From contig JBDGSL010000002.1 of NCBI GenBank assembly GCA_042217555.1, forward strand, positions 1 through 64,000: a DNA stretch of 64,000 nucleotides, in the 5' to 3' direction. The stretch's first letter is position 1, and the number at the start of each line of letters is the position of its first letter. Both the position numbers and the translations under genes were made by a program. The DNA comes from Candidatus Nanohalobium sp. (lineage in GTDB: Archaea > Nanohalarchaeota > Nanosalinia > Nanosalinales > Nanosalinaceae). The notes below the pieces were generated by a model. That model saw nothing but the letters and a program-made list of their open reading frames with translations, was not told where the DNA came from and did not search any database. Below are positions 1-64,000 of this stretch, one piece after another.

Positions 1-43
1 TAGGTCCTTTCGAAGTAAGTACTAACGTTTCAGGATGTACGCA
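1..43 (-). mobile_element. Intein N-terminus (block A) in the Walker A motif of Cdc6
   Basis: GTGK is followed by CVHPETLVLTSKG instead of the expected Thr; fits the intein block A pattern C-h-x-x-(D/E)-T-x-V. Only 14 codons are visible. Confidence 0.8.
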
Positions 44-256
44 CTTCCCAGTTCCAACGCTGCCATAAAGAAAGACGTTACTCGGATCATTTCCCTTTAG
101 GCTCGGTGCTAGGATAGACGCTAAGTCGTTCATTTGTTGTTCTCTGTGCAGTATGTTGTCGGGCTTCCAGTTAGTGGTAAGAGCATCCTTGTTCTTGAAC
201 AAAGACTCCTGATCCACATAGTTCGAAAACATCGACTTCAGATTGCTCTGTCCCAA
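1..256 (-). CDS. cdc6: Orc1/Cdc6 replication initiator, 5' part (runs off the window), with a probable intein starting at nt 43
   Basis: Not in the ORF track. Manual translation from TTG at 256 (GGGTGG upstream) gives MGQSNLKSMF...WKPDNILHREQQMNDLASILAPSLKGNDPSNVFLYGSVGTGK|CVHPETLVLTSKGP, the Cdc6 P.ilHRE and Walker A signatures. ORB elements are adjacent. Confidence 0.9.
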   Translation of the reverse strand, partial: MGQSNLKSMFSNYVDQESLFKNKDALTTNWKPDNILHREQQMNDLASILAPSLKGNDPSNVFLYGSVGTGKCVHPETLVLTSKGP

Positions 257-360
257 GATACCACCCTGACAAAACTCTGCATAATTTTTCTCCCCTCCGT
301 ACATACTCCAACCGAAACCAAGGTTTATAATCCCTTCCATGTGAAGCCGAGGTAACACCG

Positions 361-783
361 ACCCCCACCCCCTGATTTCGAGTGGAAACAGAATCTGCCC
401 AACGTTTTACAGATATAACAGTGTTATATTAGTATAACAGTGTTATAACAGTATATCGGTGTTATAATCCAGAAACCGCTAGCTGGAAACTCTACTCCAG
501 ACGAAACCAGGGGGTGGGTGGTTCAGTGTATCCACAACCACAGAACATTCTACCGGCCGACTAGAACACTTTTAAACAACTTAACTCAATCTTAACAACA
601 CATTCTACCATGATTTTTCACACTTTATCTGCTCTTCAATCTTACTTCATCAAACTTCTCCAAATAAGACCAGAGTAGATCAGCTTTTAACACTTTGAAA
701 CTTTTCTACTATCTTTTCTTCTTTTTTACTGTACAGAAAGACTCTCCAGACCCCCTTGTTTCATGTGGAGGTTTCGTGTGGAA
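361..783. promoter_or_regulatory. Replication origin (oriC) with ORB elements and AT-rich DUE
   Basis: ORB-like motifs: 361-387(-) TTCCACTCGAAATCAGGGGGTGGGGGT; 495-521(+) CTCCAGACGAAACCAGGGGGTGGGTGG; 749-770(-) CTCCACATGAAACAAGGGGGTC; 771-783(-) TTCCACACGAAAC. AT-rich stretch lies between 521 and 749, directly upstream of cdc6. Confidence 0.85.
413..466. repeat. Three palindromic TATAACAGTGTTATA units at 19-bp period
   Basis: Units start at 414, 433 (exact) and 452 (TATATCGGTGTTATA). Confidence 0.9.
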
Positions 784-887
784 TAGTTCAAAAATATTGT
801 CTTCCAGGGTATGGAGAGTTAGTTCTTTACCTGAGAGTGTTAAGAGAAAGAAGTAGTTGATGGAGGAAAAGAGGTCTTTGTATTAGC

Positions 888-2228
888 CTAGGAGTTTGTT
901 AAATCCTTGAGTTTGAATAACCGGAGATCTCCTCTTTCATCGGCCTCATCCCGTAGTCTTTCTGTAAAACCGCTTTTACTGAATAGAGCGTAGTCCGTTC
1001 TTCCTCCAATCCTGATCTCTTCCTTCTTTTCCTCCAGGTCTCTGAGTAGCTTGAGGCCTATATCGGAGTTGGTGTATTTACATTCTCCCAGGAGTTTTCC
1101 ACCCTCTCTATATATCCCTGCTACATCGATTTCGTGCTCTTTATGCCACCATCTTCCTACTTTCTCAAAGTCGCGTTCTGTCAGTTCTGGAAGTTTCTGT
1201 ATGCAGAGGTCCTCGAACCCACGACTTACATAGTCATTCAGTTCAGGTTTCACTATGTCGTGGAAGGGGTTGTCGGTGAGGCTGATGGTATCCTCGTTTC
1301 CGTATATGAAACGAAACCAGAACCTGACCAGAGGCGTCATAATCCTGTATCTACCCTTCCTTGATCTCGGAGGTTCTTCAGTTACAGGAACCTCTCTTTC
1401 CACAAGCCTCAGCCTCTCCAGTTTGGAGAGGTAAGTTCCTATACTTGAGTTTTCTATACCTGTAGCGTTTGATATCCTATTTCTAGTGGTATTTCCGGCG
1501 GCTATCGATTTCAGTATCGCCATGTAACGCTGAGGCTGTGATAGTTCTGTTCTGAGAAGGAACTCTGGTTCGTTGAAAAGCCTTCCCTGCTGATCCAGTA
1601 GTAGAGCGGTTACGTTTTTCTGGAAACTCTGTTCGGGGTTAAGAGTTTTCAGATAGTGCGGAGTGCCTCCGAACACGCTCCAAGTATTTATTTTGCTTTC
1701 GGCTGAATAGTTTGGAAAGAACTTTGCCGCGTTCTGGAAGCCGAGAGGTTGAAGGTCGATCCTGTCTGTCCACCTTCCGTACAACGGGCTTCCACTGGAA
1801 AGTACTTTGTCCTCCATGATGCTGATAGAGGAGCCGATAAGAACCAGGTTCATTTCGGATTCCTGGTTGTCCCAGAAGCGCTGAAAGATAGAGGGCAAAG
1901 AACTGTCCGATTCAACGAGGAAGGGAAACTCGTCTATCGCTAGAGTGGCATCTTTATCGGCTAAAAACTCCAGGATAGCTTCCCAGTCCTGTCTAACTGT
2001 TTTAACTTCAGGATATGTTCTCTGAACTGCTTCTATAAAATCATTTAGCTGGAGCTCTGGAGTAGATTCTGTGGCCTGGAAATAGATATCTTCGCTTTTC
2101 AACACCTGTTTCACTAGCTCGCTCTTACCTATCCGTCTTCGTCCATAGATAGTGATAAATTCGCTGGATTTGCTGTTTAACCTGTTCTTGAGCCTTTCCA
2201 TTTCAGTTTCTCTGTTTATGAATTCCAT
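888..2228 (-). CDS. Archaeal AAA+ ATPase with wHTH and C-terminal PD-(D/E)xK (DUF234) domain, COG1672-like
   Basis: FINRETE, YGRRRIGKS, AIDEFP, SPLYGR, EIDV...GECKY. Confidence 0.9.
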   Translation of the reverse strand: MEFINRETEMERLKNRLNSKSSEFITIYGRRRIGKSELVKQVLKSEDIYFQATESTPELQLNDFIEAVQRTYPEVKTVRQDWEAILEFLADKDATLAIDEFPFLVESDSSLPSIFQRFWDNQESEMNLVLIGSSISIMEDKVLSSGSPLYGRWTDRIDLQPLGFQNAAKFFPNYSAESKINTWSVFGGTPHYLKTLNPEQSFQKNVTALLLDQQGRLFNEPEFLLRTELSQPQRYMAILKSIAAGNTTRNRISNATGIENSSIGTYLSKLERLRLVEREVPVTEEPPRSRKGRYRIMTPLVRFWFRFIYGNEDTISLTDNPFHDIVKPELNDYVSRGFEDLCIQKLPELTERDFEKVGRWWHKEHEIDVAGIYREGGKLLGECKYTNSDIGLKLLRDLEEKKEEIRIGGRTDYALFSKSGFTERLRDEADERGDLRLFKLKDLTNS

Positions 2229-2271
2229 ATCTTCTTTTTTCTGTCTACAGTTAAAAAACCACTGATAAGTA

Positions 2272-2312
2272 AATCTAGATTAACGTAATCTAGATTATGT
2301 TAATTTGGATTA
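2272..2312. promoter_or_regulatory. Palindromic operator-like repeats AATCTAGATT at 15-bp period
   Basis: Copies at 2272 and 2287 (exact) and 2302 (AATTTGGATT), upstream of the ATPase start at 2228. Confidence 0.55.
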
Positions 2313-2781
2313 TCTAAGTTTAGCAAGGGGTAAATGTATCAGAACATCAAAAGAAAAAACACTTCCAGAAGTTCTCTAATCCTCCAGAAAACATGATCGT
2401 GGTTGAATAGAGGCTATAGAGGGAAAAATATCTGGCCGCTCATGTCTGCCATAGCTACATGATTTTTCCAGGATGCAACATGTCTGAAGCTGGCTGCAGA
2501 TGCCAGAAAACACGTTATTATAGCAGAAGTGCAAAAAACATATCTATTCAAAAATATTGTTCCCCAGTACATAGGCAGTGAGTCACTCTTCAGGAAGCTC
2601 GGAATACGCACCCGGTAACAGGGAGAGGATGCTGGCCAACTTTGTAGCCACCACCATAATAGGATCGTTCAGAATCATGCTCTCAATCTTCTCAACAATC
2701 TTCCGCTTCCTGACATCCATAGCCTAAAAACCGGGTTTAAGCAACACAGATAAAAAACCGTTCCGCTCCAAGACATGTAAC

Positions 2782-3933
2782 ATGGACTTAGCGATCTACC
2801 ACGCATGGATCCACTGCAAAGGCGGTGGAGAGAAAGTACTTCTCGAACTACTCGAGAACTCCGAACACGACATCACAGTCTACACAAACAAGTACGTACC
2901 GGAAGACACTTACTCGGAGTTCGAGGACCATGACGTGGTAGAGCTGGGTGGTTTGCCCATCATCGGAGAGATATTTAGAGGTGCGACATTCACACTGGCT
3001 GCAGCTCTTACAAAGCTTCCAATGGATGAACATGATGCACTTGTAGTTTCCACAGGAGGAGTCGCTGAAGTCATAAACTACAGGAATGACTCCAAGCCTT
3101 TGATCGGTTTCTGCCACACACCGCTAAGACCAGTACACGATGACGACATTTACCAGCATAAAATAGAGAACTCGGGCTTGCTCAAAAGGAATTTCTACAG
3201 ACTGGCAACCAGAGCATACGAGATGATCGAGAGACCGGCCTGGAAGAAGTTTGACCACGTGATATTCAACTCCAAGACGACTCAGGAACGAGCCACCTCG
3301 GACCACCTCATCCACAAAGACAAGACCTCGATCAATCATCCCGGAGCCGACACCAGCGACAACTCAGGGAACCGATACGACAATTACTTCTTCTACCCTT
3401 CAAGATTTGCGTACTACAAACGCCAGGACTTCGCGCTGGACGCATGGGAAAAATTCCTGGAAGAAAACCCTGACACAGACTTCAAACTGTTTATAGCTGG
3501 AGGAGTCAACGAAGAAAAACAGGGATACTACGAGGAGATCAAGTCCAGGGCCGAAGGGATAGAAGGAGTAGAGGTGAAATCAGATGTTCCAGGTGAAGAA
3601 TGGGAGGATCTCTACAGGAACGCCTACTCGATTTTGTTCTGCGCCATAAACGAGGACTGGGGAATCATCCCGATCGAAGCCGGCAGCTACGAGAAACCGA
3701 TAATAAGCGTAAACGAGGGAGGACCAACAGAGTCAATCCTGCACGAAGAGACTGGACTCCTGGTCGACGACGCAGAGGAGATGGCGGAAGCCATGCAGAG
3801 ACTTGCGGAAGACGAAGAACTCGTCAAGGAGATGGGTAGGAAAGGCAAGGAAAGAAGCAAGGAGTACACATGGGACAAGTTCGTCAAAAACTTCGATGAG
3901 AAAGTAAGCGAAGTGGTAGAGGAAGAGAACTGA
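2782..3933 (+). CDS. Glycosyltransferase family 4
   Basis: N-terminal GGGEKV, SRF...KRQD, EDWGIIPIEA (Ex7E), GGPTESI. Confidence 0.92.
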   Translation: MDLAIYHAWIHCKGGGEKVLLELLENSEHDITVYTNKYVPEDTYSEFEDHDVVELGGLPIIGEIFRGATFTLAAALTKLPMDEHDALVVSTGGVAEVINYRNDSKPLIGFCHTPLRPVHDDDIYQHKIENSGLLKRNFYRLATRAYEMIERPAWKKFDHVIFNSKTTQERATSDHLIHKDKTSINHPGADTSDNSGNRYDNYFFYPSRFAYYKRQDFALDAWEKFLEENPDTDFKLFIAGGVNEEKQGYYEEIKSRAEGIEGVEVKSDVPGEEWEDLYRNAYSILFCAINEDWGIIPIEAGSYEKPIISVNEGGPTESILHEETGLLVDDAEEMAEAMQRLAEDEELVKEMGRKGKERSKEYTWDKFVKNFDEKVSEVVEEEN

Positions 3934-4041
3934 TCACTACTGAGATAATACTGAGTGAAACAGTATAATTACAAAATTGTTTTAATTTTAGTAGGGTTAA
4001 ATACGAAGAGTTTTAAATTTTAGTAGGCTTAAAGTTTAAGC

Positions 4042-5277
4042 ATGGAGTATGTTAGAAGGGATCTTGAGGATCAGATCCGAAATTATCTGGATTCGCCTGA
4101 GATTATTGCAGTAGTAGGGCCGAGACAGGCCGGAAAAACTACTTTGTTCAAAAAATTTCAGGAGGACCTGGAGAACTCCAGATACATCAGTTTTGAGGAC
4201 AGGGATGTTCTATCTGTCTTTGAGGAAGATGAGAAGGAGTTTGCAGAACTCTACCTGGAAGGCAGTGACTATTTACTGATAGATGAGTTCCAATACGCTG
4301 AGGAAGGAGGCAGAAAACTGAAGTACCTATACGATGAATACCCTGGGAAAATCATGATTACAGGCTCATCAGCGGCCGAGATGACTATAGAAGGCCTGAA
4401 ACATCTTACAGGAAGAGTGCTGAAGTTCAACATTTATCCCTTCAGCTTCAGGGAATTCCTGAGATACAGGGATGAAGATCTATATGAACTGTTCAGAACC
4501 AGAGAAGATAAAATCCCGGACTGGATACAAGGAGAAGAAGACCTGGATATAACCGATACAACCCTTTCCCGGCTCGAAAAGTTACGTAAAGAATACTCTA
4601 TCTACGGCGGATATCCACGAGTCGTACTCGCAGATTCCGAGGAAGAGAAACAGAAAGTCCTGGAAAACATCGTTGAAACATACCTGATCAGGGAGATAGG
4701 AGACGTTATGGATATATCAGATGACAGAGAAATGAAGGACTTAATGAGGGTTCTGGCACTCCAGATGGGAGAAAAAACAAGGTACAACACAGTCTCACAG
4801 AAAACAGGGATAAATCACAACAAACTAAAGGACAGGCTGAACGTCCTGGAACACACCTTTGTCCTGGAACAGGTAAGACCTTTCTACACCAATAAACAGA
4901 AGGAAATAACCAAGCAACCAAAAATTTACTTCTACGACAACGGCTTCAGAAACACTTTGATCAACAACTTCAACAAACTCGAACTAAGGAAGGATCAAGG
5001 CGAGCTGAACGAAAACTTCTTCTTCACACAGGCCCGTACAGAACTCAAGTACTGGAGAACCAAAAGCAGAGCCGAAGTCGACTTCATCAAAGAAAGCTCA
5101 GATATAAACGCCTACGAAATAAAGACAACACCTAAAACCACAAGATCAATGAGAAGCTTCCAGAAAAAATACTCTCCAAAAAACATGATACTGATGAACC
5201 AGGAAAAACTCCAGAAGAACCAAGACGAAGTATTCATACCACTAATATTCTCACAGAAAGTAGCAGAAATACAATGA
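4042..5277 (+). CDS. AAA+ ATPase with DUF4143 / PD-(D/E)xK domain, COG1373-like
   Basis: GPRQAGKTT, LIDEFQY, TGSS, GGYP, PKIYFYDNG, EVDFI...EIK. Confidence 0.9.
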   Translation: MEYVRRDLEDQIRNYLDSPEIIAVVGPRQAGKTTLFKKFQEDLENSRYISFEDRDVLSVFEEDEKEFAELYLEGSDYLLIDEFQYAEEGGRKLKYLYDEYPGKIMITGSSAAEMTIEGLKHLTGRVLKFNIYPFSFREFLRYRDEDLYELFRTREDKIPDWIQGEEDLDITDTTLSRLEKLRKEYSIYGGYPRVVLADSEEEKQKVLENIVETYLIREIGDVMDISDDREMKDLMRVLALQMGEKTRYNTVSQKTGINHNKLKDRLNVLEHTFVLEQVRPFYTNKQKEITKQPKIYFYDNGFRNTLINNFNKLELRKDQGELNENFFFTQARTELKYWRTKSRAEVDFIKESSDINAYEIKTTPKTTRSMRSFQKKYSPKNMILMNQEKLQKNQDEVFIPLIFSQKVAEIQ

Positions 5278-5312
5278 AAATACTACTAGTAAACGACTAC
5301 TACAAAATTTGA
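5274..5312 (+). pseudogene. 5' stub of a glycosyltransferase gene (MKILLVNDYYKI*)
   Basis: ATGA overlap with the ATPase stop; GT4-like first strand; near-copy at 6146. Confidence 0.5.
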
Positions 5313-5603
5313 TATTAGAGACCTCTTAAAACACTGTTTCAATTTTCTGACATCTGATATAATTATCTAACAGTTACAGGGAAGAGGTCTCTCCAGGAAG
5401 AGCAACTGAAATAGCCTCAACAGACAGAGAAAGCTTCAAAGAAAACCCAGGAAAGAGAAGTTGAAAGAGAACTGGAATCTCGGGAAGAGTTCGAAGTATC
5501 AGAGAGTTACTGAACCTAGTTTTCCACGGTTTTGATACTGAACCTATCTAACCACAAGATATAAGACGTTCGACTTACCCTTGTACTACGGAGGTGAGAT
5601 AAT

Positions 5604-5867
5604 ATGAGTTCGATTACTGTGAAGCTGCCTGACGAGCAGAAAAAAGAGATTCAGAGGCTGGTAGAGGAGAAGAACTATCCAAACATGTCCGAATGGGTGA
5701 GAGAAACCATAAGACAGAGGATCGAGGAAGAACAAAAACTTTACCCGGACGAACTGAAGAGGCTTCTCAAGGTCAGAGAGAAGGAGAGAAAGGGAGAAGA
5801 CGAATGGCACTCTATGGAAGAAGTCATGGAGGAACTAGACATAGATGAATCTGAAATTCGAGGATGA
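5604..5867 (+). CDS. Ribbon-helix-helix antitoxin
   Basis: SITVKLP...YPNMSEWVRETIR; overlaps the downstream RelE-like gene; GGAGGTGA SD. Confidence 0.85.
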   Translation: MSSITVKLPDEQKKEIQRLVEEKNYPNMSEWVRETIRQRIEEEQKLYPDELKRLLKVREKERKGEDEWHSMEEVMEELDIDESEIRG

Positions 5868-6108
5868 AGCACTCGAAGACCTCAGAAAACTAGATGAAGA
5901 AATATACAGAGAGGTGCTCGGCCACATACACAAACTGGAGGAAAACCCTCTGCCGGAAAACTCTAAGGTAATACCTCTGGAAGATGGAACACAGATGCAG
6001 AGACTAAAACTACAGGCCGAGGACAGAAACTCACAACTCAACCACAGAATATTCTACAACATAGAAGACAAAACCATAAGGATCTACGGCGTATTCAGAG
6101 ACAGATAG
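5845..6108 (+). CDS. RelE/ParE family toxin, probably frameshift-truncated at the C-terminus
   Basis: LKFEDEALEDLRKL...LEENP...HRIFYNI. An alternative frame continues RQIGYREMKQKTQDRK* to 6149. Confidence 0.8.
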   Translation: MNLKFEDEALEDLRKLDEEIYREVLGHIHKLEENPLPENSKVIPLEDGTQMQRLKLQAEDRNSQLNHRIFYNIEDKTIRIYGVFRDR

Positions 6109-6145
6109 GATACAGAGAGATGAAACAAAAAACACAGGATCGAAA

Positions 6146-6229
6146 ATGAAAATACTTCTCGTCAACGACCACTACTCCTTTTGAGGAGTAGAAAACTACG
6201 TAAGGACGCATGGTAACTACAAGCTCTAA
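6146..6229 (+). pseudogene. 5' stub of a GT4 glycosyltransferase (MKILLVNDHYSF*GVENYVR)
   Basis: TGA at 6182-6184 sits where the first Gly of a GGxE motif is expected. Confidence 0.55.
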
Positions 6230-6263
6230 ATTCTGCAAATCTCAAAACACAGTACAGAAATAA

Positions 6264-7235
6264 ATGCTACTGATCAAGACTTCACGTATGAGCGAGTTCA
6301 AAAACGTATTCATCTTCGTATCAGACGCTCTTCATCATGAATACATGCCGGAGAAGATAATAGAGGAGAGCGAGTCCGGCCTGATCAAGTGTCTCGCTCC
6401 TTCCCTTCACTCACCGCAGTCATTTGCTTCAATACTGACCTCGCTGGAGTCCTATAACCACAGCATCGGAGGTTTCTTCGACAATCTCGAGGAAGACACA
6501 TACATGGGTTTCTTCAAGGACTCTGTATTCTACGACCACGAATACTCGAACGTGGCGAACTGCCTCAACATCGAACCAGGCACGAAAGAACTGAACGAAG
6601 TCGAGCCGCCGTTCTTTTTTATTGAGAGAGCTTTGGAGACACACGAGCCGTACGGAAAGATGGGCCACGGCAACGAGATACCGGACCACGACGAACCCCA
6701 CGGTGACGAGTACTACGCGAAATACACGGACGATGAGATCCAGGAAAAGTACCAGGACTCTGTGGATAAAATGGAGGAACACTTCTGGAGACACGTCCAG
6801 GAATTGAAGGATCGCGGGCTCTATGAAGACACTCTAATCGTAATAACAGCTGATCACGGCGAAACACTCGGGCAGAGGATCTACGGCAGGAAGAGATACG
6901 GCCACAACTCGCCACCTTCGAAGGATGTCGGCCAGGTACCGCTCGTCTTCCTCAACGCTGATCCAAACGTTGACCACATGAGAAGTGTGGATATAATCCC
7001 GACCGCGTTCTCACTCATGGGCAAGGCCAATTTATTAGAAGTCGATGGAATCAATGTTACAACTGAAGGTGCGCCTGATGAAGGTGTTTGCATGACGCCG
7101 ATGCGACTTTTCAAACTAAAATGGGAGTGGAACGGCGAGGACTGGGAACCTTCAAACATTTTCAAAACCCTGTTCGAAGACCTGGTCTACAAAAGGCCGG
7201 TAAGAGAATTATACGACAAGGTCAACCCACACTAG
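6264..7235 (+). CDS. Sulfatase-like / alkaline phosphatase superfamily protein (likely start 6288)
   Basis: VFIFVSDAL, THEPY, ITADHGE, YGH, VPLVF. Confidence 0.85.
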   Translation: MLLIKTSRMSEFKNVFIFVSDALHHEYMPEKIIEESESGLIKCLAPSLHSPQSFASILTSLESYNHSIGGFFDNLEEDTYMGFFKDSVFYDHEYSNVANCLNIEPGTKELNEVEPPFFFIERALETHEPYGKMGHGNEIPDHDEPHGDEYYAKYTDDEIQEKYQDSVDKMEEHFWRHVQELKDRGLYEDTLIVITADHGETLGQRIYGRKRYGHNSPPSKDVGQVPLVFLNADPNVDHMRSVDIIPTAFSLMGKANLLEVDGINVTTEGAPDEGVCMTPMRLFKLKWEWNGEDWEPSNIFKTLFEDLVYKRPVRELYDKVNPH

Positions 7236-7248
7236 AAGTGAAAAATCG

Positions 7249-8268
7249 ATGGAAGAAAAACTAACCTTAATCTACAACAACCCTGACCCAGGATCAGGAG
7301 GAATACCGAGGTACGCACACAGAATTAAGGAAGGACTGAAGGAACAGGAGATAGATTTCTCCGACGTCGACTTCACACACATCTCAGGAGACTCGGTATT
7401 CGGGAAAGTGAAGAACCTGGTCTGGACACGTCCAAGATTCATCCGGCAACAGAAAAAAGACATGACTGGAGTAAATCTTTTCGTCCAGCCGGAGCTATAC
7501 TTCAGGACACCTGGAACTGACATCGTGACGGTCCACGACCTCTTCATGAAGTACTACACGGACGTAGACGGACTTTACGAGAACTTCCGGCAGAAAATTT
7601 ATGTTAGAAGATTCGAGAGAGCGATAAATAATGTTGACCACTTCATCGCGGTATCGACACAGACCAAGCAACAGCTCATCAAGGAAGGAGTAGAGGAAGA
7701 GAAAATATCTGTAATAAATCTCGGAGTAAGGGAGAAATTCTCAATCCAGGAGAACTGGGAAGATCGAGAAAACGAGATCGGATACCTCGGCGACTTCAGG
7801 CCGAGAAAAAATGTTGGAAGACTACTAGAAGACTTCACAGAAAACTCTGATGAACTTGAAGAGTTTGAACTCGTCCTCGGAGGCGGCGGAGGATCAGAGG
7901 AAGGAAAACTAAAGGAAAAATACTCAGGAAAAGAAAAGATCAAGTTCCAGGGCAGGATACCTGAAGACGGACTCACAGAATGGTACAACTTTCTTAAAGC
8001 GTTCTTCTTTCCATCAGAACTCGAAGGCTTCGGCCTCCCAGTGCTTGAAGCAGTATCCTGCGGAACACCAGTCTTCATCTACGAAGACGCCGACATACCG
8101 GAAGAAGTCAAGGAATACTGCATAACAGTAGAATCAGTCTCCGATGTTCCTGGAAAACTGGAGGAACTTTCCAATGGAGAAATCCAGGAGAAAGTAGATG
8201 AGATCTCCGAAGAATTTGACTGGGATAAAACAGTTTCAGAAACGGTGAGCTTGATTGAAAATATCTGA
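7249..8268 (+). CDS. Glycosyltransferase family 4
   Basis: GGIPRY, VTVHDL, PRKN, EGFGLPVLEA. Confidence 0.92.
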   Translation: MEEKLTLIYNNPDPGSGGIPRYAHRIKEGLKEQEIDFSDVDFTHISGDSVFGKVKNLVWTRPRFIRQQKKDMTGVNLFVQPELYFRTPGTDIVTVHDLFMKYYTDVDGLYENFRQKIYVRRFERAINNVDHFIAVSTQTKQQLIKEGVEEEKISVINLGVREKFSIQENWEDRENEIGYLGDFRPRKNVGRLLEDFTENSDELEEFELVLGGGGGSEEGKLKEKYSGKEKIKFQGRIPEDGLTEWYNFLKAFFFPSELEGFGLPVLEAVSCGTPVFIYEDADIPEEVKEYCITVESVSDVPGKLEELSNGEIQEKVDEISEEFDWDKTVSETVSLIENI

Positions 8269-9091
8269 AAAACTTGTTTTCGGCCTCAGAAGATTCTATA
8301 TGAAAAACATATTCTACAGGATGAGAGATAGGAGAGGCTTCACAAGGATCAAGATGTTTCTCGACTCTCTGGCGGAGAGATACGCGGAAAAGCCTGAAAA
8401 ACCAGGATTCGATGTTTTTGAGAAGGATTGGGACAACCTTCTAATTCTGGATGCCTGCCGCCTAGATCTGTATGAAGAAGTAGAGGGAGAAACGGAAGGA
8501 AGAACTTCTCTCGGAAGTAGCACCGCAGAGTTCGTCGAGAAAAATTTCTCCAAAGGAGACTTCTCGGATATAGTCTATGTAACAGGGAATCCACACTTCT
8601 CCAAGAAACTTTTCTCAGAACTGACAGGCAGGGATCCGGATGAAATATTTCACGAAGTATTCCACACCTACATGTCAGACTGGGACACCGAAAACGGAAC
8701 TGTGCTACCGGAACCGCTGATACGAGATGCAGAAACCGCCAAGAAACTCTTTCCCGATAGAAGAATAGTCGTGCACTTCATGCAGCCACATCACCCTTTC
8801 GTTAACTCACAGATAGAAGAAGATTCGGCAATGGTGGGAAAAGATGAGGCCAATAAAGTATGGCCAAGACTGGAAAGAGAGGAATTTTCTAAAGAAGATA
8901 TCTGGGAAGCCTACGGAGAAAATTTAGAATATATACTCAATGAACTAGAAGAATTTGTGAAGGACTTAGAAGGGAAGACTATAATCACATCAGATCACGG
9001 AAACGCAGTCGGAGAAAGCACTTTCTATGGTCATCCTAAAGGAGTAGACACGAAGGAACTTAGGGAGGTTCCCTGGGATGAAATGTTATAG
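8255..9091 (+). CDS. Alkaline phosphatase superfamily protein (WDNLLILDACR type)
   Basis: WDNLLILDACR, HFMQPHHPF, TSDHGN, YGHP, VPW. Confidence 0.85.
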   Translation: MKISEKLVFGLRRFYMKNIFYRMRDRRGFTRIKMFLDSLAERYAEKPEKPGFDVFEKDWDNLLILDACRLDLYEEVEGETEGRTSLGSSTAEFVEKNFSKGDFSDIVYVTGNPHFSKKLFSELTGRDPDEIFHEVFHTYMSDWDTENGTVLPEPLIRDAETAKKLFPDRRIVVHFMQPHHPFVNSQIEEDSAMVGKDEANKVWPRLEREEFSKEDIWEAYGENLEYILNELEEFVKDLEGKTIITSDHGNAVGESTFYGHPKGVDTKELREVPWDEML

Positions 9092-9937
9092 ATATAGGAT
9101 TTCCTTTCCTTCCTCAGAAAGTTTTTCTTTTATCTCAAAATTGTATTTTTCCTCAAGTTCTGAAACTGTAAACTTTTCCTCGTTAAGATCTTTGAAAAGC
9201 CGCCCCATATTCTCATATCCCTCTGGCTGAGTATATTTTCCTTCTTGGATTGCCCTCAGAAAGGCTAAAGGAGAAATAATAAGTTTGAAATAGTCATCAA
9301 CATGGTTTAGATTCTTAATTTTCCAGTTTACAAAACTTGAGAAAGTAACTCCTGACTTGAAGTTGTTTTTCGTTACTTCATAGGAAATTCTGAGTCTATC
9401 TAATCTACTGTAATTATATCCTATTGAATCGTATGCATTGTGGATATCTAGGATGATCATAGAATTATTGGAGAGAAGTCGACGCCAAAAATCTTTATCC
9501 TCACCATAGCCTAAGCTTCTATAGTTAATATCAGTAAGAAGAGTCTTAGGCCCTATATTTAATCCACCGCCAGCCAGATAAAATTCTTTGTCAATGATAT
9601 TATTCAGTTTTTCAAATATCTGGATAAAATCTTCTATTACAGGATGGTATTTATCATCCATATCCAGCTGTGGTAAAATATATTCTCCCTTTGCTTCCTG
9701 ATTTGCTTGTGCTCTGGCCTCTCCTATATTTTCGTTATCACCTTCTATCCAGCGAAATATTTCATATTCATTTTCTAGTCTATCCAAAATTTCTTGGCTG
9801 CCGTCTGTTGAGCCATCATCTATTACTAAAACTTCAAAGCTCTCATCTAGTTGGTTCAATATGCTTTTCAGACTTTCTTCCAGAGTCTCAGCCATATTGT
9901 AGTTACATGCAGCCACGGTGTATCTCTTTTCTGGCAT
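9086..9937 (-). CDS. Glycosyltransferase family 2
   Basis: YNMAETL, VIDDGSTDGS, DMDD (DxD), GEDKD. Confidence 0.92.
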   Translation of the reverse strand: MPEKRYTVAACNYNMAETLEESLKSILNQLDESFEVLVIDDGSTDGSQEILDRLENEYEIFRWIEGDNENIGEARAQANQEAKGEYILPQLDMDDKYHPVIEDFIQIFEKLNNIIDKEFYLAGGGLNIGPKTLLTDINYRSLGYGEDKDFWRRLLSNNSMIILDIHNAYDSIGYNYSRLDRLRISYEVTKNNFKSGVTFSSFVNWKIKNLNHVDDYFKLIISPLAFLRAIQEGKYTQPEGYENMGRLFKDLNEEKFTVSELEEKYNFEIKEKLSEEGKEILYL

Positions 9938-9943
9938 AAATAC

Positions 9944-10567
9944 CTACTTGTTTAGGCTTCTCTTGAAGAACTCCTCGCGGCTTTTTATCTCCTCTATACT
10001 CATATTTGTCCAATCCAAGGACTTTATTTTTTCTCTTATCTTTTTATTAAATCTATAACGAATGTGTTTAGCAGGAGATCCTCCTACCACTTCAAACTGC
10101 TCAACATCCTTAGTAACAACGCTCCCCGCACCTATTACTGCATGATCCGATATCCTTACTCCTGGTAGTATGATAGCTCTAGCACCTATCCAAACGTTAT
10201 CTCCTATCTCTACTTTTCCGTTTTGACTCTGGTAATTATTCTCCAAGATTTTATTCTGCCATCTTTTTTGTACCGCTGCTCTTGATAAGTCGTGGTTGTG
10301 ACCTTGCATCCAAACTTCAGGACCCACAGCACAGAAACTTCCTATGTTTACTTCACCTCTAGTTATAACTCTTTCAGTAAGGTTAGTCCATCTACCTACC
10401 TCAGTTTCTGGTGAAACATCACAGAACGGACCTATTCTGGAGTTACTACTCAATTCGGTTCCTCTGAACACTTTTGCTGAAAGAGAGATAGAGGAGTTGT
10501 TATTAGAGCCTAAAATTTTTGCCCGGAAGGGTCTTTTGAGATATTCTAGGAGAGACATCTTACCCAA
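9944..10567 (-). CDS. Hexapeptide-repeat O-acetyltransferase (CatB/Vat-like)
   Basis: [48 protein letters not shown]. Confidence 0.9.
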   Translation of the reverse strand: MGKMSLLEYLKRPFRAKILGSNNNSSISLSAKVFRGTELSSNSRIGPFCDVSPETEVGRWTNLTERVITRGEVNIGSFCAVGPEVWMQGHNHDLSRAAVQKRWQNKILENNYQSQNGKVEIGDNVWIGARAIILPGVRISDHAVIGAGSVVTKDVEQFEVVGGSPAKHIRYRFNKKIREKIKSLDWTNMSIEEIKSREEFFKRSLNK

Positions 10568-10603
10568 TGTTAGTATTTTAAGTTAATAGACTAATTTAAG
10601 CCT

Positions 10604-11482
10604 ATGTCCAAAGTTTTGGTAGTTGCATTTGATGGTTTAGATAAGGAATTGATAGAGCAATTCGGTTTAGAAAACATAAAAATGAGCGAATTTGGCAGTA
10701 TCGATAATTCTACAGGTATAACAGATATCAAAACGTCTGAGTTATTTGCATCTTTCATAACTGGAGAGACAAGTGTCAAGCATAAGGTTACAGGGTTAAA
10801 GAAACAACCTGAAACACTTAGATGGAGATTTATAAATTTTCTCACTCCGAAGAAGCTTACTGAAAATATAAGAGGATTTTATAGGTTTAGGGAGACTTTG
10901 AAATGGGTGCTTAATGCTCAGTCTCCTTTTAAATATACAAGAGAAGATATCGATTGCCCAACTATTTTTGATGAGATGAAAAACAGCAGAGCAATGTTTG
11001 TGCCCTCTTATAATCCCGATTTTTTGTGGGATGCTGGGGGTTTAGGATTGATAAATTCACTAGGCTACTCAAGGAGGAAAAAAGTGAAAATTTGGGATGA
11101 ACGCTCTTATGAAATTAGAAAGAATAAATTGTTCAGCGAGCTAGAAAACGATATTATTTCTCCTAGAGACTTTCTGATGGTGCACTTTCATCGTCCAGAC
11201 TTCTATCAACATCTCTACGGCGATAAATATGCTGATATGTATGAAGAGGGAAAACTGAAGCAATTATATAGACAAACAGAAGATTTGGCAGTTAAAATCA
11301 AAAACGCTGCTAAAGAAGCAGGTTACACTCATATTATTTTTATGTCTGATCATGGTTTGCCAACAGAGTATGAACATAATGAGAATGCGTTTTATTCTTG
11401 TAATAAGGAGTTATTTGGTGACGAAACCCCTCATATAACGGATTTCCACGATAAAATTCTGAAGATAACAGGAGGAGAATAA
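10604..11482 (+). CDS. Alkaline phosphatase superfamily (phosphodiesterase-like) protein
   Basis: VVAFDGLD, TSELFASFITG, DFYQH, MSDHG. Confidence 0.82.
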   Translation: MSKVLVVAFDGLDKELIEQFGLENIKMSEFGSIDNSTGITDIKTSELFASFITGETSVKHKVTGLKKQPETLRWRFINFLTPKKLTENIRGFYRFRETLKWVLNAQSPFKYTREDIDCPTIFDEMKNSRAMFVPSYNPDFLWDAGGLGLINSLGYSRRKKVKIWDERSYEIRKNKLFSELENDIISPRDFLMVHFHRPDFYQHLYGDKYADMYEEGKLKQLYRQTEDLAVKIKNAAKEAGYTHIIFMSDHGLPTEYEHNENAFYSCNKELFGDETPHITDFHDKILKITGGE

Positions 11483-11485
11483 TTA

Positions 11486-12307
11486 ATGGGATTTTTGCGG
11501 AAGATGAGGAATTTTGCTGCAGACATAGAAGATTGTTTTGAGGGTAGAAGGGGTTCTTCTAGGCCTAAAATTATCTTAAATGATTTGATGATTTCTCGTA
11601 CTGAGAAGATTAATTCTTCGGATGAAAGAAATTTACAGGAGCTGGATTGGGATAATCTTCTGATTTTGGATGCCTGCCGCCACGATATATACGAAGAAGT
11701 TACTGGGGAAAGAGTTGATTTCAATTATACGAAGAACTCTATGACTAGGTATTATATCCGTGATAATTTCTTGGAAGGAGACTGGAGCGACACTGTATAT
11801 ATAACTTTGAATCCTCATTTTAGTGAGGAGATTTTTGAGGAACTGACTGGTAGGAAACCAGAAGATGTTTTCTTTGAAGTCTTCGAGAGCTGGAAGGATG
11901 TTGAAGGTGAGGAGAGGAAGTTCGATCCTGAGGTCCTGTTGAGAGATGCGAGGACGGCACAGAAGCTTTTCCCGGAAAAGAAGTTGATAGTTCATTTCAT
12001 GCAGCCGCATGTTCCTTTTGAGAATCATCCTGAGACGCCTGAGAGATACAATTACAAGGATGAAGAATACGATGTCTGGGAAGGAGTAATCCGTGGAGAA
12101 ATTGATGCAGAAGGTGCGATAGAAGCCTATAAGAAGAATTTAGAGTTTGTGATGCCTTATGTTGAAGATTTAGTTGAAGATTTGAGAGGTCTATCAGTGA
12201 TTACTTCGGATCATGGGAATTTGATAGGTGAGGGAAATTTCTACGGACATCCGAGAGGTTATTCTTCTGTAGGACTAAGAAAAGTGCCTTGGGATGTAAG
12301 AAATTAA
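11486..12307 (+). CDS. Alkaline phosphatase superfamily protein (WDNLLILDACR type), paralog of 8255
   Basis: WDNLLILDACR, HFMQPH, TSDHGN, YGHP. Confidence 0.85.
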   Translation: MGFLRKMRNFAADIEDCFEGRRGSSRPKIILNDLMISRTEKINSSDERNLQELDWDNLLILDACRHDIYEEVTGERVDFNYTKNSMTRYYIRDNFLEGDWSDTVYITLNPHFSEEIFEELTGRKPEDVFFEVFESWKDVEGEERKFDPEVLLRDARTAQKLFPEKKLIVHFMQPHVPFENHPETPERYNYKDEEYDVWEGVIRGEIDAEGAIEAYKKNLEFVMPYVEDLVEDLRGLSVITSDHGNLIGEGNFYGHPRGYSSVGLRKVPWDVRN

Positions 12308-12385
12308 TTTTTTTATAAACACAATCTCCTAGGTTTATCGTATCACTTATGTAATAAGATTTGTTCGGACATATTGTGGTCTATA

Positions 12386-13145
12386 TTACGTGAATTTTTT
12401 ATTGAAGAAATCCCATTCTTCTTTGATTTCGTCTATGCTCATAGTAGTCCAATCTTTATTTCTTATTTCGTTCCTAGAGCCTTCATCAAATCTGTAACGA
12501 ATATGTTCGGCAGGATTTCCCGCAACAACTTCAAAATTCTTCAACGTCATGAGCTACCACAGATCCTGCACCTATGATCCCATGATTAGAAACCTCCACT
12601 CCTGGCAGGATTATAGCTCTGGCGCCTATCCAGACATTATCTCCTATTTCTATTGGTCTTGTCTTATCACTACGTGTCCCATTTATTGAGATTTCATGCC
12701 TGTTTGAGTCCACTATTTGGACATTCTAACTTATAGCACAATTATTACCAATAGTTATCTTGTCTTCACACATTATTCTTGAGTGCGCGTTTACGAAGGA
12801 GTTGCCTATTTTTAGTTTTCCTTCGAGATGTAGAGCTGAGGACTCTTTGATTGAAGCAAGATCTTCTACGTGGAGTGTGGCTTCTGGAAGGATTTCAATT
12901 TTAGAATAATCGGGTTTTGACGCTTCAGAACTACCGAATCCAAATTTAAACCTCTCGCCAATTTTGATTTTAGATTTTTTTGATATGTTTGACTTGGTTC
13001 TTTTCCCCAGGATAATTTTGTTCATTTTTCCTGTGTGTTTCCAAGATAGATACTGAGATTTGATTGATTTTACCCCAGATTTCCTTAGAGTTCTTAGTAG
13101 ATTTCTATTCATCTCTTGGATAATATTATTAGAGTGGTATAACAA
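12386..13145 (-). pseudogene. Hexapeptide-repeat acetyltransferase pseudogene
   Basis: In-frame TAG at 12726-12728 (CAIS*NVQIVDS, Trp expected) plus a frameshift near 12533. The shifted frame continues EVVAGNPAEHIRYRF...DFFNKKFT*, matching paralogs 9944 and 14042. Confidence 0.88.
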
Positions 13146-13154
13146 AAGAGTTTT

Positions 13155-14036
13155 GTGAAATCGAAAGGTGTGCTAGTGGTGGCTTTTGACGGTCTTGATA
13201 AGGACCTAATTCAGGAGTTTGATCTCGAACATGTTGTTCAGGAAGAATTTGGAAGTATCGATAACGATGATCAAATTTCTGTTAGAAGCACTAGTGAATT
13301 ATTTGCTTCCTTTATTACTGGTGAAACTCATGATCAACATGGAATTGAAGGCCTTACTACTAGAACCAATGAGTCTGTACAGTTTTTTGAAGATAGACTT
13401 CCGGATAATAAATTCTTCAATAAATTCAAGGGTATAAGAGAATCTTTCTACAGTACCGATTTGATAGATGGTAGAAAAAGAAAACCTGAGGAGAAGGATT
13501 TGGAAGTAAAGGCTATTTTTGAAGAAATTGATGATAGCAGGGCGATGTACGTTCCAGGTTATAACCCGTCTAAACTTTGGAAGAATGGATTTTCGATGGG
13601 TAAATTACTATCTCTAGGCAATTCAAAGGTTGAGGTGGAAGATTTTCTGAGAGATAGAGAGTTTGAGGTGAGAAAGAGAAAGCTATTTTCGGAGCTTGAT
13701 AACGAGATTATCTCTCCAAGAAAATTTTTGATGTGTCATTTTCATTTCTCTGATTGGATGCATCACTTATATGGCGACAAGAAGAGTGGTAATTGGGACA
13801 GGCGAAAGTTGTTGGAGATCTATAAAGAATCTGATAATCTGGCCAAAGAGATTCTGGAAAAGGCCGAGGAAGCTAGTTATGATTATGTAATCTTCATGTC
13901 TGACCATGGTCTGCCTGATGAAGAAGCCCACAACGAAAATGCGTTTTATTCTTGTAATAAGGAGTTATTTGGTGAGGAGACGCCCCATATAACTGATTTT
14001 TATGATAAGATTTTGGAGTTATCAAATTCTGGTTAG
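13155..14036 (+). CDS. Alkaline phosphatase superfamily protein, paralog of 10604
   Basis: VVAFDGLD, TSELFASFITG, MSDHGLP, same C-terminal HNENAFYSCNKELFG. Confidence 0.82.
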   Translation: MKSKGVLVVAFDGLDKDLIQEFDLEHVVQEEFGSIDNDDQISVRSTSELFASFITGETHDQHGIEGLTTRTNESVQFFEDRLPDNKFFNKFKGIRESFYSTDLIDGRKRKPEEKDLEVKAIFEEIDDSRAMYVPGYNPSKLWKNGFSMGKLLSLGNSKVEVEDFLRDREFEVRKRKLFSELDNEIISPRKFLMCHFHFSDWMHHLYGDKKSGNWDRRKLLEIYKESDNLAKEILEKAEEASYDYVIFMSDHGLPDEEAHNENAFYSCNKELFGEETPHITDFYDKILELSNSG

Positions 14037-14041
14037 AGAAA

Positions 14042-14656
14042 CTATAGATTTTTATTGAAAAAATTCGAATTTCTTTTCAATTCTTTTTCGGTCATTTCAG
14101 TCCAACGTTTTTCCTTAATTTCCTCTCTCTCTTCTTCGCTAAATCTATATCTTATGTGATCTGCTGGATTTCCCCCTACTACCTCGAACTTTTCTATATC
14201 TTTGGTCACCACCGCACCAGCACCTATTATTGCGTGACTCGAAATATTTACGCCAGGCAGTATAATAGCTCTAGCACCTATCCAGACATTATCTCCTATT
14301 TTTACTCCTTCAGAGTTTTCATTCCCGTAATTATTCCCCAGTACTTCATTCTGCCATCTTTTCTGAGTTGCCGGTTTTGACATATCGTGATTATGACCCT
14401 GGATCCAAACCTCGGGAGCGATTGCGCAAAATTGCCCGACATCCACGTCTCCCCGTATAGTTATTTTTTCGGTTAGATTACTCCACCTTCCTATTCTAGT
14501 TTGTGGAGTTATATCACAGTATGGCCCTATTCTAACGTTTTCTTCGATTTCTGTTCCCCTGAATACTTTAGCCAAAGCCGATATCTTGGCATTATTCTTC
14601 CTTTGGAGATATTTTGACCTGAAAGGCCTCTTCAGTTTCTCAAAAATTGAGGACAT
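14042..14656 (-). CDS. Hexapeptide-repeat O-acetyltransferase, paralog of 9944
   Basis: [37 protein letters not shown]. Confidence 0.9.
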
Positions 14657-14689
14657 GTATTAATTACTTAAACAGATTAACTAATAAGT

Positions 14690-15997
14690 ATGGGAGCTAG
14701 ACCCAATATTTTCCTTTTCGTGAAGGACACTGCCCGTGCAAAGAATCTTTCTGCTTACGGTTATGAGAGAGACACTACTCCTTTTCTGGAGAGATGTGCT
14801 GCGGAAGGTTTCAGGTTTGAGAATGCGATTGCGAGTTCTATCTGGACTTATCCTTCTCATGTTTCGATGTTTACGGGGATGTATCCGCATGAGCATGAGC
14901 GGATTTCGAAGCACGATAAGGGCGAGATTTTCTTTGATAGTTTTGTGGAGGACCTTTCGGAAAGGGGTTATGATACTATCGGAATCTCGAGTAATGGCTG
15001 GGTGAGTCATTCTTTCGGTCTGGATGGTTTTTTCGATGATTTTGATATGAAGACTGATAGGAAGACGTATCTTTTTGATGAGGCACCGCTTTTGAAGGAG
15101 TTCGAGCAGAAGGAAGGTCAGGGAATCTGGGATTCTAGGCTGGATAAGTACAGGGATTTCTTTTCGAGAGCTTTCAGGGAGAAGAAGCCTAAATCTGTAC
15201 TAAATGGTTTATACTACGTTTTTGAGCACAAGTTCCTAGATAAGGTTCAGAGTGAGGATTTTTGGTCGGATGACGGTGCTGAAAAAGTTCTGCAGGATCT
15301 GAAGCAGATGGATTTCGATGCGGAGGTTCCGAAGTTCACTTTTGTTAACTTTATCGAGCCCCACAGCCCTTACACGCCACCAACAGAATTCGCGAAGAAG
15401 TTTTACGATGGCGATATTGATGAGCAGAGAGAATTACTTGATACTACTCCTTCGGATTATCTTGGAAAGGAAGATGAAGAGAAGGCAGAAATTCTCAGAG
15501 ATTTCTACGATGCCAGCTTGAACTACATGGATCACATGCTGGAGAAGATTCATGATGAGATAGAGGAGAACACCGACAGAGATAACGTCTTTATCTTCGT
15601 TGGGGATCACGGTGAGATGTTCAATGCTGATGGTTTATGGGAGCATCATGGTGGTTTTCGTAGAGAAGTTGTCAGGGTTCCGCTTATTGTGAAAGGTCAT
15701 GAAGAAGGAATAGAGGAAGGGATTTTCGAGCTGAAAGATATGGGAGACCTAGTCCAAGCGATTGTTGATGGAGAAGAGTTTGACTTCGGCGGTGAAGAGG
15801 CGTATTCGGATTATCTCGGTCTTGATTCTCACATGTTTGATGAGGATGAGATTCCGGAAGGTTTCAATAATCCGAAGACTGCCAGAGTTAAAGCTGATGG
15901 TCTGGAGGTTGTTTCTTCCTTGGATAAAGCTGATGGAAAGTTGAAGGAGCATCTGAGGGCTTTGAAGATGAAGAAGAACAGGAACAACATCGGCTAA
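14690..15997 (+). CDS. Sulfatase-like protein
   Basis: PNIFLFVKDTARA, TTPFL, WTYPSHVSMFTG, EPHSPY, GDHGE. Confidence 0.9.
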   Translation: MGARPNIFLFVKDTARAKNLSAYGYERDTTPFLERCAAEGFRFENAIASSIWTYPSHVSMFTGMYPHEHERISKHDKGEIFFDSFVEDLSERGYDTIGISSNGWVSHSFGLDGFFDDFDMKTDRKTYLFDEAPLLKEFEQKEGQGIWDSRLDKYRDFFSRAFREKKPKSVLNGLYYVFEHKFLDKVQSEDFWSDDGAEKVLQDLKQMDFDAEVPKFTFVNFIEPHSPYTPPTEFAKKFYDGDIDEQRELLDTTPSDYLGKEDEEKAEILRDFYDASLNYMDHMLEKIHDEIEENTDRDNVFIFVGDHGEMFNADGLWEHHGGFRREVVRVPLIVKGHEEGIEEGIFELKDMGDLVQAIVDGEEFDFGGEEAYSDYLGLDSHMFDEDEIPEGFNNPKTARVKADGLEVVSSLDKADGKLKEHLRALKMKKNRNNIG

Positions 15998-16037
15998 AAC
16001 GGTAATGGTTTAAGTTGTTAAATAGGAGGTTGTTTGT

Positions 16038-17447
16038 ATGAGCGAAGTTGGGAGGCCTAATATTGTTCTTGTTGTGATGGATACTGCCAGGGCGAAGAAT
16101 TTTTCCTGTTACGGTTACAGCAAGAAGACTACGCCGTTCTTGGATGAACTGGCTGAGGATAATGTGAAGTACGAGCATGTGGTGACTCAGGCTAACTGGA
16201 CTTTTCCTTCTCATGCTTCGTTCTTCTCCGGAGAATACACTTTCGAGAACGGGAAGGAGCAGCCGGAGTCCTGTGGCGGTTTGGATACTTTTGTAGGAGA
16301 ACTCTCTGATAAAGGTTACAGGACTATCGCTATCTCAAACAATAATTTTATCTCGGCTGATTTCGACTACGATCAGATATTTGATGAGATGATTTACAAC
16401 GAGAGACATGATCTCTACTCTGGCCTGGATATCGATCCTGAGGAGTTGAATGAGAGACATGACTCCGAGCTGGGGAAGTATCTCAATGTCGGTAAATCTA
16501 TACTGGGATCGGGTAAGATCGGAAGGTTCTTTGAGGGCCTGAGTTTTGTAGCCAAGGACAAGCTTTTCCTCCGTGATTCCGGGGCCTCGGAAACTAACAG
16601 GAAAGTCGAGGAAGAGCTTGAAGGTATTGAGGATGACTTCTTTCTTTTCCTGAATTATACAGAGCCTCATGCGAAGTACAGGCCGCCTTTTCCTTTCACC
16701 CACAAGTTTCAGGAGAACAGGTTTATGTTGAGGAGGATCAAGGAGGTATCGGATCACGAGTTAAAGGTGTACCTCAGGAGCGACAAAGAGCCTGAAGAAG
16801 GATTGATGGAGATCAGTGAGAACCTCTACAACGGCGAGCTGAACTATCTTGATGGAAGGATGAAGCAGCTCTACAATTATATCTCGGAGGAGTATCCGAA
16901 CACGGTTTTCATCTTTACTTCAGATCACGGCGAGTACTTCTACGAACACGAAAAGATAGGCCACGTCGCCGGTCTACATGAAGAAGTGACACATGTTCCG
17001 TTCATAGAGGTTTTCCCGGATGGGAGATCTGAGGATATAGAGGAGACTGCAGAACTGAGAAATCTCCATGACCATATACTTGAGCTGTCTGAGGCCGAGA
17101 CGTCACTGATGGAATCAGAGGGTATTTCGTTTTCAGAGTTCTACGGCTCGACGAAACAGTTCCTAGAGAATTTTATCGAGATGGATTCAGATATTGAAAA
17201 ATACTCGAGATACAGGGTTTGTGTCACCACTGATGATTACAAGCTTGTATGGTATGAGGACGGCGAGAAGAAACTTTTCAGCCTCCCAGGACAGGAAATA
17301 GTTCAGAATGAAGAAGCGACTGAAAAACTCTCTAGAGAGATAGAGGAAAAAGCTGTCAATCCTGAAGAAGCCGAAGTCGGCCAGACTGATATCAAAACAG
17401 AGGATGAAGAAGTGAAGAAAAGGTTGGAAGATCTGGGCTACATGTGA
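16038..17447 (+). CDS. Sulfatase-like protein with C-terminal RLEDLGYM tail
   Basis: PNIVLVVMDTARA, WTFPSHASFFSG, EPHAKY, SDHGE. Confidence 0.9.
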   Translation: MSEVGRPNIVLVVMDTARAKNFSCYGYSKKTTPFLDELAEDNVKYEHVVTQANWTFPSHASFFSGEYTFENGKEQPESCGGLDTFVGELSDKGYRTIAISNNNFISADFDYDQIFDEMIYNERHDLYSGLDIDPEELNERHDSELGKYLNVGKSILGSGKIGRFFEGLSFVAKDKLFLRDSGASETNRKVEEELEGIEDDFFLFLNYTEPHAKYRPPFPFTHKFQENRFMLRRIKEVSDHELKVYLRSDKEPEEGLMEISENLYNGELNYLDGRMKQLYNYISEEYPNTVFIFTSDHGEYFYEHEKIGHVAGLHEEVTHVPFIEVFPDGRSEDIEETAELRNLHDHILELSEAETSLMESEGISFSEFYGSTKQFLENFIEMDSDIEKYSRYRVCVTTDDYKLVWYEDGEKKLFSLPGQEIVQNEEATEKLSREIEEKAVNPEEAEVGQTDIKTEDEEVKKRLEDLGYM

Positions 17448-17482
17448 AACGGTAAAAAGTCTGCTCTGGAAATTCTTTATGT

Positions 17483-18952
17483 ATGGGAAGGACTGTAGTT
17501 ATTGGCCTGGATGGTATTGACTGGAAGCTGCTTCAGGAGTTTGTCGATGAAGGTGTTACTCCGAATATCGCAGAGGTTTACGAGAGTGGTTTTAATGGTG
17601 ATCTGAGGAGCATTGATCCTCCTGTTTCTGTTCCTGCCTGGATCTCTTTTTTCACAGGTAAAGAGCCAGATAAACTTGATTTATACTATTTCATGGTTAA
17701 GGAAGAGGGCGGTAACGAGATTGATAGGGATCACAGGCTTGGTGAGCATAATCCTGATGCGTTCTGGAACAGGCTGGAGGATGCTGGTGTTATCGGTGTT
17801 CCTTCAAGCGTCCCGACTGAGGATCTTGATGGTTTCTTGGTTTCAGGGCCTTTCGCGCCTCACGAGTCTTCTGAAGAGGTCCAGGGTCTTGTTGAGGAGT
17901 TTGACTATGATCCTTACCTGCCGAACATGTGGCAGTTCAAAAAGTCTCTGAAGAAGCTGAGGAATGAGGCTGATTTTGCGGATGCTGTTCTGGACGAGAA
18001 GGATCCGGAGTTCTTCATGTTCACGACTTCTGTCACTGACAGGCTGCAGCACTCTTTCTGGGACGACGAGGAGAAGATGGAAGAGCTTTACAGGGAGGTC
18101 GATAACTTCGTTGGCAGGGTTCTTGACCACTTCGATCCTGAGGAGGACAACGTGTTCATCGTTTCGGATCACGGCTTCGAGGACCTGGAGAAGAACTTCT
18201 ACCTGAACTCCTGGCTGAGGGATGAAGGCTATCTGACTCTGAACCAGGGAGATGAAGGATCAGCAGGCAGGGAAGACCTGAGGTATGCCGTGAAGAGGTT
18301 TTCCAAGGATGTGCTGTCAAGGCTTGGTTTACTGGAGATAGCTTTGGATGTTGTTCCGCAGAGAGTGAGAAGTCAGGTCCAGTTTTCAGACGAAATCTGG
18401 GACAAGATCGATTTCTCGAATACTCAGGCTTTCGCGGCCTCGAACTACGTCGGTGAGATCTACGTCAATAAGGAGGAGTACGAGGGCGGCTGTGTACCGG
18501 AGGAAGAGTTTGACGAGGTAAGGGACGAGATAATCGAGAAGCTGAAACAGGTCGAAGATCCTGAAACCGGTGAGAAAGTTGTGGAAGAGATCTGGAGAGG
18601 TGAGGAGATCTACGAAAGGTATGACGATAAGTCTCCGGACATCCTTTTCTACACGAAGGATATGAAGTACAAGGTTAAGCACGATCTCCACGGCAGAGTG
18701 TTTGACGAATCTGTTCCGAACGGTTCACATGGACTAAACGGTGTTATACTAGGCAGAGGGCCGGATATCGAGAACGGCGAGTTCGATATGCACCTTACAG
18801 ATGTCGCTCCTACGCTTCTGCACTTAATGGGAGAGGATGTTCCCGAGGATATGGACGGCGAAGTACCGAAGGAGATCTTTGTAGAGGGTTCGGAGCCGGA
18901 TAGAAGAGAAGTGAGGAAGGTTTCCGAGGAGCTGGAGGATCTGGATTTTTAG
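17483..18952 (+). CDS. Nucleotide pyrophosphatase/phosphodiesterase-like protein (COG3379-like)
   Basis: VIGLDG, PPVSVPAW..FFTG, DRLQH, SDHGF, GSH, DVAPTLLHL. Confidence 0.9.
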   Translation: MGRTVVIGLDGIDWKLLQEFVDEGVTPNIAEVYESGFNGDLRSIDPPVSVPAWISFFTGKEPDKLDLYYFMVKEEGGNEIDRDHRLGEHNPDAFWNRLEDAGVIGVPSSVPTEDLDGFLVSGPFAPHESSEEVQGLVEEFDYDPYLPNMWQFKKSLKKLRNEADFADAVLDEKDPEFFMFTTSVTDRLQHSFWDDEEKMEELYREVDNFVGRVLDHFDPEEDNVFIVSDHGFEDLEKNFYLNSWLRDEGYLTLNQGDEGSAGREDLRYAVKRFSKDVLSRLGLLEIALDVVPQRVRSQVQFSDEIWDKIDFSNTQAFAASNYVGEIYVNKEEYEGGCVPEEEFDEVRDEIIEKLKQVEDPETGEKVVEEIWRGEEIYERYDDKSPDILFYTKDMKYKVKHDLHGRVFDESVPNGSHGLNGVILGRGPDIENGEFDMHLTDVAPTLLHLMGEDVPEDMDGEVPKEIFVEGSEPDRREVRKVSEELEDLDF

Positions 18953-18983
18953 ATTGATAAAGAAGCGGACTCCATTCTTGGGT

Positions 18984-19190
18984 ATGGTAGAGGTAAATAT
19001 TGACGACGGCAAGTACGAGGTTCTGGAGGCTCGTGGAAAAGAGAAGGATTTTGACAGTACTGAGGAGTACATCGATCATCTCCTGGGGCAGATTGTTGAG
19101 AAGATCAGGAGGGAGAAGCAGGAGGAAGAGTACTCCGAGGAGGAAGAGGAAGAGGTCAAGGAGAAGCTGAAGGATCTCGGCTACATGTGA
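18984..19190 (+). CDS. Small CopG/RHH-like protein with acidic linker and KLKDLGYM tail
   Basis: ATG at 18984 (track start 18954): MVEVNID...FDSTEEYIDHLL...YSEEEEEEVKEKLKDLGYM. Confidence 0.8.
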   Translation: MVEVNIDDGKYEVLEARGKEKDFDSTEEYIDHLLGQIVEKIRREKQEEEYSEEEEEEVKEKLKDLGYM

Positions 19191-20590
19191 GGAAGATGGA
19201 TCTGATTGTGCTTGGAGTCGACGGGGTTGCACCTGATTACCTGGAAGAGGCGCTGGAGAAGAGGGATATGCCTAACTGGGAAAGGTTGAAGCAGGGAAGT
19301 TTCTACTCCGAGCTGCCGAGCACGGCACCCTCGATTACTGTTCCGGCGTGGCAGTGCATGTTCTCCGGCTACAATCCGGGCAGGTTCGATACGTACCACA
19401 TGAACGTGTTTAATTTCGATGATATGAGCCAGGGGATCGCCAAGTCCTCGAACTTCCGCGGCGACTTCTTCTGGGATAAATCCGATGTAACTGCTTCGCT
19501 TCATTTCGTGCCGGGTACGTCACCACCTTATGAGATCAACGGCTGGATGCGTTCCGGTTTTCCCGGTCCCGGGGCGGATTTATATCCGGATGAGCTTGGA
19601 GAAGAGGTTGAGGAGAAAATTGGAGAGATCGATTCGTATGAGAAGGAACGCAGTGTTGGAGAGTTGATGATGGGTAAGGAGTCGGATGTTTTTATCTCGG
19701 TTGTCAGGATGACGGACAGGGAGTCCCACCACGCTGAGAAAAGATCTGATGTGATTGACACGTACGAGAGAGCGGATGAGTTCCTTGGAAAAGTGCTGGA
19801 TAAGGCGGAGAGGGAAGACGCGAATCTTCTCGTGGTTTCTGACCATGGATTCATGCATGCCGAGAGAAAATTCAATGCATTGAAGTGCCTGGAGGAGAAG
19901 AATCTGCTGGAGTTTTCCGGTGACAGGGAGACTTCAACTCTATACAGGATTGCACAGCCTTTCCTGAAGACACCTCTCAGGATCCCGCTGAAGAAGATGC
20001 ACGAGCTCTATCACGACTTCACGGGCGAGAAGATAAACGATACTGAGGAGAACATCTTGGACGCTTTAGAGCCTTCTTCTAAGGTCCTCCCATCGTGGAA
20101 GCCGGTAGGCCGCGAGCTAGGGTTGAAGATCAACACGGAGGATATGCCTAATGGAGAAGTCTCTGAGGAAGAGAAAGAACAGATACTTCAGGAGCTTGAG
20201 GATGAGCTGGAGAATCTTGAGGGCTCTGGCAAGAAGGTCGTGGAGAAGATCTGGCGCGGCGAAGAACTCTACGAGGAATCCGAGAACATGCCGGACCTGG
20301 TCTTCAGGACTACAGAGGATTTCATACCGGATGTACTGACTTCGGACATGATGTTCGTCAACACTTCTTCCTTCACGCACGACGTGAACGGTATCTTCTT
20401 CGCGCATGGACCAGGTATCGATGAAGATGCAGAAGAGAATCTTGAAATTTTCGATGTGGCGCCGCTGATCTACGCGCTTCTCGGCGAGGATATACCGGAT
20501 GACCTGGATGCGGAGCTTCCGGAGAAACTTCTGGATGAGAGTATCGAGGTCGAGTACGTTTCCGACGAGTTGAAGGGCCTGGATTTCTAG
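19187..20590 (+). CDS. Nucleotide pyrophosphatase/phosphodiesterase-like protein (COG3379-like; likely start 19196)
   Basis: VLGVDG, PSITVPAW..MFSG, DRESH, SDHGF, DVAPLI. Confidence 0.9.
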   Translation: MRKMDLIVLGVDGVAPDYLEEALEKRDMPNWERLKQGSFYSELPSTAPSITVPAWQCMFSGYNPGRFDTYHMNVFNFDDMSQGIAKSSNFRGDFFWDKSDVTASLHFVPGTSPPYEINGWMRSGFPGPGADLYPDELGEEVEEKIGEIDSYEKERSVGELMMGKESDVFISVVRMTDRESHHAEKRSDVIDTYERADEFLGKVLDKAEREDANLLVVSDHGFMHAERKFNALKCLEEKNLLEFSGDRETSTLYRIAQPFLKTPLRIPLKKMHELYHDFTGEKINDTEENILDALEPSSKVLPSWKPVGRELGLKINTEDMPNGEVSEEEKEQILQELEDELENLEGSGKKVVEKIWRGEELYEESENMPDLVFRTTEDFIPDVLTSDMMFVNTSSFTHDVNGIFFAHGPGIDEDAEENLEIFDVAPLIYALLGEDIPDDLDAELPEKLLDESIEVEYVSDELKGLDF

Positions 20591-22101
20591 TCTCTGATCA
20601 CTATATCCGCTACTCTATCTGCTTCTTCTTCCATCCTGATTCTTCTTCCGGCGCCTTTTATGATGTCTCTGTCTTCCTCCTTGAGTCCGCCAAAAGAGAT
20701 TAGGAGTACAAGGTAAAGAGTGCCAAAGAATATCGCTCCCGGTACCAGCGTCCAGAGCGCTGTAACGGGCTGTACAAACTTGATGCCGGCATAGGTCGCG
20801 ATCAGTGAGATCAAGGACGCTGTGAAGATTGGTATCAGTCCGGTGTGGAATGCGTGAACGCCTTCCTCGTAGTATCCTTCTACTGCTCCGGCGAAGTTCC
20901 CTATCAGGCTTGAAGCGATTGATGCGTAAGCTGCTCCAAGTATGCCATATATAGGTATCAGAAAGAAGTTTATGGCGACGTTTGCGCCTGTGGTGAAGAT
21001 GCTGTTGTACATCGAGTACTTCTGGTTGTCTGTGCTTTTCAGTAGAACGCCTGTTGGTCCTACTAGGGTCCCTGCGAAAGTTCCTGCTGCTAGTATCCTT
21101 AATGTTCCTGCTGCCGGGATGTACTCTTTCCCGAACGTGATATGTAGTATCTCTTCCGGGAACAGGACCATGAGGAGTGTTGCAGGTGTTGCGAACATCA
21201 GTACCCAGCGCGTGTTGGCCTGGTAAAGCCCTTTCATCTCCTTCAGCTTTCCTTTTCCGTAAAGCCTGCTCATGATAGGAAAGGCGATTGTAGTAGTGGC
21301 TCCCATGAATACTCCGATGACTTGTGCAAGAGGGAATGCTGCGTTGTAGATTCCTACCTCTGCCCCGCTTCCAGTGAAGAATCCTATCATGATTGAATCT
21401 GTCCAGCTGAGGACGAACCCCATCAGTCCGGAGAAGAAGAGCGGCCAGGAATACATGACTATTTTGCGCGAGTTAGTGTCTTCTGGCCAAGAGAGATCGA
21501 AATGTCTGTGAACATAGTATGCTGCCAGCACCACGGAAGTTATGACAGAGAGTGTGAATCCCCATGTGACTCCCCAGAGTCCGAGGCCGAAAGCCAGCGC
21601 GCCTACTCCCGTCCCGAGCTTCACGACGTTCTGGAATATCTGGTTCACGTAGACATTGTATCTTATCTTTTCGTGGGAGGTGAATACAGAGGTCAGACTG
21701 GAGCTTAGGACTCCGAAAGGAACACCGATTGACATTATCCTCACTACTTGTACCATCTGGCTTTCTAGGTTAGCGAGAGATACAAGCTGCTCCGCAAAGA
21801 TGAACATTATTACAGCAGCGATTACTGATAGCGGCATGCTAACTCTAAGGGCGGAGTAAAGATATCTTGAGGTTTTGTCTTTGTCTTGTGGAACGTATCT
21901 ATCTATCGCCTCGTCCACTGAGATATTTGAAAGATTTTGCGCTAGGAAAAAAGAAGCGATTCCTAGTGTAAGATATCCGTAGGCTTCTGGCCCCAGTCCT
22001 CTACCGACAGTTATCCTGTAGAAGAACGCTATTATCTTCGATATCACGAGGCCGATGAAGCTTATGCTCGCGCCCTTCGCTAGCCTGGAGGCAACGCTCA
22101 T
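20587..22101 (-). CDS. Oligosaccharide flippase (Wzx/MOP superfamily)
   Basis: Many hydrophobic segments; RGLGPEAYG, WTDSIMIG, VGIYNAA, LIPIYGILGAAYAS. Confidence 0.92.
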   Translation of the reverse strand: MSVASRLAKGASISFIGLVISKIIAFFYRITVGRGLGPEAYGYLTLGIASFFLAQNLSNISVDEAIDRYVPQDKDKTSRYLYSALRVSMPLSVIAAVIMFIFAEQLVSLANLESQMVQVVRIMSIGVPFGVLSSSLTSVFTSHEKIRYNVYVNQIFQNVVKLGTGVGALAFGLGLWGVTWGFTLSVITSVVLAAYYVHRHFDLSWPEDTNSRKIVMYSWPLFFSGLMGFVLSWTDSIMIGFFTGSGAEVGIYNAAFPLAQVIGVFMGATTTIAFPIMSRLYGKGKLKEMKGLYQANTRWVLMFATPATLLMVLFPEEILHITFGKEYIPAAGTLRILAAGTFAGTLVGPTGVLLKSTDNQKYSMYNSIFTTGANVAINFFLIPIYGILGAAYASIASSLIGNFAGAVEGYYEEGVHAFHTGLIPIFTASLISLIATYAGIKFVQPVTALWTLVPGAIFFGTLYLVLLISFGGLKEEDRDIIKGAGRRIRMEEEADRVADIVIRD

Positions 22102-22186
22102 TGTTCCAGTATTCCTCAGGTATCTATAAAGAAGTTCAAGCAGAAACTCAGAAGGTTTTAAGTAAGATAAACACTATGCATAAGTT

Positions 22187-22384
22187 ATGCAGAGAAAGAC
22201 GATTTCTCTCCCGGATGATCTTGCGGAGTTCGTGGACGAAAACCATATTAACCTCTCAAGATTTGTCCAAGACAAGCTTAGAGAGCTTGCAGAATCAGAA
22301 AACAACGAAGATGAAGACCTCAGCGAAGAACAAGCCAAGGAAATCGCCCAGAAACTGGAAAAACTCGGCTACATAGACAGGTAA
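22187..22384 (+). CDS. Small RHH protein with KLEKLGYIDR tail
   Basis: RKTISLP...INLSRFVQDKL, then acidic linker and LGY helix. Confidence 0.8.
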   Translation: MQRKTISLPDDLAEFVDENHINLSRFVQDKLRELAESENNEDEDLSEEQAKEIAQKLEKLGYIDR

Positions 22385-22391
22385 AAACTCA

Positions 22392-22601
22392 ATGGTAGAG
22401 AAACACAAAAGAACAATACTCAAAGCAGCTTCTTACAGAGTATTCGCAGCACTGACTGTGTTCGCAGTTTCACTCCTATATACAGGGAGTTTTGCCTCTG
22501 CAGCCAGTATTGGATTGACTGCAGCTGTCGCCAAAACAGTACTATACTATCTCTGGGAAAGGCTGTGGAACAATATTTCCTGGGGTCTGGAAATAGAATA
22601 G
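22392..22601 (+). CDS. DUF2061-like small membrane protein
   Basis: RTILKAASYR...KTVLYYLWERLWNNISWG. Confidence 0.8.
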   Translation: MVEKHKRTILKAASYRVFAALTVFAVSLLYTGSFASAASIGLTAAVAKTVLYYLWERLWNNISWGLEIE

Positions 22602-23021
22602 TGGCATTTTTAGTTTTGTTCTAGTAGCCGTTACCAGACTGATTTGGAAAATTATTGTCGTGGTCTCTCTGATCTGAGAGGCCTTTTCTTACATTTTGGG
22701 TTAAGATAGGTTCGAGCCGCTTACATTCTTACGATTATTATACTTTAGAGTATCTTATTTTTGTGTCAAGTTAATTGTTAGAATTAACAGTTTTTTGTCA
22801 ATGTATCTGAAATAAATGAGAATAGTTTTGCGTATACTCTATATAGCAGTAATCTGTTGATCCTTTTTGACTAGGGCAAATAGTTACCCTACTTTTTGCC
22901 CGGTGCAGTGTGTATTTAGTCCTACTATTTATCCGCTATACCGTACTTTTTACCCTACTAAACTTCCGTTGGCTGAGTTCCTCTTGTCCTTGGTAGAAAA
23001 CTAGTTCTGTGAATTCTCCAG

Positions 23022-23357
23022 TTAACTTTTCTTTACTTCTTTTATATTCTCTTTCAGTTCGGGGAGTGTTTGGTTTATAGTGTTCCAGATTATGTCTAGG
23101 TCTACTCCGAAGTACTGGTGAATTAGTATGTCTCTCATTCCTGCTGCTCCTTCCCATATTGATTCTCTATTGTCTTCTTTGAAGTCTTCAGGCAGTTTTT
23201 TTATCGCCTCACCAACTATTTCCAGCCGTCTAATAACCGCATCCTGTGTTTTAACATCTTGTTTAAATTCCTCTTTTGAAGTATTTTCTGTATAATTTTC
23301 GATCCTCTCTATTGCTTCTAGAACATGTTCAAGAAGTGTTTCCGTATCTTTGCTCAT
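23022..23357 (-). CDS. HEPN (DUF86/HepT-like) ribonuclease toxin
   Basis: QDAVIRRLEIVGEA, GMRDILIHQYFGVD (Rx4HxY). Confidence 0.93.
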   Translation of the reverse strand: MSKDTETLLEHVLEAIERIENYTENTSKEEFKQDVKTQDAVIRRLEIVGEAIKKLPEDFKEDNRESIWEGAAGMRDILIHQYFGVDLDIIWNTINQTLPELKENIKEVKKS

Positions 23358-23647
23358 ATCTCTACAGCCTCATCCTGTACCTGGTTTCTAATCTCTGGAT
23401 GAATCGAATTATAAGTCAATACATCTACCCTTACATTCAACTTTTCTTCCAGCTCTTTTTTGAGCTCTGCAACATCTATCAAGGTTGTTCCTTCCTCCAT
23501 CTCAACAAGCAGGTCTATGTCACTCTCTTTATCCTGTTCATTCCTTGCATAGGACCCAAAGACTTCAGCTTTAACTACATTATGCTTGTCTAGCAGAGGT
23601 TTGGACTTTTCTTTGATGTTCTTTAAGTTAAGTTTTTCATCTTCCAT
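23354..23647 (-). CDS. Minimal nucleotidyltransferase (MNT) antitoxin
   Basis: VFGSYARNEQ..SDIDLLVE, VDV; 4-nt overlap with the HEPN gene. Confidence 0.93.
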   Translation of the reverse strand: MEDEKLNLKNIKEKSKPLLDKHNVVKAEVFGSYARNEQDKESDIDLLVEMEEGTTLIDVAELKKELEEKLNVRVDVLTYNSIHPEIRNQVQDEAVEI

Positions 23648-23798
23648 AGAAATATTACGTTTTTCTAATCTTTAATCTCTTTTCATCTACTCAATGATAT
23701 ACTGAATTAGAATAGACTGGTTCCAACTGGTATGGTAAACTCTTTACAAGTATGTTGATAGTTTATTTTTATGAAAGATCGATGGTGAAATAATTGAG

Positions 23799-24566
23799 AT
23801 GAAAGTTATCGGGATTGACGCGGCTACTTGGGACATGATAAAACCTCACAGAGACGAACTGCCGAACTTCGACCGGTTGATGGAGGAATGCGACTACAAG
23901 ACGGTCACGGTCGAGGAAACGCCTAAAAGTGCTCCGCTATGGACCTCTATCTTCACGGGACTGAGGCAGGAAGAACACCAGCACAAGGATTTCGTGGTCG
24001 ATGATGAACTGCAGAAAAGAGAGGATATCGATGGGACGTTTGTCTGGGAGAAGCTTGAAGGTGTCGACACGAAAATACTTCAGGTTCCTGCGGTGATCCC
24101 GCCGATAAACTACAACACGGAGTACGAGGCAGAAGGTTTTGGGGTTTCCTCAGACCTGGAAGAGTTAGAAGCTGACAGGAAGAAACTGCTGGAGAAGTCC
24201 AAGGAAGTCTTGGAAGAAGATCCAGAATTTTTCGCAGTCGTGTTCATGCAGCTCGATAGAGTTTCACACTTCTACTGGAACGACAAAGACCTGATCCTGG
24301 AGTGGTACAGGAAGATGGATGAAGTCCTTGGCGAACTTCTGGAGTACTACGACTTTGACTCAGACGAACCTCTTATCGTGCTTTCGGATCACGGATTCGC
24401 CGAGTTTGGTGAAGGCCGAGTCCAGACCTTGCCTGAGGAAACTCCTCATGGAAAGTTGGAGGGCGATCACCACGAGGATGCGGTACTGATTACCAGCAAC
24501 GTTGACTACGATATAGATCAGCCGGAAGACGTCGGAAAGGCTATCCTGGATTACTACCAGGATTAG
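23799..24566 (+). CDS. Short alkaline phosphatase superfamily (phosphodiesterase-like) protein
   Basis: VIGIDAA, SAPLWTSIFTG, DRVSH, SDHGF, GDHH. Confidence 0.85.
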   Translation: MKVIGIDAATWDMIKPHRDELPNFDRLMEECDYKTVTVEETPKSAPLWTSIFTGLRQEEHQHKDFVVDDELQKREDIDGTFVWEKLEGVDTKILQVPAVIPPINYNTEYEAEGFGVSSDLEELEADRKKLLEKSKEVLEEDPEFFAVVFMQLDRVSHFYWNDKDLILEWYRKMDEVLGELLEYYDFDSDEPLIVLSDHGFAEFGEGRVQTLPEETPHGKLEGDHHEDAVLITSNVDYDIDQPEDVGKAILDYYQD

Positions 24567-24662
24567 GTATTGTGGTTTCCCCGCTTCCCTTTCTTTTCTG
24601 GAGGTTTAGATACAAACCTTGATAAAACATTATCGTGTTAATTATTATCGTGGTAATTACCT

Positions 24663-26045
24663 ATGAGGTTTTTTGACCGTGAGAGCGAAATGGAGGCGCT
24701 GGAAAAAAGGTACAGTAGCGACAGCTTTGAATTTTTCATACTCTACGGCAGGAGAAGAGTGGGTAAAACCGAACTGATAAAAGAGTTCTGCCGTGACAAA
24801 CCACATATCTACCACCTGTTCTCACAGGACACGGAGAAACGGCAGAGAGAACGCCTGGCCCGGAGTATAGCGGAATACTTCGACGAGCCAGAACCGAAAC
24901 TGGAGGGCTGGCGGGAAACAGTAGAGTACATAGGTGGCAAACTTGAACAGGAAAAAATAGTTCTGGCGCTCGACGAGTTTCCTTACGCCATAGAATCAGA
25001 GGAGTCTCTGCCTTCACAGTTCCAGTACCTGGTAGACGAGATACTGAAGGAAGATTCAGAATCAATGATAGTGCTCTCAGGCTCTACTGTAAGCGTGATG
25101 CTGGATGATGTACTAGGGTATGAAAGCCCGTTGTACGGCAGGAGAACAGGCCAGATTGATCTCAAACCGTTCCGTTTCAAGGAATCACTGGAGGTGATCG
25201 ATTACAGTATAGAGGATGCTGTCCGCTCCTACACAGTTACAGGCGGAACCCCGATGTATCTCACCAGCTTCGACTACTCCAAGAGCTTAGACCAGAACAT
25301 CAGGGATGAAATACTTGATGCTTCCTCTGCCTTGTTCGAAGAACCTGAGTTCTTGCTGAGGCAGGAACTGAGGCAGCCTTCACGGTACTTCAGCATCCTC
25401 GAATCGATCGCTAACGGATACACAACACCGAACGAGATATCGAACAACACTGGCATCTCCAGCGGGACGATGCCCCAGTACCTCAAAAAATTGCAGAAAC
25501 TCCGGTTGATCGAGAGAACTACTCCTGTAACTTCTTCCAAGAAGACCAAGAGATCAATATACAATATCAAAGACAACTTCATCCGGTTCTGGTACAGAAA
25601 CATCCACTCACAGAAATCAATGGTGGAAGAAAACCCGGAAAAAGCAGCAGAAAACATAATCAGTGGCTTGAACCATCAGGTCGCGGAAACATTCGAGCAG
25701 ATCTGCCACGAAACCGTACAGAAAGCAGGAGAATACACTAAAGTCGGCAGATGGTGGTACCAGGAAGATGAAATAGATGTGGTGGCACTGGACGAACAGG
25801 AGAACAAAATCCTGTTAGGCGAAGTAAAATGGACAAACCAGAAGGTCGGAGAAAAACTGCTTAGACAACTCGAAGAAAAAACCGAGAAAGTCCAGTGGAA
25901 AAACCAGGATAGGGAAGAAAACTTCGCACTGTTCTCCAAAAACGGGTTTACACGCGGTTTACAGGAAAAAGCTGAACAGAGAAAGGATTTAGAACTTCAC
26001 AATCTCGAAGAGATAGGGAAGAAGTTGGAAATGGAAGAACCATAA
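24663..26045 (+). CDS. Archaeal AAA+ ATPase with DUF234 domain, COG1672-like (paralog of 888)
   Basis: FFDRESE, YGRRRVGKT, LDEFPY, SPLYGRRT, EIDVV...GEVKW. Confidence 0.92.
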   Translation: MRFFDRESEMEALEKRYSSDSFEFFILYGRRRVGKTELIKEFCRDKPHIYHLFSQDTEKRQRERLARSIAEYFDEPEPKLEGWRETVEYIGGKLEQEKIVLALDEFPYAIESEESLPSQFQYLVDEILKEDSESMIVLSGSTVSVMLDDVLGYESPLYGRRTGQIDLKPFRFKESLEVIDYSIEDAVRSYTVTGGTPMYLTSFDYSKSLDQNIRDEILDASSALFEEPEFLLRQELRQPSRYFSILESIANGYTTPNEISNNTGISSGTMPQYLKKLQKLRLIERTTPVTSSKKTKRSIYNIKDNFIRFWYRNIHSQKSMVEENPEKAAENIISGLNHQVAETFEQICHETVQKAGEYTKVGRWWYQEDEIDVVALDEQENKILLGEVKWTNQKVGEKLLRQLEEKTEKVQWKNQDREENFALFSKNGFTRGLQEKAEQRKDLELHNLEEIGKKLEMEEP

Positions 26046-26089
26046 CTCAAGGATGCTCTGGATTATTATGACTGATTCTCTTTTTTTGT

Positions 26090-26411
26090 TTATTTGACTT
26101 TGATATAGTCGTTGATGTCTTTTCTTATTTCTTTTAATGTTTCTTCTTTCAGTTCTCCTAGTTTGTCCTGCATGGCTGTGTTCTTGAGTGTGGTTACTGT
26201 CCATGGTGATGCGTAGCTTTCCTTTGGTAGTTTCCCTTTCCTGAATTTTTCTTCGGGTAGAGGTATAGCTTCTTCTCTTTCTGTGGTTGTTATCAGGACC
26301 ACCAGGCATTCTTCGTGGAACGGATGGTTCTCATTGCTGATGACTACGAAAGGTCTTCTGTTGTTGCCTCTGATGAAGTCAGGACCTATTACTACGTCTC
26401 CCCTGTTTCAC
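26090..26411 (-). pseudogene. PemK/MazF-family toxin with an out-of-frame start
   Basis: The frame of ORF 26090-26302 extends upstream as NRGDVVIGPDF...RRPFVVISN..HPF...VVLITT. The overlapping GTG at 26411 is 1 nt out of frame. Confidence 0.75.
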
Positions 26412-26728
26412 TCTTTTTCACCGAAGTAGTCATCGTTTACTGATGCTGAGCTGGCTTCTGTCATCGCTGTTATCGATGCCAGTCGGTCATCTTCTATAAT
26501 CGCCCAGTGCTTTCCTCTGTGGCGTACAAGTCCCTGATCTTCTAACCTACTTAGAACAGCTCCGATACTGGAACTCTTTATCTCAGTTCTATTGCTTATC
26601 TCTTTAGGTGTAAACGCTTTGTCGCTGTTTTCGGCCAGGAATTCCAGAACCTTGTACGCCTGCGTATCCTTGTCCAGGCCTAGCAGTTCTTCGGGCTGGG
26701 ACTCGAACTCGTCTATAGCGATAGGCAT
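26408..26728 (-). CDS. Winged-HTH protein, probable antitoxin of the MazF-like gene
   Basis: MPIAIDEF, VLEFL...AFTPKEI...IGAVLSRLEDQGLVRH. Confidence 0.8.
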   Translation of the reverse strand: MPIAIDEFESQPEELLGLDKDTQAYKVLEFLAENSDKAFTPKEISNRTEIKSSSIGAVLSRLEDQGLVRHRGKHWAIIEDDRLASITAMTEASSASVNDDYFGEKE

Positions 26729-26989
26729 TGTAATAATATGTAACTAGATGTAAGAACTTATAATTCTTTGTATCTTAACGGTGTTTTGGTCTAATCCTGC
26801 TTTTTGCATACCGAAGTGTGCATTTTACCCTTCTAAATTGCCGGTATGGTGAGCTTTTTACCTTGCTATTCTTCCGTTAACAGTTTTTTGTTAGTGCCTC
26901 TGGAAAATTTGTCAAGAGTATGTAGGAGGAAACAGCGATTTTCTTGATTCTGTGTAACTTTTTTATTGTTTTTTGTGTAAATTGGTTAC

Positions 26990-27721
26990 ATGAGTCAAAG
27001 CATCTCTCGGAGAGAGGCCCAGCTTATCGATGAGGTCAAGGATAGAGAGATGCTGTTTTTCCAGCCTAGAGATGTTCAGAGGTTTCTCGATATAAGCGAT
27101 AGAGCCAGCTACAACCTTCTCTCAAGGATGAAGAATAAAGAACTGGTAGAAAACGTCGAATCAGGGAAATACATCTTGAAAGAAACGCTGGATTCACGTG
27201 ATGTATACGAACTGGCTTCTAACATCGTCGATTACTCGTATCTAGGATTTTTCAGTGCTTTACACTTCCATGATTTGACTGAACAAGTTCCTCAGAAGGT
27301 TCAGGTTGCTGTCACGAAGAGGAAAGATGATCTGGAACTTCAGGGCAGAGAAATACAGTTCATAAAAATAGACAAGGATCACTTCTTCGGCTACAGCAAG
27401 TATGGAAACACTGTGGCATCGACTCCGGAGAAAACCGTTATAGATTCATTGAGGCTTCCAGGCAAAACAGGCGACCTATCAAACATCCTGAGGGTGGACT
27501 ACAGCCAATTAGACATACAACTGCTAGTTGATTACTGTGAGAGAACTGGTAGTTCGGCCGTAGCATCGAGACTGGGTATTATACTCGATAGAAAAGAAAT
27601 CGATTTTAACTGGGAGAAGATCAAAGACTTGATCACTCACTACACCTGTCTTGACCCTCAGAAACCTAGAGAAAACCCTGTCAGTAGATGGAAGGTTTAC
27701 GAAAACCGTGATATCTCATGA
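26990..27721 (+). CDS. Type IV TA AbiEi-like antitoxin / transcription regulator
   Basis: N-terminal wHTH, YLGFFSALHFHDLTEQVP, FFGY, PEKTVID. Confidence 0.88.
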   Translation: MSQSISRREAQLIDEVKDREMLFFQPRDVQRFLDISDRASYNLLSRMKNKELVENVESGKYILKETLDSRDVYELASNIVDYSYLGFFSALHFHDLTEQVPQKVQVAVTKRKDDLELQGREIQFIKIDKDHFFGYSKYGNTVASTPEKTVIDSLRLPGKTGDLSNILRVDYSQLDIQLLVDYCERTGSSAVASRLGIILDRKEIDFNWEKIKDLITHYTCLDPQKPRENPVSRWKVYENRDIS

Positions 27722-28629
27722 TTGATAGAAAACAACTTAGAGATCTACACGACCAGAATCTGCCTCTGCATGTCCTGGAGCAGGACTACATACAGGCATT
27801 ATTTCTTCAAAAACTATATAGTCAAACTGAGGGCCTCGTGTTCAAAGGAGGAACGTTCCTCAAACACGCACATGGCTTAGACAGGTTCTCGGAAGACCTG
27901 GATTTCACACAGAGAGAAGGGTTTGAGAACATAGTTCCTGTGCTGAAAGAGGCGGCAGAGAGCTTATCTGACTACGGTGTTGAAGCAGAGGTAGACAGTA
28001 TCGAAGAGAATGATGTTTCCGCTTCATGCAGATTAATCTATCGGGGCCCGCTGTATGATGGTTCTCAGCACTCCAGGGGCAGCATAGAGATAGACGTATC
28101 GAAAAGAGAAGACGTACTGACAGAGCCAGAATGGATCAGACTTTTCTTCGAATACCCGGAGATCAGGGTAGTTAATGCACTAGGACTTAGCAGGGAAGAA
28201 CTGCTGGCCGAAAAACTCAGGGCGCTCGCTACAAGAGATAAGGCCCGTGACCTCTACGACTGCTGGTACCTCATAAACCAGGGGATAGAACCCAGAAACG
28301 AACTTTTCAAGCAGAAAATGGAGGTAGTAGGAGAAGGGGCTGTGCTCAATATATCGGTAACGGAGGAAAAGTGGGAAAACGACCTGAATATCTTTTTGGA
28401 AAATCCGCCTGCTCTAGACACTGTTAGAGAACAGTTAGTGTCTGAACTAGAGCAGAAGGATTTCAAGATAGTGGAGCTAGAGTCGGGTATTAAGCTTATT
28501 CCTGTCGCCGACAATTCTGTTGAAGGTTTGAAGGAAGCTATGAACGGTGCTGAGGACATAGATATAGAGAACTTGAGTGAAGAGATTGATGAGGCAGCCA
28601 GAGAAGAGTTGAAAGAGGAGTTCCAGTAG
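27718..28629 (+). CDS. AbiEii nucleotidyltransferase toxin with a fused antitoxin-like C-terminal tail
   Basis: EQDY, LVFKGGT, RFSEDLDF, AEKLRAL, RDLYD; extra tail KIVELESGIKLIPV... Confidence 0.9.
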   Translation: MIDRKQLRDLHDQNLPLHVLEQDYIQALFLQKLYSQTEGLVFKGGTFLKHAHGLDRFSEDLDFTQREGFENIVPVLKEAAESLSDYGVEAEVDSIEENDVSASCRLIYRGPLYDGSQHSRGSIEIDVSKREDVLTEPEWIRLFFEYPEIRVVNALGLSREELLAEKLRALATRDKARDLYDCWYLINQGIEPRNELFKQKMEVVGEGAVLNISVTEEKWENDLNIFLENPPALDTVREQLVSELEQKDFKIVELESGIKLIPVADNSVEGLKEAMNGAEDIDIENLSEEIDEAAREELKEEFQ

Positions 28630-28631
28630 AT

Positions 28632-28997
28632 ATGGTCTATGTGGACACTGATTTCTTTGTCGCCCTGACTAAGGAAGAAGACTGGCTGCAGAAGAACGCC
28701 TTAGAATTATATGAAGAACACAGAGGGAGTATTCAAACTTCTCTACCGACGTTTATTGAACTCTGTTTTCTGGCACAGGACTATGATTGGGAGTTGGAAA
28801 AAGTTGTTACAAATATCCTGGAAATAGCAAAAATAGATTTTGATGAAAAGGTCGTTTATCAAGCTGTAGAATACATAGATCAGGGTCTAAATGTTCTGGA
28901 TTCCTTCCAACTTGCTAAATCGGAAGGAGAGATAATAAGTTCTGACAAGGAATTTGATGAAACGGGAGTAAATAGAATCAAGCTTGAAAGCTCTTGA
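28632..28997 (+). CDS. vapC: PIN-domain VapC toxin
   Basis: YVDTDFFVAL, TFIE, LDSFQLA, IISSDKEFD. Confidence 0.9.
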   Translation: MVYVDTDFFVALTKEEDWLQKNALELYEEHRGSIQTSLPTFIELCFLAQDYDWELEKVVTNILEIAKIDFDEKVVYQAVEYIDQGLNVLDSFQLAKSEGEIISSDKEFDETGVNRIKLESS

Positions 28998-29135
28998 TTG
29001 AGGTATTTTGCTCTTATTTTGAATCCTTATAGCGGAAAGCAAGAGTTCTAAAACTCCGTCCCTTTAGGGCGGAGATACAGAACGATCTAACACATAAAAA
29101 AGTATAAGGATATATGTTAGAATATAAAAAAATCC

Positions 29136-30410
<1,275 letters not shown>

Positions 30411-30553
30411 CCTACTGCTAATTCAGACTCCTTGAAACCTTTACGAAGCTCCACCGTTTACGGTGGAGAGGATGTCACGCTTGGCTGTTTCTAAGTGGAG
30501 AGGCTGATTAGACATCAGTAAAGTACTTAAGTACTTAGTCACATAGCTATAGT

Positions 30554-30823
30554 ATGGGCACGATTAAGGTATCAGTTCCTGATGAGAATGAGGAAAGGTT
30601 TAGAAAGGCTGCTATGAATGTTTTCGGCCATAAAAGAGGCTCTATTAGTAAAGCTGCTGAGGAAGCAATGGAAGAATGGGCTGATAAGAATCTAGAGGAA
30701 GGCTTAGATTTATCAGGAGGTCTCGGAGATTTCCTCTCTGAGAAATCAGCAGATACTGATAAATCAGCTGTTGAACTTCAGGAGGAACTGGGAGACGCCT
30801 ATGAAGAACAAGTACTTAATTGA
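30554..30823 (+). CDS. RHH antitoxin (VapB-like)
   Basis: TIKVSVPDE.EERFR...RGSISKAAEEAMEEW; overlaps the PIN gene. Confidence 0.8.
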   Translation: MGTIKVSVPDENEERFRKAAMNVFGHKRGSISKAAEEAMEEWADKNLEEGLDLSGGLGDFLSEKSADTDKSAVELQEELGDAYEEQVLN

Positions 30824-31217
30824 CTCCAATATATTTCTCCACCTTTACCTAGAACAAGATGAGGAATCTGTTTGTAGAACTCTGCTCAACAAACTTGGCT
30901 CAGGAAGAGTTGAGGCTGCAGTTACTCTATTTCACCTTGATGCAGCTGCTATAGTAATGGAAAGAGACGGGCTGACCCAAAAGGAAATAGCAGAGTTCTA
31001 TGCTCGTGTTTACCAAAGTAAAGGGATAGAGATAATGCATCTGGGTGTGGTTGGCAGGCTCAATGGCTTAGCGGACCGAAATCACTCCGGAATTGATGAT
31101 AGTCTGATAGAACAAGCCTTGAAAGACAGAGATTTAGACAGAATCATCACTTACGACACTGATTTTGATGAAGAATTAAGAATAACGCCTGAAGAAATTC
31201 TCCAGAGTGGAAAATAA
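30801..31217 (+). CDS. vapC: PIN-domain VapC toxin
   Basis: ATG at 30801: YLIDSNIF, IDDSL, IITYDTDFD. Confidence 0.88.
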   Translation: MKNKYLIDSNIFLHLYLEQDEESVCRTLLNKLGSGRVEAAVTLFHLDAAAIVMERDGLTQKEIAEFYARVYQSKGIEIMHLGVVGRLNGLADRNHSGIDDSLIEQALKDRDLDRIITYDTDFDEELRITPEEILQSGK

Positions 31218-31326
31218 CTCTCCCTTTTATTAACCATCATGCATAACTTATGCATATTCCAAAGTGAAGTTCAATGCGAAATTCACAGAATTTCTGTATT
31301 AACAGAAAAACGGAGGTTTTTCGATA

Positions 31327-32244
31327 ATGCCAGAAGCACCTGTAACACGAGAAGAAATTGAGAACGCGCCTATAAAGGCAAAAATCAGAGCAGGAGAAGA
31401 AGTCGTCAAAAGAGCGCTTGAAGAATACGACCCGGAGAATACAGTCATCGGTTTCACCGGGGGAAAAGACTCCACGCTGACCGCATGGCTCGTCAAGAGA
31501 GTATGTGAGGAACATGACATTGAGAAACCAAGGTTCATGTTCGTGGATCACGGCCAGCACTTCGACGAACTGGAAGACTATGTCGAGAGACTCGCCGATG
31601 ACTGGGGGTTCGAAGTGCTTACGGCCAGAAACGATGACCTCATCGAGAAAGCAGATCAACCAGGTGAAACAGTTCCCGTAGCAGAGCTAAACGACACTAA
31701 CCAAGAAGAAGCAGCCAGAATCGATGAAGATCTAGAAGAAGTTCCGTGGCTGATGGACACAGAATCCGGAAATCACCTTCTCAAGACAGTACCGATGAAC
31801 GAGCTCCTACAGGAAGAAGGCATCGAGCTAGTTATCAACGGAGTAAGATGGGACGAACACGAAAGCCGTGGTGATGAAGACTTTTACTCCCCGAGGGACG
31901 AACCGGAACACCTCAGAGTACACCCTATCCTGCAGCTAGATGAAAGAGATGTCTGGGATGTCTCATGGTTCCACATGGTTCCTGACATCACAGGAGTAGA
32001 CATCGAAGAATACCCAGAAGATGAATCGGATCTTCCAGAAGGACTATCCAAAGACGATGTACCTATCAGTCCTAAGTACTGGGCAGGATTCAGAAGCCTG
32101 GGATCAGAAGTATCAACCGATAAGTCCGACGAGATACCGGCCTGGCTACAGGACGTAGAGAACACAAAGGAGAGAGCGGGTAGAGCTCAGAACAAGGATG
32201 ATGAGGAGATCATGAACCGTTTGAGAGAACTCGGGTATATGTAG
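31327..32244 (+). CDS. PAPS reductase-family PP-loop protein, CysD-like, with RLRELGYM tail
   Basis: FTGGKDS, GVRWDE..SR, RVHPIL, GFRSLG, ERAGR; no C-terminal ECG(L/I)H motif. Confidence 0.85.
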   Translation: MPEAPVTREEIENAPIKAKIRAGEEVVKRALEEYDPENTVIGFTGGKDSTLTAWLVKRVCEEHDIEKPRFMFVDHGQHFDELEDYVERLADDWGFEVLTARNDDLIEKADQPGETVPVAELNDTNQEEAARIDEDLEEVPWLMDTESGNHLLKTVPMNELLQEEGIELVINGVRWDEHESRGDEDFYSPRDEPEHLRVHPILQLDERDVWDVSWFHMVPDITGVDIEEYPEDESDLPEGLSKDDVPISPKYWAGFRSLGSEVSTDKSDEIPAWLQDVENTKERAGRAQNKDDEEIMNRLRELGYM

Positions 32245-32281
32245 AGTTTTAAGCTCTTTAAAGCTTTCTTAGTCCTTGTTA

Positions 32282-33106
32282 CTATTCTTTCTTATCTCTT
32301 GTATGTTTTCCTCAAGTTCTGGGAGTGTATCTTTGACTTTATTCCATACTATGTCCAGATCTACTCCGAAGTACTGATGTATCAGTATATCTCTCATGCC
32401 TGCTGCGCCTTCCCAGAGGTCTTCCCTGTTCTCTTCTCTGAAGTCTTCTGGCAGTTTCTTTATCTTCTTGTTGAGAAGACTCTGTCCTCAAATCTGTGAT
32501 TTAAGGTTAGGGATGAATCGACAGATTTTAAAGTTCCACGGTCTATAACCATAGTATTCACGGCAGTTTGGTTAGGGCTTACTGCTACTCGAAACTCCTT
32601 TGGAGTTTCTGTGTCACATCGTTCTCCAAGAACGATGCTCGAACAGATTCCTGTAAGGAATCTGTGGTTCGCAGAAAATCCGCTGGATTTTCGAGGAATC
32701 AACAAACAGCAATCCTGAACTCAAAGGTAAGCCAAATGTTTCCATTTCGGAAACGGATGGTGTAGTGAGTTGCGTGGAACAACCACTGAGCGAATAAGGA
32801 AACCGTCTTTGACGGTTAAGATATGGGAACGGGTTTCCCCTAATTCAGACTTCCTCAAAGCGTAAGTTCCGAGATGACGATATGACTTAGACAAGTATCG
32901 TGGAAAGAAGTTCCGTAAGGAATCTTCCGCTCGGAAGCCCCTTCCAAATCTTCTGATTTGGTAACGGGTCATTTCACTGCTTCTCCGACTATTTCGAGTC
33001 TTCTTATTACGGCGTCCTGTGTTTTGACATCTGACTTAAACTCTTCTCGAGAGATGTCTTCTGTATACTCCTCTATCATTAGAAGCGTTTCGCTGTCTTT
33101 CGTCAT
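32282..33106 (-). pseudogene. Second HEPN (DUF86) toxin, split by a 514-bp insertion
   Basis: MTKDSETLL...IRRLEIVGEA (33106-32978) and IKKLPEDF...GMRDILIHQYFGVD...* (32463-32282) rejoin in frame. It also has a short in-frame deletion relative to paralog 23022. Confidence 0.93.
32464..32977 (+). mobile_element. ORF-less IS200/IS605-type element with omega-RNA-like scaffold and hairpin array
   Basis: Inserted 3' of TTTAT (32459-32463), ends TTCAC, no target duplication; homologous to the tnpB right end. Confidence 0.9.
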
Positions 33107-33396
33107 ATTTCCACTGCTTCCTCTTCAACCCTTTTCCTGATGTTGGGGTGCACAGAATTGTACGTCAGAACATCTACATCCTTGCCGAGAGAGTTTTCCA
33201 GTTCCTTTCTCAGCCTGGAGATATCGACGAGGGTTTTCTCCCCCTCGAACTCCACTACGAGATCCACATCGCTTTCCTCATCCTGCTCTCCGCGGGCGTA
33301 AGAGCCGAACAGCTCTGCCCGAGATACATCGTGGCGCCTCAGTATAGGCCTGACTCTGCTACGCAACTCCTCTAACTCAAGTTTTTCATCTGGCAT
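33103..33396 (-). CDS. MNT antitoxin, paralog of 23354
   Basis: LFGSYARGEQDEESDVDLVVE. Confidence 0.93.
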   Translation of the reverse strand: MPDEKLELEELRSRVRPILRRHDVSRAELFGSYARGEQDEESDVDLVVEFEGEKTLVDISRLRKELENSLGKDVDVLTYNSVHPNIRKRVEEEAVEI

Positions 33397-33429
33397 AATT
33401 TCTGTTTAGACCTCGAAGGTTTAATTCAT

Positions 33430-33555
33430 TTAGGTGTTGTTCAATTTCTGATCTGCCATCATGTTGAGAAGATCGTCCATCGACTCGACGTCTTTATCCT
33501 CTTTCATCTTCTCCAGTTTCCGGTACGTTTCCTCATCTATATCTAAGTCTATCAT
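33430..33555 (-). CDS. 41-aa RHH/antitoxin-like peptide, possibly a remnant
   Basis: Manual translation MIDLDIDEETYRKLEKMKEDKDVESMDDLLNMM; same pattern as the N-terminus of the 34098 antitoxin. Confidence 0.5.
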   Translation of the reverse strand: MIDLDIDEETYRKLEKMKEDKDVESMDDLLNMMADQKLNNT

Positions 33556-33588
33556 GTTGTTTGCCTCTGTCCAAAACCCTTTCGCTTC

Positions 33589-33700
33589 ATGCCTACGGAG
33601 AAAATCGATGAAGATGGGAAGCTGTTTATTCCGGAGAGAGTCCGACAGGGGTTCGGCGAAGAGTTCAGTATAGTTGAGCTTGAAGGCAGCATAAGTTTAT
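33589..33700 (+). pseudogene. Truncated AbrB/MazE-type antitoxin N-terminus
   Basis: IDEDGKLFIPERVRQGFGEEFSIVELEGSI, after which the ORF runs antisense into vapC. Confidence 0.65.
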
Positions 33701-33706
33701 TCTCCG

Positions 33707-34105
33707 TTATTCTAGTTTTTCTACTTTTTCTTTATCTTTCAGATGTTTATCTCCGGTTATTACTTTCAGATTTTTCTCTCTTGCTGTGGCTAGTATGATG
33801 GCGTCCATTAAGCCGAAATTCGGGAACTTTTCTCTTTCTTCCTGTTTGATTTTTCCGGCTTTGCTGCATATATGAGGGTTCAGCCCTACTAATTCTGTTT
33901 TGGTCTCTACGAAGTTTCTGATTTCTTCCCATCTGTTGTCTGATTTCAGGTTTCCTGATTCGTAGTTGTCGGACATCTCTGCCAGTGAGATTATCGAAGT
34001 ATAGCATTTTTGCCTGGATTCCAGCTTCTGGTATATCTTCTTTCCTTTTTCGCTGCCTATGTAGAACTCTATCCAGGCCCAGGTATCGAGCAGATATTCA
34101 GTCAT
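33707..34105 (-). CDS. vapC: PIN-domain VapC toxin
   Basis: Start at 34105: YLLDTWAWIE, SLAE, GLMDAIILATA, ITGDKHL. Confidence 0.92.
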   Translation of the reverse strand: MTEYLLDTWAWIEFYIGSEKGKKIYQKLESRQKCYTSIISLAEMSDNYESGNLKSDNRWEEIRNFVETKTELVGLNPHICSKAGKIKQEEREKFPNFGLMDAIILATAREKNLKVITGDKHLKDKEKVEKLE

Positions 34106-34307
34106 ACCTGTCAGCTCTGTCATTTCTGTCTCTGATCTCTTCTCTGTCTTCTATCTCCATGGAGCCAAACATCTCCTCTGAAGAAGGAGTCCCCATCCTC
34201 TCTTTGGCTATCTCTTTCAACAGTTCATCGAAAGAACTGGCTCCTTCCTTCTTCTTCAGCTTCTTCACCATGCGATGTGTGCTTTCCGATATAGTAACAG
34301 TAGTCAT
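34098..34307 (-). CDS. VapB-type antitoxin
   Basis: MTTVTISESTHRMVKKLK...SFDELL; overlaps vapC; real start is likely 34307. Confidence 0.85.
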   Translation of the reverse strand: MTTVTISESTHRMVKKLKKKEGASSFDELLKEIAKERMGTPSSEEMFGSMEIEDREEIRDRNDRADRYD

Positions 34308-34380
34308 AACTATTAATTGGTAATTAGTAATTATAACTCTTTGGTCTGAATAACTTGAGCCTTCGTGATAAAAATTAATC

Positions 34381-34748
34381 ATGCCTGTCCGCGCAGTCTT
34401 CCTAGGAACAAACCCGGCTGGGAAAAGTATACGATTGGCTGAAACGTAGAGATGATGTAGGGGTCCTCGTGCTTCTCACGGAGAAATACCAGTTCTCCCT
34501 ATCGAGGACTTGGAGCCGGAGATAGTCATCGCGTCAGGTTTTGAGTACAAAGTTCCGGAAGAGATTATCGTGGTTCCGGAGAAGGGCATCGTCAACCTGC
34601 ATCCGTCCTTCCTGCCGTACAACCGTGGTGCGCATCCGTACATCTGGCCGATCGTCGAGGACACGCCAGCAGGAGTCTCAATCCTGCCTACCTGGAGAGG
34701 GACGGCGAGAAGTACTTCGTGGATGTGGATATCCGAGAAGGAGACTAG
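34381..34748 (+). pseudogene. Sugar formyltransferase pseudogene, paralog of 36189
   Basis: MPVRAVFLGTNPAG, frameshift, ...VNLHPSFLPYNRGAHP...GVSI, then a large internal deletion to LAYLERDGEKYF. Confidence 0.88.
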
Positions 34749-34768
34749 TTCTGGATTACTTCTTTTAC

Positions 34769-35154
34769 CTTTTGTTGCTCGGTAAGGCTCTGTCCTTTAG
34801 ACCGAGCTATTTCAGGGTTTGGGTTCAAACTTTGTGTTGTCGAGTCTGTGGAAAGAGCCGAGTTTCCTGTGTAGCCGTGAATACGGAAGCGTTAGGCGGG
34901 AACAGAATGAATACCTGTTCTATACATCATCCGCTTCTACAGACATTAGGGTGGCGTGACACCGCTCTAATCCAGCATTGTTGAATCCAGTCCTCTGTAT
35001 ATCAAGTTGGTTATAGGTGGCTGGAAACCTGCAAGTACTACTGGCAAGAGATGTTCTCTTTGCCTTTTCCGAAATCGTTTTCGTGTAGCATCCTGTGAAT
35101 CACGGATGGATGTGAATGGGAAAAGTCCGTCCTTCAGGTCGGAGAGGATGTCAC
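34769..35154 (+). mobile_element. Second ORF-less IS200/IS605-type element (about 385 bp)
   Basis: Left AAGGCTCTGTCC-TTTA hairpin; right hairpin followed by GGAGAGGATGTCAC, identical to the last 14 nt of the tnpB element. Left boundary is approximate. Confidence 0.75.
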
Positions 35155-35188
35155 GATAAATTATTCAGAAATCGATAAATTGTGGTTT

Positions 35189-36088
35189 TTATTGAAGAAG
35201 TTCCTGGGCTGTTTTCCTGACTGATTCGGCTGAGTTCCTTTTCGGCTGCCATCCTGTGTCTTTCAGTTTTTTGATGCTCAACCGCATCTCGGGTACGTCG
35301 CCTTCCCAGCCTTTCTCGCCGCCGGTGTACTCGTATTCTGGGTTAAGATCCATCTCATCGGCTACAATATCAGCTATGCTGTTAACGTCGATGGAGTCTT
35401 CCGAGCCAATGTTGAAAACTGTTTTGTCTGATTTCCATGCTTTTATGGTGCCGTCTATAGTGTCTTTGATGTGAAGGTAGCTTTTACGCTGTTTTCCGTT
35501 GCCGAGTATGACGAGCTTTTCCGGGTTGTCTTTCAGTTTGTGGATGAAGTCGTAGATTACTCCTTTCTGGTTTCTGCCGCCGACAATGTTTGCGAATCTG
35601 AGGATTGTCATGTCTATGTCGAATATCTGCTGATAGACCTGGCACATGTGTTCGTCTCCGCACTTTGTAGCGCCGTACATGGAGATAGGTTCCATATTTG
35701 CCTCTTCCGGCGTAGGTATCTCTGTTTCTTCACCGTAGACTACGGAAGAGGAGGCAAAAATAAAGTCATTAATGTTTGCATTTTCACAGGCCTCTAAAAC
35801 GTTTTTAGTACCTTTCAGGTTCTCATTAAAGTCCTTGTCTCTGTCTTCAGGGAATGTGTTGACTTTGGGGTTGGCTGCGAAGTGGAACATGGTATCGATA
35901 TCTTTCAGTTCCTTCTCAAGACCTTCCTGCTTGATGTCGTGCTGTAAGAACTCTGCTTCTTCTGGTATGTTTTCTTTCTGTCCTGAGGACAGGTTGTCGA
36001 TCACGGTCACCTCGTGACCTTCTTCTATCAGTCTTTCCACAAGTCTTGAACCGATGAATCCTGCGCCTCCTGTGACTGCTGCTCTCAT
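35189..36088 (-). CDS. NAD-dependent epimerase/dehydratase (UDP-glucose 4-epimerase-like)
   Basis: VTGGAGFIGS, ASSSVVYG, YGATK. Confidence 0.93.
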   Translation of the reverse strand: MRAAVTGGAGFIGSRLVERLIEEGHEVTVIDNLSSGQKENIPEEAEFLQHDIKQEGLEKELKDIDTMFHFAANPKVNTFPEDRDKDFNENLKGTKNVLEACENANINDFIFASSSVVYGEETEIPTPEEANMEPISMYGATKCGDEHMCQVYQQIFDIDMTILRFANIVGGRNQKGVIYDFIHKLKDNPEKLVILGNGKQRKSYLHIKDTIDGTIKAWKSDKTVFNIGSEDSIDVNSIADIVADEMDLNPEYEYTGGEKGWEGDVPEMRLSIKKLKDTGWQPKRNSAESVRKTAQELLQ

Positions 36089-36188
36089 AATCTATGCTTC
36101 TGTGGTGAAAACAGTTAAATCCAAGTGATCTGTAGAACTGAAAAGGGCTTAGAGGTTTTTCCACCGGTACTGATTTCAACTTTGCTGA

Positions 36189-36869
36189 TTGAACCCTGTT
36201 ATGGTTTTACAGGCTGTCTTTCTGGGTACAAACCCTGCCGGTGAAAAAGTGTATAAGTGGCTTAATCAGAGAAGTGATGTCGAAGTGGTGGCGTTGCTGA
36301 CTGAAAGAGAGCAGCTCTCTCTAATCACAGAATTGAGGCCTGATCTGGTGATATCATCAGGTTTCAGGCATAAAGTACCGGAGAAAGTGCTGGAGACGCC
36401 TGATAAAGGAGTAGTTAACCTTCATCCGTCGTTTCTACCTTACAACCGTGGAGCACATCCTTATATCTGGCCTCTGGTAGAAGACACACCTGCAGGTGTG
36501 TCCATACACTACATGGACTCCGGACTGGATGAAGGCCCTGTTATAGACAGGAGAGAGGTCGAGGTCCGGCCAGAGGATACTGCCAGGTCTCTTTACGACC
36601 GGCTTCAGGAAGAACAGTTCAGGCAGTTCAGGGAGAACTGGGAGGAGATAAAAAACGGTGCCGAAGCCAGGGAGCAGGATCTTAAGAGAGGTGAAACTCA
36701 TCTTCCGGAGGATCTGGATGAGGTATGTAGTATAGATCTTGACAGAGAGGTGAGGATGGAGGAGGCTATCGACAGGCTTCGAGCGCTCAGCTTTGACTCC
36801 AGAAAACTTGCTTACTTCGAGAAAAACGGTGAGAAGTACTACATCCGGATACAGATAGAGAAGGATTAA
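36189..36869 (+). CDS. Sugar N-formyltransferase (likely start 36201)
   Basis: NLHPSFLPYNRG, GVSIHYMDSGLDEGP. Confidence 0.88.
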   Translation: MNPVMVLQAVFLGTNPAGEKVYKWLNQRSDVEVVALLTEREQLSLITELRPDLVISSGFRHKVPEKVLETPDKGVVNLHPSFLPYNRGAHPYIWPLVEDTPAGVSIHYMDSGLDEGPVIDRREVEVRPEDTARSLYDRLQEEQFRQFRENWEEIKNGAEAREQDLKRGETHLPEDLDEVCSIDLDREVRMEEAIDRLRALSFDSRKLAYFEKNGEKYYIRIQIEKD

Positions 36870-36916
36870 CTTCTTGGTGAGCGAATGATTAAAACAATGC
36901 GGAGAAAGGTTAATAC

Positions 36917-37662
36917 ATGTCGAAGAGACGTATCTCACTGACACTGGATGAAGGTATGGTGGAGAGGATCGACACGGAGAGGGAGAACCGTGACCTTAAC
37001 CGGTCTCAGATGGTGGAGGAGATAGTTGAAGAGTACTTCAGGCAGAGAGGTATCGAAACAGCGGTTATATTCTGCGGTGATCCTGAACTGAAGACTCTAG
37101 AACTTTTCAATGGAAAACCTGTTCTAAGCCATATAATAGAACATCTCTCAGAGGAAAACATAAGCAGAGCTATACTTTTAGCCGGACAGAACAGTGAGAT
37201 AGAGGAAAACTTTGGTTCGGAGTACAGCGGGTTGCTCTTGAGTACGTCTCCGAGGAAGAGCCTGAAGGAACAGCTGCAGCTCTTCAAAATGTTGAAGACA
37301 AGGTAGATGGACCTTTTGTAGCCCTGAATGGACATGTTATAGCGGATGTAGACTTTAAGGATATGCTGAGGGTTCACGAGGAGGAGAACCCGGCAGCCAC
37401 TATGGCACTGACAGCTGTGGAGAACCCTTCTGACTATGGAGTGGCCGAGCTTAAAGGACGCAGGATACTTGGTTTCAAGGAGAAACCGGAGCCAGGCAGC
37501 GAGCCGTCAAGACTGATCAACGCAGGAACATACATCCTGGACCCTCGGATATTCGACCGCCTTGACCATCGAAGCCTGGAAAACGTGTTCGAAAACCTTG
37601 CCGAGAAGGGAAAACTATCCGGATACATCTACGGAGGAGAATGGAGAGAGATACAGGACTAA
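36917..37662 (+). CDS. RHH domain fused to a degenerate sugar-phosphate nucleotidyltransferase; one gene split by a frameshift near 37231
   Basis: ORFs 36917-37306 and 37363-37662 join through the shifted-frame VALEYVSEEEPEGTAAAL...FVALNGH; YGV, FKEKP, INAGTY. Confidence 0.8.
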
Positions 37663-38084
37663 ATCTTTTCCACAAATACATCCTCCAGCTCTCTGGCCTT
37701 CTCTGAAAGTGCTTCCTCCGCCAGCATGCCAAGGTTGTAAACTGTAGAAGCTGCAAAACCGGCAGAAAGAAAACTCCATGGAGAGGGAAGCCCTGCAAGG
37801 TAATAGGAAAGTATAACAGGGAATAAAGCCGCGAAATAATGGACCATGCCCAGTATCATCACCTGGCTCTCCTCAAAATCAACAGGGCTTAAAGTCCTGC
37901 GATAAGCTAAAATCGTTAAAGCGCCAAAACCTACAACTGCGCCACCGCCATAAGATAAAGCCTCGAAAAGACCTGGCAGCCCGCTCTCAGATATAAGCAT
38001 CGCTCCTGAACCCCAGAAAGCAATAGTGAAGCCGTAGGCTCGAGATTCCTTCGCCAGCGCCGACCTTAGGAAGTTCTGGTTCAT
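37659..38084 (-). CDS. Hypothetical membrane protein
   Basis: About four hydrophobic segments; convergent overlap with the upstream gene. Confidence 0.75.
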   Translation of the reverse strand: MNQNFLRSALAKESRAYGFTIAFWGSGAMLISESGLPGLFEALSYGGGAVVGFGALTILAYRRTLSPVDFEESQVMILGMVHYFAALFPVILSYYLAGLPSPWSFLSAGFAASTVYNLGMLAEEALSEKARELEDVFVEKI

Positions 38085-38172
38085 CCTGTATACTGGAGTT
38101 TGAACCGGTTCAAGTTAAATCTAATGCATCCTCCCAAGGAGTTAAAAATAAGAGGTAATACATCGTAATACT

Positions 38173-39351
38173 ATGGCTTCGTCAAGAGATATCAGGGCCC
38201 GGGAGATGTTCCTGGAGAAGGAGGAAAACAGTGTTGAAAGCTTGCTGGAGGAGAATAAGGTTGATATATCCTCCGAGAACTTATTCGTAGTTTACGATAA
38301 GGATGGGCCTCTGGAGGATCCCTCGGTCTCTACAGCCGAGACATGGGGGGGTGTTGAGGAGGTTGTGGGTTCGCTGGAAAGCAGCGATGGACTGGAGTTT
38401 GGAGTTGTATCCGGCTGGGATGTAGATACGTTGAGAAGGAGGAGACAGGAATACCTGGACGATAGCTTCCTTCTGGGCGGCTCCATGGGTACAGTTGTTG
38501 AAAAAGACGGTGAGAAGAAGCTTGTCCATGAGGAAGTATCAAAGGATGATATATACGAATCCTTCAGGAACGTCTTCCAGCAAGCTGCAGAGTACGGAGA
38601 GGGCAGAGAAGGATTGAAGATACTGCCACAGGGCAACTCATCTAATCTTGTAGCAAGTATAAAGTTCGAGGCGGAAAACGACAGAGCAGATGTAGGCCGT
38701 ATATCAGATCAGCCCTCAACAGAAGAGATATACGAAGCTATACTTGACAGGGAAGCTGAAGGATTTGAAAAAGTCGAGGAAAACGGAGTTGAAAAGATAC
38801 TGTTCTCAAACAGTTCGGAAGACTCGAGGGTGCTGGCCGAAGTATTTACTGAGGACTTCATATACCCCGGTGTAAGATTCGAGGAAAGAGATGACGAAAG
38901 AATAGCGTTTTACAGGGATGAAAGAGATCTTGAAGAGTTTGAGAAAGAGGAAGGCTACAGTCTGCTCATGCAGGCAGCACCTCAGGACATCAAGGTTAAA
39001 CCTTACGAGGACTGGGGAGCCGACCTGATAAAAGAAGTTGACCACGAGTTCGGTAAACCGGCAGGAGTAGAAAAACTGGGTGAAGAAGCTTACGGAGAAG
39101 AAGACTACACCGGGATAATGATAGGGGACAGCACCACAGACCTGGAGGTAGCTCAGGAACACGATAACTTCTACTTCGCTGCCATATCAGGTTCTGAAGC
39201 CGAGAAAGAAGCAAGGAGAGAAGGAAACTGGAAAGAAGGAGAAGATTACATAGTAGTGCAGAACGGAGTAGATTTCACAGTGATGTTCTCTGAAGCCATG
39301 GAAAATCACAGAGAAGACTGGGAACATGAATACGACTCGGAGAGGATATAA
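38173..39351 (+). CDS. HAD-superfamily hydrolase-like protein
   Basis: VVYDKDGPL (motif I), VVSGW, GKP, MIGDSTTD (motif IV). Confidence 0.7.
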   Translation: MASSRDIRAREMFLEKEENSVESLLEENKVDISSENLFVVYDKDGPLEDPSVSTAETWGGVEEVVGSLESSDGLEFGVVSGWDVDTLRRRRQEYLDDSFLLGGSMGTVVEKDGEKKLVHEEVSKDDIYESFRNVFQQAAEYGEGREGLKILPQGNSSNLVASIKFEAENDRADVGRISDQPSTEEIYEAILDREAEGFEKVEENGVEKILFSNSSEDSRVLAEVFTEDFIYPGVRFEERDDERIAFYRDERDLEEFEKEEGYSLLMQAAPQDIKVKPYEDWGADLIKEVDHEFGKPAGVEKLGEEAYGEEDYTGIMIGDSTTDLEVAQEHDNFYFAAISGSEAEKEARREGNWKEGEDYIVVQNGVDFTVMFSEAMENHREDWEHEYDSERI

Positions 39352-40256
39352 TGCAGTTCGACATGGCAGTAGTAGGTGACATAAACATCGACGTAGTACC
39401 TGAACCGCTGGAAAAAGACCTGGAGATGAAGGAAGACGGCCAAATTTTCGTGGATAAACTTGTTCACCGGAGAGGCGGACAGGCCGCAAACTTCGCTGTA
39501 AAAACATCCGAACTCGGATCTGAAACAGTTTTCCAGGGAAAAGTTGGAGACGACAGACACGCAGACTTCCTTGAACAACACCTGAAAGACAAAGGAGTAA
39601 AGCCAAGACTTGCACGCAGCAAAGACGTTGACACAGGGACAACAACAGTTATACCAAGGGAGAACGGTGAGAGATTCTACATCACTTACGCAGACAACAA
39701 TTCAAAACTTGAATACGGCGATCTGCATAGAGAAACACTTTACAACTCCCGTCACCTGGCAAGAAGAGGCGTATGGTTCTCCACACCCATGCTGAACGAA
39801 GGGAACAAGAAACTGCTGAAAGAAGCGAAGAAACAGGGAGTTGAAACATCTATCGACCTTCACTGGGATCCATACTGGGATGAAAACAGGTCATCAGGAA
39901 ACAGGAGAAAAAAATTTATGGAAACCCTGGAACATGTGGATTTCCTGATGGGAAACAGCGAGGAACTGAAAATGCTGACAGAAAAAAAGGAACTGGACAA
40001 AGCAGTAGAAAAACTGCAGAGATTCGGAGAGTTTAAAACCATAGCTCATTGCGGCCCGGAGGGATCAAAGATTTACAGAGGAAACGAAAGCATCAACATC
40101 CCGGTAGAAGATATCCAAAACCCTGAAAACCCGACAGGAACAGGAGATGTATACGATGCAGCATTCATCAACGCCTGGCAGAAAGGAAAAAGCCTGGAAG
40201 AAGCAGGCCAGAAAGCAACTGAAGAAGCAGTAAAACACCTCAAAGGACTAAACTAA
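39351..40256 (+). CDS. PfkB family carbohydrate kinase
   Basis: VGDINID, GGQAANFA, GKVGDD, NPTGTGDVY. Confidence 0.92.
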   Translation: MQFDMAVVGDINIDVVPEPLEKDLEMKEDGQIFVDKLVHRRGGQAANFAVKTSELGSETVFQGKVGDDRHADFLEQHLKDKGVKPRLARSKDVDTGTTTVIPRENGERFYITYADNNSKLEYGDLHRETLYNSRHLARRGVWFSTPMLNEGNKKLLKEAKKQGVETSIDLHWDPYWDENRSSGNRRKKFMETLEHVDFLMGNSEELKMLTEKKELDKAVEKLQRFGEFKTIAHCGPEGSKIYRGNESINIPVEDIQNPENPTGTGDVYDAAFINAWQKGKSLEEAGQKATEEAVKHLKGLN

Positions 40257-40282
40257 AAAGACTGTACTAAGGAGATTTAATC

Positions 40283-41215
40283 ATGGATAAAGCATTGGTA
40301 ACCGGCGGAGCAGGATTTATAGGTTCAAACCTTGTAGAAAAGCTTGTAGAACAGGATATCAAAGTAGTGGTCCTGGACGACCTCTATCTTGGAGATGAAA
40401 GTAATCTATCAGAGGTTGAGGATGAAATAGAGTTCGTGAAAGGATCAGTACTGGATGATCAAGCAGTTGAAGAAGCAGTTGAAGGATGTGATACTGTTTT
40501 CCATCTCGCAGCAAGATCTTCAAGCCCTATGCATAAGGAAAACCCTGAGGAAGGAGCACGTGTCAACGTCGAAGGTTTTGTCAACACGGTTGAAGCCGCT
40601 AAACAGGAAGGAGTTGAAAAAATAGTTTACGCATCCACAAGTTCCATGTACGGAACTGTAAAACCACCACACCGTGAAAGCCAGGATCCTATGCCGGCCA
40701 ACCTTTATACTGCGTCGAAGATGTCACGTGAAAAATACGCAGAGTCATACAGTTACAACGAACAGATAGAGACTACAGGCATCCGATTCTTCTCGATCTA
40801 CGGACCTCACGAGAAAGCTAAAGGCAAGTACGCCAACGTGGTAACTCAGTTCCTGTGGAAGATGATGGATGACGAGCAACCTGTCATATGGGGGGACGGA
40901 GAACAGGAGAGAGACTTCGTATTCGTCAAAGATGCCGTAGACGCCGTCGTGAAAGCTGCAGAAAGAGACGAATCACTTGATGGAGAAGTAATCAATGTCG
41001 GACGGGGAGATCCTGTAACGTTCAACGACGTAGTTGAAAAACTGAACGATGAACTCGGGAAGGATATCGAAGCCGAACACATTGAGAACCCTAGAGACAA
41101 GTACGTGAGAGAACACTGCGCAGATATCTCCAAAGCCAGAGAACTTCTGGACTGGGAGCCAGAACACAGTTTCGAGGAAGGACTCAAGAAGACAGCTGAA
41201 TACTACAGAGAGTGA
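40283..41215 (+). CDS. NAD-dependent epimerase/dehydratase
   Basis: VTGGAGFIGS, ASTSSMYG, YTASK, GDGEQERDF. Confidence 0.93.
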   Translation: MDKALVTGGAGFIGSNLVEKLVEQDIKVVVLDDLYLGDESNLSEVEDEIEFVKGSVLDDQAVEEAVEGCDTVFHLAARSSSPMHKENPEEGARVNVEGFVNTVEAAKQEGVEKIVYASTSSMYGTVKPPHRESQDPMPANLYTASKMSREKYAESYSYNEQIETTGIRFFSIYGPHEKAKGKYANVVTQFLWKMMDDEQPVIWGDGEQERDFVFVKDAVDAVVKAAERDESLDGEVINVGRGDPVTFNDVVEKLNDELGKDIEAEHIENPRDKYVREHCADISKARELLDWEPEHSFEEGLKKTAEYYRE

Positions 41216-41502
41216 TCAACGTGAGGGACAGCGTAAAGGAAGGCGCTATCTACGGAATGCTTGTCTCTGGAGCGGCCTATACACTTGTACAGTTCCTGGG
41301 ATACAGCTCCCGGAGCCTTGCCGTCATCCTCTACCTGTTCCTCATATCAGCTATACTCATCAACGTCAAGTCCGAGATGTCAGAACCTCTCAAACCCTAC
41401 CTGGACAGACTTGTCCTTGTAGCCGAGGGAGAAGAACTCAAGATGAAAAAACTGCTTACAGGCGAAAAGTACAGGGTAAGAGGAGATGTAGAAAAACTCT
41501 AG
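41212..41502 (+). CDS. Hypothetical membrane protein
   Basis: Two hydrophobic helices; GTGA overlap with the epimerase. Confidence 0.7.
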   Translation: MINVRDSVKEGAIYGMLVSGAAYTLVQFLGYSSRSLAVILYLFLISAILINVKSEMSEPLKPYLDRLVLVAEGEELKMKKLLTGEKYRVRGDVEKL

Positions 41503-42305
41503 TAAGAATAGGAATCCACAAGCCTGTCGTTCTCATTGTACAACCTGACTTCTCCACCGCCGTTGAGAATATTCAGCCCGGACTCCACAACGGCACTACT
41601 TTCCGGTTCTATACCCACACTCTCAAGCTCTTCCCTGCTACTGGAATAGAATACAGTCTCCTCACCTGTACCAATACTTCTTTCAAGCTTCAACACCTCC
41701 TTTATCACTCCTTCCGAATCCACAGTCTTTACCTTCCACTCATCCATATCCACCTTCTTATCTCCGGTATTGGACAGTGTGAAATGCTCCACAGTGTCAT
41801 TCCTTGCAACAACGTCAAGCTCCACATCCGGCAACATACTGCTGACTACCATCTGTTTCCTCTTTCGGGCCTCCGACATCCTGGACCTGAACTTCTTCCT
41901 CAGAATCTTTCTCACCTCTTCCGCCTTCTCCTTGGCTTCGCCTTCAAAACCAGAGATATTCTCACCGTCCCTGAAACCTGTCTTGAACCTTCCATAAGGT
42001 GTCTGAACTACAGTTATGGAATAATTACTGGTTCTTTTCTTCTTGATAAATCCCTGTGGAGTCCTCAGAACTGAAATGTTCCTCCTGTAACTTACGTTAG
42101 AGCTAAGCTTTGAACTGCTTCCCAGAATTGACATCACTACTTTTCCAGGTTCAAACTCTACTTCAAACCGGTCTGAAAACCTTGAATCTATAACACCATG
42201 TAAATCAGATCTTTCCTTGATCTCAACACTTTGAGAAGCCGCAGGTATAGAAATCAGAACCACTGCAAGCAGTGCAAAAACGACAGAGTCCCGGGCTCCA
42301 TCCAT
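41499..42305 (-). CDS. Secreted protein with C-terminal lamin-tail-like domain
   Basis: Signal peptide; EHFTLSNTGDKKVDMDEWKV...LNGGGEVRLYNENDRLVDSYSY. Confidence 0.7.
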   Translation of the reverse strand: MDGARDSVVFALLAVVLISIPAASQSVEIKERSDLHGVIDSRFSDRFEVEFEPGKVVMSILGSSSKLSSNVSYRRNISVLRTPQGFIKKKRTSNYSITVVQTPYGRFKTGFRDGENISGFEGEAKEKAEEVRKILRKKFRSRMSEARKRKQMVVSSMLPDVELDVVARNDTVEHFTLSNTGDKKVDMDEWKVKTVDSEGVIKEVLKLERSIGTGEETVFYSSSREELESVGIEPESSAVVESGLNILNGGGEVRLYNENDRLVDSYSY

Positions 42306-42398
42306 GCAGAACCTGTGCCCGGGAAAAGTTAAATACTTACCTTTGTTGCGGTCAAAGTCTCTGTCCTTCAGATCCGGAGAGAGGGAGATTTTACTTGA

Positions 42399-43556
42399 TC
42401 ACAGTGCTACGAGTACAGGTATCAGAAGTACTGCCATGCAGCAGGCCCTGCAGTTATTTATCATGCTGTAAAACCCGATGCCGGAGGCTGTGATCAGTGT
42501 TACAAGGCCAAACCACCCGCTCAGGACATAGGAAAGAATCAGTAGAAGCAAGAGTATTGAGAAGCCTGTTAAACGGAAGTTTATAGACCTGACTATTCTG
42601 AGAAACAGTTTATGTGTTCTCAGCGCCAGTAACGCTGAGAACCCGGCGCAAAACACTGAAAGCCCGATAAGTGTGAACATCTCGTAAGGCATTATATTGC
42701 CCAGGCTTTTGAGTGCTACGGAAGCACCTGAACGTGATTTATCCAGCGTGAGCAGCGCCAGGAAGGATACTACTATGTCTGTAGTGTTGACTCCTCCCAT
42801 GCCGGCAAGAAAGTCGTACTCGTCGTCCATAACAGGTGAGAGGAAAGTCGTGGCTCCTGCAGCGCCTACTCCGGGAACAGTACCTGCTATCAGTCCTGCA
42901 GCCATGCCTGTCATACTTCCTCTGAAACCGTTGAAATCTCCTTCCTCCTGTTCCGGCAGTTCAAAGTCACGCTTCAGAGAAGAACTTACTGCAGGAACGG
43001 CGAAAAGCCCGGAGAATACAGGCATAAGTATAAAGCTTCCTGAAAGACTGCTGTTGAGGGACAGGATTCCAAGCAAGCCGCTTACTGCCGCTGTTACAAC
43101 TGCCTCCAACGAGAAGTTCTCGAAGACAAGAAAGAACAGGAAGAAAGCGACAAGGTAAGCCATCAAAGGCTGAACCAGTGAGTAGACATCCTCCAGGAAA
43201 ACCACAAGAAACGGCAGAGCCAGGGTAACAGTGATGACAGATACCAGGCCGCCAAGAAGTGTGGCATTAAACGCTTCAGGCCCTCTTCCTTCAGCAGCTT
43301 TCTCTGCTCCTGGCATTGACGAAAGTGCTGTGCTTGCTTCCGGAGCCTGAAGGTAAATCGAAGGAATGAAGTCGTGGAAAGTATGTGATATGGAGATACC
43401 GGAGACGAACGCAGCGTAGCTCACCAGTTCAAGACCTGAGGAAAGGTAGAACGGTATAGAACTGAATATAACTGTGTTGGGATGTATACCCGGTGTTACG
43501 CCGGTGAGGGCTCCTGCAAGAACTCCTGCAAGTCCGAGTGACAGAAGATCTATCAT
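42399..43556 (-). CDS. TctA-like (DUF112) membrane protein
   Basis: Likely start 43556; TGVTPGIHPNT, HTFHDFIPSIY, TVPGVG, SRSG. Confidence 0.85.
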   Translation of the reverse strand: MIDLLSLGLAGVLAGALTGVTPGIHPNTVIFSSIPFYLSSGLELVSYAAFVSGISISHTFHDFIPSIYLQAPEASTALSSMPGAEKAAEGRGPEAFNATLLGGLVSVITVTLALPFLVVFLEDVYSLVQPLMAYLVAFFLFFLVFENFSLEAVVTAAVSGLLGILSLNSSLSGSFILMPVFSGLFAVPAVSSSLKRDFELPEQEEGDFNGFRGSMTGMAAGLIAGTVPGVGAAGATTFLSPVMDDEYDFLAGMGGVNTTDIVVSFLALLTLDKSRSGASVALKSLGNIMPYEMFTLIGLSVFCAGFSALLALRTHKLFLRIVRSINFRLTGFSILLLLLILSYVLSGWFGLVTLITASGIGFYSMINNCRACCMAVLLIPVLVAL

Positions 43557-43617
43557 CCGGTGTCTACACCTGTTTCCTGGCCGCAGTAATTTAAAGAACA
43601 CGACGTAACTAAAGGCT

Positions 43618-43926
43618 ATGTTTGGAGGAAACATGCAGCAGATGATGAAGCAGATGGGCGTTGACATGGAAGAAATCGACGCTGACAAAGTAGAAGTACA
43701 CGTAGGAGACAGGAAAATGGTTTTCAGCAATCCTCAGTTATCTAAGATAAACGCTCAGGGACAGGAAATGTTCCAGCTACAGGGAGATTACTCGGAGCAG
43801 GAGAAAGGCCCTTCTCAGGACGACATCGACCTTGTACAGGAGAAAACAGGTTGCAGCGAGGAAGAAGCTCGTGAAGCACTGAAGGAAGCTGAAGACGTAG
43901 CTGAAGCAGTTATGGAAGTACAGTAA
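43618..43926 (+). CDS. nac: Nascent polypeptide-associated complex protein
   Basis: MQQMMKQMGVDMEEI, FQLQG, UBA-like DDIDLV...EEAREAL. Confidence 0.95.
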   Translation: MFGGNMQQMMKQMGVDMEEIDADKVEVHVGDRKMVFSNPQLSKINAQGQEMFQLQGDYSEQEKGPSQDDIDLVQEKTGCSEEEAREALKEAEDVAEAVMEVQ

Positions 43927-43965
43927 ACCATTTTCTCTCCTTATTCTCCTCTACAATCTGCCCTA

Positions 43966-45654
43966 CTATTCTTTTATCTGTTCTATGGTCTTCGCGAATG
44001 CTGGTCTGGTTATCAGGATACCTATCAGGATTCCGAGTATAGTTGTCTTGGCAAACTCGTGGATAGTGGAAAGTGCAGCACCTGACGGCCCGAGACCTGA
44101 TGTGAAGGCTGATACGAGTAAAACGAATACTCCTATCGCAATGAAGTGCCGGTTCGTATCCCTGCTGTACAGACTGTAACCGACAAGCCCTGCACCAGCA
44201 ATACCTATCAACGCTGATATAGGGCCTGGAGAAAGTATAGGCATCATGGCGCCTGCTGTTGACGCAGCAGATGTGAAGATAACGAAGAAAGCTCTTTTCA
44301 TCTTCTTCTGCCATCCTCCCAGGTCCTGCTTCCCTGATTCGTCCGTTATTATTATCTGGTCATCTACTCCTGTACCTACCGCAGCTATTATACCGGCCAC
44401 GGCCGAAAGACTGAGTGTCCCGGCAGTGGTGAAGTACGTACCCAGCAGAATGTAAACTTCCGAAGCACCTGTAAGAACCATAGGTACTACGACACGTGGA
44501 TCTCTGTAACGTGCGAACACAAGAAGTCCAACAGCCAGCAGAGAACCTACAATCGACAGGACGGCAGCTGACATAAACTGCGATCCAAGAGAAGAACTCA
44601 AAGTACTTGAACTTACCGTCTTGACCGATACAGGCAGTCTACCGGACTTCAAGATAGACATCATCCGGTCTCTGGCCTCAACCGCTTTTTCATGCGTCTC
44701 TCCCGGCCCTGAGATCGTGGACTTTGTGACCTCCTTTCTCGAGAAGACTTCCGCCATCAGCAAACCGCTCTCACGGTTACCGTCGACGTAGAGACCGGAG
44801 CGAGCCCACTCACCGTTCTCCATAACAAGGTATCTCTGGCTTCCAATACCGGAGTAAGGCCTGCTACCGTAGTTCTCTGCGATCTGAAGCTGGTTTTCAG
44901 CTGCGTCCTGAGATATTATCACAGGGAAGGTGAACTCGTATCGCGATCCCTGCGGCCTTATCTGGGAGTCGCTCTCCACAACAGACTTTATATCTCTGCC
45001 TGTGTAGACCACGACCTCAAGGTTGGCAGAGCCCGCAGACTCATTGAAACCGCTGTATACAAATGAAGTATTGTATCCTTCTATCCCGTTACGAGGTACT
45101 GAGAAACGTTTTCCTTCCTGAACTGTCTTTGAAAAGTTTTCCAGGCCTGAAACCTTTATAGAATGATTATTTAAAACTGTGAAACTGTATGTGTATTCTC
45201 CAAGGGAGAACTCTCTTTCATCTGCGAGATGGATAGGCATACGTGTCTCGAAGCTTCCCTCCCGCTCTACTATACTCTTCAGCTTTTCAGTGTCGCTCGT
45301 AGCTGACTCGACCTGCACCCGGTACTTTCCATCTCCTATATCTACTGTTCTTACGCTTGGATCAGGGATGTTCGAGTTGGAAAGCCGTATCTCCAAGGTG
45401 TTACGGACCTCCTCGGCCAGTTTACGCAGATCACTGCCTGTCTTGTTGGTCTCAGGCTTCAGCAATATCCTTGTACCGCCGGAGAACTCTATACTGGTCC
45501 TGTTTTCAAGATTGGTTGTGAATCCGACATCGTCTCCACTCATGTCAAAGAACAGTGTAGGACTGTTCCAGGGCACAAGCAGCACTGTTGAAAGCGTAAG
45601 CGCAAGCACAAGCACCCATATCCTCCATTCCTTTGCAAGTTCTCTGAACTCCAT
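43966..45654 (-). CDS. secD: Protein translocase subunit SecD
   Basis: FSGGTRI, LKSGRLPV, LGSQF, IAAVGTGVDDQIIITDE. Confidence 0.93.
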   Translation of the reverse strand: MEFRELAKEWRIWVLVLALTLSTVLLVPWNSPTLFFDMSGDDVGFTTNLENRTSIEFSGGTRILLKPETNKTGSDLRKLAEEVRNTLEIRLSNSNIPDPSVRTVDIGDGKYRVQVESATSDTEKLKSIVEREGSFETRMPIHLADEREFSLGEYTYSFTVLNNHSIKVSGLENFSKTVQEGKRFSVPRNGIEGYNTSFVYSGFNESAGSANLEVVVYTGRDIKSVVESDSQIRPQGSRYEFTFPVIISQDAAENQLQIAENYGSRPYSGIGSQRYLVMENGEWARSGLYVDGNRESGLLMAEVFSRKEVTKSTISGPGETHEKAVEARDRMMSILKSGRLPVSVKTVSSSTLSSSLGSQFMSAAVLSIVGSLLAVGLLVFARYRDPRVVVPMVLTGASEVYILLGTYFTTAGTLSLSAVAGIIAAVGTGVDDQIIITDESGKQDLGGWQKKMKRAFFVIFTSAASTAGAMMPILSPGPISALIGIAGAGLVGYSLYSRDTNRHFIAIGVFVLLVSAFTSGLGPSGAALSTIHEFAKTTILGILIGILITRPAFAKTIEQIKE

Positions 45655-46572
45655 CTATTCGCCACCTCTGTAGATCAATTTTTCATCCTCTATGTAAGAT
45701 TTCAGTATCGCCGTGTTACCTAGCCATGTCAAAGGCATATCTGCCAGCAAACCTATTATCATTACTGCTGCGATGTTTGAAAGCTCTGAAGGCCCGACAA
45801 TCATGTAAGATATTATGTAAAGCAGTGTGAAACCGGCTATACCTCCGGAACTCATCGTAACACCGGTTTTAAGAGATTCCCACATCCTGTTCTTCAGGCT
45901 TGATCTCTCACGTTTAAGAGATCTTGTGGACAGAACGATGTCGGTGTCAACCGAGTAACCTATAAGCATCAGTAAAGCTGCCAGAGAACCCAGCGTCAGA
46001 GGAATACCCAGGACGGCCATCCCTGCTGAGGCAATGATTATGTCGCCTGCAGCCGCAAATATAACTGCCATCGAAGGAGTGATGTCCTTGAAAGCCACGA
46101 AGATGACAAGACTCATGAAAGTGAAGGCCAGGACGAAAGCTATCTGCGCCTGAAGAAAGAACTGTTCCGAAACCGCAGCAGACATAGTCCTGAAACTCAA
46201 GACTTCCGCGGTGTAGCCGGAGTCCGAAAGTATCTCTTCAACTTTTACCTGTTCTATATCAGGCGGCGGTATCTGAACCAGAAGACTTTCTCCTGTCGTC
46301 GTCTCCTGCCTTATAGCATCTACATCGGTTCTACCGGCTTCCGAGAAAGCACTTTCCACTTCGGAAGGAGTGTAGGAGCCATTGATGTTCAACTGGGCCT
46401 CTGTACCGCCCGCAAAATCAGTTCCCTTCTCAAGGAAAGAACCCGTCTGAGCGTACTGCACTCCAAGTATCGCCACCCCGATCAGAACAAGTACCAGGGG
46501 AACAAGAAAGAACTTCTGATGCTCGTCGTATACTCTGCTGTATTTCTCCTCAAGTTTTTCTTCCAGCTTCAC
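45655..46572 (-). CDS. secF: Protein translocase subunit SecF
   Basis: GTDFAGGT, AALLMLIGYSVDTDI. Confidence 0.95.
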   Translation of the reverse strand: MKLEEKLEEKYSRVYDEHQKFFLVPLVLVLIGVAILGVQYAQTGSFLEKGTDFAGGTEAQLNINGSYTPSEVESAFSEAGRTDVDAIRQETTTGESLLVQIPPPDIEQVKVEEILSDSGYTAEVLSFRTMSAAVSEQFFLQAQIAFVLAFTFMSLVIFVAFKDITPSMAVIFAAAGDIIIASAGMAVLGIPLTLGSLAALLMLIGYSVDTDIVLSTRSLKRERSSLKNRMWESLKTGVTMSSGGIAGFTLLYIISYMIVGPSELSNIAAVMIIGLLADMPLTWLGNTAILKSYIEDEKLIYRGGE

Positions 46573-46681
46573 AGAAAAACTTCCTATCTTGGAATACTTT
46601 TAAACCTGTCTCGAAGGCAGGGGAAGGGGGGGGAAGGAGGTAAGCTCATAAAAAACATGTAACACTAAATTCAATTCAAGC

Positions 46682-49345
46682 ATGGACCTGTCCGAAAAAC
46701 TTGAAGAGTACGGCGGCAGCCTGGAAAGAGATAATTTCACAAGTAAAATACGGAAGCACTGGCAGATTCCTTCCCTCGCAGCGGTTTTTCTACTGGCTCT
46801 TACAGTTCGATACATGCCTGCAAACGGCATGAAGCACCTTCAGGCAGTAGACCCTTACTTCATCTTCAGGAACGCACAGCACCTTGCACTGGAAGGAAAC
46901 CTGCCTCGGATAGACTTCCACCGGTACTTCCCGTACACCTCTCCCACTTACCTGTACAACAACGGTGAATTTGTTATACCGGCTGTTCTGCACAGTGCAG
47001 GTTTCGGACTGTTTTTCGACACGTTCCTTGAATGGGCGCAGTTCTACCCTGCGATGATGGGAGCACTGTCAGTCCTTACCATGTACTTCCTCGGTAAAGA
47101 ACTTTACGGCAGGAAAACAGGTATATCAGCTGCTTTCTTCCTCGCAGTTATAGCCGGAGCGCTCAGAAGGACGTCAGCAGGATTCTTCGACAAGGAGCCG
47201 AGTGGAACGTTCTTCATGATGACATCACTCCTGTTCTTCACCCGGGCCTGGAAACAGGAAAGCTGGCCTAACGGTTTACTATCCGGGCTTTCACTTGGAC
47301 TCTTCACGGTTTCCTGGGGAGGAAGCCAGATGCTGTGGCTGCTATACCCTGTTGTAACTGGCGCAGTGCTTTTCATAGACCAGGATATAAAATCTCTGGT
47401 CTCTTCGTACACTCCTACAGTACTTTTGGCAGGTTTCACAGCCTCCATACTTAACCCGGGTAACTTCTGGTTCACGGACACGCTCTTCCTTGCTAACCTT
47501 GCGGTCCTGACAGGTCTATGGGCCCGGTACCTGGTCGAGAAACTGAATATCATAGAGAGGTCCCGGCTACCTTACTTCGTTCCCGGGATGGCGGTCTTCG
47601 GAGGCGTAATGGCGGTTCTTTCCCCTCTTTACTCCGATTTCGTAGCCAGCAACATAATCAAAGTGTTCAAGATCGCGGATGCAGCTTCAGGAGGAGTGAT
47701 CGGAGGAACCGTCGCTGAAAACGCACCGCCAGGAGCTGACAGCCTGATGAGAAGCCTGGGCTCAGGTCTATTATCAGGTATCGGCCAAGGAACAGAACTT
47801 GTAGGTATGATGGTAAGTCCCTGGACCCTGATGCTTTTCTCAGTCTCCTTCACTCTGACCGCAGGAGTCCTGATGGCCGCAAGAAAATACGGTCTGACAG
47901 GAGAAACCGTTCCCGGAAGGAAGAAGGCAGCATACATACAGGCATCCTTTGTAGCAGTCATGATAGCGCTCATGGGCCTGTTACAGACATACGTCTTCAT
48001 AACTGCAGTTATGGCTCTCCTGATGGGATCATTCCTGTACATAGTCTTATACATGCTTGAGGAGGACTCAGCATACAGTATCGGTACCATGCTGATGACC
48101 GGCCTGGCACTGGGAGCAGCAATGTACTCGTACAGGTTCTCAGGCGGTTTATTTACTTCTCTTAGCCTGCTAACCTTTTTACCAGCTTTCCTTGCAGCTG
48201 TGTCATCTATAGTACTGCATTACACGTACAGCTTCCCGGAGAAAGAACTGGAGTACCGCTGGCATCTTATCATTCCTCTTACATGGATAGTTTCGAACGT
48301 AGCAGTTACAACTGTACGTTCACGTCTCGTGTTCCTTTCAACGTTTGCTGTATCTCTTGGCGCCGGCCATGCACTTGCAAGGATAGTTGAGAAGCTGAAG
48401 GTGCTTGACTACAGCCATGTATACATGGTTGAACAGGAAAGACTGGAACAGTTCGTACCGGCACTGCTAGTCGTGCTGACGGTTGCTGCAACACTTTTCT
48501 CCGGTCTTACCATGGCTCAAAGCATCAGAGGATCTCCATCACCTTCACCACAGATATGGGAGCCAAGTCTGGACTATATGAGCAACGAAACACCCGAGGG
48601 ATCGGTTGTAATGTCCTGGTGGGACTACGGCTACTACTTCGAGGAACTGGGAAGAAGGCCTGCAGTGGCAGACGGTATGAACGCAGGTTACTACACCAGT
48701 GAGACCCGGGCAGTTAACATGCCGCTGGCAGACTACCTTAACTCCACAGCCTCCAACCCTCAGGACAGAGAGTTCCTGAAGAAACACTCTGTGGACTACC
48801 TGTGGCTTGACTACAGCATGATAGGAAAGTTCGCCGCTGTAAGCCAGATATCCAACAGGGATAACTCGAAGTATGAGGTTATAGCCCGTGCATACACTCC
48901 TGAAACACTGCCTAACTCGATCAGCAGGGATGGCAACCAGACCGTGGCTACGTTCCAGGGAAGGATGGGGAGAAGAACAGTGGAAATATACGCACCTGTC
49001 GGTTTCTCCAACACAACGGCTGAGTTAACAGGGCCGCCTACAGTCCGGTTTTCAAACGGTTTAACAGCGAAGATCGGCTGCGTCCTCACAGAAAATGGAA
49101 GAAAGACCTACGACGTTGACAACAATCTAGGGTTCTGTGCCTCTGAAGATCCTTTCTACAGCCTGGAGAGAGGAATGGCAGGAGCAAGGTCGCGCATGGT
49201 GCTCGTACCGAAGAAGATAGCCAACTCGACTTTCGTAAAGCTGTACATACAGGACGGTCACGGCGTGGAATACGCTGAAAAGATCCCGGAAGCATCTAAT
49301 GGCTACATAAAGATGTGGAAGGTTGATCTGAGGGAAGAGAAGTGA
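46682..49345 (+). CDS. aglB: Oligosaccharyltransferase AglB (STT3 family)
   Basis: AVDPY, RTSAGFFDKE, TVAE, SWWDYG, multi-TM N-terminal half. Confidence 0.96.
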   Translation: MDLSEKLEEYGGSLERDNFTSKIRKHWQIPSLAAVFLLALTVRYMPANGMKHLQAVDPYFIFRNAQHLALEGNLPRIDFHRYFPYTSPTYLYNNGEFVIPAVLHSAGFGLFFDTFLEWAQFYPAMMGALSVLTMYFLGKELYGRKTGISAAFFLAVIAGALRRTSAGFFDKEPSGTFFMMTSLLFFTRAWKQESWPNGLLSGLSLGLFTVSWGGSQMLWLLYPVVTGAVLFIDQDIKSLVSSYTPTVLLAGFTASILNPGNFWFTDTLFLANLAVLTGLWARYLVEKLNIIERSRLPYFVPGMAVFGGVMAVLSPLYSDFVASNIIKVFKIADAASGGVIGGTVAENAPPGADSLMRSLGSGLLSGIGQGTELVGMMVSPWTLMLFSVSFTLTAGVLMAARKYGLTGETVPGRKKAAYIQASFVAVMIALMGLLQTYVFITAVMALLMGSFLYIVLYMLEEDSAYSIGTMLMTGLALGAAMYSYRFSGGLFTSLSLLTFLPAFLAAVSSIVLHYTYSFPEKELEYRWHLIIPLTWIVSNVAVTTVRSRLVFLSTFAVSLGAGHALARIVEKLKVLDYSHVYMVEQERLEQFVPALLVVLTVAATLFSGLTMAQSIRGSPSPSPQIWEPSLDYMSNETPEGSVVMSWWDYGYYFEELGRRPAVADGMNAGYYTSETRAVNMPLADYLNSTASNPQDREFLKKHSVDYLWLDYSMIGKFAAVSQISNRDNSKYEVIARAYTPETLPNSISRDGNQTVATFQGRMGRRTVEIYAPVGFSNTTAELTGPPTVRFSNGLTAKIGCVLTENGRKTYDVDNNLGFCASEDPFYSLERGMAGARSRMVLVPKKIANSTFVKLYIQDGHGVEYAEKIPEASNGYIKMWKVDLREEK

Positions 49346-50463
49346 TGATCGCGCTTCTACTCTCTCTTCTGACCGGTTTCCTTGCAGTTTTATTCGGCGT
49401 GCCTTACGCGAGAAACTTTCTTCTGTCCTCAGGGATATACGGGATCGACCAGCAGAAGAAGGAGAAACCCAGGCTGCCTACATCAGGAGGGGTAGTGGTT
49501 CTGTTCGGCTTCCTGTTATCCATAACATTCTACACCGGTATCTCATCTCTTCTACGGCCTCAGGGCATAGACAACGCCCTCATGTTTGCAGGTCTTTCAT
49601 CAGTCAACATAATAGCACTTATAGGGCTGCTTGACGACATACACATCGACCTTGAATCCCTGATACATGAACACACGGGAGAGGAAGTAGAGATCGACCT
49701 CGTGGAAGAGGTACAGGTACCAGGCGCCAGATTCTTCACCAGGATAACAGGAGACTTCACAGACTCCACCAACTCAGATGTACATCGGGAGGGCCTAAGC
49801 CAGATACCTAAAATGCTCTTCGTGCTTCCCGCAGCCTTCCCTCTAATGGCTGTAGGAGCGGGCTCATGGACAATGACACTGCCTGTGATCCAGTACACAG
49901 TCAACTGGGGGCTGATATATCCTCTCGTGATCCTCCCATTGATGCTGCTGTTCGTCGCCAACGTAGTAAACCTGCTGGCAGGAACAAACGGGCTCTCAAC
50001 GGGCATGAGCGCAGTAGCAGCCGCAGCAATGACAGTATTTGCCGCACTAAACGGCAGGACCGAAGCCATGGTGCTCTCAGCATCACTTGCCTCAACACTC
50101 ACAGCTTTCTACATCTACAACCGTTACCCAGCCTCTATACTCCCAGGAGACTCACTTCCATATCTTTCAGGAGCAGTACTCTTCACTACAGCAGTTATAG
50201 GCAACATGGAAAAGTTCGCAGTCTTCATCTTCATACCCTGGTTCCTTGAGTTCGTTTTGAAGCTCAGAAGCAGGATGAGCGCCCACTCATGGGGAATACT
50301 TCAGGAAGACGGCACACTAAAACCACAGCACGAGAAAACCTACTCCCTTACACATCCACTTATGAGGCATGGAATGAACGAAAAACAGATAACACAGACG
50401 CTCGTAACTTTCCAGGCGATCATCTCCGTGACAGGCCTCATACTCTTTCACACAGTACTATGA
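49342..50463 (+). CDS. UDP-GlcNAc:dolichyl-phosphate GlcNAc-1-phosphate transferase (AglH/GPT, MraY-like)
   Basis: GIDQQK, PTSGG, IGLLDD, NVVNLLAGTNGL, NRYPASILPGDS. Confidence 0.9.
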   Translation: MMIALLLSLLTGFLAVLFGVPYARNFLLSSGIYGIDQQKKEKPRLPTSGGVVVLFGFLLSITFYTGISSLLRPQGIDNALMFAGLSSVNIIALIGLLDDIHIDLESLIHEHTGEEVEIDLVEEVQVPGARFFTRITGDFTDSTNSDVHREGLSQIPKMLFVLPAAFPLMAVGAGSWTMTLPVIQYTVNWGLIYPLVILPLMLLFVANVVNLLAGTNGLSTGMSAVAAAAMTVFAALNGRTEAMVLSASLASTLTAFYIYNRYPASILPGDSLPYLSGAVLFTTAVIGNMEKFAVFIFIPWFLEFVLKLRSRMSAHSWGILQEDGTLKPQHEKTYSLTHPLMRHGMNEKQITQTLVTFQAIISVTGLILFHTVL

Positions 50464-50654
50464 CATACTACCAGTGCCCTGACTGCGGCTACAGGCAGAG
50501 AAGCGAAGCAGAAAAAAGAGTTAAATGCCACAGATGCGGCCGCAGCTACCTCAAGAAAGACGCCAAGAAGTTCTCATCGAAAACTGACGACATGGACGAA
50601 GAAGACAGGAAAAAAGCCGGATTCCACAACTACTCCAAAGACAGTGAAGACTAA
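50460..50654 (+). CDS. Small zinc-ribbon protein
   Basis: ATG at 50460 overlaps the upstream stop; CPDC...CHRC. Confidence 0.75.
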   Translation: MTYYQCPDCGYRQRSEAEKRVKCHRCGRSYLKKDAKKFSSKTDDMDEEDRKKAGFHNYSKDSED

Positions 50655-50674
50655 TCTCCATCTCCATATAACTC

Positions 50675-51580
50675 TTGAAGACTGCAGACACAACCGTGAA
50701 AACAAAAACACTGGAAGCACCGAACTTCGACCTTGAAGAAACCATGACCTGTGGCCAGACCTTCTGCTGGCACAGAACACAGGGAAAACTCTACAGGAAC
50801 AAAGACCGGACATCGTCCAGAGAAGTATCGGACAGGTTCTACACCTTCAGAAAACAGAGACCACTGATAGTAGAACAGGAGGACGAAAAACTCCACGTCC
50901 AGACAGAACTTGATAAAGATGAAGTTGAAGAAGCACTGGGACTTCACCACGACCTGGAAGATATATTTGAAAGGTTTCCTGAAGACTCAAGACTGGAAAA
51001 AGCCCGGCAAGAACTCTGGGGATTGAGAATAGTCCAGGACGAGTTCTTCCCCTGCCTCATCTCATATCTCTGCTCACCTCAGATGAGGATCCCACGGATC
51101 AAAAAGATGCACAACCAGATAGCCCGGAAATACGGCGAACTCCATGAGACAGACGGAGAGAAACTTCTCAGGTTCCCGACACAAAAAGAACTCTCTCAGG
51201 CTTCAGAAGATGAGCTGAGAGAACTGGGTATCGGCTACAGGGCAAAGTACATATCCGAGACGCTGGATATTCTGGAAGATGGCTTCAACCACTCCGAGAT
51301 GGACAAAATGGAGTACATCGAAGCTCGTAGACACCTCAAACAGCTCTACGGCGTCGGCGACAAGGTAGCTGACTGCATCCTCCTCTTCTCCAAAGGATTC
51401 TACCAGGCATATCCTCTTGACACATGGGCTTTACAGGCGGTCGAAAAACACTACCCTGAGCATCATTCGGATGACTACGATGAAACTTCCGAAAACCTGA
51501 GAAATCACTTCGGAGACTACTCCGGATACGCACAAGAATATATCTTTCACGCCGCAAGAAAAGGAATTATAGAGGTGTAG
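50675..51580 (+). CDS. 8-oxoguanine DNA glycosylase (OGG1-like, HhH-GPD)
   Basis: CGQTFCW, GLRI, FPT, LGIGYRAKYI, LYGVGDKVADCI, PLDT, GYAQEYIF. Confidence 0.93.
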   Translation: MKTADTTVKTKTLEAPNFDLEETMTCGQTFCWHRTQGKLYRNKDRTSSREVSDRFYTFRKQRPLIVEQEDEKLHVQTELDKDEVEEALGLHHDLEDIFERFPEDSRLEKARQELWGLRIVQDEFFPCLISYLCSPQMRIPRIKKMHNQIARKYGELHETDGEKLLRFPTQKELSQASEDELRELGIGYRAKYISETLDILEDGFNHSEMDKMEYIEARRHLKQLYGVGDKVADCILLFSKGFYQAYPLDTWALQAVEKHYPEHHSDDYDETSENLRNHFGDYSGYAQEYIFHAARKGIIEV

Positions 51581-51583
51581 AAA

Positions 51584-51895
51584 ATGTCTCTGAGTGAAGA
51601 ACAGAAGAAGATCGAGGAATTCATGCAAAGATACGACATGAGGGGTACTCCGGAGTTCCAGATAATAGATTTAATGGCTGAAGTAGGTGAAGTCGCTGGT
51701 GATGTGACAAAGTCATCTGAATACGGTTTAGAGAAAAACAAAATGGATGTGAAGAAGGATGAACTCGGTGACGTGTTTTTCTCGCTTTTTGCAGTATGTA
51801 GTTCTTTAGGTATAGATTCAGAAGAAGCTCTTGAAACCGCTTTGGAGAAGTACGAGGATAGGATAATTGAGAAGGGTGATCCGGGATCGAAGTAA
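51584..51895 (+). CDS. MazG-like nucleotide pyrophosphohydrolase
   Basis: AEVGEVA, DELGDVFF, ALEKY. Confidence 0.9.
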   Translation: MSLSEEQKKIEEFMQRYDMRGTPEFQIIDLMAEVGEVAGDVTKSSEYGLEKNKMDVKKDELGDVFFSLFAVCSSLGIDSEEALETALEKYEDRIIEKGDPGSK

Positions 51896-51897
51896 CC

Positions 51898-52098
51898 TTG
51901 ATCAGAGATGACCTTGAAGATAAGCAGGAGAAGGTTCTGGAGGTAGAAGACGGATTAAGTGTTTCGGAGTTCCTTGAAAAACAGGGTATTGAAAGACAGG
52001 AGGTTTTAGTTTCCCGTAACAGCACTATAATCTCTGGTAGTCATACCTTGGAGGATGGAGACACTGTAGAAGTGTTTGATGTCATCGCAGGCGGTTGA
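51898..52098 (+). CDS. SAMP/MoaD/ThiS ubiquitin-like protein
   Basis: Beta-grasp size, LEDGDTVEV, C-terminal AGG; true start may be ATC at 51886. Confidence 0.9.
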   Translation: MIRDDLEDKQEKVLEVEDGLSVSEFLEKQGIERQEVLVSRNSTIISGSHTLEDGDTVEVFDVIAGG

Positions 52099-52134
52099 TA
52101 CCCTTTTATTGTTTCACGTACATACCATGAAGTA

Positions 52135-52461
52135 ATGAACTTCCTGGAGATGGAAGACAAGGATGACCGGGATATAATATACGATGTCTTCGATCTAAAC
52201 GACCTCCAATGCAGCATATTCCAGGAACTACAGGACGACAAGAAGACAGTCCAGGAGATAGCCGAGGAAGTAGACAGAAACCGGTCCACAGTACAGAGAG
52301 CACTGCAGGAGATGATGGACAAAGAACTTCTAATGAGAGAAGGCCGGACGGAAAAAACAGTTTACTACGTCTACACCACTCTACCGATCGAAGAACTCAG
52401 GGAACTTACCTGCGAAGTCGTCGAGACATGGGCCTCCGAAGTAGAAGAAAAACTATCGTAA
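52135..52461 (+). CDS. HTH transcriptional regulator (TrmB/COG3355-like)
   Basis: TVQEIAEEVDRNRSTVQRALQ, YYVY. Confidence 0.88.
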   Translation: MNFLEMEDKDDRDIIYDVFDLNDLQCSIFQELQDDKKTVQEIAEEVDRNRSTVQRALQEMMDKELLMREGRTEKTVYYVYTTLPIEELRELTCEVVETWASEVEEKLS

Positions 52462-52474
52462 AAAATTCTTCACC

Positions 52475-52771
52475 TCAGTACTTCCAGAACAGAAAACCCA
52501 GGTACGTCAGTGCAACCAGTTCACTGAAAACCCTGAACAAAGGAGAAAAACTGACGTCAACAACATAGAAAACAGCACCAAGCACTACAAAACCGGTTAA
52601 AACCAGTCTGCTCTCAGTTACAAACAGTTCAGCCAGTCGCTTCCTGGTCAAACCCTTGCCCCTGTAAAGCCGGACCAGAGAATAAACCAGGTAATACTTC
52701 ACAGCCACGGACGCCACCATCCACGTACTGGAAACAACTTCGTAAACCACACCGGTCAACGCCTGGATCAT
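52475..52771 (-). CDS. Hypothetical membrane protein
   Basis: Three hydrophobic segments; fills the gap between neighbours. Confidence 0.6.
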   Translation of the reverse strand: MIQALTGVVYEVVSSTWMVASVAVKYYLVYSLVRLYRGKGLTRKRLAELFVTESRLVLTGFVVLGAVFYVVDVSFSPLFRVFSELVALTYLGFLFWKY

Positions 52772-52879
52772 AAGAAACCCTTAACTCCTACAGACTTAAA
52801 ACCTGACCGGCAGAAAAAAACTGTAGAAAAAGAAAACCGGAACAAAACTTCCAGAAAAGACATACAGAGAACTCAGAGT

Positions 52880-53155
52880 TCACTCCTCGTTCTCCTCAAC
52901 CTCACTCGTCTGGAAATCGTTGATTATAATTATATCATCGATGCTCTGAACCATCCTGTAAGGAATAACAACGTTCTTGGAACCTCCGACCTTCTGAGCA
53001 AGGTAAGAACCTTTCTCCGCACCTACAACTACTGCACGGACAGCAAACTTCCCCAGGTTAAGCTCAACATCCTTAACTTTTCCACAGTAAGACCCGTTAC
53101 TCGTAAAAACATCTTTCTGCTTGATATCCGAGAAATCAAGAATATTCTCCGGCAC
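52880..53155 (-). CDS. PRC-barrel domain protein
   Basis: VFTSNGSYCGKVKDVEL, VVIPYRMVQSIDDIIII. Confidence 0.9.
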   Translation of the reverse strand: MPENILDFSDIKQKDVFTSNGSYCGKVKDVELNLGKFAVRAVVVGAEKGSYLAQKVGGSKNVVIPYRMVQSIDDIIIINDFQTSEVEENEE

Positions 53156-53278
53156 TTTTTATCACTCCACACACAAACAACAACAGTCAGAAACTTAAAT
53201 ACCTTTCTCCAACCTCTACCCCTATCAGTGCCTGTGAGATTTTAAGTCTTGCCCGACACAAAACATTTACACCTGGAA

Positions 53279-53369
53279 GTCGGGGTGGCAGAGTATGGTC
53301 TAATGCGGTGGCTTGCTAAGCCATTGAGGGCGCAACGCTCTCACCCGGGTTCAAATCCCGGCCCCGGCG
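53279..53369 (+). tRNA. tRNA-Ser (GCT)
   Basis: Acceptor GTCGGGG/CCCCGGC, anticodon arm GTGGC-TTGCTAA-GCCAT, long variable arm, CCGGG-TTCAAAT-CCCGG; no encoded CCA. Confidence 0.96.
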
Positions 53370-53677
53370 CACTTTAATCTGATATGGCGGCATTTGATGT
53401 AAGAAGCAGCATTTCTGCCTGCTTCGGGTTCAAATCCCTGCCTCCCGGGGCGTTTAGCCGTTCTATTAACAGAACTGTTCGTTAATTTGGCCTTCTTCAA
53501 GTCAGATGGATTTGAAGAGGCGGTGAAGGAAGCTCAATGATATTTTCAAAGGAGAGGCTGATACTGGCCTGGTGCTCTCAAAAGCCTCTAACTACTGACC
53601 AGTATTTCCCTTCCAGTCCCTGAAATTACTGTTCAGTTACTTCTCCGGTTAAATAGCATGAGGCTTCAATCCAGGTT

Positions 53678-54265
53678 ATGAAAGAGATTCGTTCTGACGT
53701 GGAAGGTTTTCGTGAGCCTGGAAAAAACATTGACCCTCTCTTTGTCAACCGGTGGTCGCCCCGTGCACTTGGCAGAGAAATGGAGAAAGAAGACCTTGAG
53801 GCGCTTTTCGAGGCGGCGAGGTGGGCGCCAAGCAGCTATAACAATCAGAGCTGGCGTTTTATCTATGCCACGCATGAAGACGAGGAATGGGAGGACTTCT
53901 GCAATCTTTTAAGCGATTTTAACAGGGAGTGGGCGGAGAAAGGTTACGCTTTGATTGTTATCGTCTCAAAAACTAGTTTTGACCATAACGGCGAGTTTTC
54001 CAGGACGCACAGCTTCGACGTTGGCGCGGCCTGGGAGAACCTGGCGTTAGAGGCCGCGAGAAGAGACCTGATCGCCCATGGAATGCAGGGATTTGACTAC
54101 GAAGAAGCTGAGGAAGAACTCGGCGTGCCGGAAGGGTTTGAGGTTGAGGCTATGGTTGCCGTCGGAAGCAAAGAAGACGAATCCAAACTGGACGAGGACT
54201 TCCGGGTAGAGCCAAACGGCAGAAAAGACCTAGATGAAATCGTATTCCAGGGAAGCTTCCCGTAA
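53678..54265 (+). CDS. Nitroreductase family protein
   Basis: RWSPRA, AARWAPSSYNNQSWRF, HGMQGFD. Confidence 0.95.
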   Translation: MKEIRSDVEGFREPGKNIDPLFVNRWSPRALGREMEKEDLEALFEAARWAPSSYNNQSWRFIYATHEDEEWEDFCNLLSDFNREWAEKGYALIVIVSKTSFDHNGEFSRTHSFDVGAAWENLALEAARRDLIAHGMQGFDYEEAEEELGVPEGFEVEAMVAVGSKEDESKLDEDFRVEPNGRKDLDEIVFQGSFP

Positions 54266-54326
54266 CCTTCTCTTCTCCTTTCCGCTCTTTTTCTTAGGTT
54301 TCCAACGCAGATGAAGTCATTTCAGT

Positions 54327-54770
54327 CTATTTTTTGACGTTTGCTACGTCTCCCAGTGTTGCTTTTCTGGAGTCGCTGTCTGAGGTGTCGTCGTAGTTGG
54401 TTACTTCGGGGTTGACGTAGAGTGTGATGTCGAGTTCTTTGGAGAGTTTGCCTGCAAGGCTTTTGTCTGGTTTGAGTTCTTCTCTCTCCACTTTCTTTAT
54501 TACTGATGTTTTTTCATTGAGTGAGTCGGCGAGTTCCTTGATGGATAGTTCTCTGTCTTCTCTTGCGTTTCTAACCCTGCTGCCGTAGTCGTTGGCCAGG
54601 GTCTTGCTTTTATTGTTTCTTCTCTTTTTCCTCTTCTTTTTCTTTCTGGACTTGGTGTCTATCTTTTCTCCCATTTCTGCGCAGGAGTCACATACCTGCA
54701 TCACTGCTCCTTCGATTTTAGCCTTTGTAGTTGATTCAACTTCTTCTCCGCATAGCTGGCATTTAGGCAT
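54327..54770 (-). CDS. Archaeal multiprotein bridging factor aMBF1
   Basis: CQLCG...IEGA..VCDSC zinc ribbon, HTH, C-terminal TLGDV. Confidence 0.93.
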   Translation of the reverse strand: MPKCQLCGEEVESTTKAKIEGAVMQVCDSCAEMGEKIDTKSRKKKKRKKRRNNKSKTLANDYGSRVRNAREDRELSIKELADSLNEKTSVIKKVEREELKPDKSLAGKLSKELDITLYVNPEVTNYDDTSDSDSRKATLGDVANVKK

Positions 54771-54857
54771 TATGTCTCACAGTCATTTCGGAATTCTTTT
54801 GGTGGTAGTTTTTTCTCCTCTACTTTAAACAGGGTTTTCACAAGTTTAATAATCTGA

Positions 54858-55337
54858 TCAATTTTTCACCCTGGAAACCAGTAAGCCGTAAACTACGCCG
54901 CTTACAGCCACGAAGAGGAAGAAGGCACCTGCAGCCAGCAACAGGTTTTCCGGGCCTGAACTGCTGGAGGCTGCATCCATGGCGGTGAAACCGGTCTTCT
55001 CTTTCTCTTTCACTGCACCTGCCAGGAAAGCAGAACCGATCCAGCCGGTTGAAAGACTTGAAAGTATGGAGAACTTTACCTTCCGGCTTCTACCCTCAAG
55101 TATTGCTTCTGTCTTTTCCGTAGGGTGGTAGACCACTCTCCTCCTCCCCTCTTCCGAGTCTTTCTCCAGTAGTTCTGCCTCACACAGCTGCTGGAGATGT
55201 GAGGACACGGTCGACTTGCTCCTACCCACCTTCTCACTCAGGTCTGTAGGAGTCATTTCACCGTCTATAGTTTCGTTAAGTATCTCTATACGCTTGGGAG
55301 AGGAAAGAGCCTTCACTGTTTTGAAGTCAAGTTCCAT
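54858..55337 (-). CDS. ArsR-family HTH protein with C-terminal membrane anchor
   Basis: KALSSPKRIEIL, SKSTVSSHL, hydrophobic C-terminus. Confidence 0.85.
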   Translation of the reverse strand: MELDFKTVKALSSPKRIEILNETIDGEMTPTDLSEKVGRSKSTVSSHLQQLCEAELLEKDSEEGRRRVVYHPTEKTEAILEGRSRKVKFSILSSLSTGWIGSAFLAGAVKEKEKTGFTAMDAASSSSGPENLLLAAGAFFLFVAVSGVVYGLLVSRVKN

Positions 55338-55517
55338 AACCTGTTTTCCAGCACTGGATATTTTTAAACTCTCCTTTATTTTGTTCGATAGAAATCAAAC
55401 TATCTGGCAGAAGGAGGCCAAAAACAGGGTTGAAAAGGTGTTTTGAACCAGGTTTTGACGGTGAAACCCCAGTACCTATAAAAAAGAGGCCTGACAATAC
55501 GTTTTTGGTGAATTAAC

Positions 55518-55685
55518 ATGGTAGACGTACTTAAGAAGTCTGGAGTCCGTGACGCAGCTGACGGCGTCAACGTCGGAAGCGATTTCTATGATGCACTCGA
55601 CGAGAGAGTAAAGGAAATGGTAGAAAGAGCAGTCGAGAGAGCACAGGATAACGGACGAAAGACCGTCAAGGCAAGAGACGTTTAA
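55518..55685 (+). CDS. Minimal histone-fold protein (DUF1931-like), 55 aa
   Basis: Below the ORF-track cutoff: MVDVLKKSGVRDAADGVNVGSDFYDALDERVKEMVERAVERAQDNGRKTVKARDV. GGTGA SD, upstream TATAAAAA, downstream T-tracts. Confidence 0.92.
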   Translation: MVDVLKKSGVRDAADGVNVGSDFYDALDERVKEMVERAVERAQDNGRKTVKARDV

Positions 55686-55689
55686 AAAC

Positions 55690-55745
55690 GTCTTTTTTAT
55701 CCTGTATTCTTCATTTTAACTTCTCTTTTTACTCTTGTTTTTCCC
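55690..55745 (+). terminator. T-rich terminator after the histone gene
   Basis: Several T5-T7 tracts immediately after the stop. Confidence 0.5.
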
Positions 55746-55753
55746 GTAAGGGT

Positions 55754-55969
55754 TTAGAATTCTTCCCGGTGTCTGTTCTTCTCCTCAAGCATCTCTTCTA
55801 TCCTGTCAAGTGCGTTCCTAAGTTCTTCAACTGTTTCAAGGTCTTCTACCGGCAGTCTTCCAAGCCCGCCGTCGTTTATCTCTATAACTGCTTTTCCATC
55901 TCTTTCCTCTACTGTAAAGTCAAGGACGCTGTAGGGTCCTTCGCTGAATTCATAGAGTATCTCGGACAT
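55754..55969 (-). CDS. Hypothetical acidic protein
   Basis: Likely start MSEILYEF at 55969; composition matches real genes. Confidence 0.7.
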   Translation of the reverse strand: MSEILYEFSEGPYSVLDFTVEERDGKAVIEINDGGLGRLPVEDLETVEELRNALDRIEEMLEEKNRHREEF

Positions 55970-56008
55970 AAGAAGTAGTGACGTGGAGAAGGTTAAATCA
56001 GTTTCCAC

Positions 56009-57109
56009 TCACTTGCAGATCTCGCCGATGTCTGTCCGGGCCTCAGGGACAAACTTGGTTCCAAGAACAGTATTATTGGATTCGACAAAGCTTTCAGCTC
56101 CTATAAGCGATTCTCTTATAACTGTACCGGGCTTGACGTCACAGTCCTCGGCTATAACAGCGTCTTCAACCGCTGTAAAGGCATCCAGTATGTTTCCGTG
56201 GAACAGGAGGCTGTCCTGCACGCTGCACTGATCTAACTGTGTCTGGCCCATCACTGTAGAATCCTTTACAACTGTCCCTGACTTTATACGGCATCCGTCT
56301 CCTATGTAACACCTGCCCTTGATACATGCACCGGGTTCCACAACTGCTTCCTGGCCTATAACTACTTCACCTTCTATAAATGCTTCTTCACTGACTTCTG
56401 CAGTCTCGTGTATACTGGTGCTGTCTATCGAAGAGTTTCTCTTCACTCTGTCAGCTTCCCAGAGCTTTTCCCCTGAGCCTATATCTATCCAGTAGTCTTC
56501 AGCTATCACGAAGTAAGCTCCATCTTCTTCTGCCATCTTCTGCACTGCGTCAGTTATGCTTTTCTGGTCTTCCTCAAGATCTTCTATCCTGTCGAAGATA
56601 CGGGAGGTGAAAGCATAGATACCGGTGTTTATCAACGGGTTCTCAGGTTCCTCAGGCTTCTCCTCTATCGACTTAACCTCGTCGTTCTCAATGCTGAGCA
56701 CTCCAAACTTCTCCGGTCGGTTCTCATACGTCGCCAGCATACTGGCTCTTCCCGTCTCCCGAAACTTGTCGATCAACCGGTTCAGATCCTGTCCCGAAGC
56801 GATAACGTCTCCGTTTACAACTATGAAGTCGTCCTCGATGAAGTTACAGGTCTTGACCGCAGAGGCCGTTCCCTCAAGGTTTTCCTGGTGCACAATGTTC
56901 ACATCGGTCCGTTCACCGAACTCGGTTTCAAACAACTCTTCAAGGTGATTGGTCACGAGATAGACTTCGTCGATACCGTTATCCCTTAACGCCTCTATAA
57001 CATGTTTTACAACTGCTTTACCTGCTACAGGCATCAGAGGGGTCGGCAGGGTTTCGGAAAATGGAAACATACCTTCTTTCTTCCTGGCACAAGGGATAAC
57101 AGCTTTCAC
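56009..57109 (-). CDS. GlmU-like sugar-phosphate nucleotidyltransferase with LbH domain, degenerate active site
   Basis: MKAVIP, GTASA, VNGDV, FGV, EEKP, INTGIY, WIDIG; hexapeptide repeats. Confidence 0.85.
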   Translation of the reverse strand: MKAVIPCARKKEGMFPFSETLPTPLMPVAGKAVVKHVIEALRDNGIDEVYLVTNHLEELFETEFGERTDVNIVHQENLEGTASAVKTCNFIEDDFIVVNGDVIASGQDLNRLIDKFRETGRASMLATYENRPEKFGVLSIENDEVKSIEEKPEEPENPLINTGIYAFTSRIFDRIEDLEEDQKSITDAVQKMAEEDGAYFVIAEDYWIDIGSGEKLWEADRVKRNSSIDSTSIHETAEVSEEAFIEGEVVIGQEAVVEPGACIKGRCYIGDGCRIKSGTVVKDSTVMGQTQLDQCSVQDSLLFHGNILDAFTAVEDAVIAEDCDVKPGTVIRESLIGAESFVESNNTVLGTKFVPEARTDIGEICK

Positions 57110-58350
57110 CTGGCAACACCACTGTTATCCGGACTGTCTGAAATCTTTTTATCATCTACGAAGGAACGAATCCTCTCACTTGCGTCGTCTACGGCCTCGA
57201 AAACATCGCCGCTGTAACCTGATTCCTGTATATCGAACAGGCCGTCCATAAACCTCTCCACTTCTTCGGCGTCAACTTCTCTGCTCTCTACGCCTGCAGC
57301 TTCCAGAACTGACTTCTCAAGAACCCTGTAGAGCTGGCCACGTAGAAGAGAAGGAGTACTTAACTCTTCTCTGTCCTCCATATCGTAAAGCCGGTTGTTC
57401 ATCAGGTCGCCTATCAACGTTCTGGAACCTTCGATACGGAAGAAACGGCACTCAACATCCCGGAAACCTTTGCCCCCCAGCTCTCTGTAACCAGCACGGA
57501 ACAGATCACTGCCGAACAACTCGTTAACCCTGCTTGAAAGCAGCCCCGCACGTTCACTCAAGCCCATCCAGGAACCATACATATCGACACAGGTCTCCCC
57601 GCTGCTGAAAACACCTTTACACTTTCCAACTGCCGAACAGTCCGAAACACTTCTTGAACTGCTTCCATCAGTCTCCAGCAGTCTCTCACCTCCAAGATTC
57701 TTTGGCACAAGGTACTCTATGTCTGCCTCCGTGAAACTGAACTCTTCAGACTCCAGGAAATCCATTACATAGATGCAGCTGGAAAGCCTGTCCAGAACAC
57801 ATCCTCCACGCACATGTGAAAACCTGACAGGCTGCAAGACTTTCTGAACGCCGAAAGAGGACTCGCTGAAAACCTCGACCTGTTCAACGGTTTCATCTTC
57901 CAGCAACTCCCTGGTCTTCATAACCACAGGGTTCTCCCTCTCCAGAGAATCAACCTTGTAGCTGACCGGGCTGCTGGCCGCCAGTTTCCTCTCAGAGACA
58001 TGCTCATCTCGTGTAACCGACGGCGGCTTCTCCGTCAAGTGGTGGAACCCATGTGTCAGCGACTCCGATATATTCCTGCTGTGAAGATGCGGAGGCCCTG
58101 CATCATAGATCAAAACCGTTCCATCAACCTCTTCTGCCGCAGAATACAGGTCATCTAACCTGTCAAACACCTCGATATCCCTGCCAAGACATTCCGCAAA
58201 CCTCTCAACACGTTCCTCGACATCAAAATCCCTGCAGTGAACACCTTCAAAACTTACATCAGCAGGGAAAAACTCCTCGAAATCCAGAAAGTACTCGAAA
58301 CCTTTCCTGCCTACATCCCGACAGCCGGTCTGAAATATATGAACTGCCAC
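57106..58350 (-). CDS. Divergent Gfo/Idh/MocA-like oxidoreductase
   Basis: GPPHLH, HHLTEKP, GGCVLD; glycine-rich loop is degenerate. Confidence 0.6.
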   Translation of the reverse strand: MAVHIFQTGCRDVGRKGFEYFLDFEEFFPADVSFEGVHCRDFDVEERVERFAECLGRDIEVFDRLDDLYSAAEEVDGTVLIYDAGPPHLHSRNISESLTHGFHHLTEKPPSVTRDEHVSERKLAASSPVSYKVDSLERENPVVMKTRELLEDETVEQVEVFSESSFGVQKVLQPVRFSHVRGGCVLDRLSSCIYVMDFLESEEFSFTEADIEYLVPKNLGGERLLETDGSSSRSVSDCSAVGKCKGVFSSGETCVDMYGSWMGLSERAGLLSSRVNELFGSDLFRAGYRELGGKGFRDVECRFFRIEGSRTLIGDLMNNRLYDMEDREELSTPSLLRGQLYRVLEKSVLEAAGVESREVDAEEVERFMDGLFDIQESGYSGDVFEAVDDASERIRSFVDDKKISDSPDNSGVAR

Positions 58351-58454
58351 ACCAACAAGTTCTATCCCTCCGGATTTAACTCTTTGGTGAGGAGTCTCCT
58401 TGAGGAAGTCACAATCTCCACCAGGATAAAAAACTTGAGAGCTGTTACTATCTC

Positions 58455-58895
58455 ATGGTTAGGATGGGTGCGAGAGTTCCAGAGAAGCTCAAGCAGTACG
58501 TGAAGGAGACCGTAGAGGAAGACGTCTTTGATAATGAATCCGAGTTCCTCCGTTTTGCCATCCAGGACACCCTGAAGAGGTATCAGGATGATTTAGGTGT
58601 TGATGACAAGGATGTTTTTGACTCAGATTATCATGTGAAAAAAGAACTGCTTGAAGAAGCAGATGAAGAATTTTATGAAGATGTACGTGAAGTTCTTGAG
58701 CCTTCAGGTAGTGGAGAGGTGAGAACTGCTGTAGATATGATCTATGGAGGGTATATCATGGAGAATGAAAGGATGGTGGAGGAAGGGGTTTACCGCCTAG
58801 CTTCACAGATCGATTCTGATATAGAGGAACAGGACTCTGATATATGTGAGTACGTTGAAACTGCCTTGGATGATGTGCGTAAGAGGCTGGAGTAA
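58455..58895 (+). CDS. RHH-domain protein
   Basis: ARVPEKLK...FDNESEFLRFAI. Confidence 0.75.
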   Translation: MVRMGARVPEKLKQYVKETVEEDVFDNESEFLRFAIQDTLKRYQDDLGVDDKDVFDSDYHVKKELLEEADEEFYEDVREVLEPSGSGEVRTAVDMIYGGYIMENERMVEEGVYRLASQIDSDIEEQDSDICEYVETALDDVRKRLE

Positions 58896-58979
58896 TTCCT
58901 TATTTAAAATTTTATCCGGCTTTTTTCTCCTACGAGGTATCAAAAAGTTATGATTGGAAATGTAGGAGGCGGTTTTTGA

Positions 58980-59501
58980 ATGGGAGATAGACCTGCAAGT
59001 ATCTACAGGGAGCAGCCGAATCAGCCGTATACCCGGCAGAGTCAGAAGAAGAGCGACAACTTCATCAAGGGGGCGCCGGCTCCAAGGATCACCCAGTACG
59101 AACAGGGTGCGAAGGATGAAGAGTTCGGTAAAACAGTGAAGATGATTGTTGAGGAGGACTGTTCTATCCGTTCCGAAGCCCTGGAAGCAGGAAGGGTAGC
59201 TATAAACTCATACCTGTCAAAGGAACTGGATCCGGAGGAGGATTACTTCTTCAAGATACTACCTTACCCTCACCATGTGCTGCGTTACCACCCGCTGGCC
59301 GGAGTAGCTCAGGCAGACCGTTACTACGAAGGAATGCGCAAACCTTTCGGACGTCCTATCGGACGTGCAGCTATCATAGACAACGGTCAGAAAGTCTACG
59401 AGGTTTACGTGGATGAAGGCGATGTTCAGGAGGCAAGGAAGGCCCTGGAACGTGCCAACCACAAGATGCCTGTGAAATGCAGGGTTAAACTTGAGCAGTA
59501 A
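58980..59501 (+). CDS. rpl10e: 50S ribosomal protein uL16 (L10e)
   Basis: RPASIYR, PYTR, ALEAGRV, YPHHVLR, ADR..GMRKPFGRP. Confidence 0.97.
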   Translation: MGDRPASIYREQPNQPYTRQSQKKSDNFIKGAPAPRITQYEQGAKDEEFGKTVKMIVEEDCSIRSEALEAGRVAINSYLSKELDPEEDYFFKILPYPHHVLRYHPLAGVAQADRYYEGMRKPFGRPIGRAAIIDNGQKVYEVYVDEGDVQEARKALERANHKMPVKCRVKLEQ

Positions 59502-59575
59502 ACACTGCTTCTACCCACTTTCTCCCTGTCTTCACTCCATCAGTTATTAATTCTCTGAGTGTCCAAACTGTTTCC

Positions 59576-60988
59576 ATGGTTCAGTGGAAGGGAAGTATCG
59601 AAAGATCTGAGGTTGGTGACAAGGCGGTCAAACTGGATTCAGTGGAAGGCCTTGACGTACCTAACTTTTTCGTCCTCACACGGTCGGAGGTAGACAGTTT
59701 TGTAGACTCTGAAGATCCGAGAAGAGTGGCTAACGTAAACATCCCTGACGAGGTCATGGAGGAAGTAAGAGATGCGTACGGAGATATAGGCATGAGTTCA
59801 GAGGTCAGAAATGCTTCAGGAGAGGCACGTAACCTTGTAGGCAACCAGAGGGAAAGCCAGAGAGTCTCGGTCCGGATCGCATCTACAGCCAACAGAGCAG
59901 AATACAGTTTAAACATCGGGGCTTCAGGCCTTGAAGAGGCTTTAAGAACTGTTCTAAGCTCTTACTATCGACATAACTCCAATACTCCGTCCGTAATATT
60001 CCAGAAGATGATAGAGCCTGAGTACACCGGAGCAGTAGTAAAGGACTACACCCGGCGTCACACTCTTGTAGAACTGGTTGAAGGCCTGGGCCATTCCCTG
60101 GAAGAAGGAACTACCGTGCCCGAGTTCTACCTGGAAAGAAACGGCTCTGTCACCGACAGAAGAGTACCGGAAAAACAGGTGAAGATCTCACGCAACCCGA
60201 TGAACGGCAACAGAAGAACAAGAAAGATCTCAAAAGACGGCCAATCATTTAAAGACAGCAAAATAGAGAGTATAACGCGGAAAGCATCCCGTGAAGACCT
60301 ATCTCTCAAGTTCGCATACAAGAGAGGAACTTTCTACATAGTCGACGCCTTCAGAACACGTCCACTCAACACAGAGCCCGACCTGGAAGCACTGAAGGTC
60401 TCACAGGGAGAGATAGAAGGCAGAGAAGGAGAAGATTACAGGATAGTTGACGAACCAGAGGAAACAGAAAAACCTTTCATCTCACGTAAAGGAGGATTCA
60501 CCTCCACAGCATCCCAGATCAAACGCATGGAAAACACTCCGGCCGTTGTATCACTTCTCAACAGAGAAAAGATACAGGGACAGGAAGTACAGGAACAAAA
60601 AGAACAGACAATGGACAAAAAAAGACAGGAAGACATGGGAGTACAGAGCGTGGCCGCAACAAAAGTCAGAGACAGGAAACAGTTCCCACAGCTCTCCGAC
60701 AACCCTTTCGGCAGGAGAGAAGAACCGGCCAAAACCTGCGAAGAACTTCTCGTGGACAGACCCGAGATACTGGACGCGTCAGAGATAGATCCGGAGGCAC
60801 TGAATACCTGCCTGGAACACGTCAAGCCACGTGTAATAGCATCTGACCGGCCATCAGAACAGCTAATACAGTCAATAGTTGAACACGGCATACCTGTCCT
60901 TGCCGTTCCCGGGGAAGAAGTTGACAGAGCCAGGAAAGAAGTGATGAGATGGGAGAAAAGATTCATGATGGATAAACTCAGGGACTAA
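59576..60988 (+). CDS. Degenerate PEP synthase / pyruvate-phosphate dikinase-like protein
   Basis: VGDKA..L, VPNFFV, VSVR, FQKMI, EGLG..L..G, TRP, GGFTST. Confidence 0.75.
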   Translation: MVQWKGSIERSEVGDKAVKLDSVEGLDVPNFFVLTRSEVDSFVDSEDPRRVANVNIPDEVMEEVRDAYGDIGMSSEVRNASGEARNLVGNQRESQRVSVRIASTANRAEYSLNIGASGLEEALRTVLSSYYRHNSNTPSVIFQKMIEPEYTGAVVKDYTRRHTLVELVEGLGHSLEEGTTVPEFYLERNGSVTDRRVPEKQVKISRNPMNGNRRTRKISKDGQSFKDSKIESITRKASREDLSLKFAYKRGTFYIVDAFRTRPLNTEPDLEALKVSQGEIEGREGEDYRIVDEPEETEKPFISRKGGFTSTASQIKRMENTPAVVSLLNREKIQGQEVQEQKEQTMDKKRQEDMGVQSVAATKVRDRKQFPQLSDNPFGRREEPAKTCEELLVDRPEILDASEIDPEALNTCLEHVKPRVIASDRPSEQLIQSIVEHGIPVLAVPGEEVDRARKEVMRWEKRFMMDKLRD

Positions 60989-61014
60989 AAAGAATTCCTG
61001 AGTCATCAAAATCC

Positions 61015-62013
61015 ATGACACAACAGGAAACCCGGGACACGTGGAACTACGAAGAGTTCGACGAAGTCCTCGAAGAGATAAAAGACAAAGACTACGAAAC
61101 CATTGGTCTTCAGGGCCCTGACGGTATCAAGCCGCAGATAGTTGACTATGCGGACCAGCTGGAAGAACACGGTTTTGACACGGTTATAATAGGAGCCTCC
61201 ACGTTTGGAGCTTGCGGTATCGCCGATGAAAAAGCTGAGAGAATGGGTGCAGATGCTCTGATACATGTAGGACATACCAGGTTTCTGCATCCGGAAGGAA
61301 AGGACATGGACGACCTGAACGTCTACTACCTTCCGTACAGAGAGGACAGAGACCTGATGAGTGTTCTGAAAGAGCACTATGAGGAGATCGAGGCAGACAC
61401 TGTCGGTCTTGTAGGTGTGACGCAGTACATGGACCGTGCGGAGAAGGCTCGCGAGTTCCTGGAAGACAAGGGATATGATGTGGTCGAGGGTAAGACCGGT
61501 CTCAGGACGACCGAGCCTGGGCAGGTGCTCGGTTGTGACGCCGGGGCCGCACACAACATCGCTGAGAAAGTCGACGCGTTCGTCTTCTTAGGTTCAGGGC
61601 ACTTCCATCCTTCGCAGGTTTCCGAGACCGGGAAGAAGGTTTACGTGGTGGATCCTTACGAGGAGCATATCTGGGTTGAACCTGCTAACAGTCTTGGAGA
61701 CGAGAAACAGGCTGAGCACGCACGTGTCATCAAGCACAAGGACAAGAAGAAGTGGGGTATCGTCACCTCGAGCAAGAAAGGACAGAACTACATGAGAGCA
61801 GTCCAGATAGCCAAGGAAAAACTGGAGAGGCACGGTAAAGACGTGTACGTCTTCGTCGAGGACCGTATCTTCGAGTCGGATTACAAAGGCTACGGTATTG
61901 ACATCTACGTCAACTGTGCCTGCCCAAGAATGACCAAGGACTGGCAGGACCTTTCTTTCGTCTCTCCCGGCGCACTGGACGTCCTGGACGAGGTAGAGAT
62001 AGAACACGGATAG
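61015..62013 (+). CDS. dph2: Diphthamide biosynthesis enzyme Dph2
   Basis: LQGPDG, FGAC, HVGH, GQVLGC, G.FHP, ACPR (three cluster Cys). Confidence 0.95.
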   Translation: MTQQETRDTWNYEEFDEVLEEIKDKDYETIGLQGPDGIKPQIVDYADQLEEHGFDTVIIGASTFGACGIADEKAERMGADALIHVGHTRFLHPEGKDMDDLNVYYLPYREDRDLMSVLKEHYEEIEADTVGLVGVTQYMDRAEKAREFLEDKGYDVVEGKTGLRTTEPGQVLGCDAGAAHNIAEKVDAFVFLGSGHFHPSQVSETGKKVYVVDPYEEHIWVEPANSLGDEKQAEHARVIKHKDKKKWGIVTSSKKGQNYMRAVQIAKEKLERHGKDVYVFVEDRIFESDYKGYGIDIYVNCACPRMTKDWQDLSFVSPGALDVLDEVEIEHG

Positions 62014-62200
62014 ATATTCTGGTACAATAGCCTGTAGGACATGGTTTTTCTGGATGGAAACCTTGTACCGGTGTGGAATGTCAAGAGCTACTTGAAACCG
62101 GTTTTTCCCTGCTGTTTCCCAGCTCTCGGCTTTTTCCTATAGTTGCTGCGCTCTCGGCCGGATTATTCTGCTAAGTATGACGATAGTGCAGAACAGATGA

Positions 62201-63415
62201 CTAATTCCAGTAACTTTTCTCCAGAAGCTTCTTCCGGTCCTCAAACTCTTCCTTGTTCTTTATCATCTTCTTGAGTTCTTCCTGGCCTTTCGTGTAGCCT
62301 ATCATCACCGCGCCGACAAGTCTGTCTCCGTCGAAGAACAGTCTGCGGTACTCTTCATCGCTGTACTTCTCTGAGACAGGTTCTCCGTTCCAGTTGCCTA
62401 TGGCCAGGAACTGGACGTCGAAGTGGCCTACACCGTAGGTATTCACGTAGTCAAAAACCTTTTTCTCATCCTGTTCTGCAGTCAGCATGTTTTTCGCTGC
62501 ACATTCTCCCATCGCCTCGCTGTTGTCCCAGGAGCCGTTGACGGTACGACGCTCGAAGACGGGTGAATAGTACTCTACCATGTTCCCGGCGGCGTACACA
62601 TCCTTTTCAGATGTCTGGAGATGCTCGTCGGTTTTTATCATGTCTTTATCGTTTTTTTCCACGTCAATAAACCTTGAGTTAGGAGTCTGGCCAATCGCGG
62701 CCGCTACAGCGTCACATTCTACCTCCTCTCCGGAGTCAAGTACGGCTGCAGAAACTTTTCCATCTTCTACCTGGAAATCAACTGCTTCAGACTCAGTCAT
62801 GACTTCGACACCTTTCTCCTCAAGCTTCCTGTGGATTATCTCCGCTCCTTCCCTGTCAAGGCCGCGTCTCCACCAGTTCTCTCCTCTGATCAGGTAGTAT
62901 GTCTCACAGTCATGCTCGGCGTACGCAACTGCCAAATCAATTCCCAGCAGACCCCCGCCGATAACAACAGCCCTCTCAGAGCTTTCTGCAGACTTCTGTA
63001 CTTCTTCGGCGTCCTCCATAGTCCACATGTAGTTAACGTTGCCGTAACCTTCATCGAACGGAAGTTCACGTGGAGAACCTCCTGTAGCCACCAGTAAACG
63101 GCTGTAAGAAAACGTTTCGCCCTCACCTGTCTCCATACTTTTTTCCTCTGTATCCACGTCCACGACCCGGGTCTCCAGGTACAGGTCAATATCCCTTTTA
63201 TCGTACCAGTCCCTGTCGTGAACACGGGTAAACTTCTTCGGCAGATTTCCCTTCATAAAGTTCTTCAACATGATACGGTTGTACAGAGGCTCTGACTCAT
63301 CCGTCAAAACAACAACCTCTGCATCCTCATCTTCCTCCCTGATCTCTTGAGCTGCCGTCGCCCCGGCCACACCATCACCGATAACCACAAATTTCTCCTC
63401 AGACATGTAAAACAC
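62201..63415 (-). CDS. NAD(P)/FAD-dependent oxidoreductase (ferredoxin/rubredoxin reductase-like; likely start 63406)
   Basis: VIGDGVAG, YNRIML, VATGG, VIGGGLLG, VYAAG. Confidence 0.93.
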   Translation of the reverse strand: MFYMSEEKFVVIGDGVAGATAAQEIREEDEDAEVVVLTDESEPLYNRIMLKNFMKGNLPKKFTRVHDRDWYDKRDIDLYLETRVVDVDTEEKSMETGEGETFSYSRLLVATGGSPRELPFDEGYGNVNYMWTMEDAEEVQKSAESSERAVVIGGGLLGIDLAVAYAEHDCETYYLIRGENWWRRGLDREGAEIIHRKLEEKGVEVMTESEAVDFQVEDGKVSAAVLDSGEEVECDAVAAAIGQTPNSRFIDVEKNDKDMIKTDEHLQTSEKDVYAAGNMVEYYSPVFERRTVNGSWDNSEAMGECAAKNMLTAEQDEKKVFDYVNTYGVGHFDVQFLAIGNWNGEPVSEKYSDEEYRRLFFDGDRLVGAVMIGYTKGQEELKKMIKNKEEFEDRKKLLEKSYWN

Positions 63416-63539
63416 AACAGAAACCCAGCTTTAAACAATCTACAGACATGTACAAAAAACCATCACTCGCCAACAAAAACCCCTCCCTTTTGGTTTAAAA
63501 AAATTCCTGGGCAACCCAGTTCATACCGGAGATACCAAA

Positions 63540-63647
63540 GCGGAGCTGGTGTAGTCTGGCCCATCATTTCACCCTGTCAACCACATTAACTTTCGGGTTT
63601 TGTGGGCGGCATCGGTGAAGACCCGGGTTCAAATCCCGGGCTCCGCG
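63540..63647 (+). tRNA. tRNA-Asp (GTC) with a 33-nt intron at 37/38 (63580-63612)
   Basis: Acceptor GCGGAGC/GCTCCGC, anticodon arm TCACC-CTGTCA[intron]C-GGTGA, CCGGG-TTCAAAT-CCCGG. Confidence 0.92.
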
Positions 63648-63697
63648 CTCTTTCGTTGCTTTTGGATTCATAAATTCAACTCACTAAATCTTCTTTT

Positions 63698-64000
63698 ATG
63701 AACAGTTATATCGAAGAGTTCGAAGAAAAGGATAGGGAGAAGAACTCGGATCTGATTGTATCTATCTGTGGTCCTTCTGGTGCGGGAAAAGGAACTCTTG
63801 GAAGGTTTGTTGCTGATGAACTGGAGGTGTCTTTTTACTCTGCAGGTGATTTTTTCAGGCAGATTGCCGATGAGAAAGGCATGAGTGTTGAAGAGCTTTC
63901 TGAAGAGGCCGACAGGGAGACTGATGTGGAAGTGGATCGGAGGACGCTTGAGAAAGGCCTGAACCAAAACTGTGTGATCGAGTCACGTATATCTGCATGG
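63698..64000 (+). CDS. cmk: Archaeal cytidylate kinase, 5' part (runs off the window)
   Basis: Manual translation: ISICGPSGAGKGT, SAGDFFRQIADEKGMS, DVEVDRR, VIESRISAW. Confidence 0.9.
   Translation, partial: MNSYIEEFEEKDREKNSDLIVSICGPSGAGKGTLGRFVADELEVSFYSAGDFFRQIADEKGMSVEELSEEADRETDVEVDRRTLEKGLNQNCVIESRISAW

Follow-up and report, generated by a model that had tools for sequence, protein, structure and literature searches.

The window, the whole 64,000-nucleotide stretch of DNA analysed here, contains a hepT toxin gene that is split by 514 bp with no gene of its own; what is this insert, and what does it depend on? Excising 32464-32977 in silico gave an open HepT frame (...IVGEA|IKKLPEDF...), the last bases of the insert are ATTTCAC, up to 32977, and a target duplication is absent. 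Because the insert starts with GTG AAA on the toxin strand, an alternative junction two codons (6 nt) away was conceivable. This shifted junction (GEAVK|KLPE) was disfavoured, and the junction was fixed at 32464/32977, because the intact paralog at 23028-23357 reads GEAIKKLPE and the other copies of the element are all bounded by TTAT| and TCAC|. The precise insertion without duplication claimed in an earlier note on this DNA was thus reproduced, with paralog and other copies in agreement; TTTAT before the insert and TTCAC at its end were confirmed in the sequence and are shared by copies elsewhere. The insert also lacks tnpA and tnpB, as the note had said, and is ORF-less like the other complete copies. 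The HEPN toxin named there as the host gene was recovered as well, both halves matching the Pfam HepT-like family, and hepT sits downstream of an MntA-type antitoxin gene.

Table 1. Features of the insert, its host gene and the neighbouring tnpB element, in window positions.
Feature	Position	Strand	Remarks
Whole ORF-less IS200/IS605-derived element (PATE with omega-RNA)	32464..32977	+	514 bp
TTTAT target (transposon-adjacent motif), host DNA	32459..32463	+	
Left end: GAAGAC motif and subterminal hairpin	32464..32519	+	Type of full TnpB-29136-family elements (L047, L073 left ends)
TATA-like TTTTAAA, predicted archaeal promoter	32526..32532	+	About 30-36 nt before leader; putative function
5' leader: GGCAG/CTGC stem with loop, A-rich linker, CAATCC tail	32562..32717	+	Interrupted here by the array
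Secondary 112-bp array of four hairpins, CTCGAAA/TTTCGAG inverted ends	32586..32697	+	SMR-like
Omega-RNA core common to TnpB-29136 family	32723..32861	+	Hairpin-2 loop GTGGAA at 32774-32779
3' three-way-junction domain, closing helix TTCCGAG/CTCGGAA	32867..32936	+	Seen in gene-less copies only
Right end: GAAG motif, hairpin, terminal TTTCAC	32934..32977	+	TTTCAC predicted to pair with loop 32774-32779
Predicted guide (host flank)	32978..32997	+	Predicted to match an empty hepT allele following TTTAT
hepT toxin gene, C-terminal part with RDILIH motif	32269..32463	-	PF01934, E=5.5e-16
hepT toxin gene, N-terminal part, 43 aa	32978..33106	-	PF01934, E=9.9e-9
mntA-type nucleotidyltransferase antitoxin gene	33103..33396	-	PF01909
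Intact hepT paralog, stand-in for empty site	23028..23357	-	Reads GEAIKKLPE
Solo tnpB element, candidate helper nuclease	29031..30478	+	Putative left boundary after CTTAT
tnpB ORF from TTG	29136-30410	+	ATA at 29124 where relatives have ATG
tnpB element's own omega-RNA	30297-30478	+	Loop GTGACA, end TGTCAC

The location of the insert in a toxin gene looks incidental, because other copies sit at gene ends or between genes, and with an intact paralog present the insertion into hepT was probably an accident that the host tolerates. Disruption of a toxin gene is in itself ordinary. No true empty allele of the hepT site was seen among the metagenome contig joints listed, and no orthologous empty site was found in 60 relatives; this hepT is missing from G002, and G001 carries no more than a paralog-like pseudogene. 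Around the insert, toxin-antitoxin genes are densely clustered at window positions 26990-34382 (AbiEi/AbiEii, three PIN genes, MntA-HepT), with a PAPS-reductase gene in their midst.

Three full copies are present in the source genome (contigs C12, C1 and C31), each of the form TTTAT|CT...TCAC| and all with different flanks. The C1 and C31 copies measure 573 bp and 440 bp and lie at unrelated sites, and C45 holds a broken fourth copy in the 1.3-Mb assembly. The C31 copy (G000:C31:about 2400-2580) adjoins a reading frame that we take to be a RelE-like remnant. There is no sign of a very recent burst, since the three copies of this genome are only 74-78% alike. A congener carries a 407-bp copy at a different site.

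A covariance model of the omega-RNA core (R1), as the earlier note had proposed building, retrieved the family well beyond the source genome, where its four matches are the three gene-less copies and tnpB 29136. R1 matched 5 of 70 genomes of the host's order; Methanohalarchaeum, where 150 of 895 candidates were scored, yielded at least 92 matches, and SCG-AAA382B04 yielded 8. With the 3' domain as the model, the family turned up in 4 of 151 genomes from the phylum of Methanohalarchaeum and in 3 of 70 on the host side. The presence of the family in two phyla that share brines suggests horizontal spread.

The complete gene-less copies tallied numbered 48 in four genomes: 3 in the source genome, 1 in the congener, 3 in G075 and 41 in G074 (Methanohalarchaeum), the last tally drawing on loci for 22 of the 92 R1 matches and on 60 regions covering most of the others. 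TTAT preceded all 48 copies (TTTAT in 43, NTTAT in the remaining 5) when tallied with a finder that demanded TTNT; the anchored test, repeated without that demand, gave TTTAT in 52 of 57 left-end windows versus 9.5 in control windows. The 48 copies have 48 distinct 3' flanks, which bears out the earlier proposal of a new guide at each insertion site. Their longest ATG-initiated ORF had a median of 41.5 aa and a maximum of 90, and tblastn gave no match to TnpB upstream of the gene-less copies. Like PATEs, these copies are inserted 3' of a fixed 4-5 nt target without duplication, have subterminal hairpins at both ends and no terminal inverted repeats, and share a conserved terminus (TCAC).

The runs that best matched the window were salt-lake metagenomes, and in two metagenome runs read depth was higher over the element region than over its flanks. 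No public run with RNA data was listed as carrying the element, and viral contigs gave 0 matches to the core and module patterns. A strict core pattern, searched in genome and metagenome contigs, found 15 stretches, of which 13 lie at tnpB and the other 2 at a tnpB tail of 36 codons, and no members of the gene-less family.

From 5' to 3', the element consists of a left-end hairpin, a T-rich TATA-like motif some 32 nt ahead of the leader, the leader itself, a variable region, the core, a three-way junction of 70-85 nt and a right-end hairpin (C/T-TTCAC). Of the anatomy given in the earlier note, the omega-RNA scaffold stood, but two domains confined to gene-less copies, the 5' leader hairpin and the 3' three-way junction, had been missed; the 5' half of the insert and the 70 nt before its right end are conserved domains of the family and not filler. 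The ends of the insert match those of other full elements of the same TnpB family (L041, L047, L073), and a metagenome contig fuses its left end (to 32519) with the tnpB start region (29089). Upstream of the leader, T was found at -33/-32/-31 in 85/89/79% of the 48 copies.

The leader, seen in gene-less copies only, is conserved in sequence, with one-sided changes only in its stem. A cognate-pair test of its possible H-type pseudoknot was not significant (179 of 2000 shuffles, 27 types), and the leader fold is accordingly a predicted one. The hairpin array within it also occurs in the C1 copy and is missing from the G002 and C31 copies, and metagenome variants without it show the joint 32585->32698. 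The first hairpin of the array recurs at a tRNA-like locus (G000:C1:48072), in the left end of the C11 element (C11:15186) and after a gene (C75:50204).

The insert and the right end of the neighbouring tnpB share blocks at 32725/30299, 32756/30333, 32794/30369 and 32840/30418, and GGTTAAGAT occurs at 32814/30392 and at two further window sites. All of the colinear blocks that had been noted earlier are thus in place; the likeness stops at CTAATTCAGAC, and the transposon ends beyond it differ and belong to other types. Hairpins that change in sequence and still pair had also been noted, and in 17 aligned cores a two-sided, compensatory change was found in 8 of 17 predicted pairs. One further covariation test, of helix 1 only, gave 3 of 4 pairs compensatory. 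The folding strength of the insert was z -4.6.

The pseudoknot between the hairpin-2 loop and the last six bases of the element was paired in 164 of 168 cells (28 rows, the 2 incomplete rows of 30 being left out). Watson-Crick pairing holds at its sixth position in 27 of 28 rows (G-C 12, C-G 11, A-U 4). Shuffles averaged 10.6, and 0 of 10000 reached the observed count, a value that overstates the case because these states represent only about four independent lineages. By group, full elements carry C-G at the sixth position, most gene-less copies carry G-C, and this copy and that of the congener carry A-U. In the neighbouring tnpB element, which has a different right end, the loop is changed to match (GTGACA:TGTCAC). 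The insert thus has a scaffold homologous to the RNA of the tnpB 3' end, ending at the transposon right end, and the loop-terminus pseudoknot of an omega-RNA. Rfam gave no family at gathering score for the core scaffold, the leader or the 3' domain; below threshold, HgcC matched the right end of the neighbour (27 bits, threshold 50) and DUF2693-FD matched the 3' module (14 bits, threshold 44.5).

In the 3' junction, 93.7% of cells were paired and 12 of 18 pairs were compensatory, above all 500 shuffles and all slid controls. It was found at none of the tnpB/tnpA element ends among 31 loci scanned, the 4 matches there falling in neighbouring elements, and tnpB was upstream of 0 of 17 further matches to the 3' module. 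The domain appears portable, because it was found beside a different omega-RNA core at L215 (G025:C5:about 28500-28900) and alone with a right end at L216 (G002:C39:1782-1905). Pistol, hammerhead, hatchet and preQ1-I RNAs were considered for the leader and this module and dropped, as their core bases do not fit and Rfam gave no match.

Candidate helper proteins were sought in the same assembly (94% complete), which has four tnpB matches; the cognate core is at 29136 only. R1 matches the insert and the TnpB-29136 family only, with no match at the genome's other tnpB loci (L057, L058, L005). TnpB 29136 retains D201/E339/D380 with RuvC-II VGD (glycine, rearranged type), a type described as predicted active in PMC10691335. 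It may be poorly made, because ATA replaces the ATG of its relatives: it may start at TTG four codons on, or be weakly made. A same-family genome encodes a TnpB 94-95% identical to it, and full elements of the family have mostly TTTAT or NTTAT as target. The transposon ends of the solo tnpB element itself differ in type from those of its 92-94% identical relatives, and a contig in one metagenome run skips window positions 28658-30517.

The single Y1 tnpA of the assembly, on C11, has an open frame, and its element follows TTTAT|CTTCTT, with a start identical to that of the insert and end hairpins of a different type, so that cross-mobilisation of the insert by this TnpA is only a prediction. 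The C11 element (G000:C11:15160-16826) is the only one with both tnpA and tnpB; palindromes are inserted in both of its end hairpins and an assembly gap lies within its tnpB. G000, G074 and G086 each have one stop-free, near-full-length cognate tnpB match beside several to dozens of gene-less copies.

Among TTAT-adjacent sites of the assembly, the one closest to the predicted guide mismatches it at 2 of the first 12 nt and at 6 of 20, and the hepT paralog differs from the guide at 4 of the first 10 positions. With no close TTAT-adjacent target and a mismatched paralog, only an empty hepT allele would be cut via this guide.

In our judgement the insert is probably a copy of a gene-less, IS200/IS605-derived PATE family that carries a TnpB omega-RNA scaffold, is inserted after TTTAT at unrelated sites, and likely depends in trans both on a TnpA for its movement and on a TnpB of the 29136 family. 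The boundaries, the multi-copy spread, the new 3' flank at each site, the covarying core, the pseudoknot and the 3' junction were all computed here, and multiple copies, a fixed target and structural constraint agree with the mobile, ORF-less IS200/IS605 derivative with an omega-RNA scaffold that the earlier note had seen in this insert. In IS200/IS605 elements single strands are excised by TnpA and inserted by it behind the target; the donor site left empty is cut by TnpB, and repair then restores the element (PMC10055086). Here, the TATA-like promoter would give an RNA of roughly 430 nt comprising leader, core, 3' junction, right-end hairpin and about 20 nt of host flank, and this omega-RNA would load TnpB supplied in trans. 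The loaded TnpB would cut TTTAT plus flank, either at the site emptied by TnpA excision or in an empty allele on a sister chromosome, and the element would be regained when the break is repaired from the filled copy. The leader and 3' junction may be adaptations to life without a tnpB mRNA of its own, through end protection, processing or competition for scarce TnpB. Counting against this reading are a 70-nt extra domain that could block TnpB loading, a sixth pseudoknot pair consistently unlike that of full elements, the ATA of TnpB 29136, the other end-hairpin type of the tnpA element, the draft genomes in which no cognate TnpB was found at E<=1e-40, the limited likeness of the three copies, and the failure to see an empty allele of the site.

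The alternative that survives best, though we hold it to be unlikely, is a PATE mobilised by TnpA whose inner structures serve another TnpB lineage, a host protein or the folding of single-stranded DNA in transposition. It would account for the 3' junction lying next to another core in G025 and standing by itself with a right end at G002:C39, for ends swapped among copies, and for hosts without a detected cognate TnpB: none was found at E<=1e-40 in the draft genomes G002, G025 and G107, which hold the element or its 3' module. Against another TnpB lineage, the core matches R1 along with the TnpB-29136 family only. A role at the DNA level is disfavoured by position 4 of the pseudoknot, where a G-U wobble, kept in most rows, fits RNA.

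Next in order, and also unlikely, is a dedicated, horizontally travelling RNA-only parasite, in which the 5' pseudoknot leader and 3' junction would allow maturation without a tnpB mRNA and would outcompete the helper's omega-RNA, so that one TnpB would serve dozens of guides. The two domains might then protect the ends of the RNA or let it process itself, perhaps by cleavage into a tracr-like and a cr-like half.

A decoy or competitor RNA would bind TnpB without directing cutting, its extra domains forming a sponge that damps full IS605 elements or protects the host. The confinement of leader and 3' junction to gene-less copies suits this idea, as do the counts in Methanohalarchaeum, with at least 41 complete gene-less copies against 21 tnpB matches, only one of them near full length and stop-free. 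We nevertheless consider a decoy improbable: the pseudoknot at the terminus, which positions the guide, is conserved with covariation and TTTAT is retained, both of which are expected if the guide is used, and the element would gain nothing in retention from a decoy.

That the insert is what deletion and decay have left of a full tnpB element at this site, with perfect hairpins arising by palindrome homogenisation and no selection, is highly improbable. The core does stem from sequence coding for the C-terminus of TnpB, and small palindromes abound in the genome, but one architecture recurs at 48 sites in two phyla, long-range pairs covary, and two of the domains are absent from full elements. 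The single-copy form of this explanation, which the earlier note had set against its own, fails on the multiple copies at unrelated sites and on the relatives searched, none of which shows a full element at the hepT site. An IStron-like or archaeal intron spliced from hepT mRNA, leaving the toxin intact, is scarcely credible in spite of the precise in-frame position, the high degree of structure (z -4.6) and a minus strand ending in G, because Rfam gave no intron or ribozyme match, the structure lies on the strand antisense to hepT, other copies sit at gene ends or between genes, and the splice rules (a 5' exon ending in U; a bulge-helix-bulge at archaeal junctions) are at odds with a 5' exon ending in A and with minus-strand junctions that are both purine-rich and form no bulge-helix-bulge.

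For a PATE family served in trans by TnpB, the idea of trans-use is not new: Meers et al. 2023 (PMC10055086) state that PATEs often encode omega-RNAs, which are acted on in trans by the TnpB of other elements. The ISGst PATE-like elements of Geobacillus stearothermophilus described there are likewise ORF-less IS200/IS605 elements with left and right ends and omega-RNAs, whereas the family here is archaeal, is tied to a RuvC-II-rearranged TnpB, adds a leader and a 3' junction of its own, shows a distinct pseudoknot pair and spans two phyla. The PATEs of Haloquadratum walsbyi (PMC3119063) similarly have near-terminal palindromes and a conserved terminal oligonucleotide and lack inverted terminal repeats and target duplication; they differ in that their description recognises no omega-RNA. 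Haloquadratum PATEs are invaded by inverted-repeat SMR-A elements of about 110 bp (PMC3119063), much as at 32586-32697 here. The 112-bp array may be of the SMR-A kind (HqIRS42/43/55), to which its size, 7-bp inverted ends and presence/absence would be suited.

The ISDra2 TnpB omega-RNA (PMC10097598) has the same pseudoknot of an upstream hairpin loop with the last bases of the element, and the Halobacterium sot/omega-RNAs (PMC12558985) have it in the same position. Both share the right-end hairpin and flank-derived guide with our family and, in contrast to it, overlap their own tnpB (PMC10097598, PMC12558985, PMC4615843). In H. salinarum, transcription of an RNA derived from a PATE is known (PMC4615843). 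The standalone omega-RNAs of OMEGA systems, as summarised in PMC10691335, are also mobilised and effector-less, with a new guide per site, and have been shown to function in trans when paired with compatible OMEGA effectors, whereas in-trans activity of the family here is a prediction.

No published account of this gene-less family was found in the open literature searched, nor was a natural archaeal family worked out for in-trans PATE omega-RNA use found there. The present analysis adds a family defined across two phyla, with a pseudoknot pair that is specific to lineages and with two domains to which gene-less copies alone lay claim. The family makes a clean test set, with dozens of natural variants, different guides, a compact cognate TnpB of the little-studied RuvC-II-rearranged type and a predicted TTTAT TAM, and the two removable RNA domains specific to gene-less copies add to its value. 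If these domains improve stability, processing or loading, they would show adaptation of a hyperparasite guide RNA and could aid omega-RNA engineering.

Several further loci depart from the common form. At G000:C45:15557-15750, a family left end is followed by a short right-end-like hairpin and then the leader, which looks like a nested or terminal-only element in a broken copy. A 318-bp gene-less element in G074 (L100:1347-1664) has the leader with a core and right end of full-element type and no 3' junction, and is possibly an intermediate or a recombinant. Two other kinds of apparently ORF-less IS605-type elements are present in the source genome (G000:C3:about 32030-32510, C73:about 19150-19700 and C15:about 3960-4370, all on the minus strand), with different inner sequences, ends GGTAGTTGAC and GAAGTCAC, and no R1 match where tested (L054, L056). 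Three contigs of G051 (C5, C73 and C144; L067, L065 and L062) begin with one family-type right end and continue into differing flanks, hinting at a collapsed multi-copy element. The same RNA cassette is found with different left and right end hairpins at L187, L190, L194 and L199 (G086) and at L089, L091 and L165, suggesting end swapping between IS605 families.
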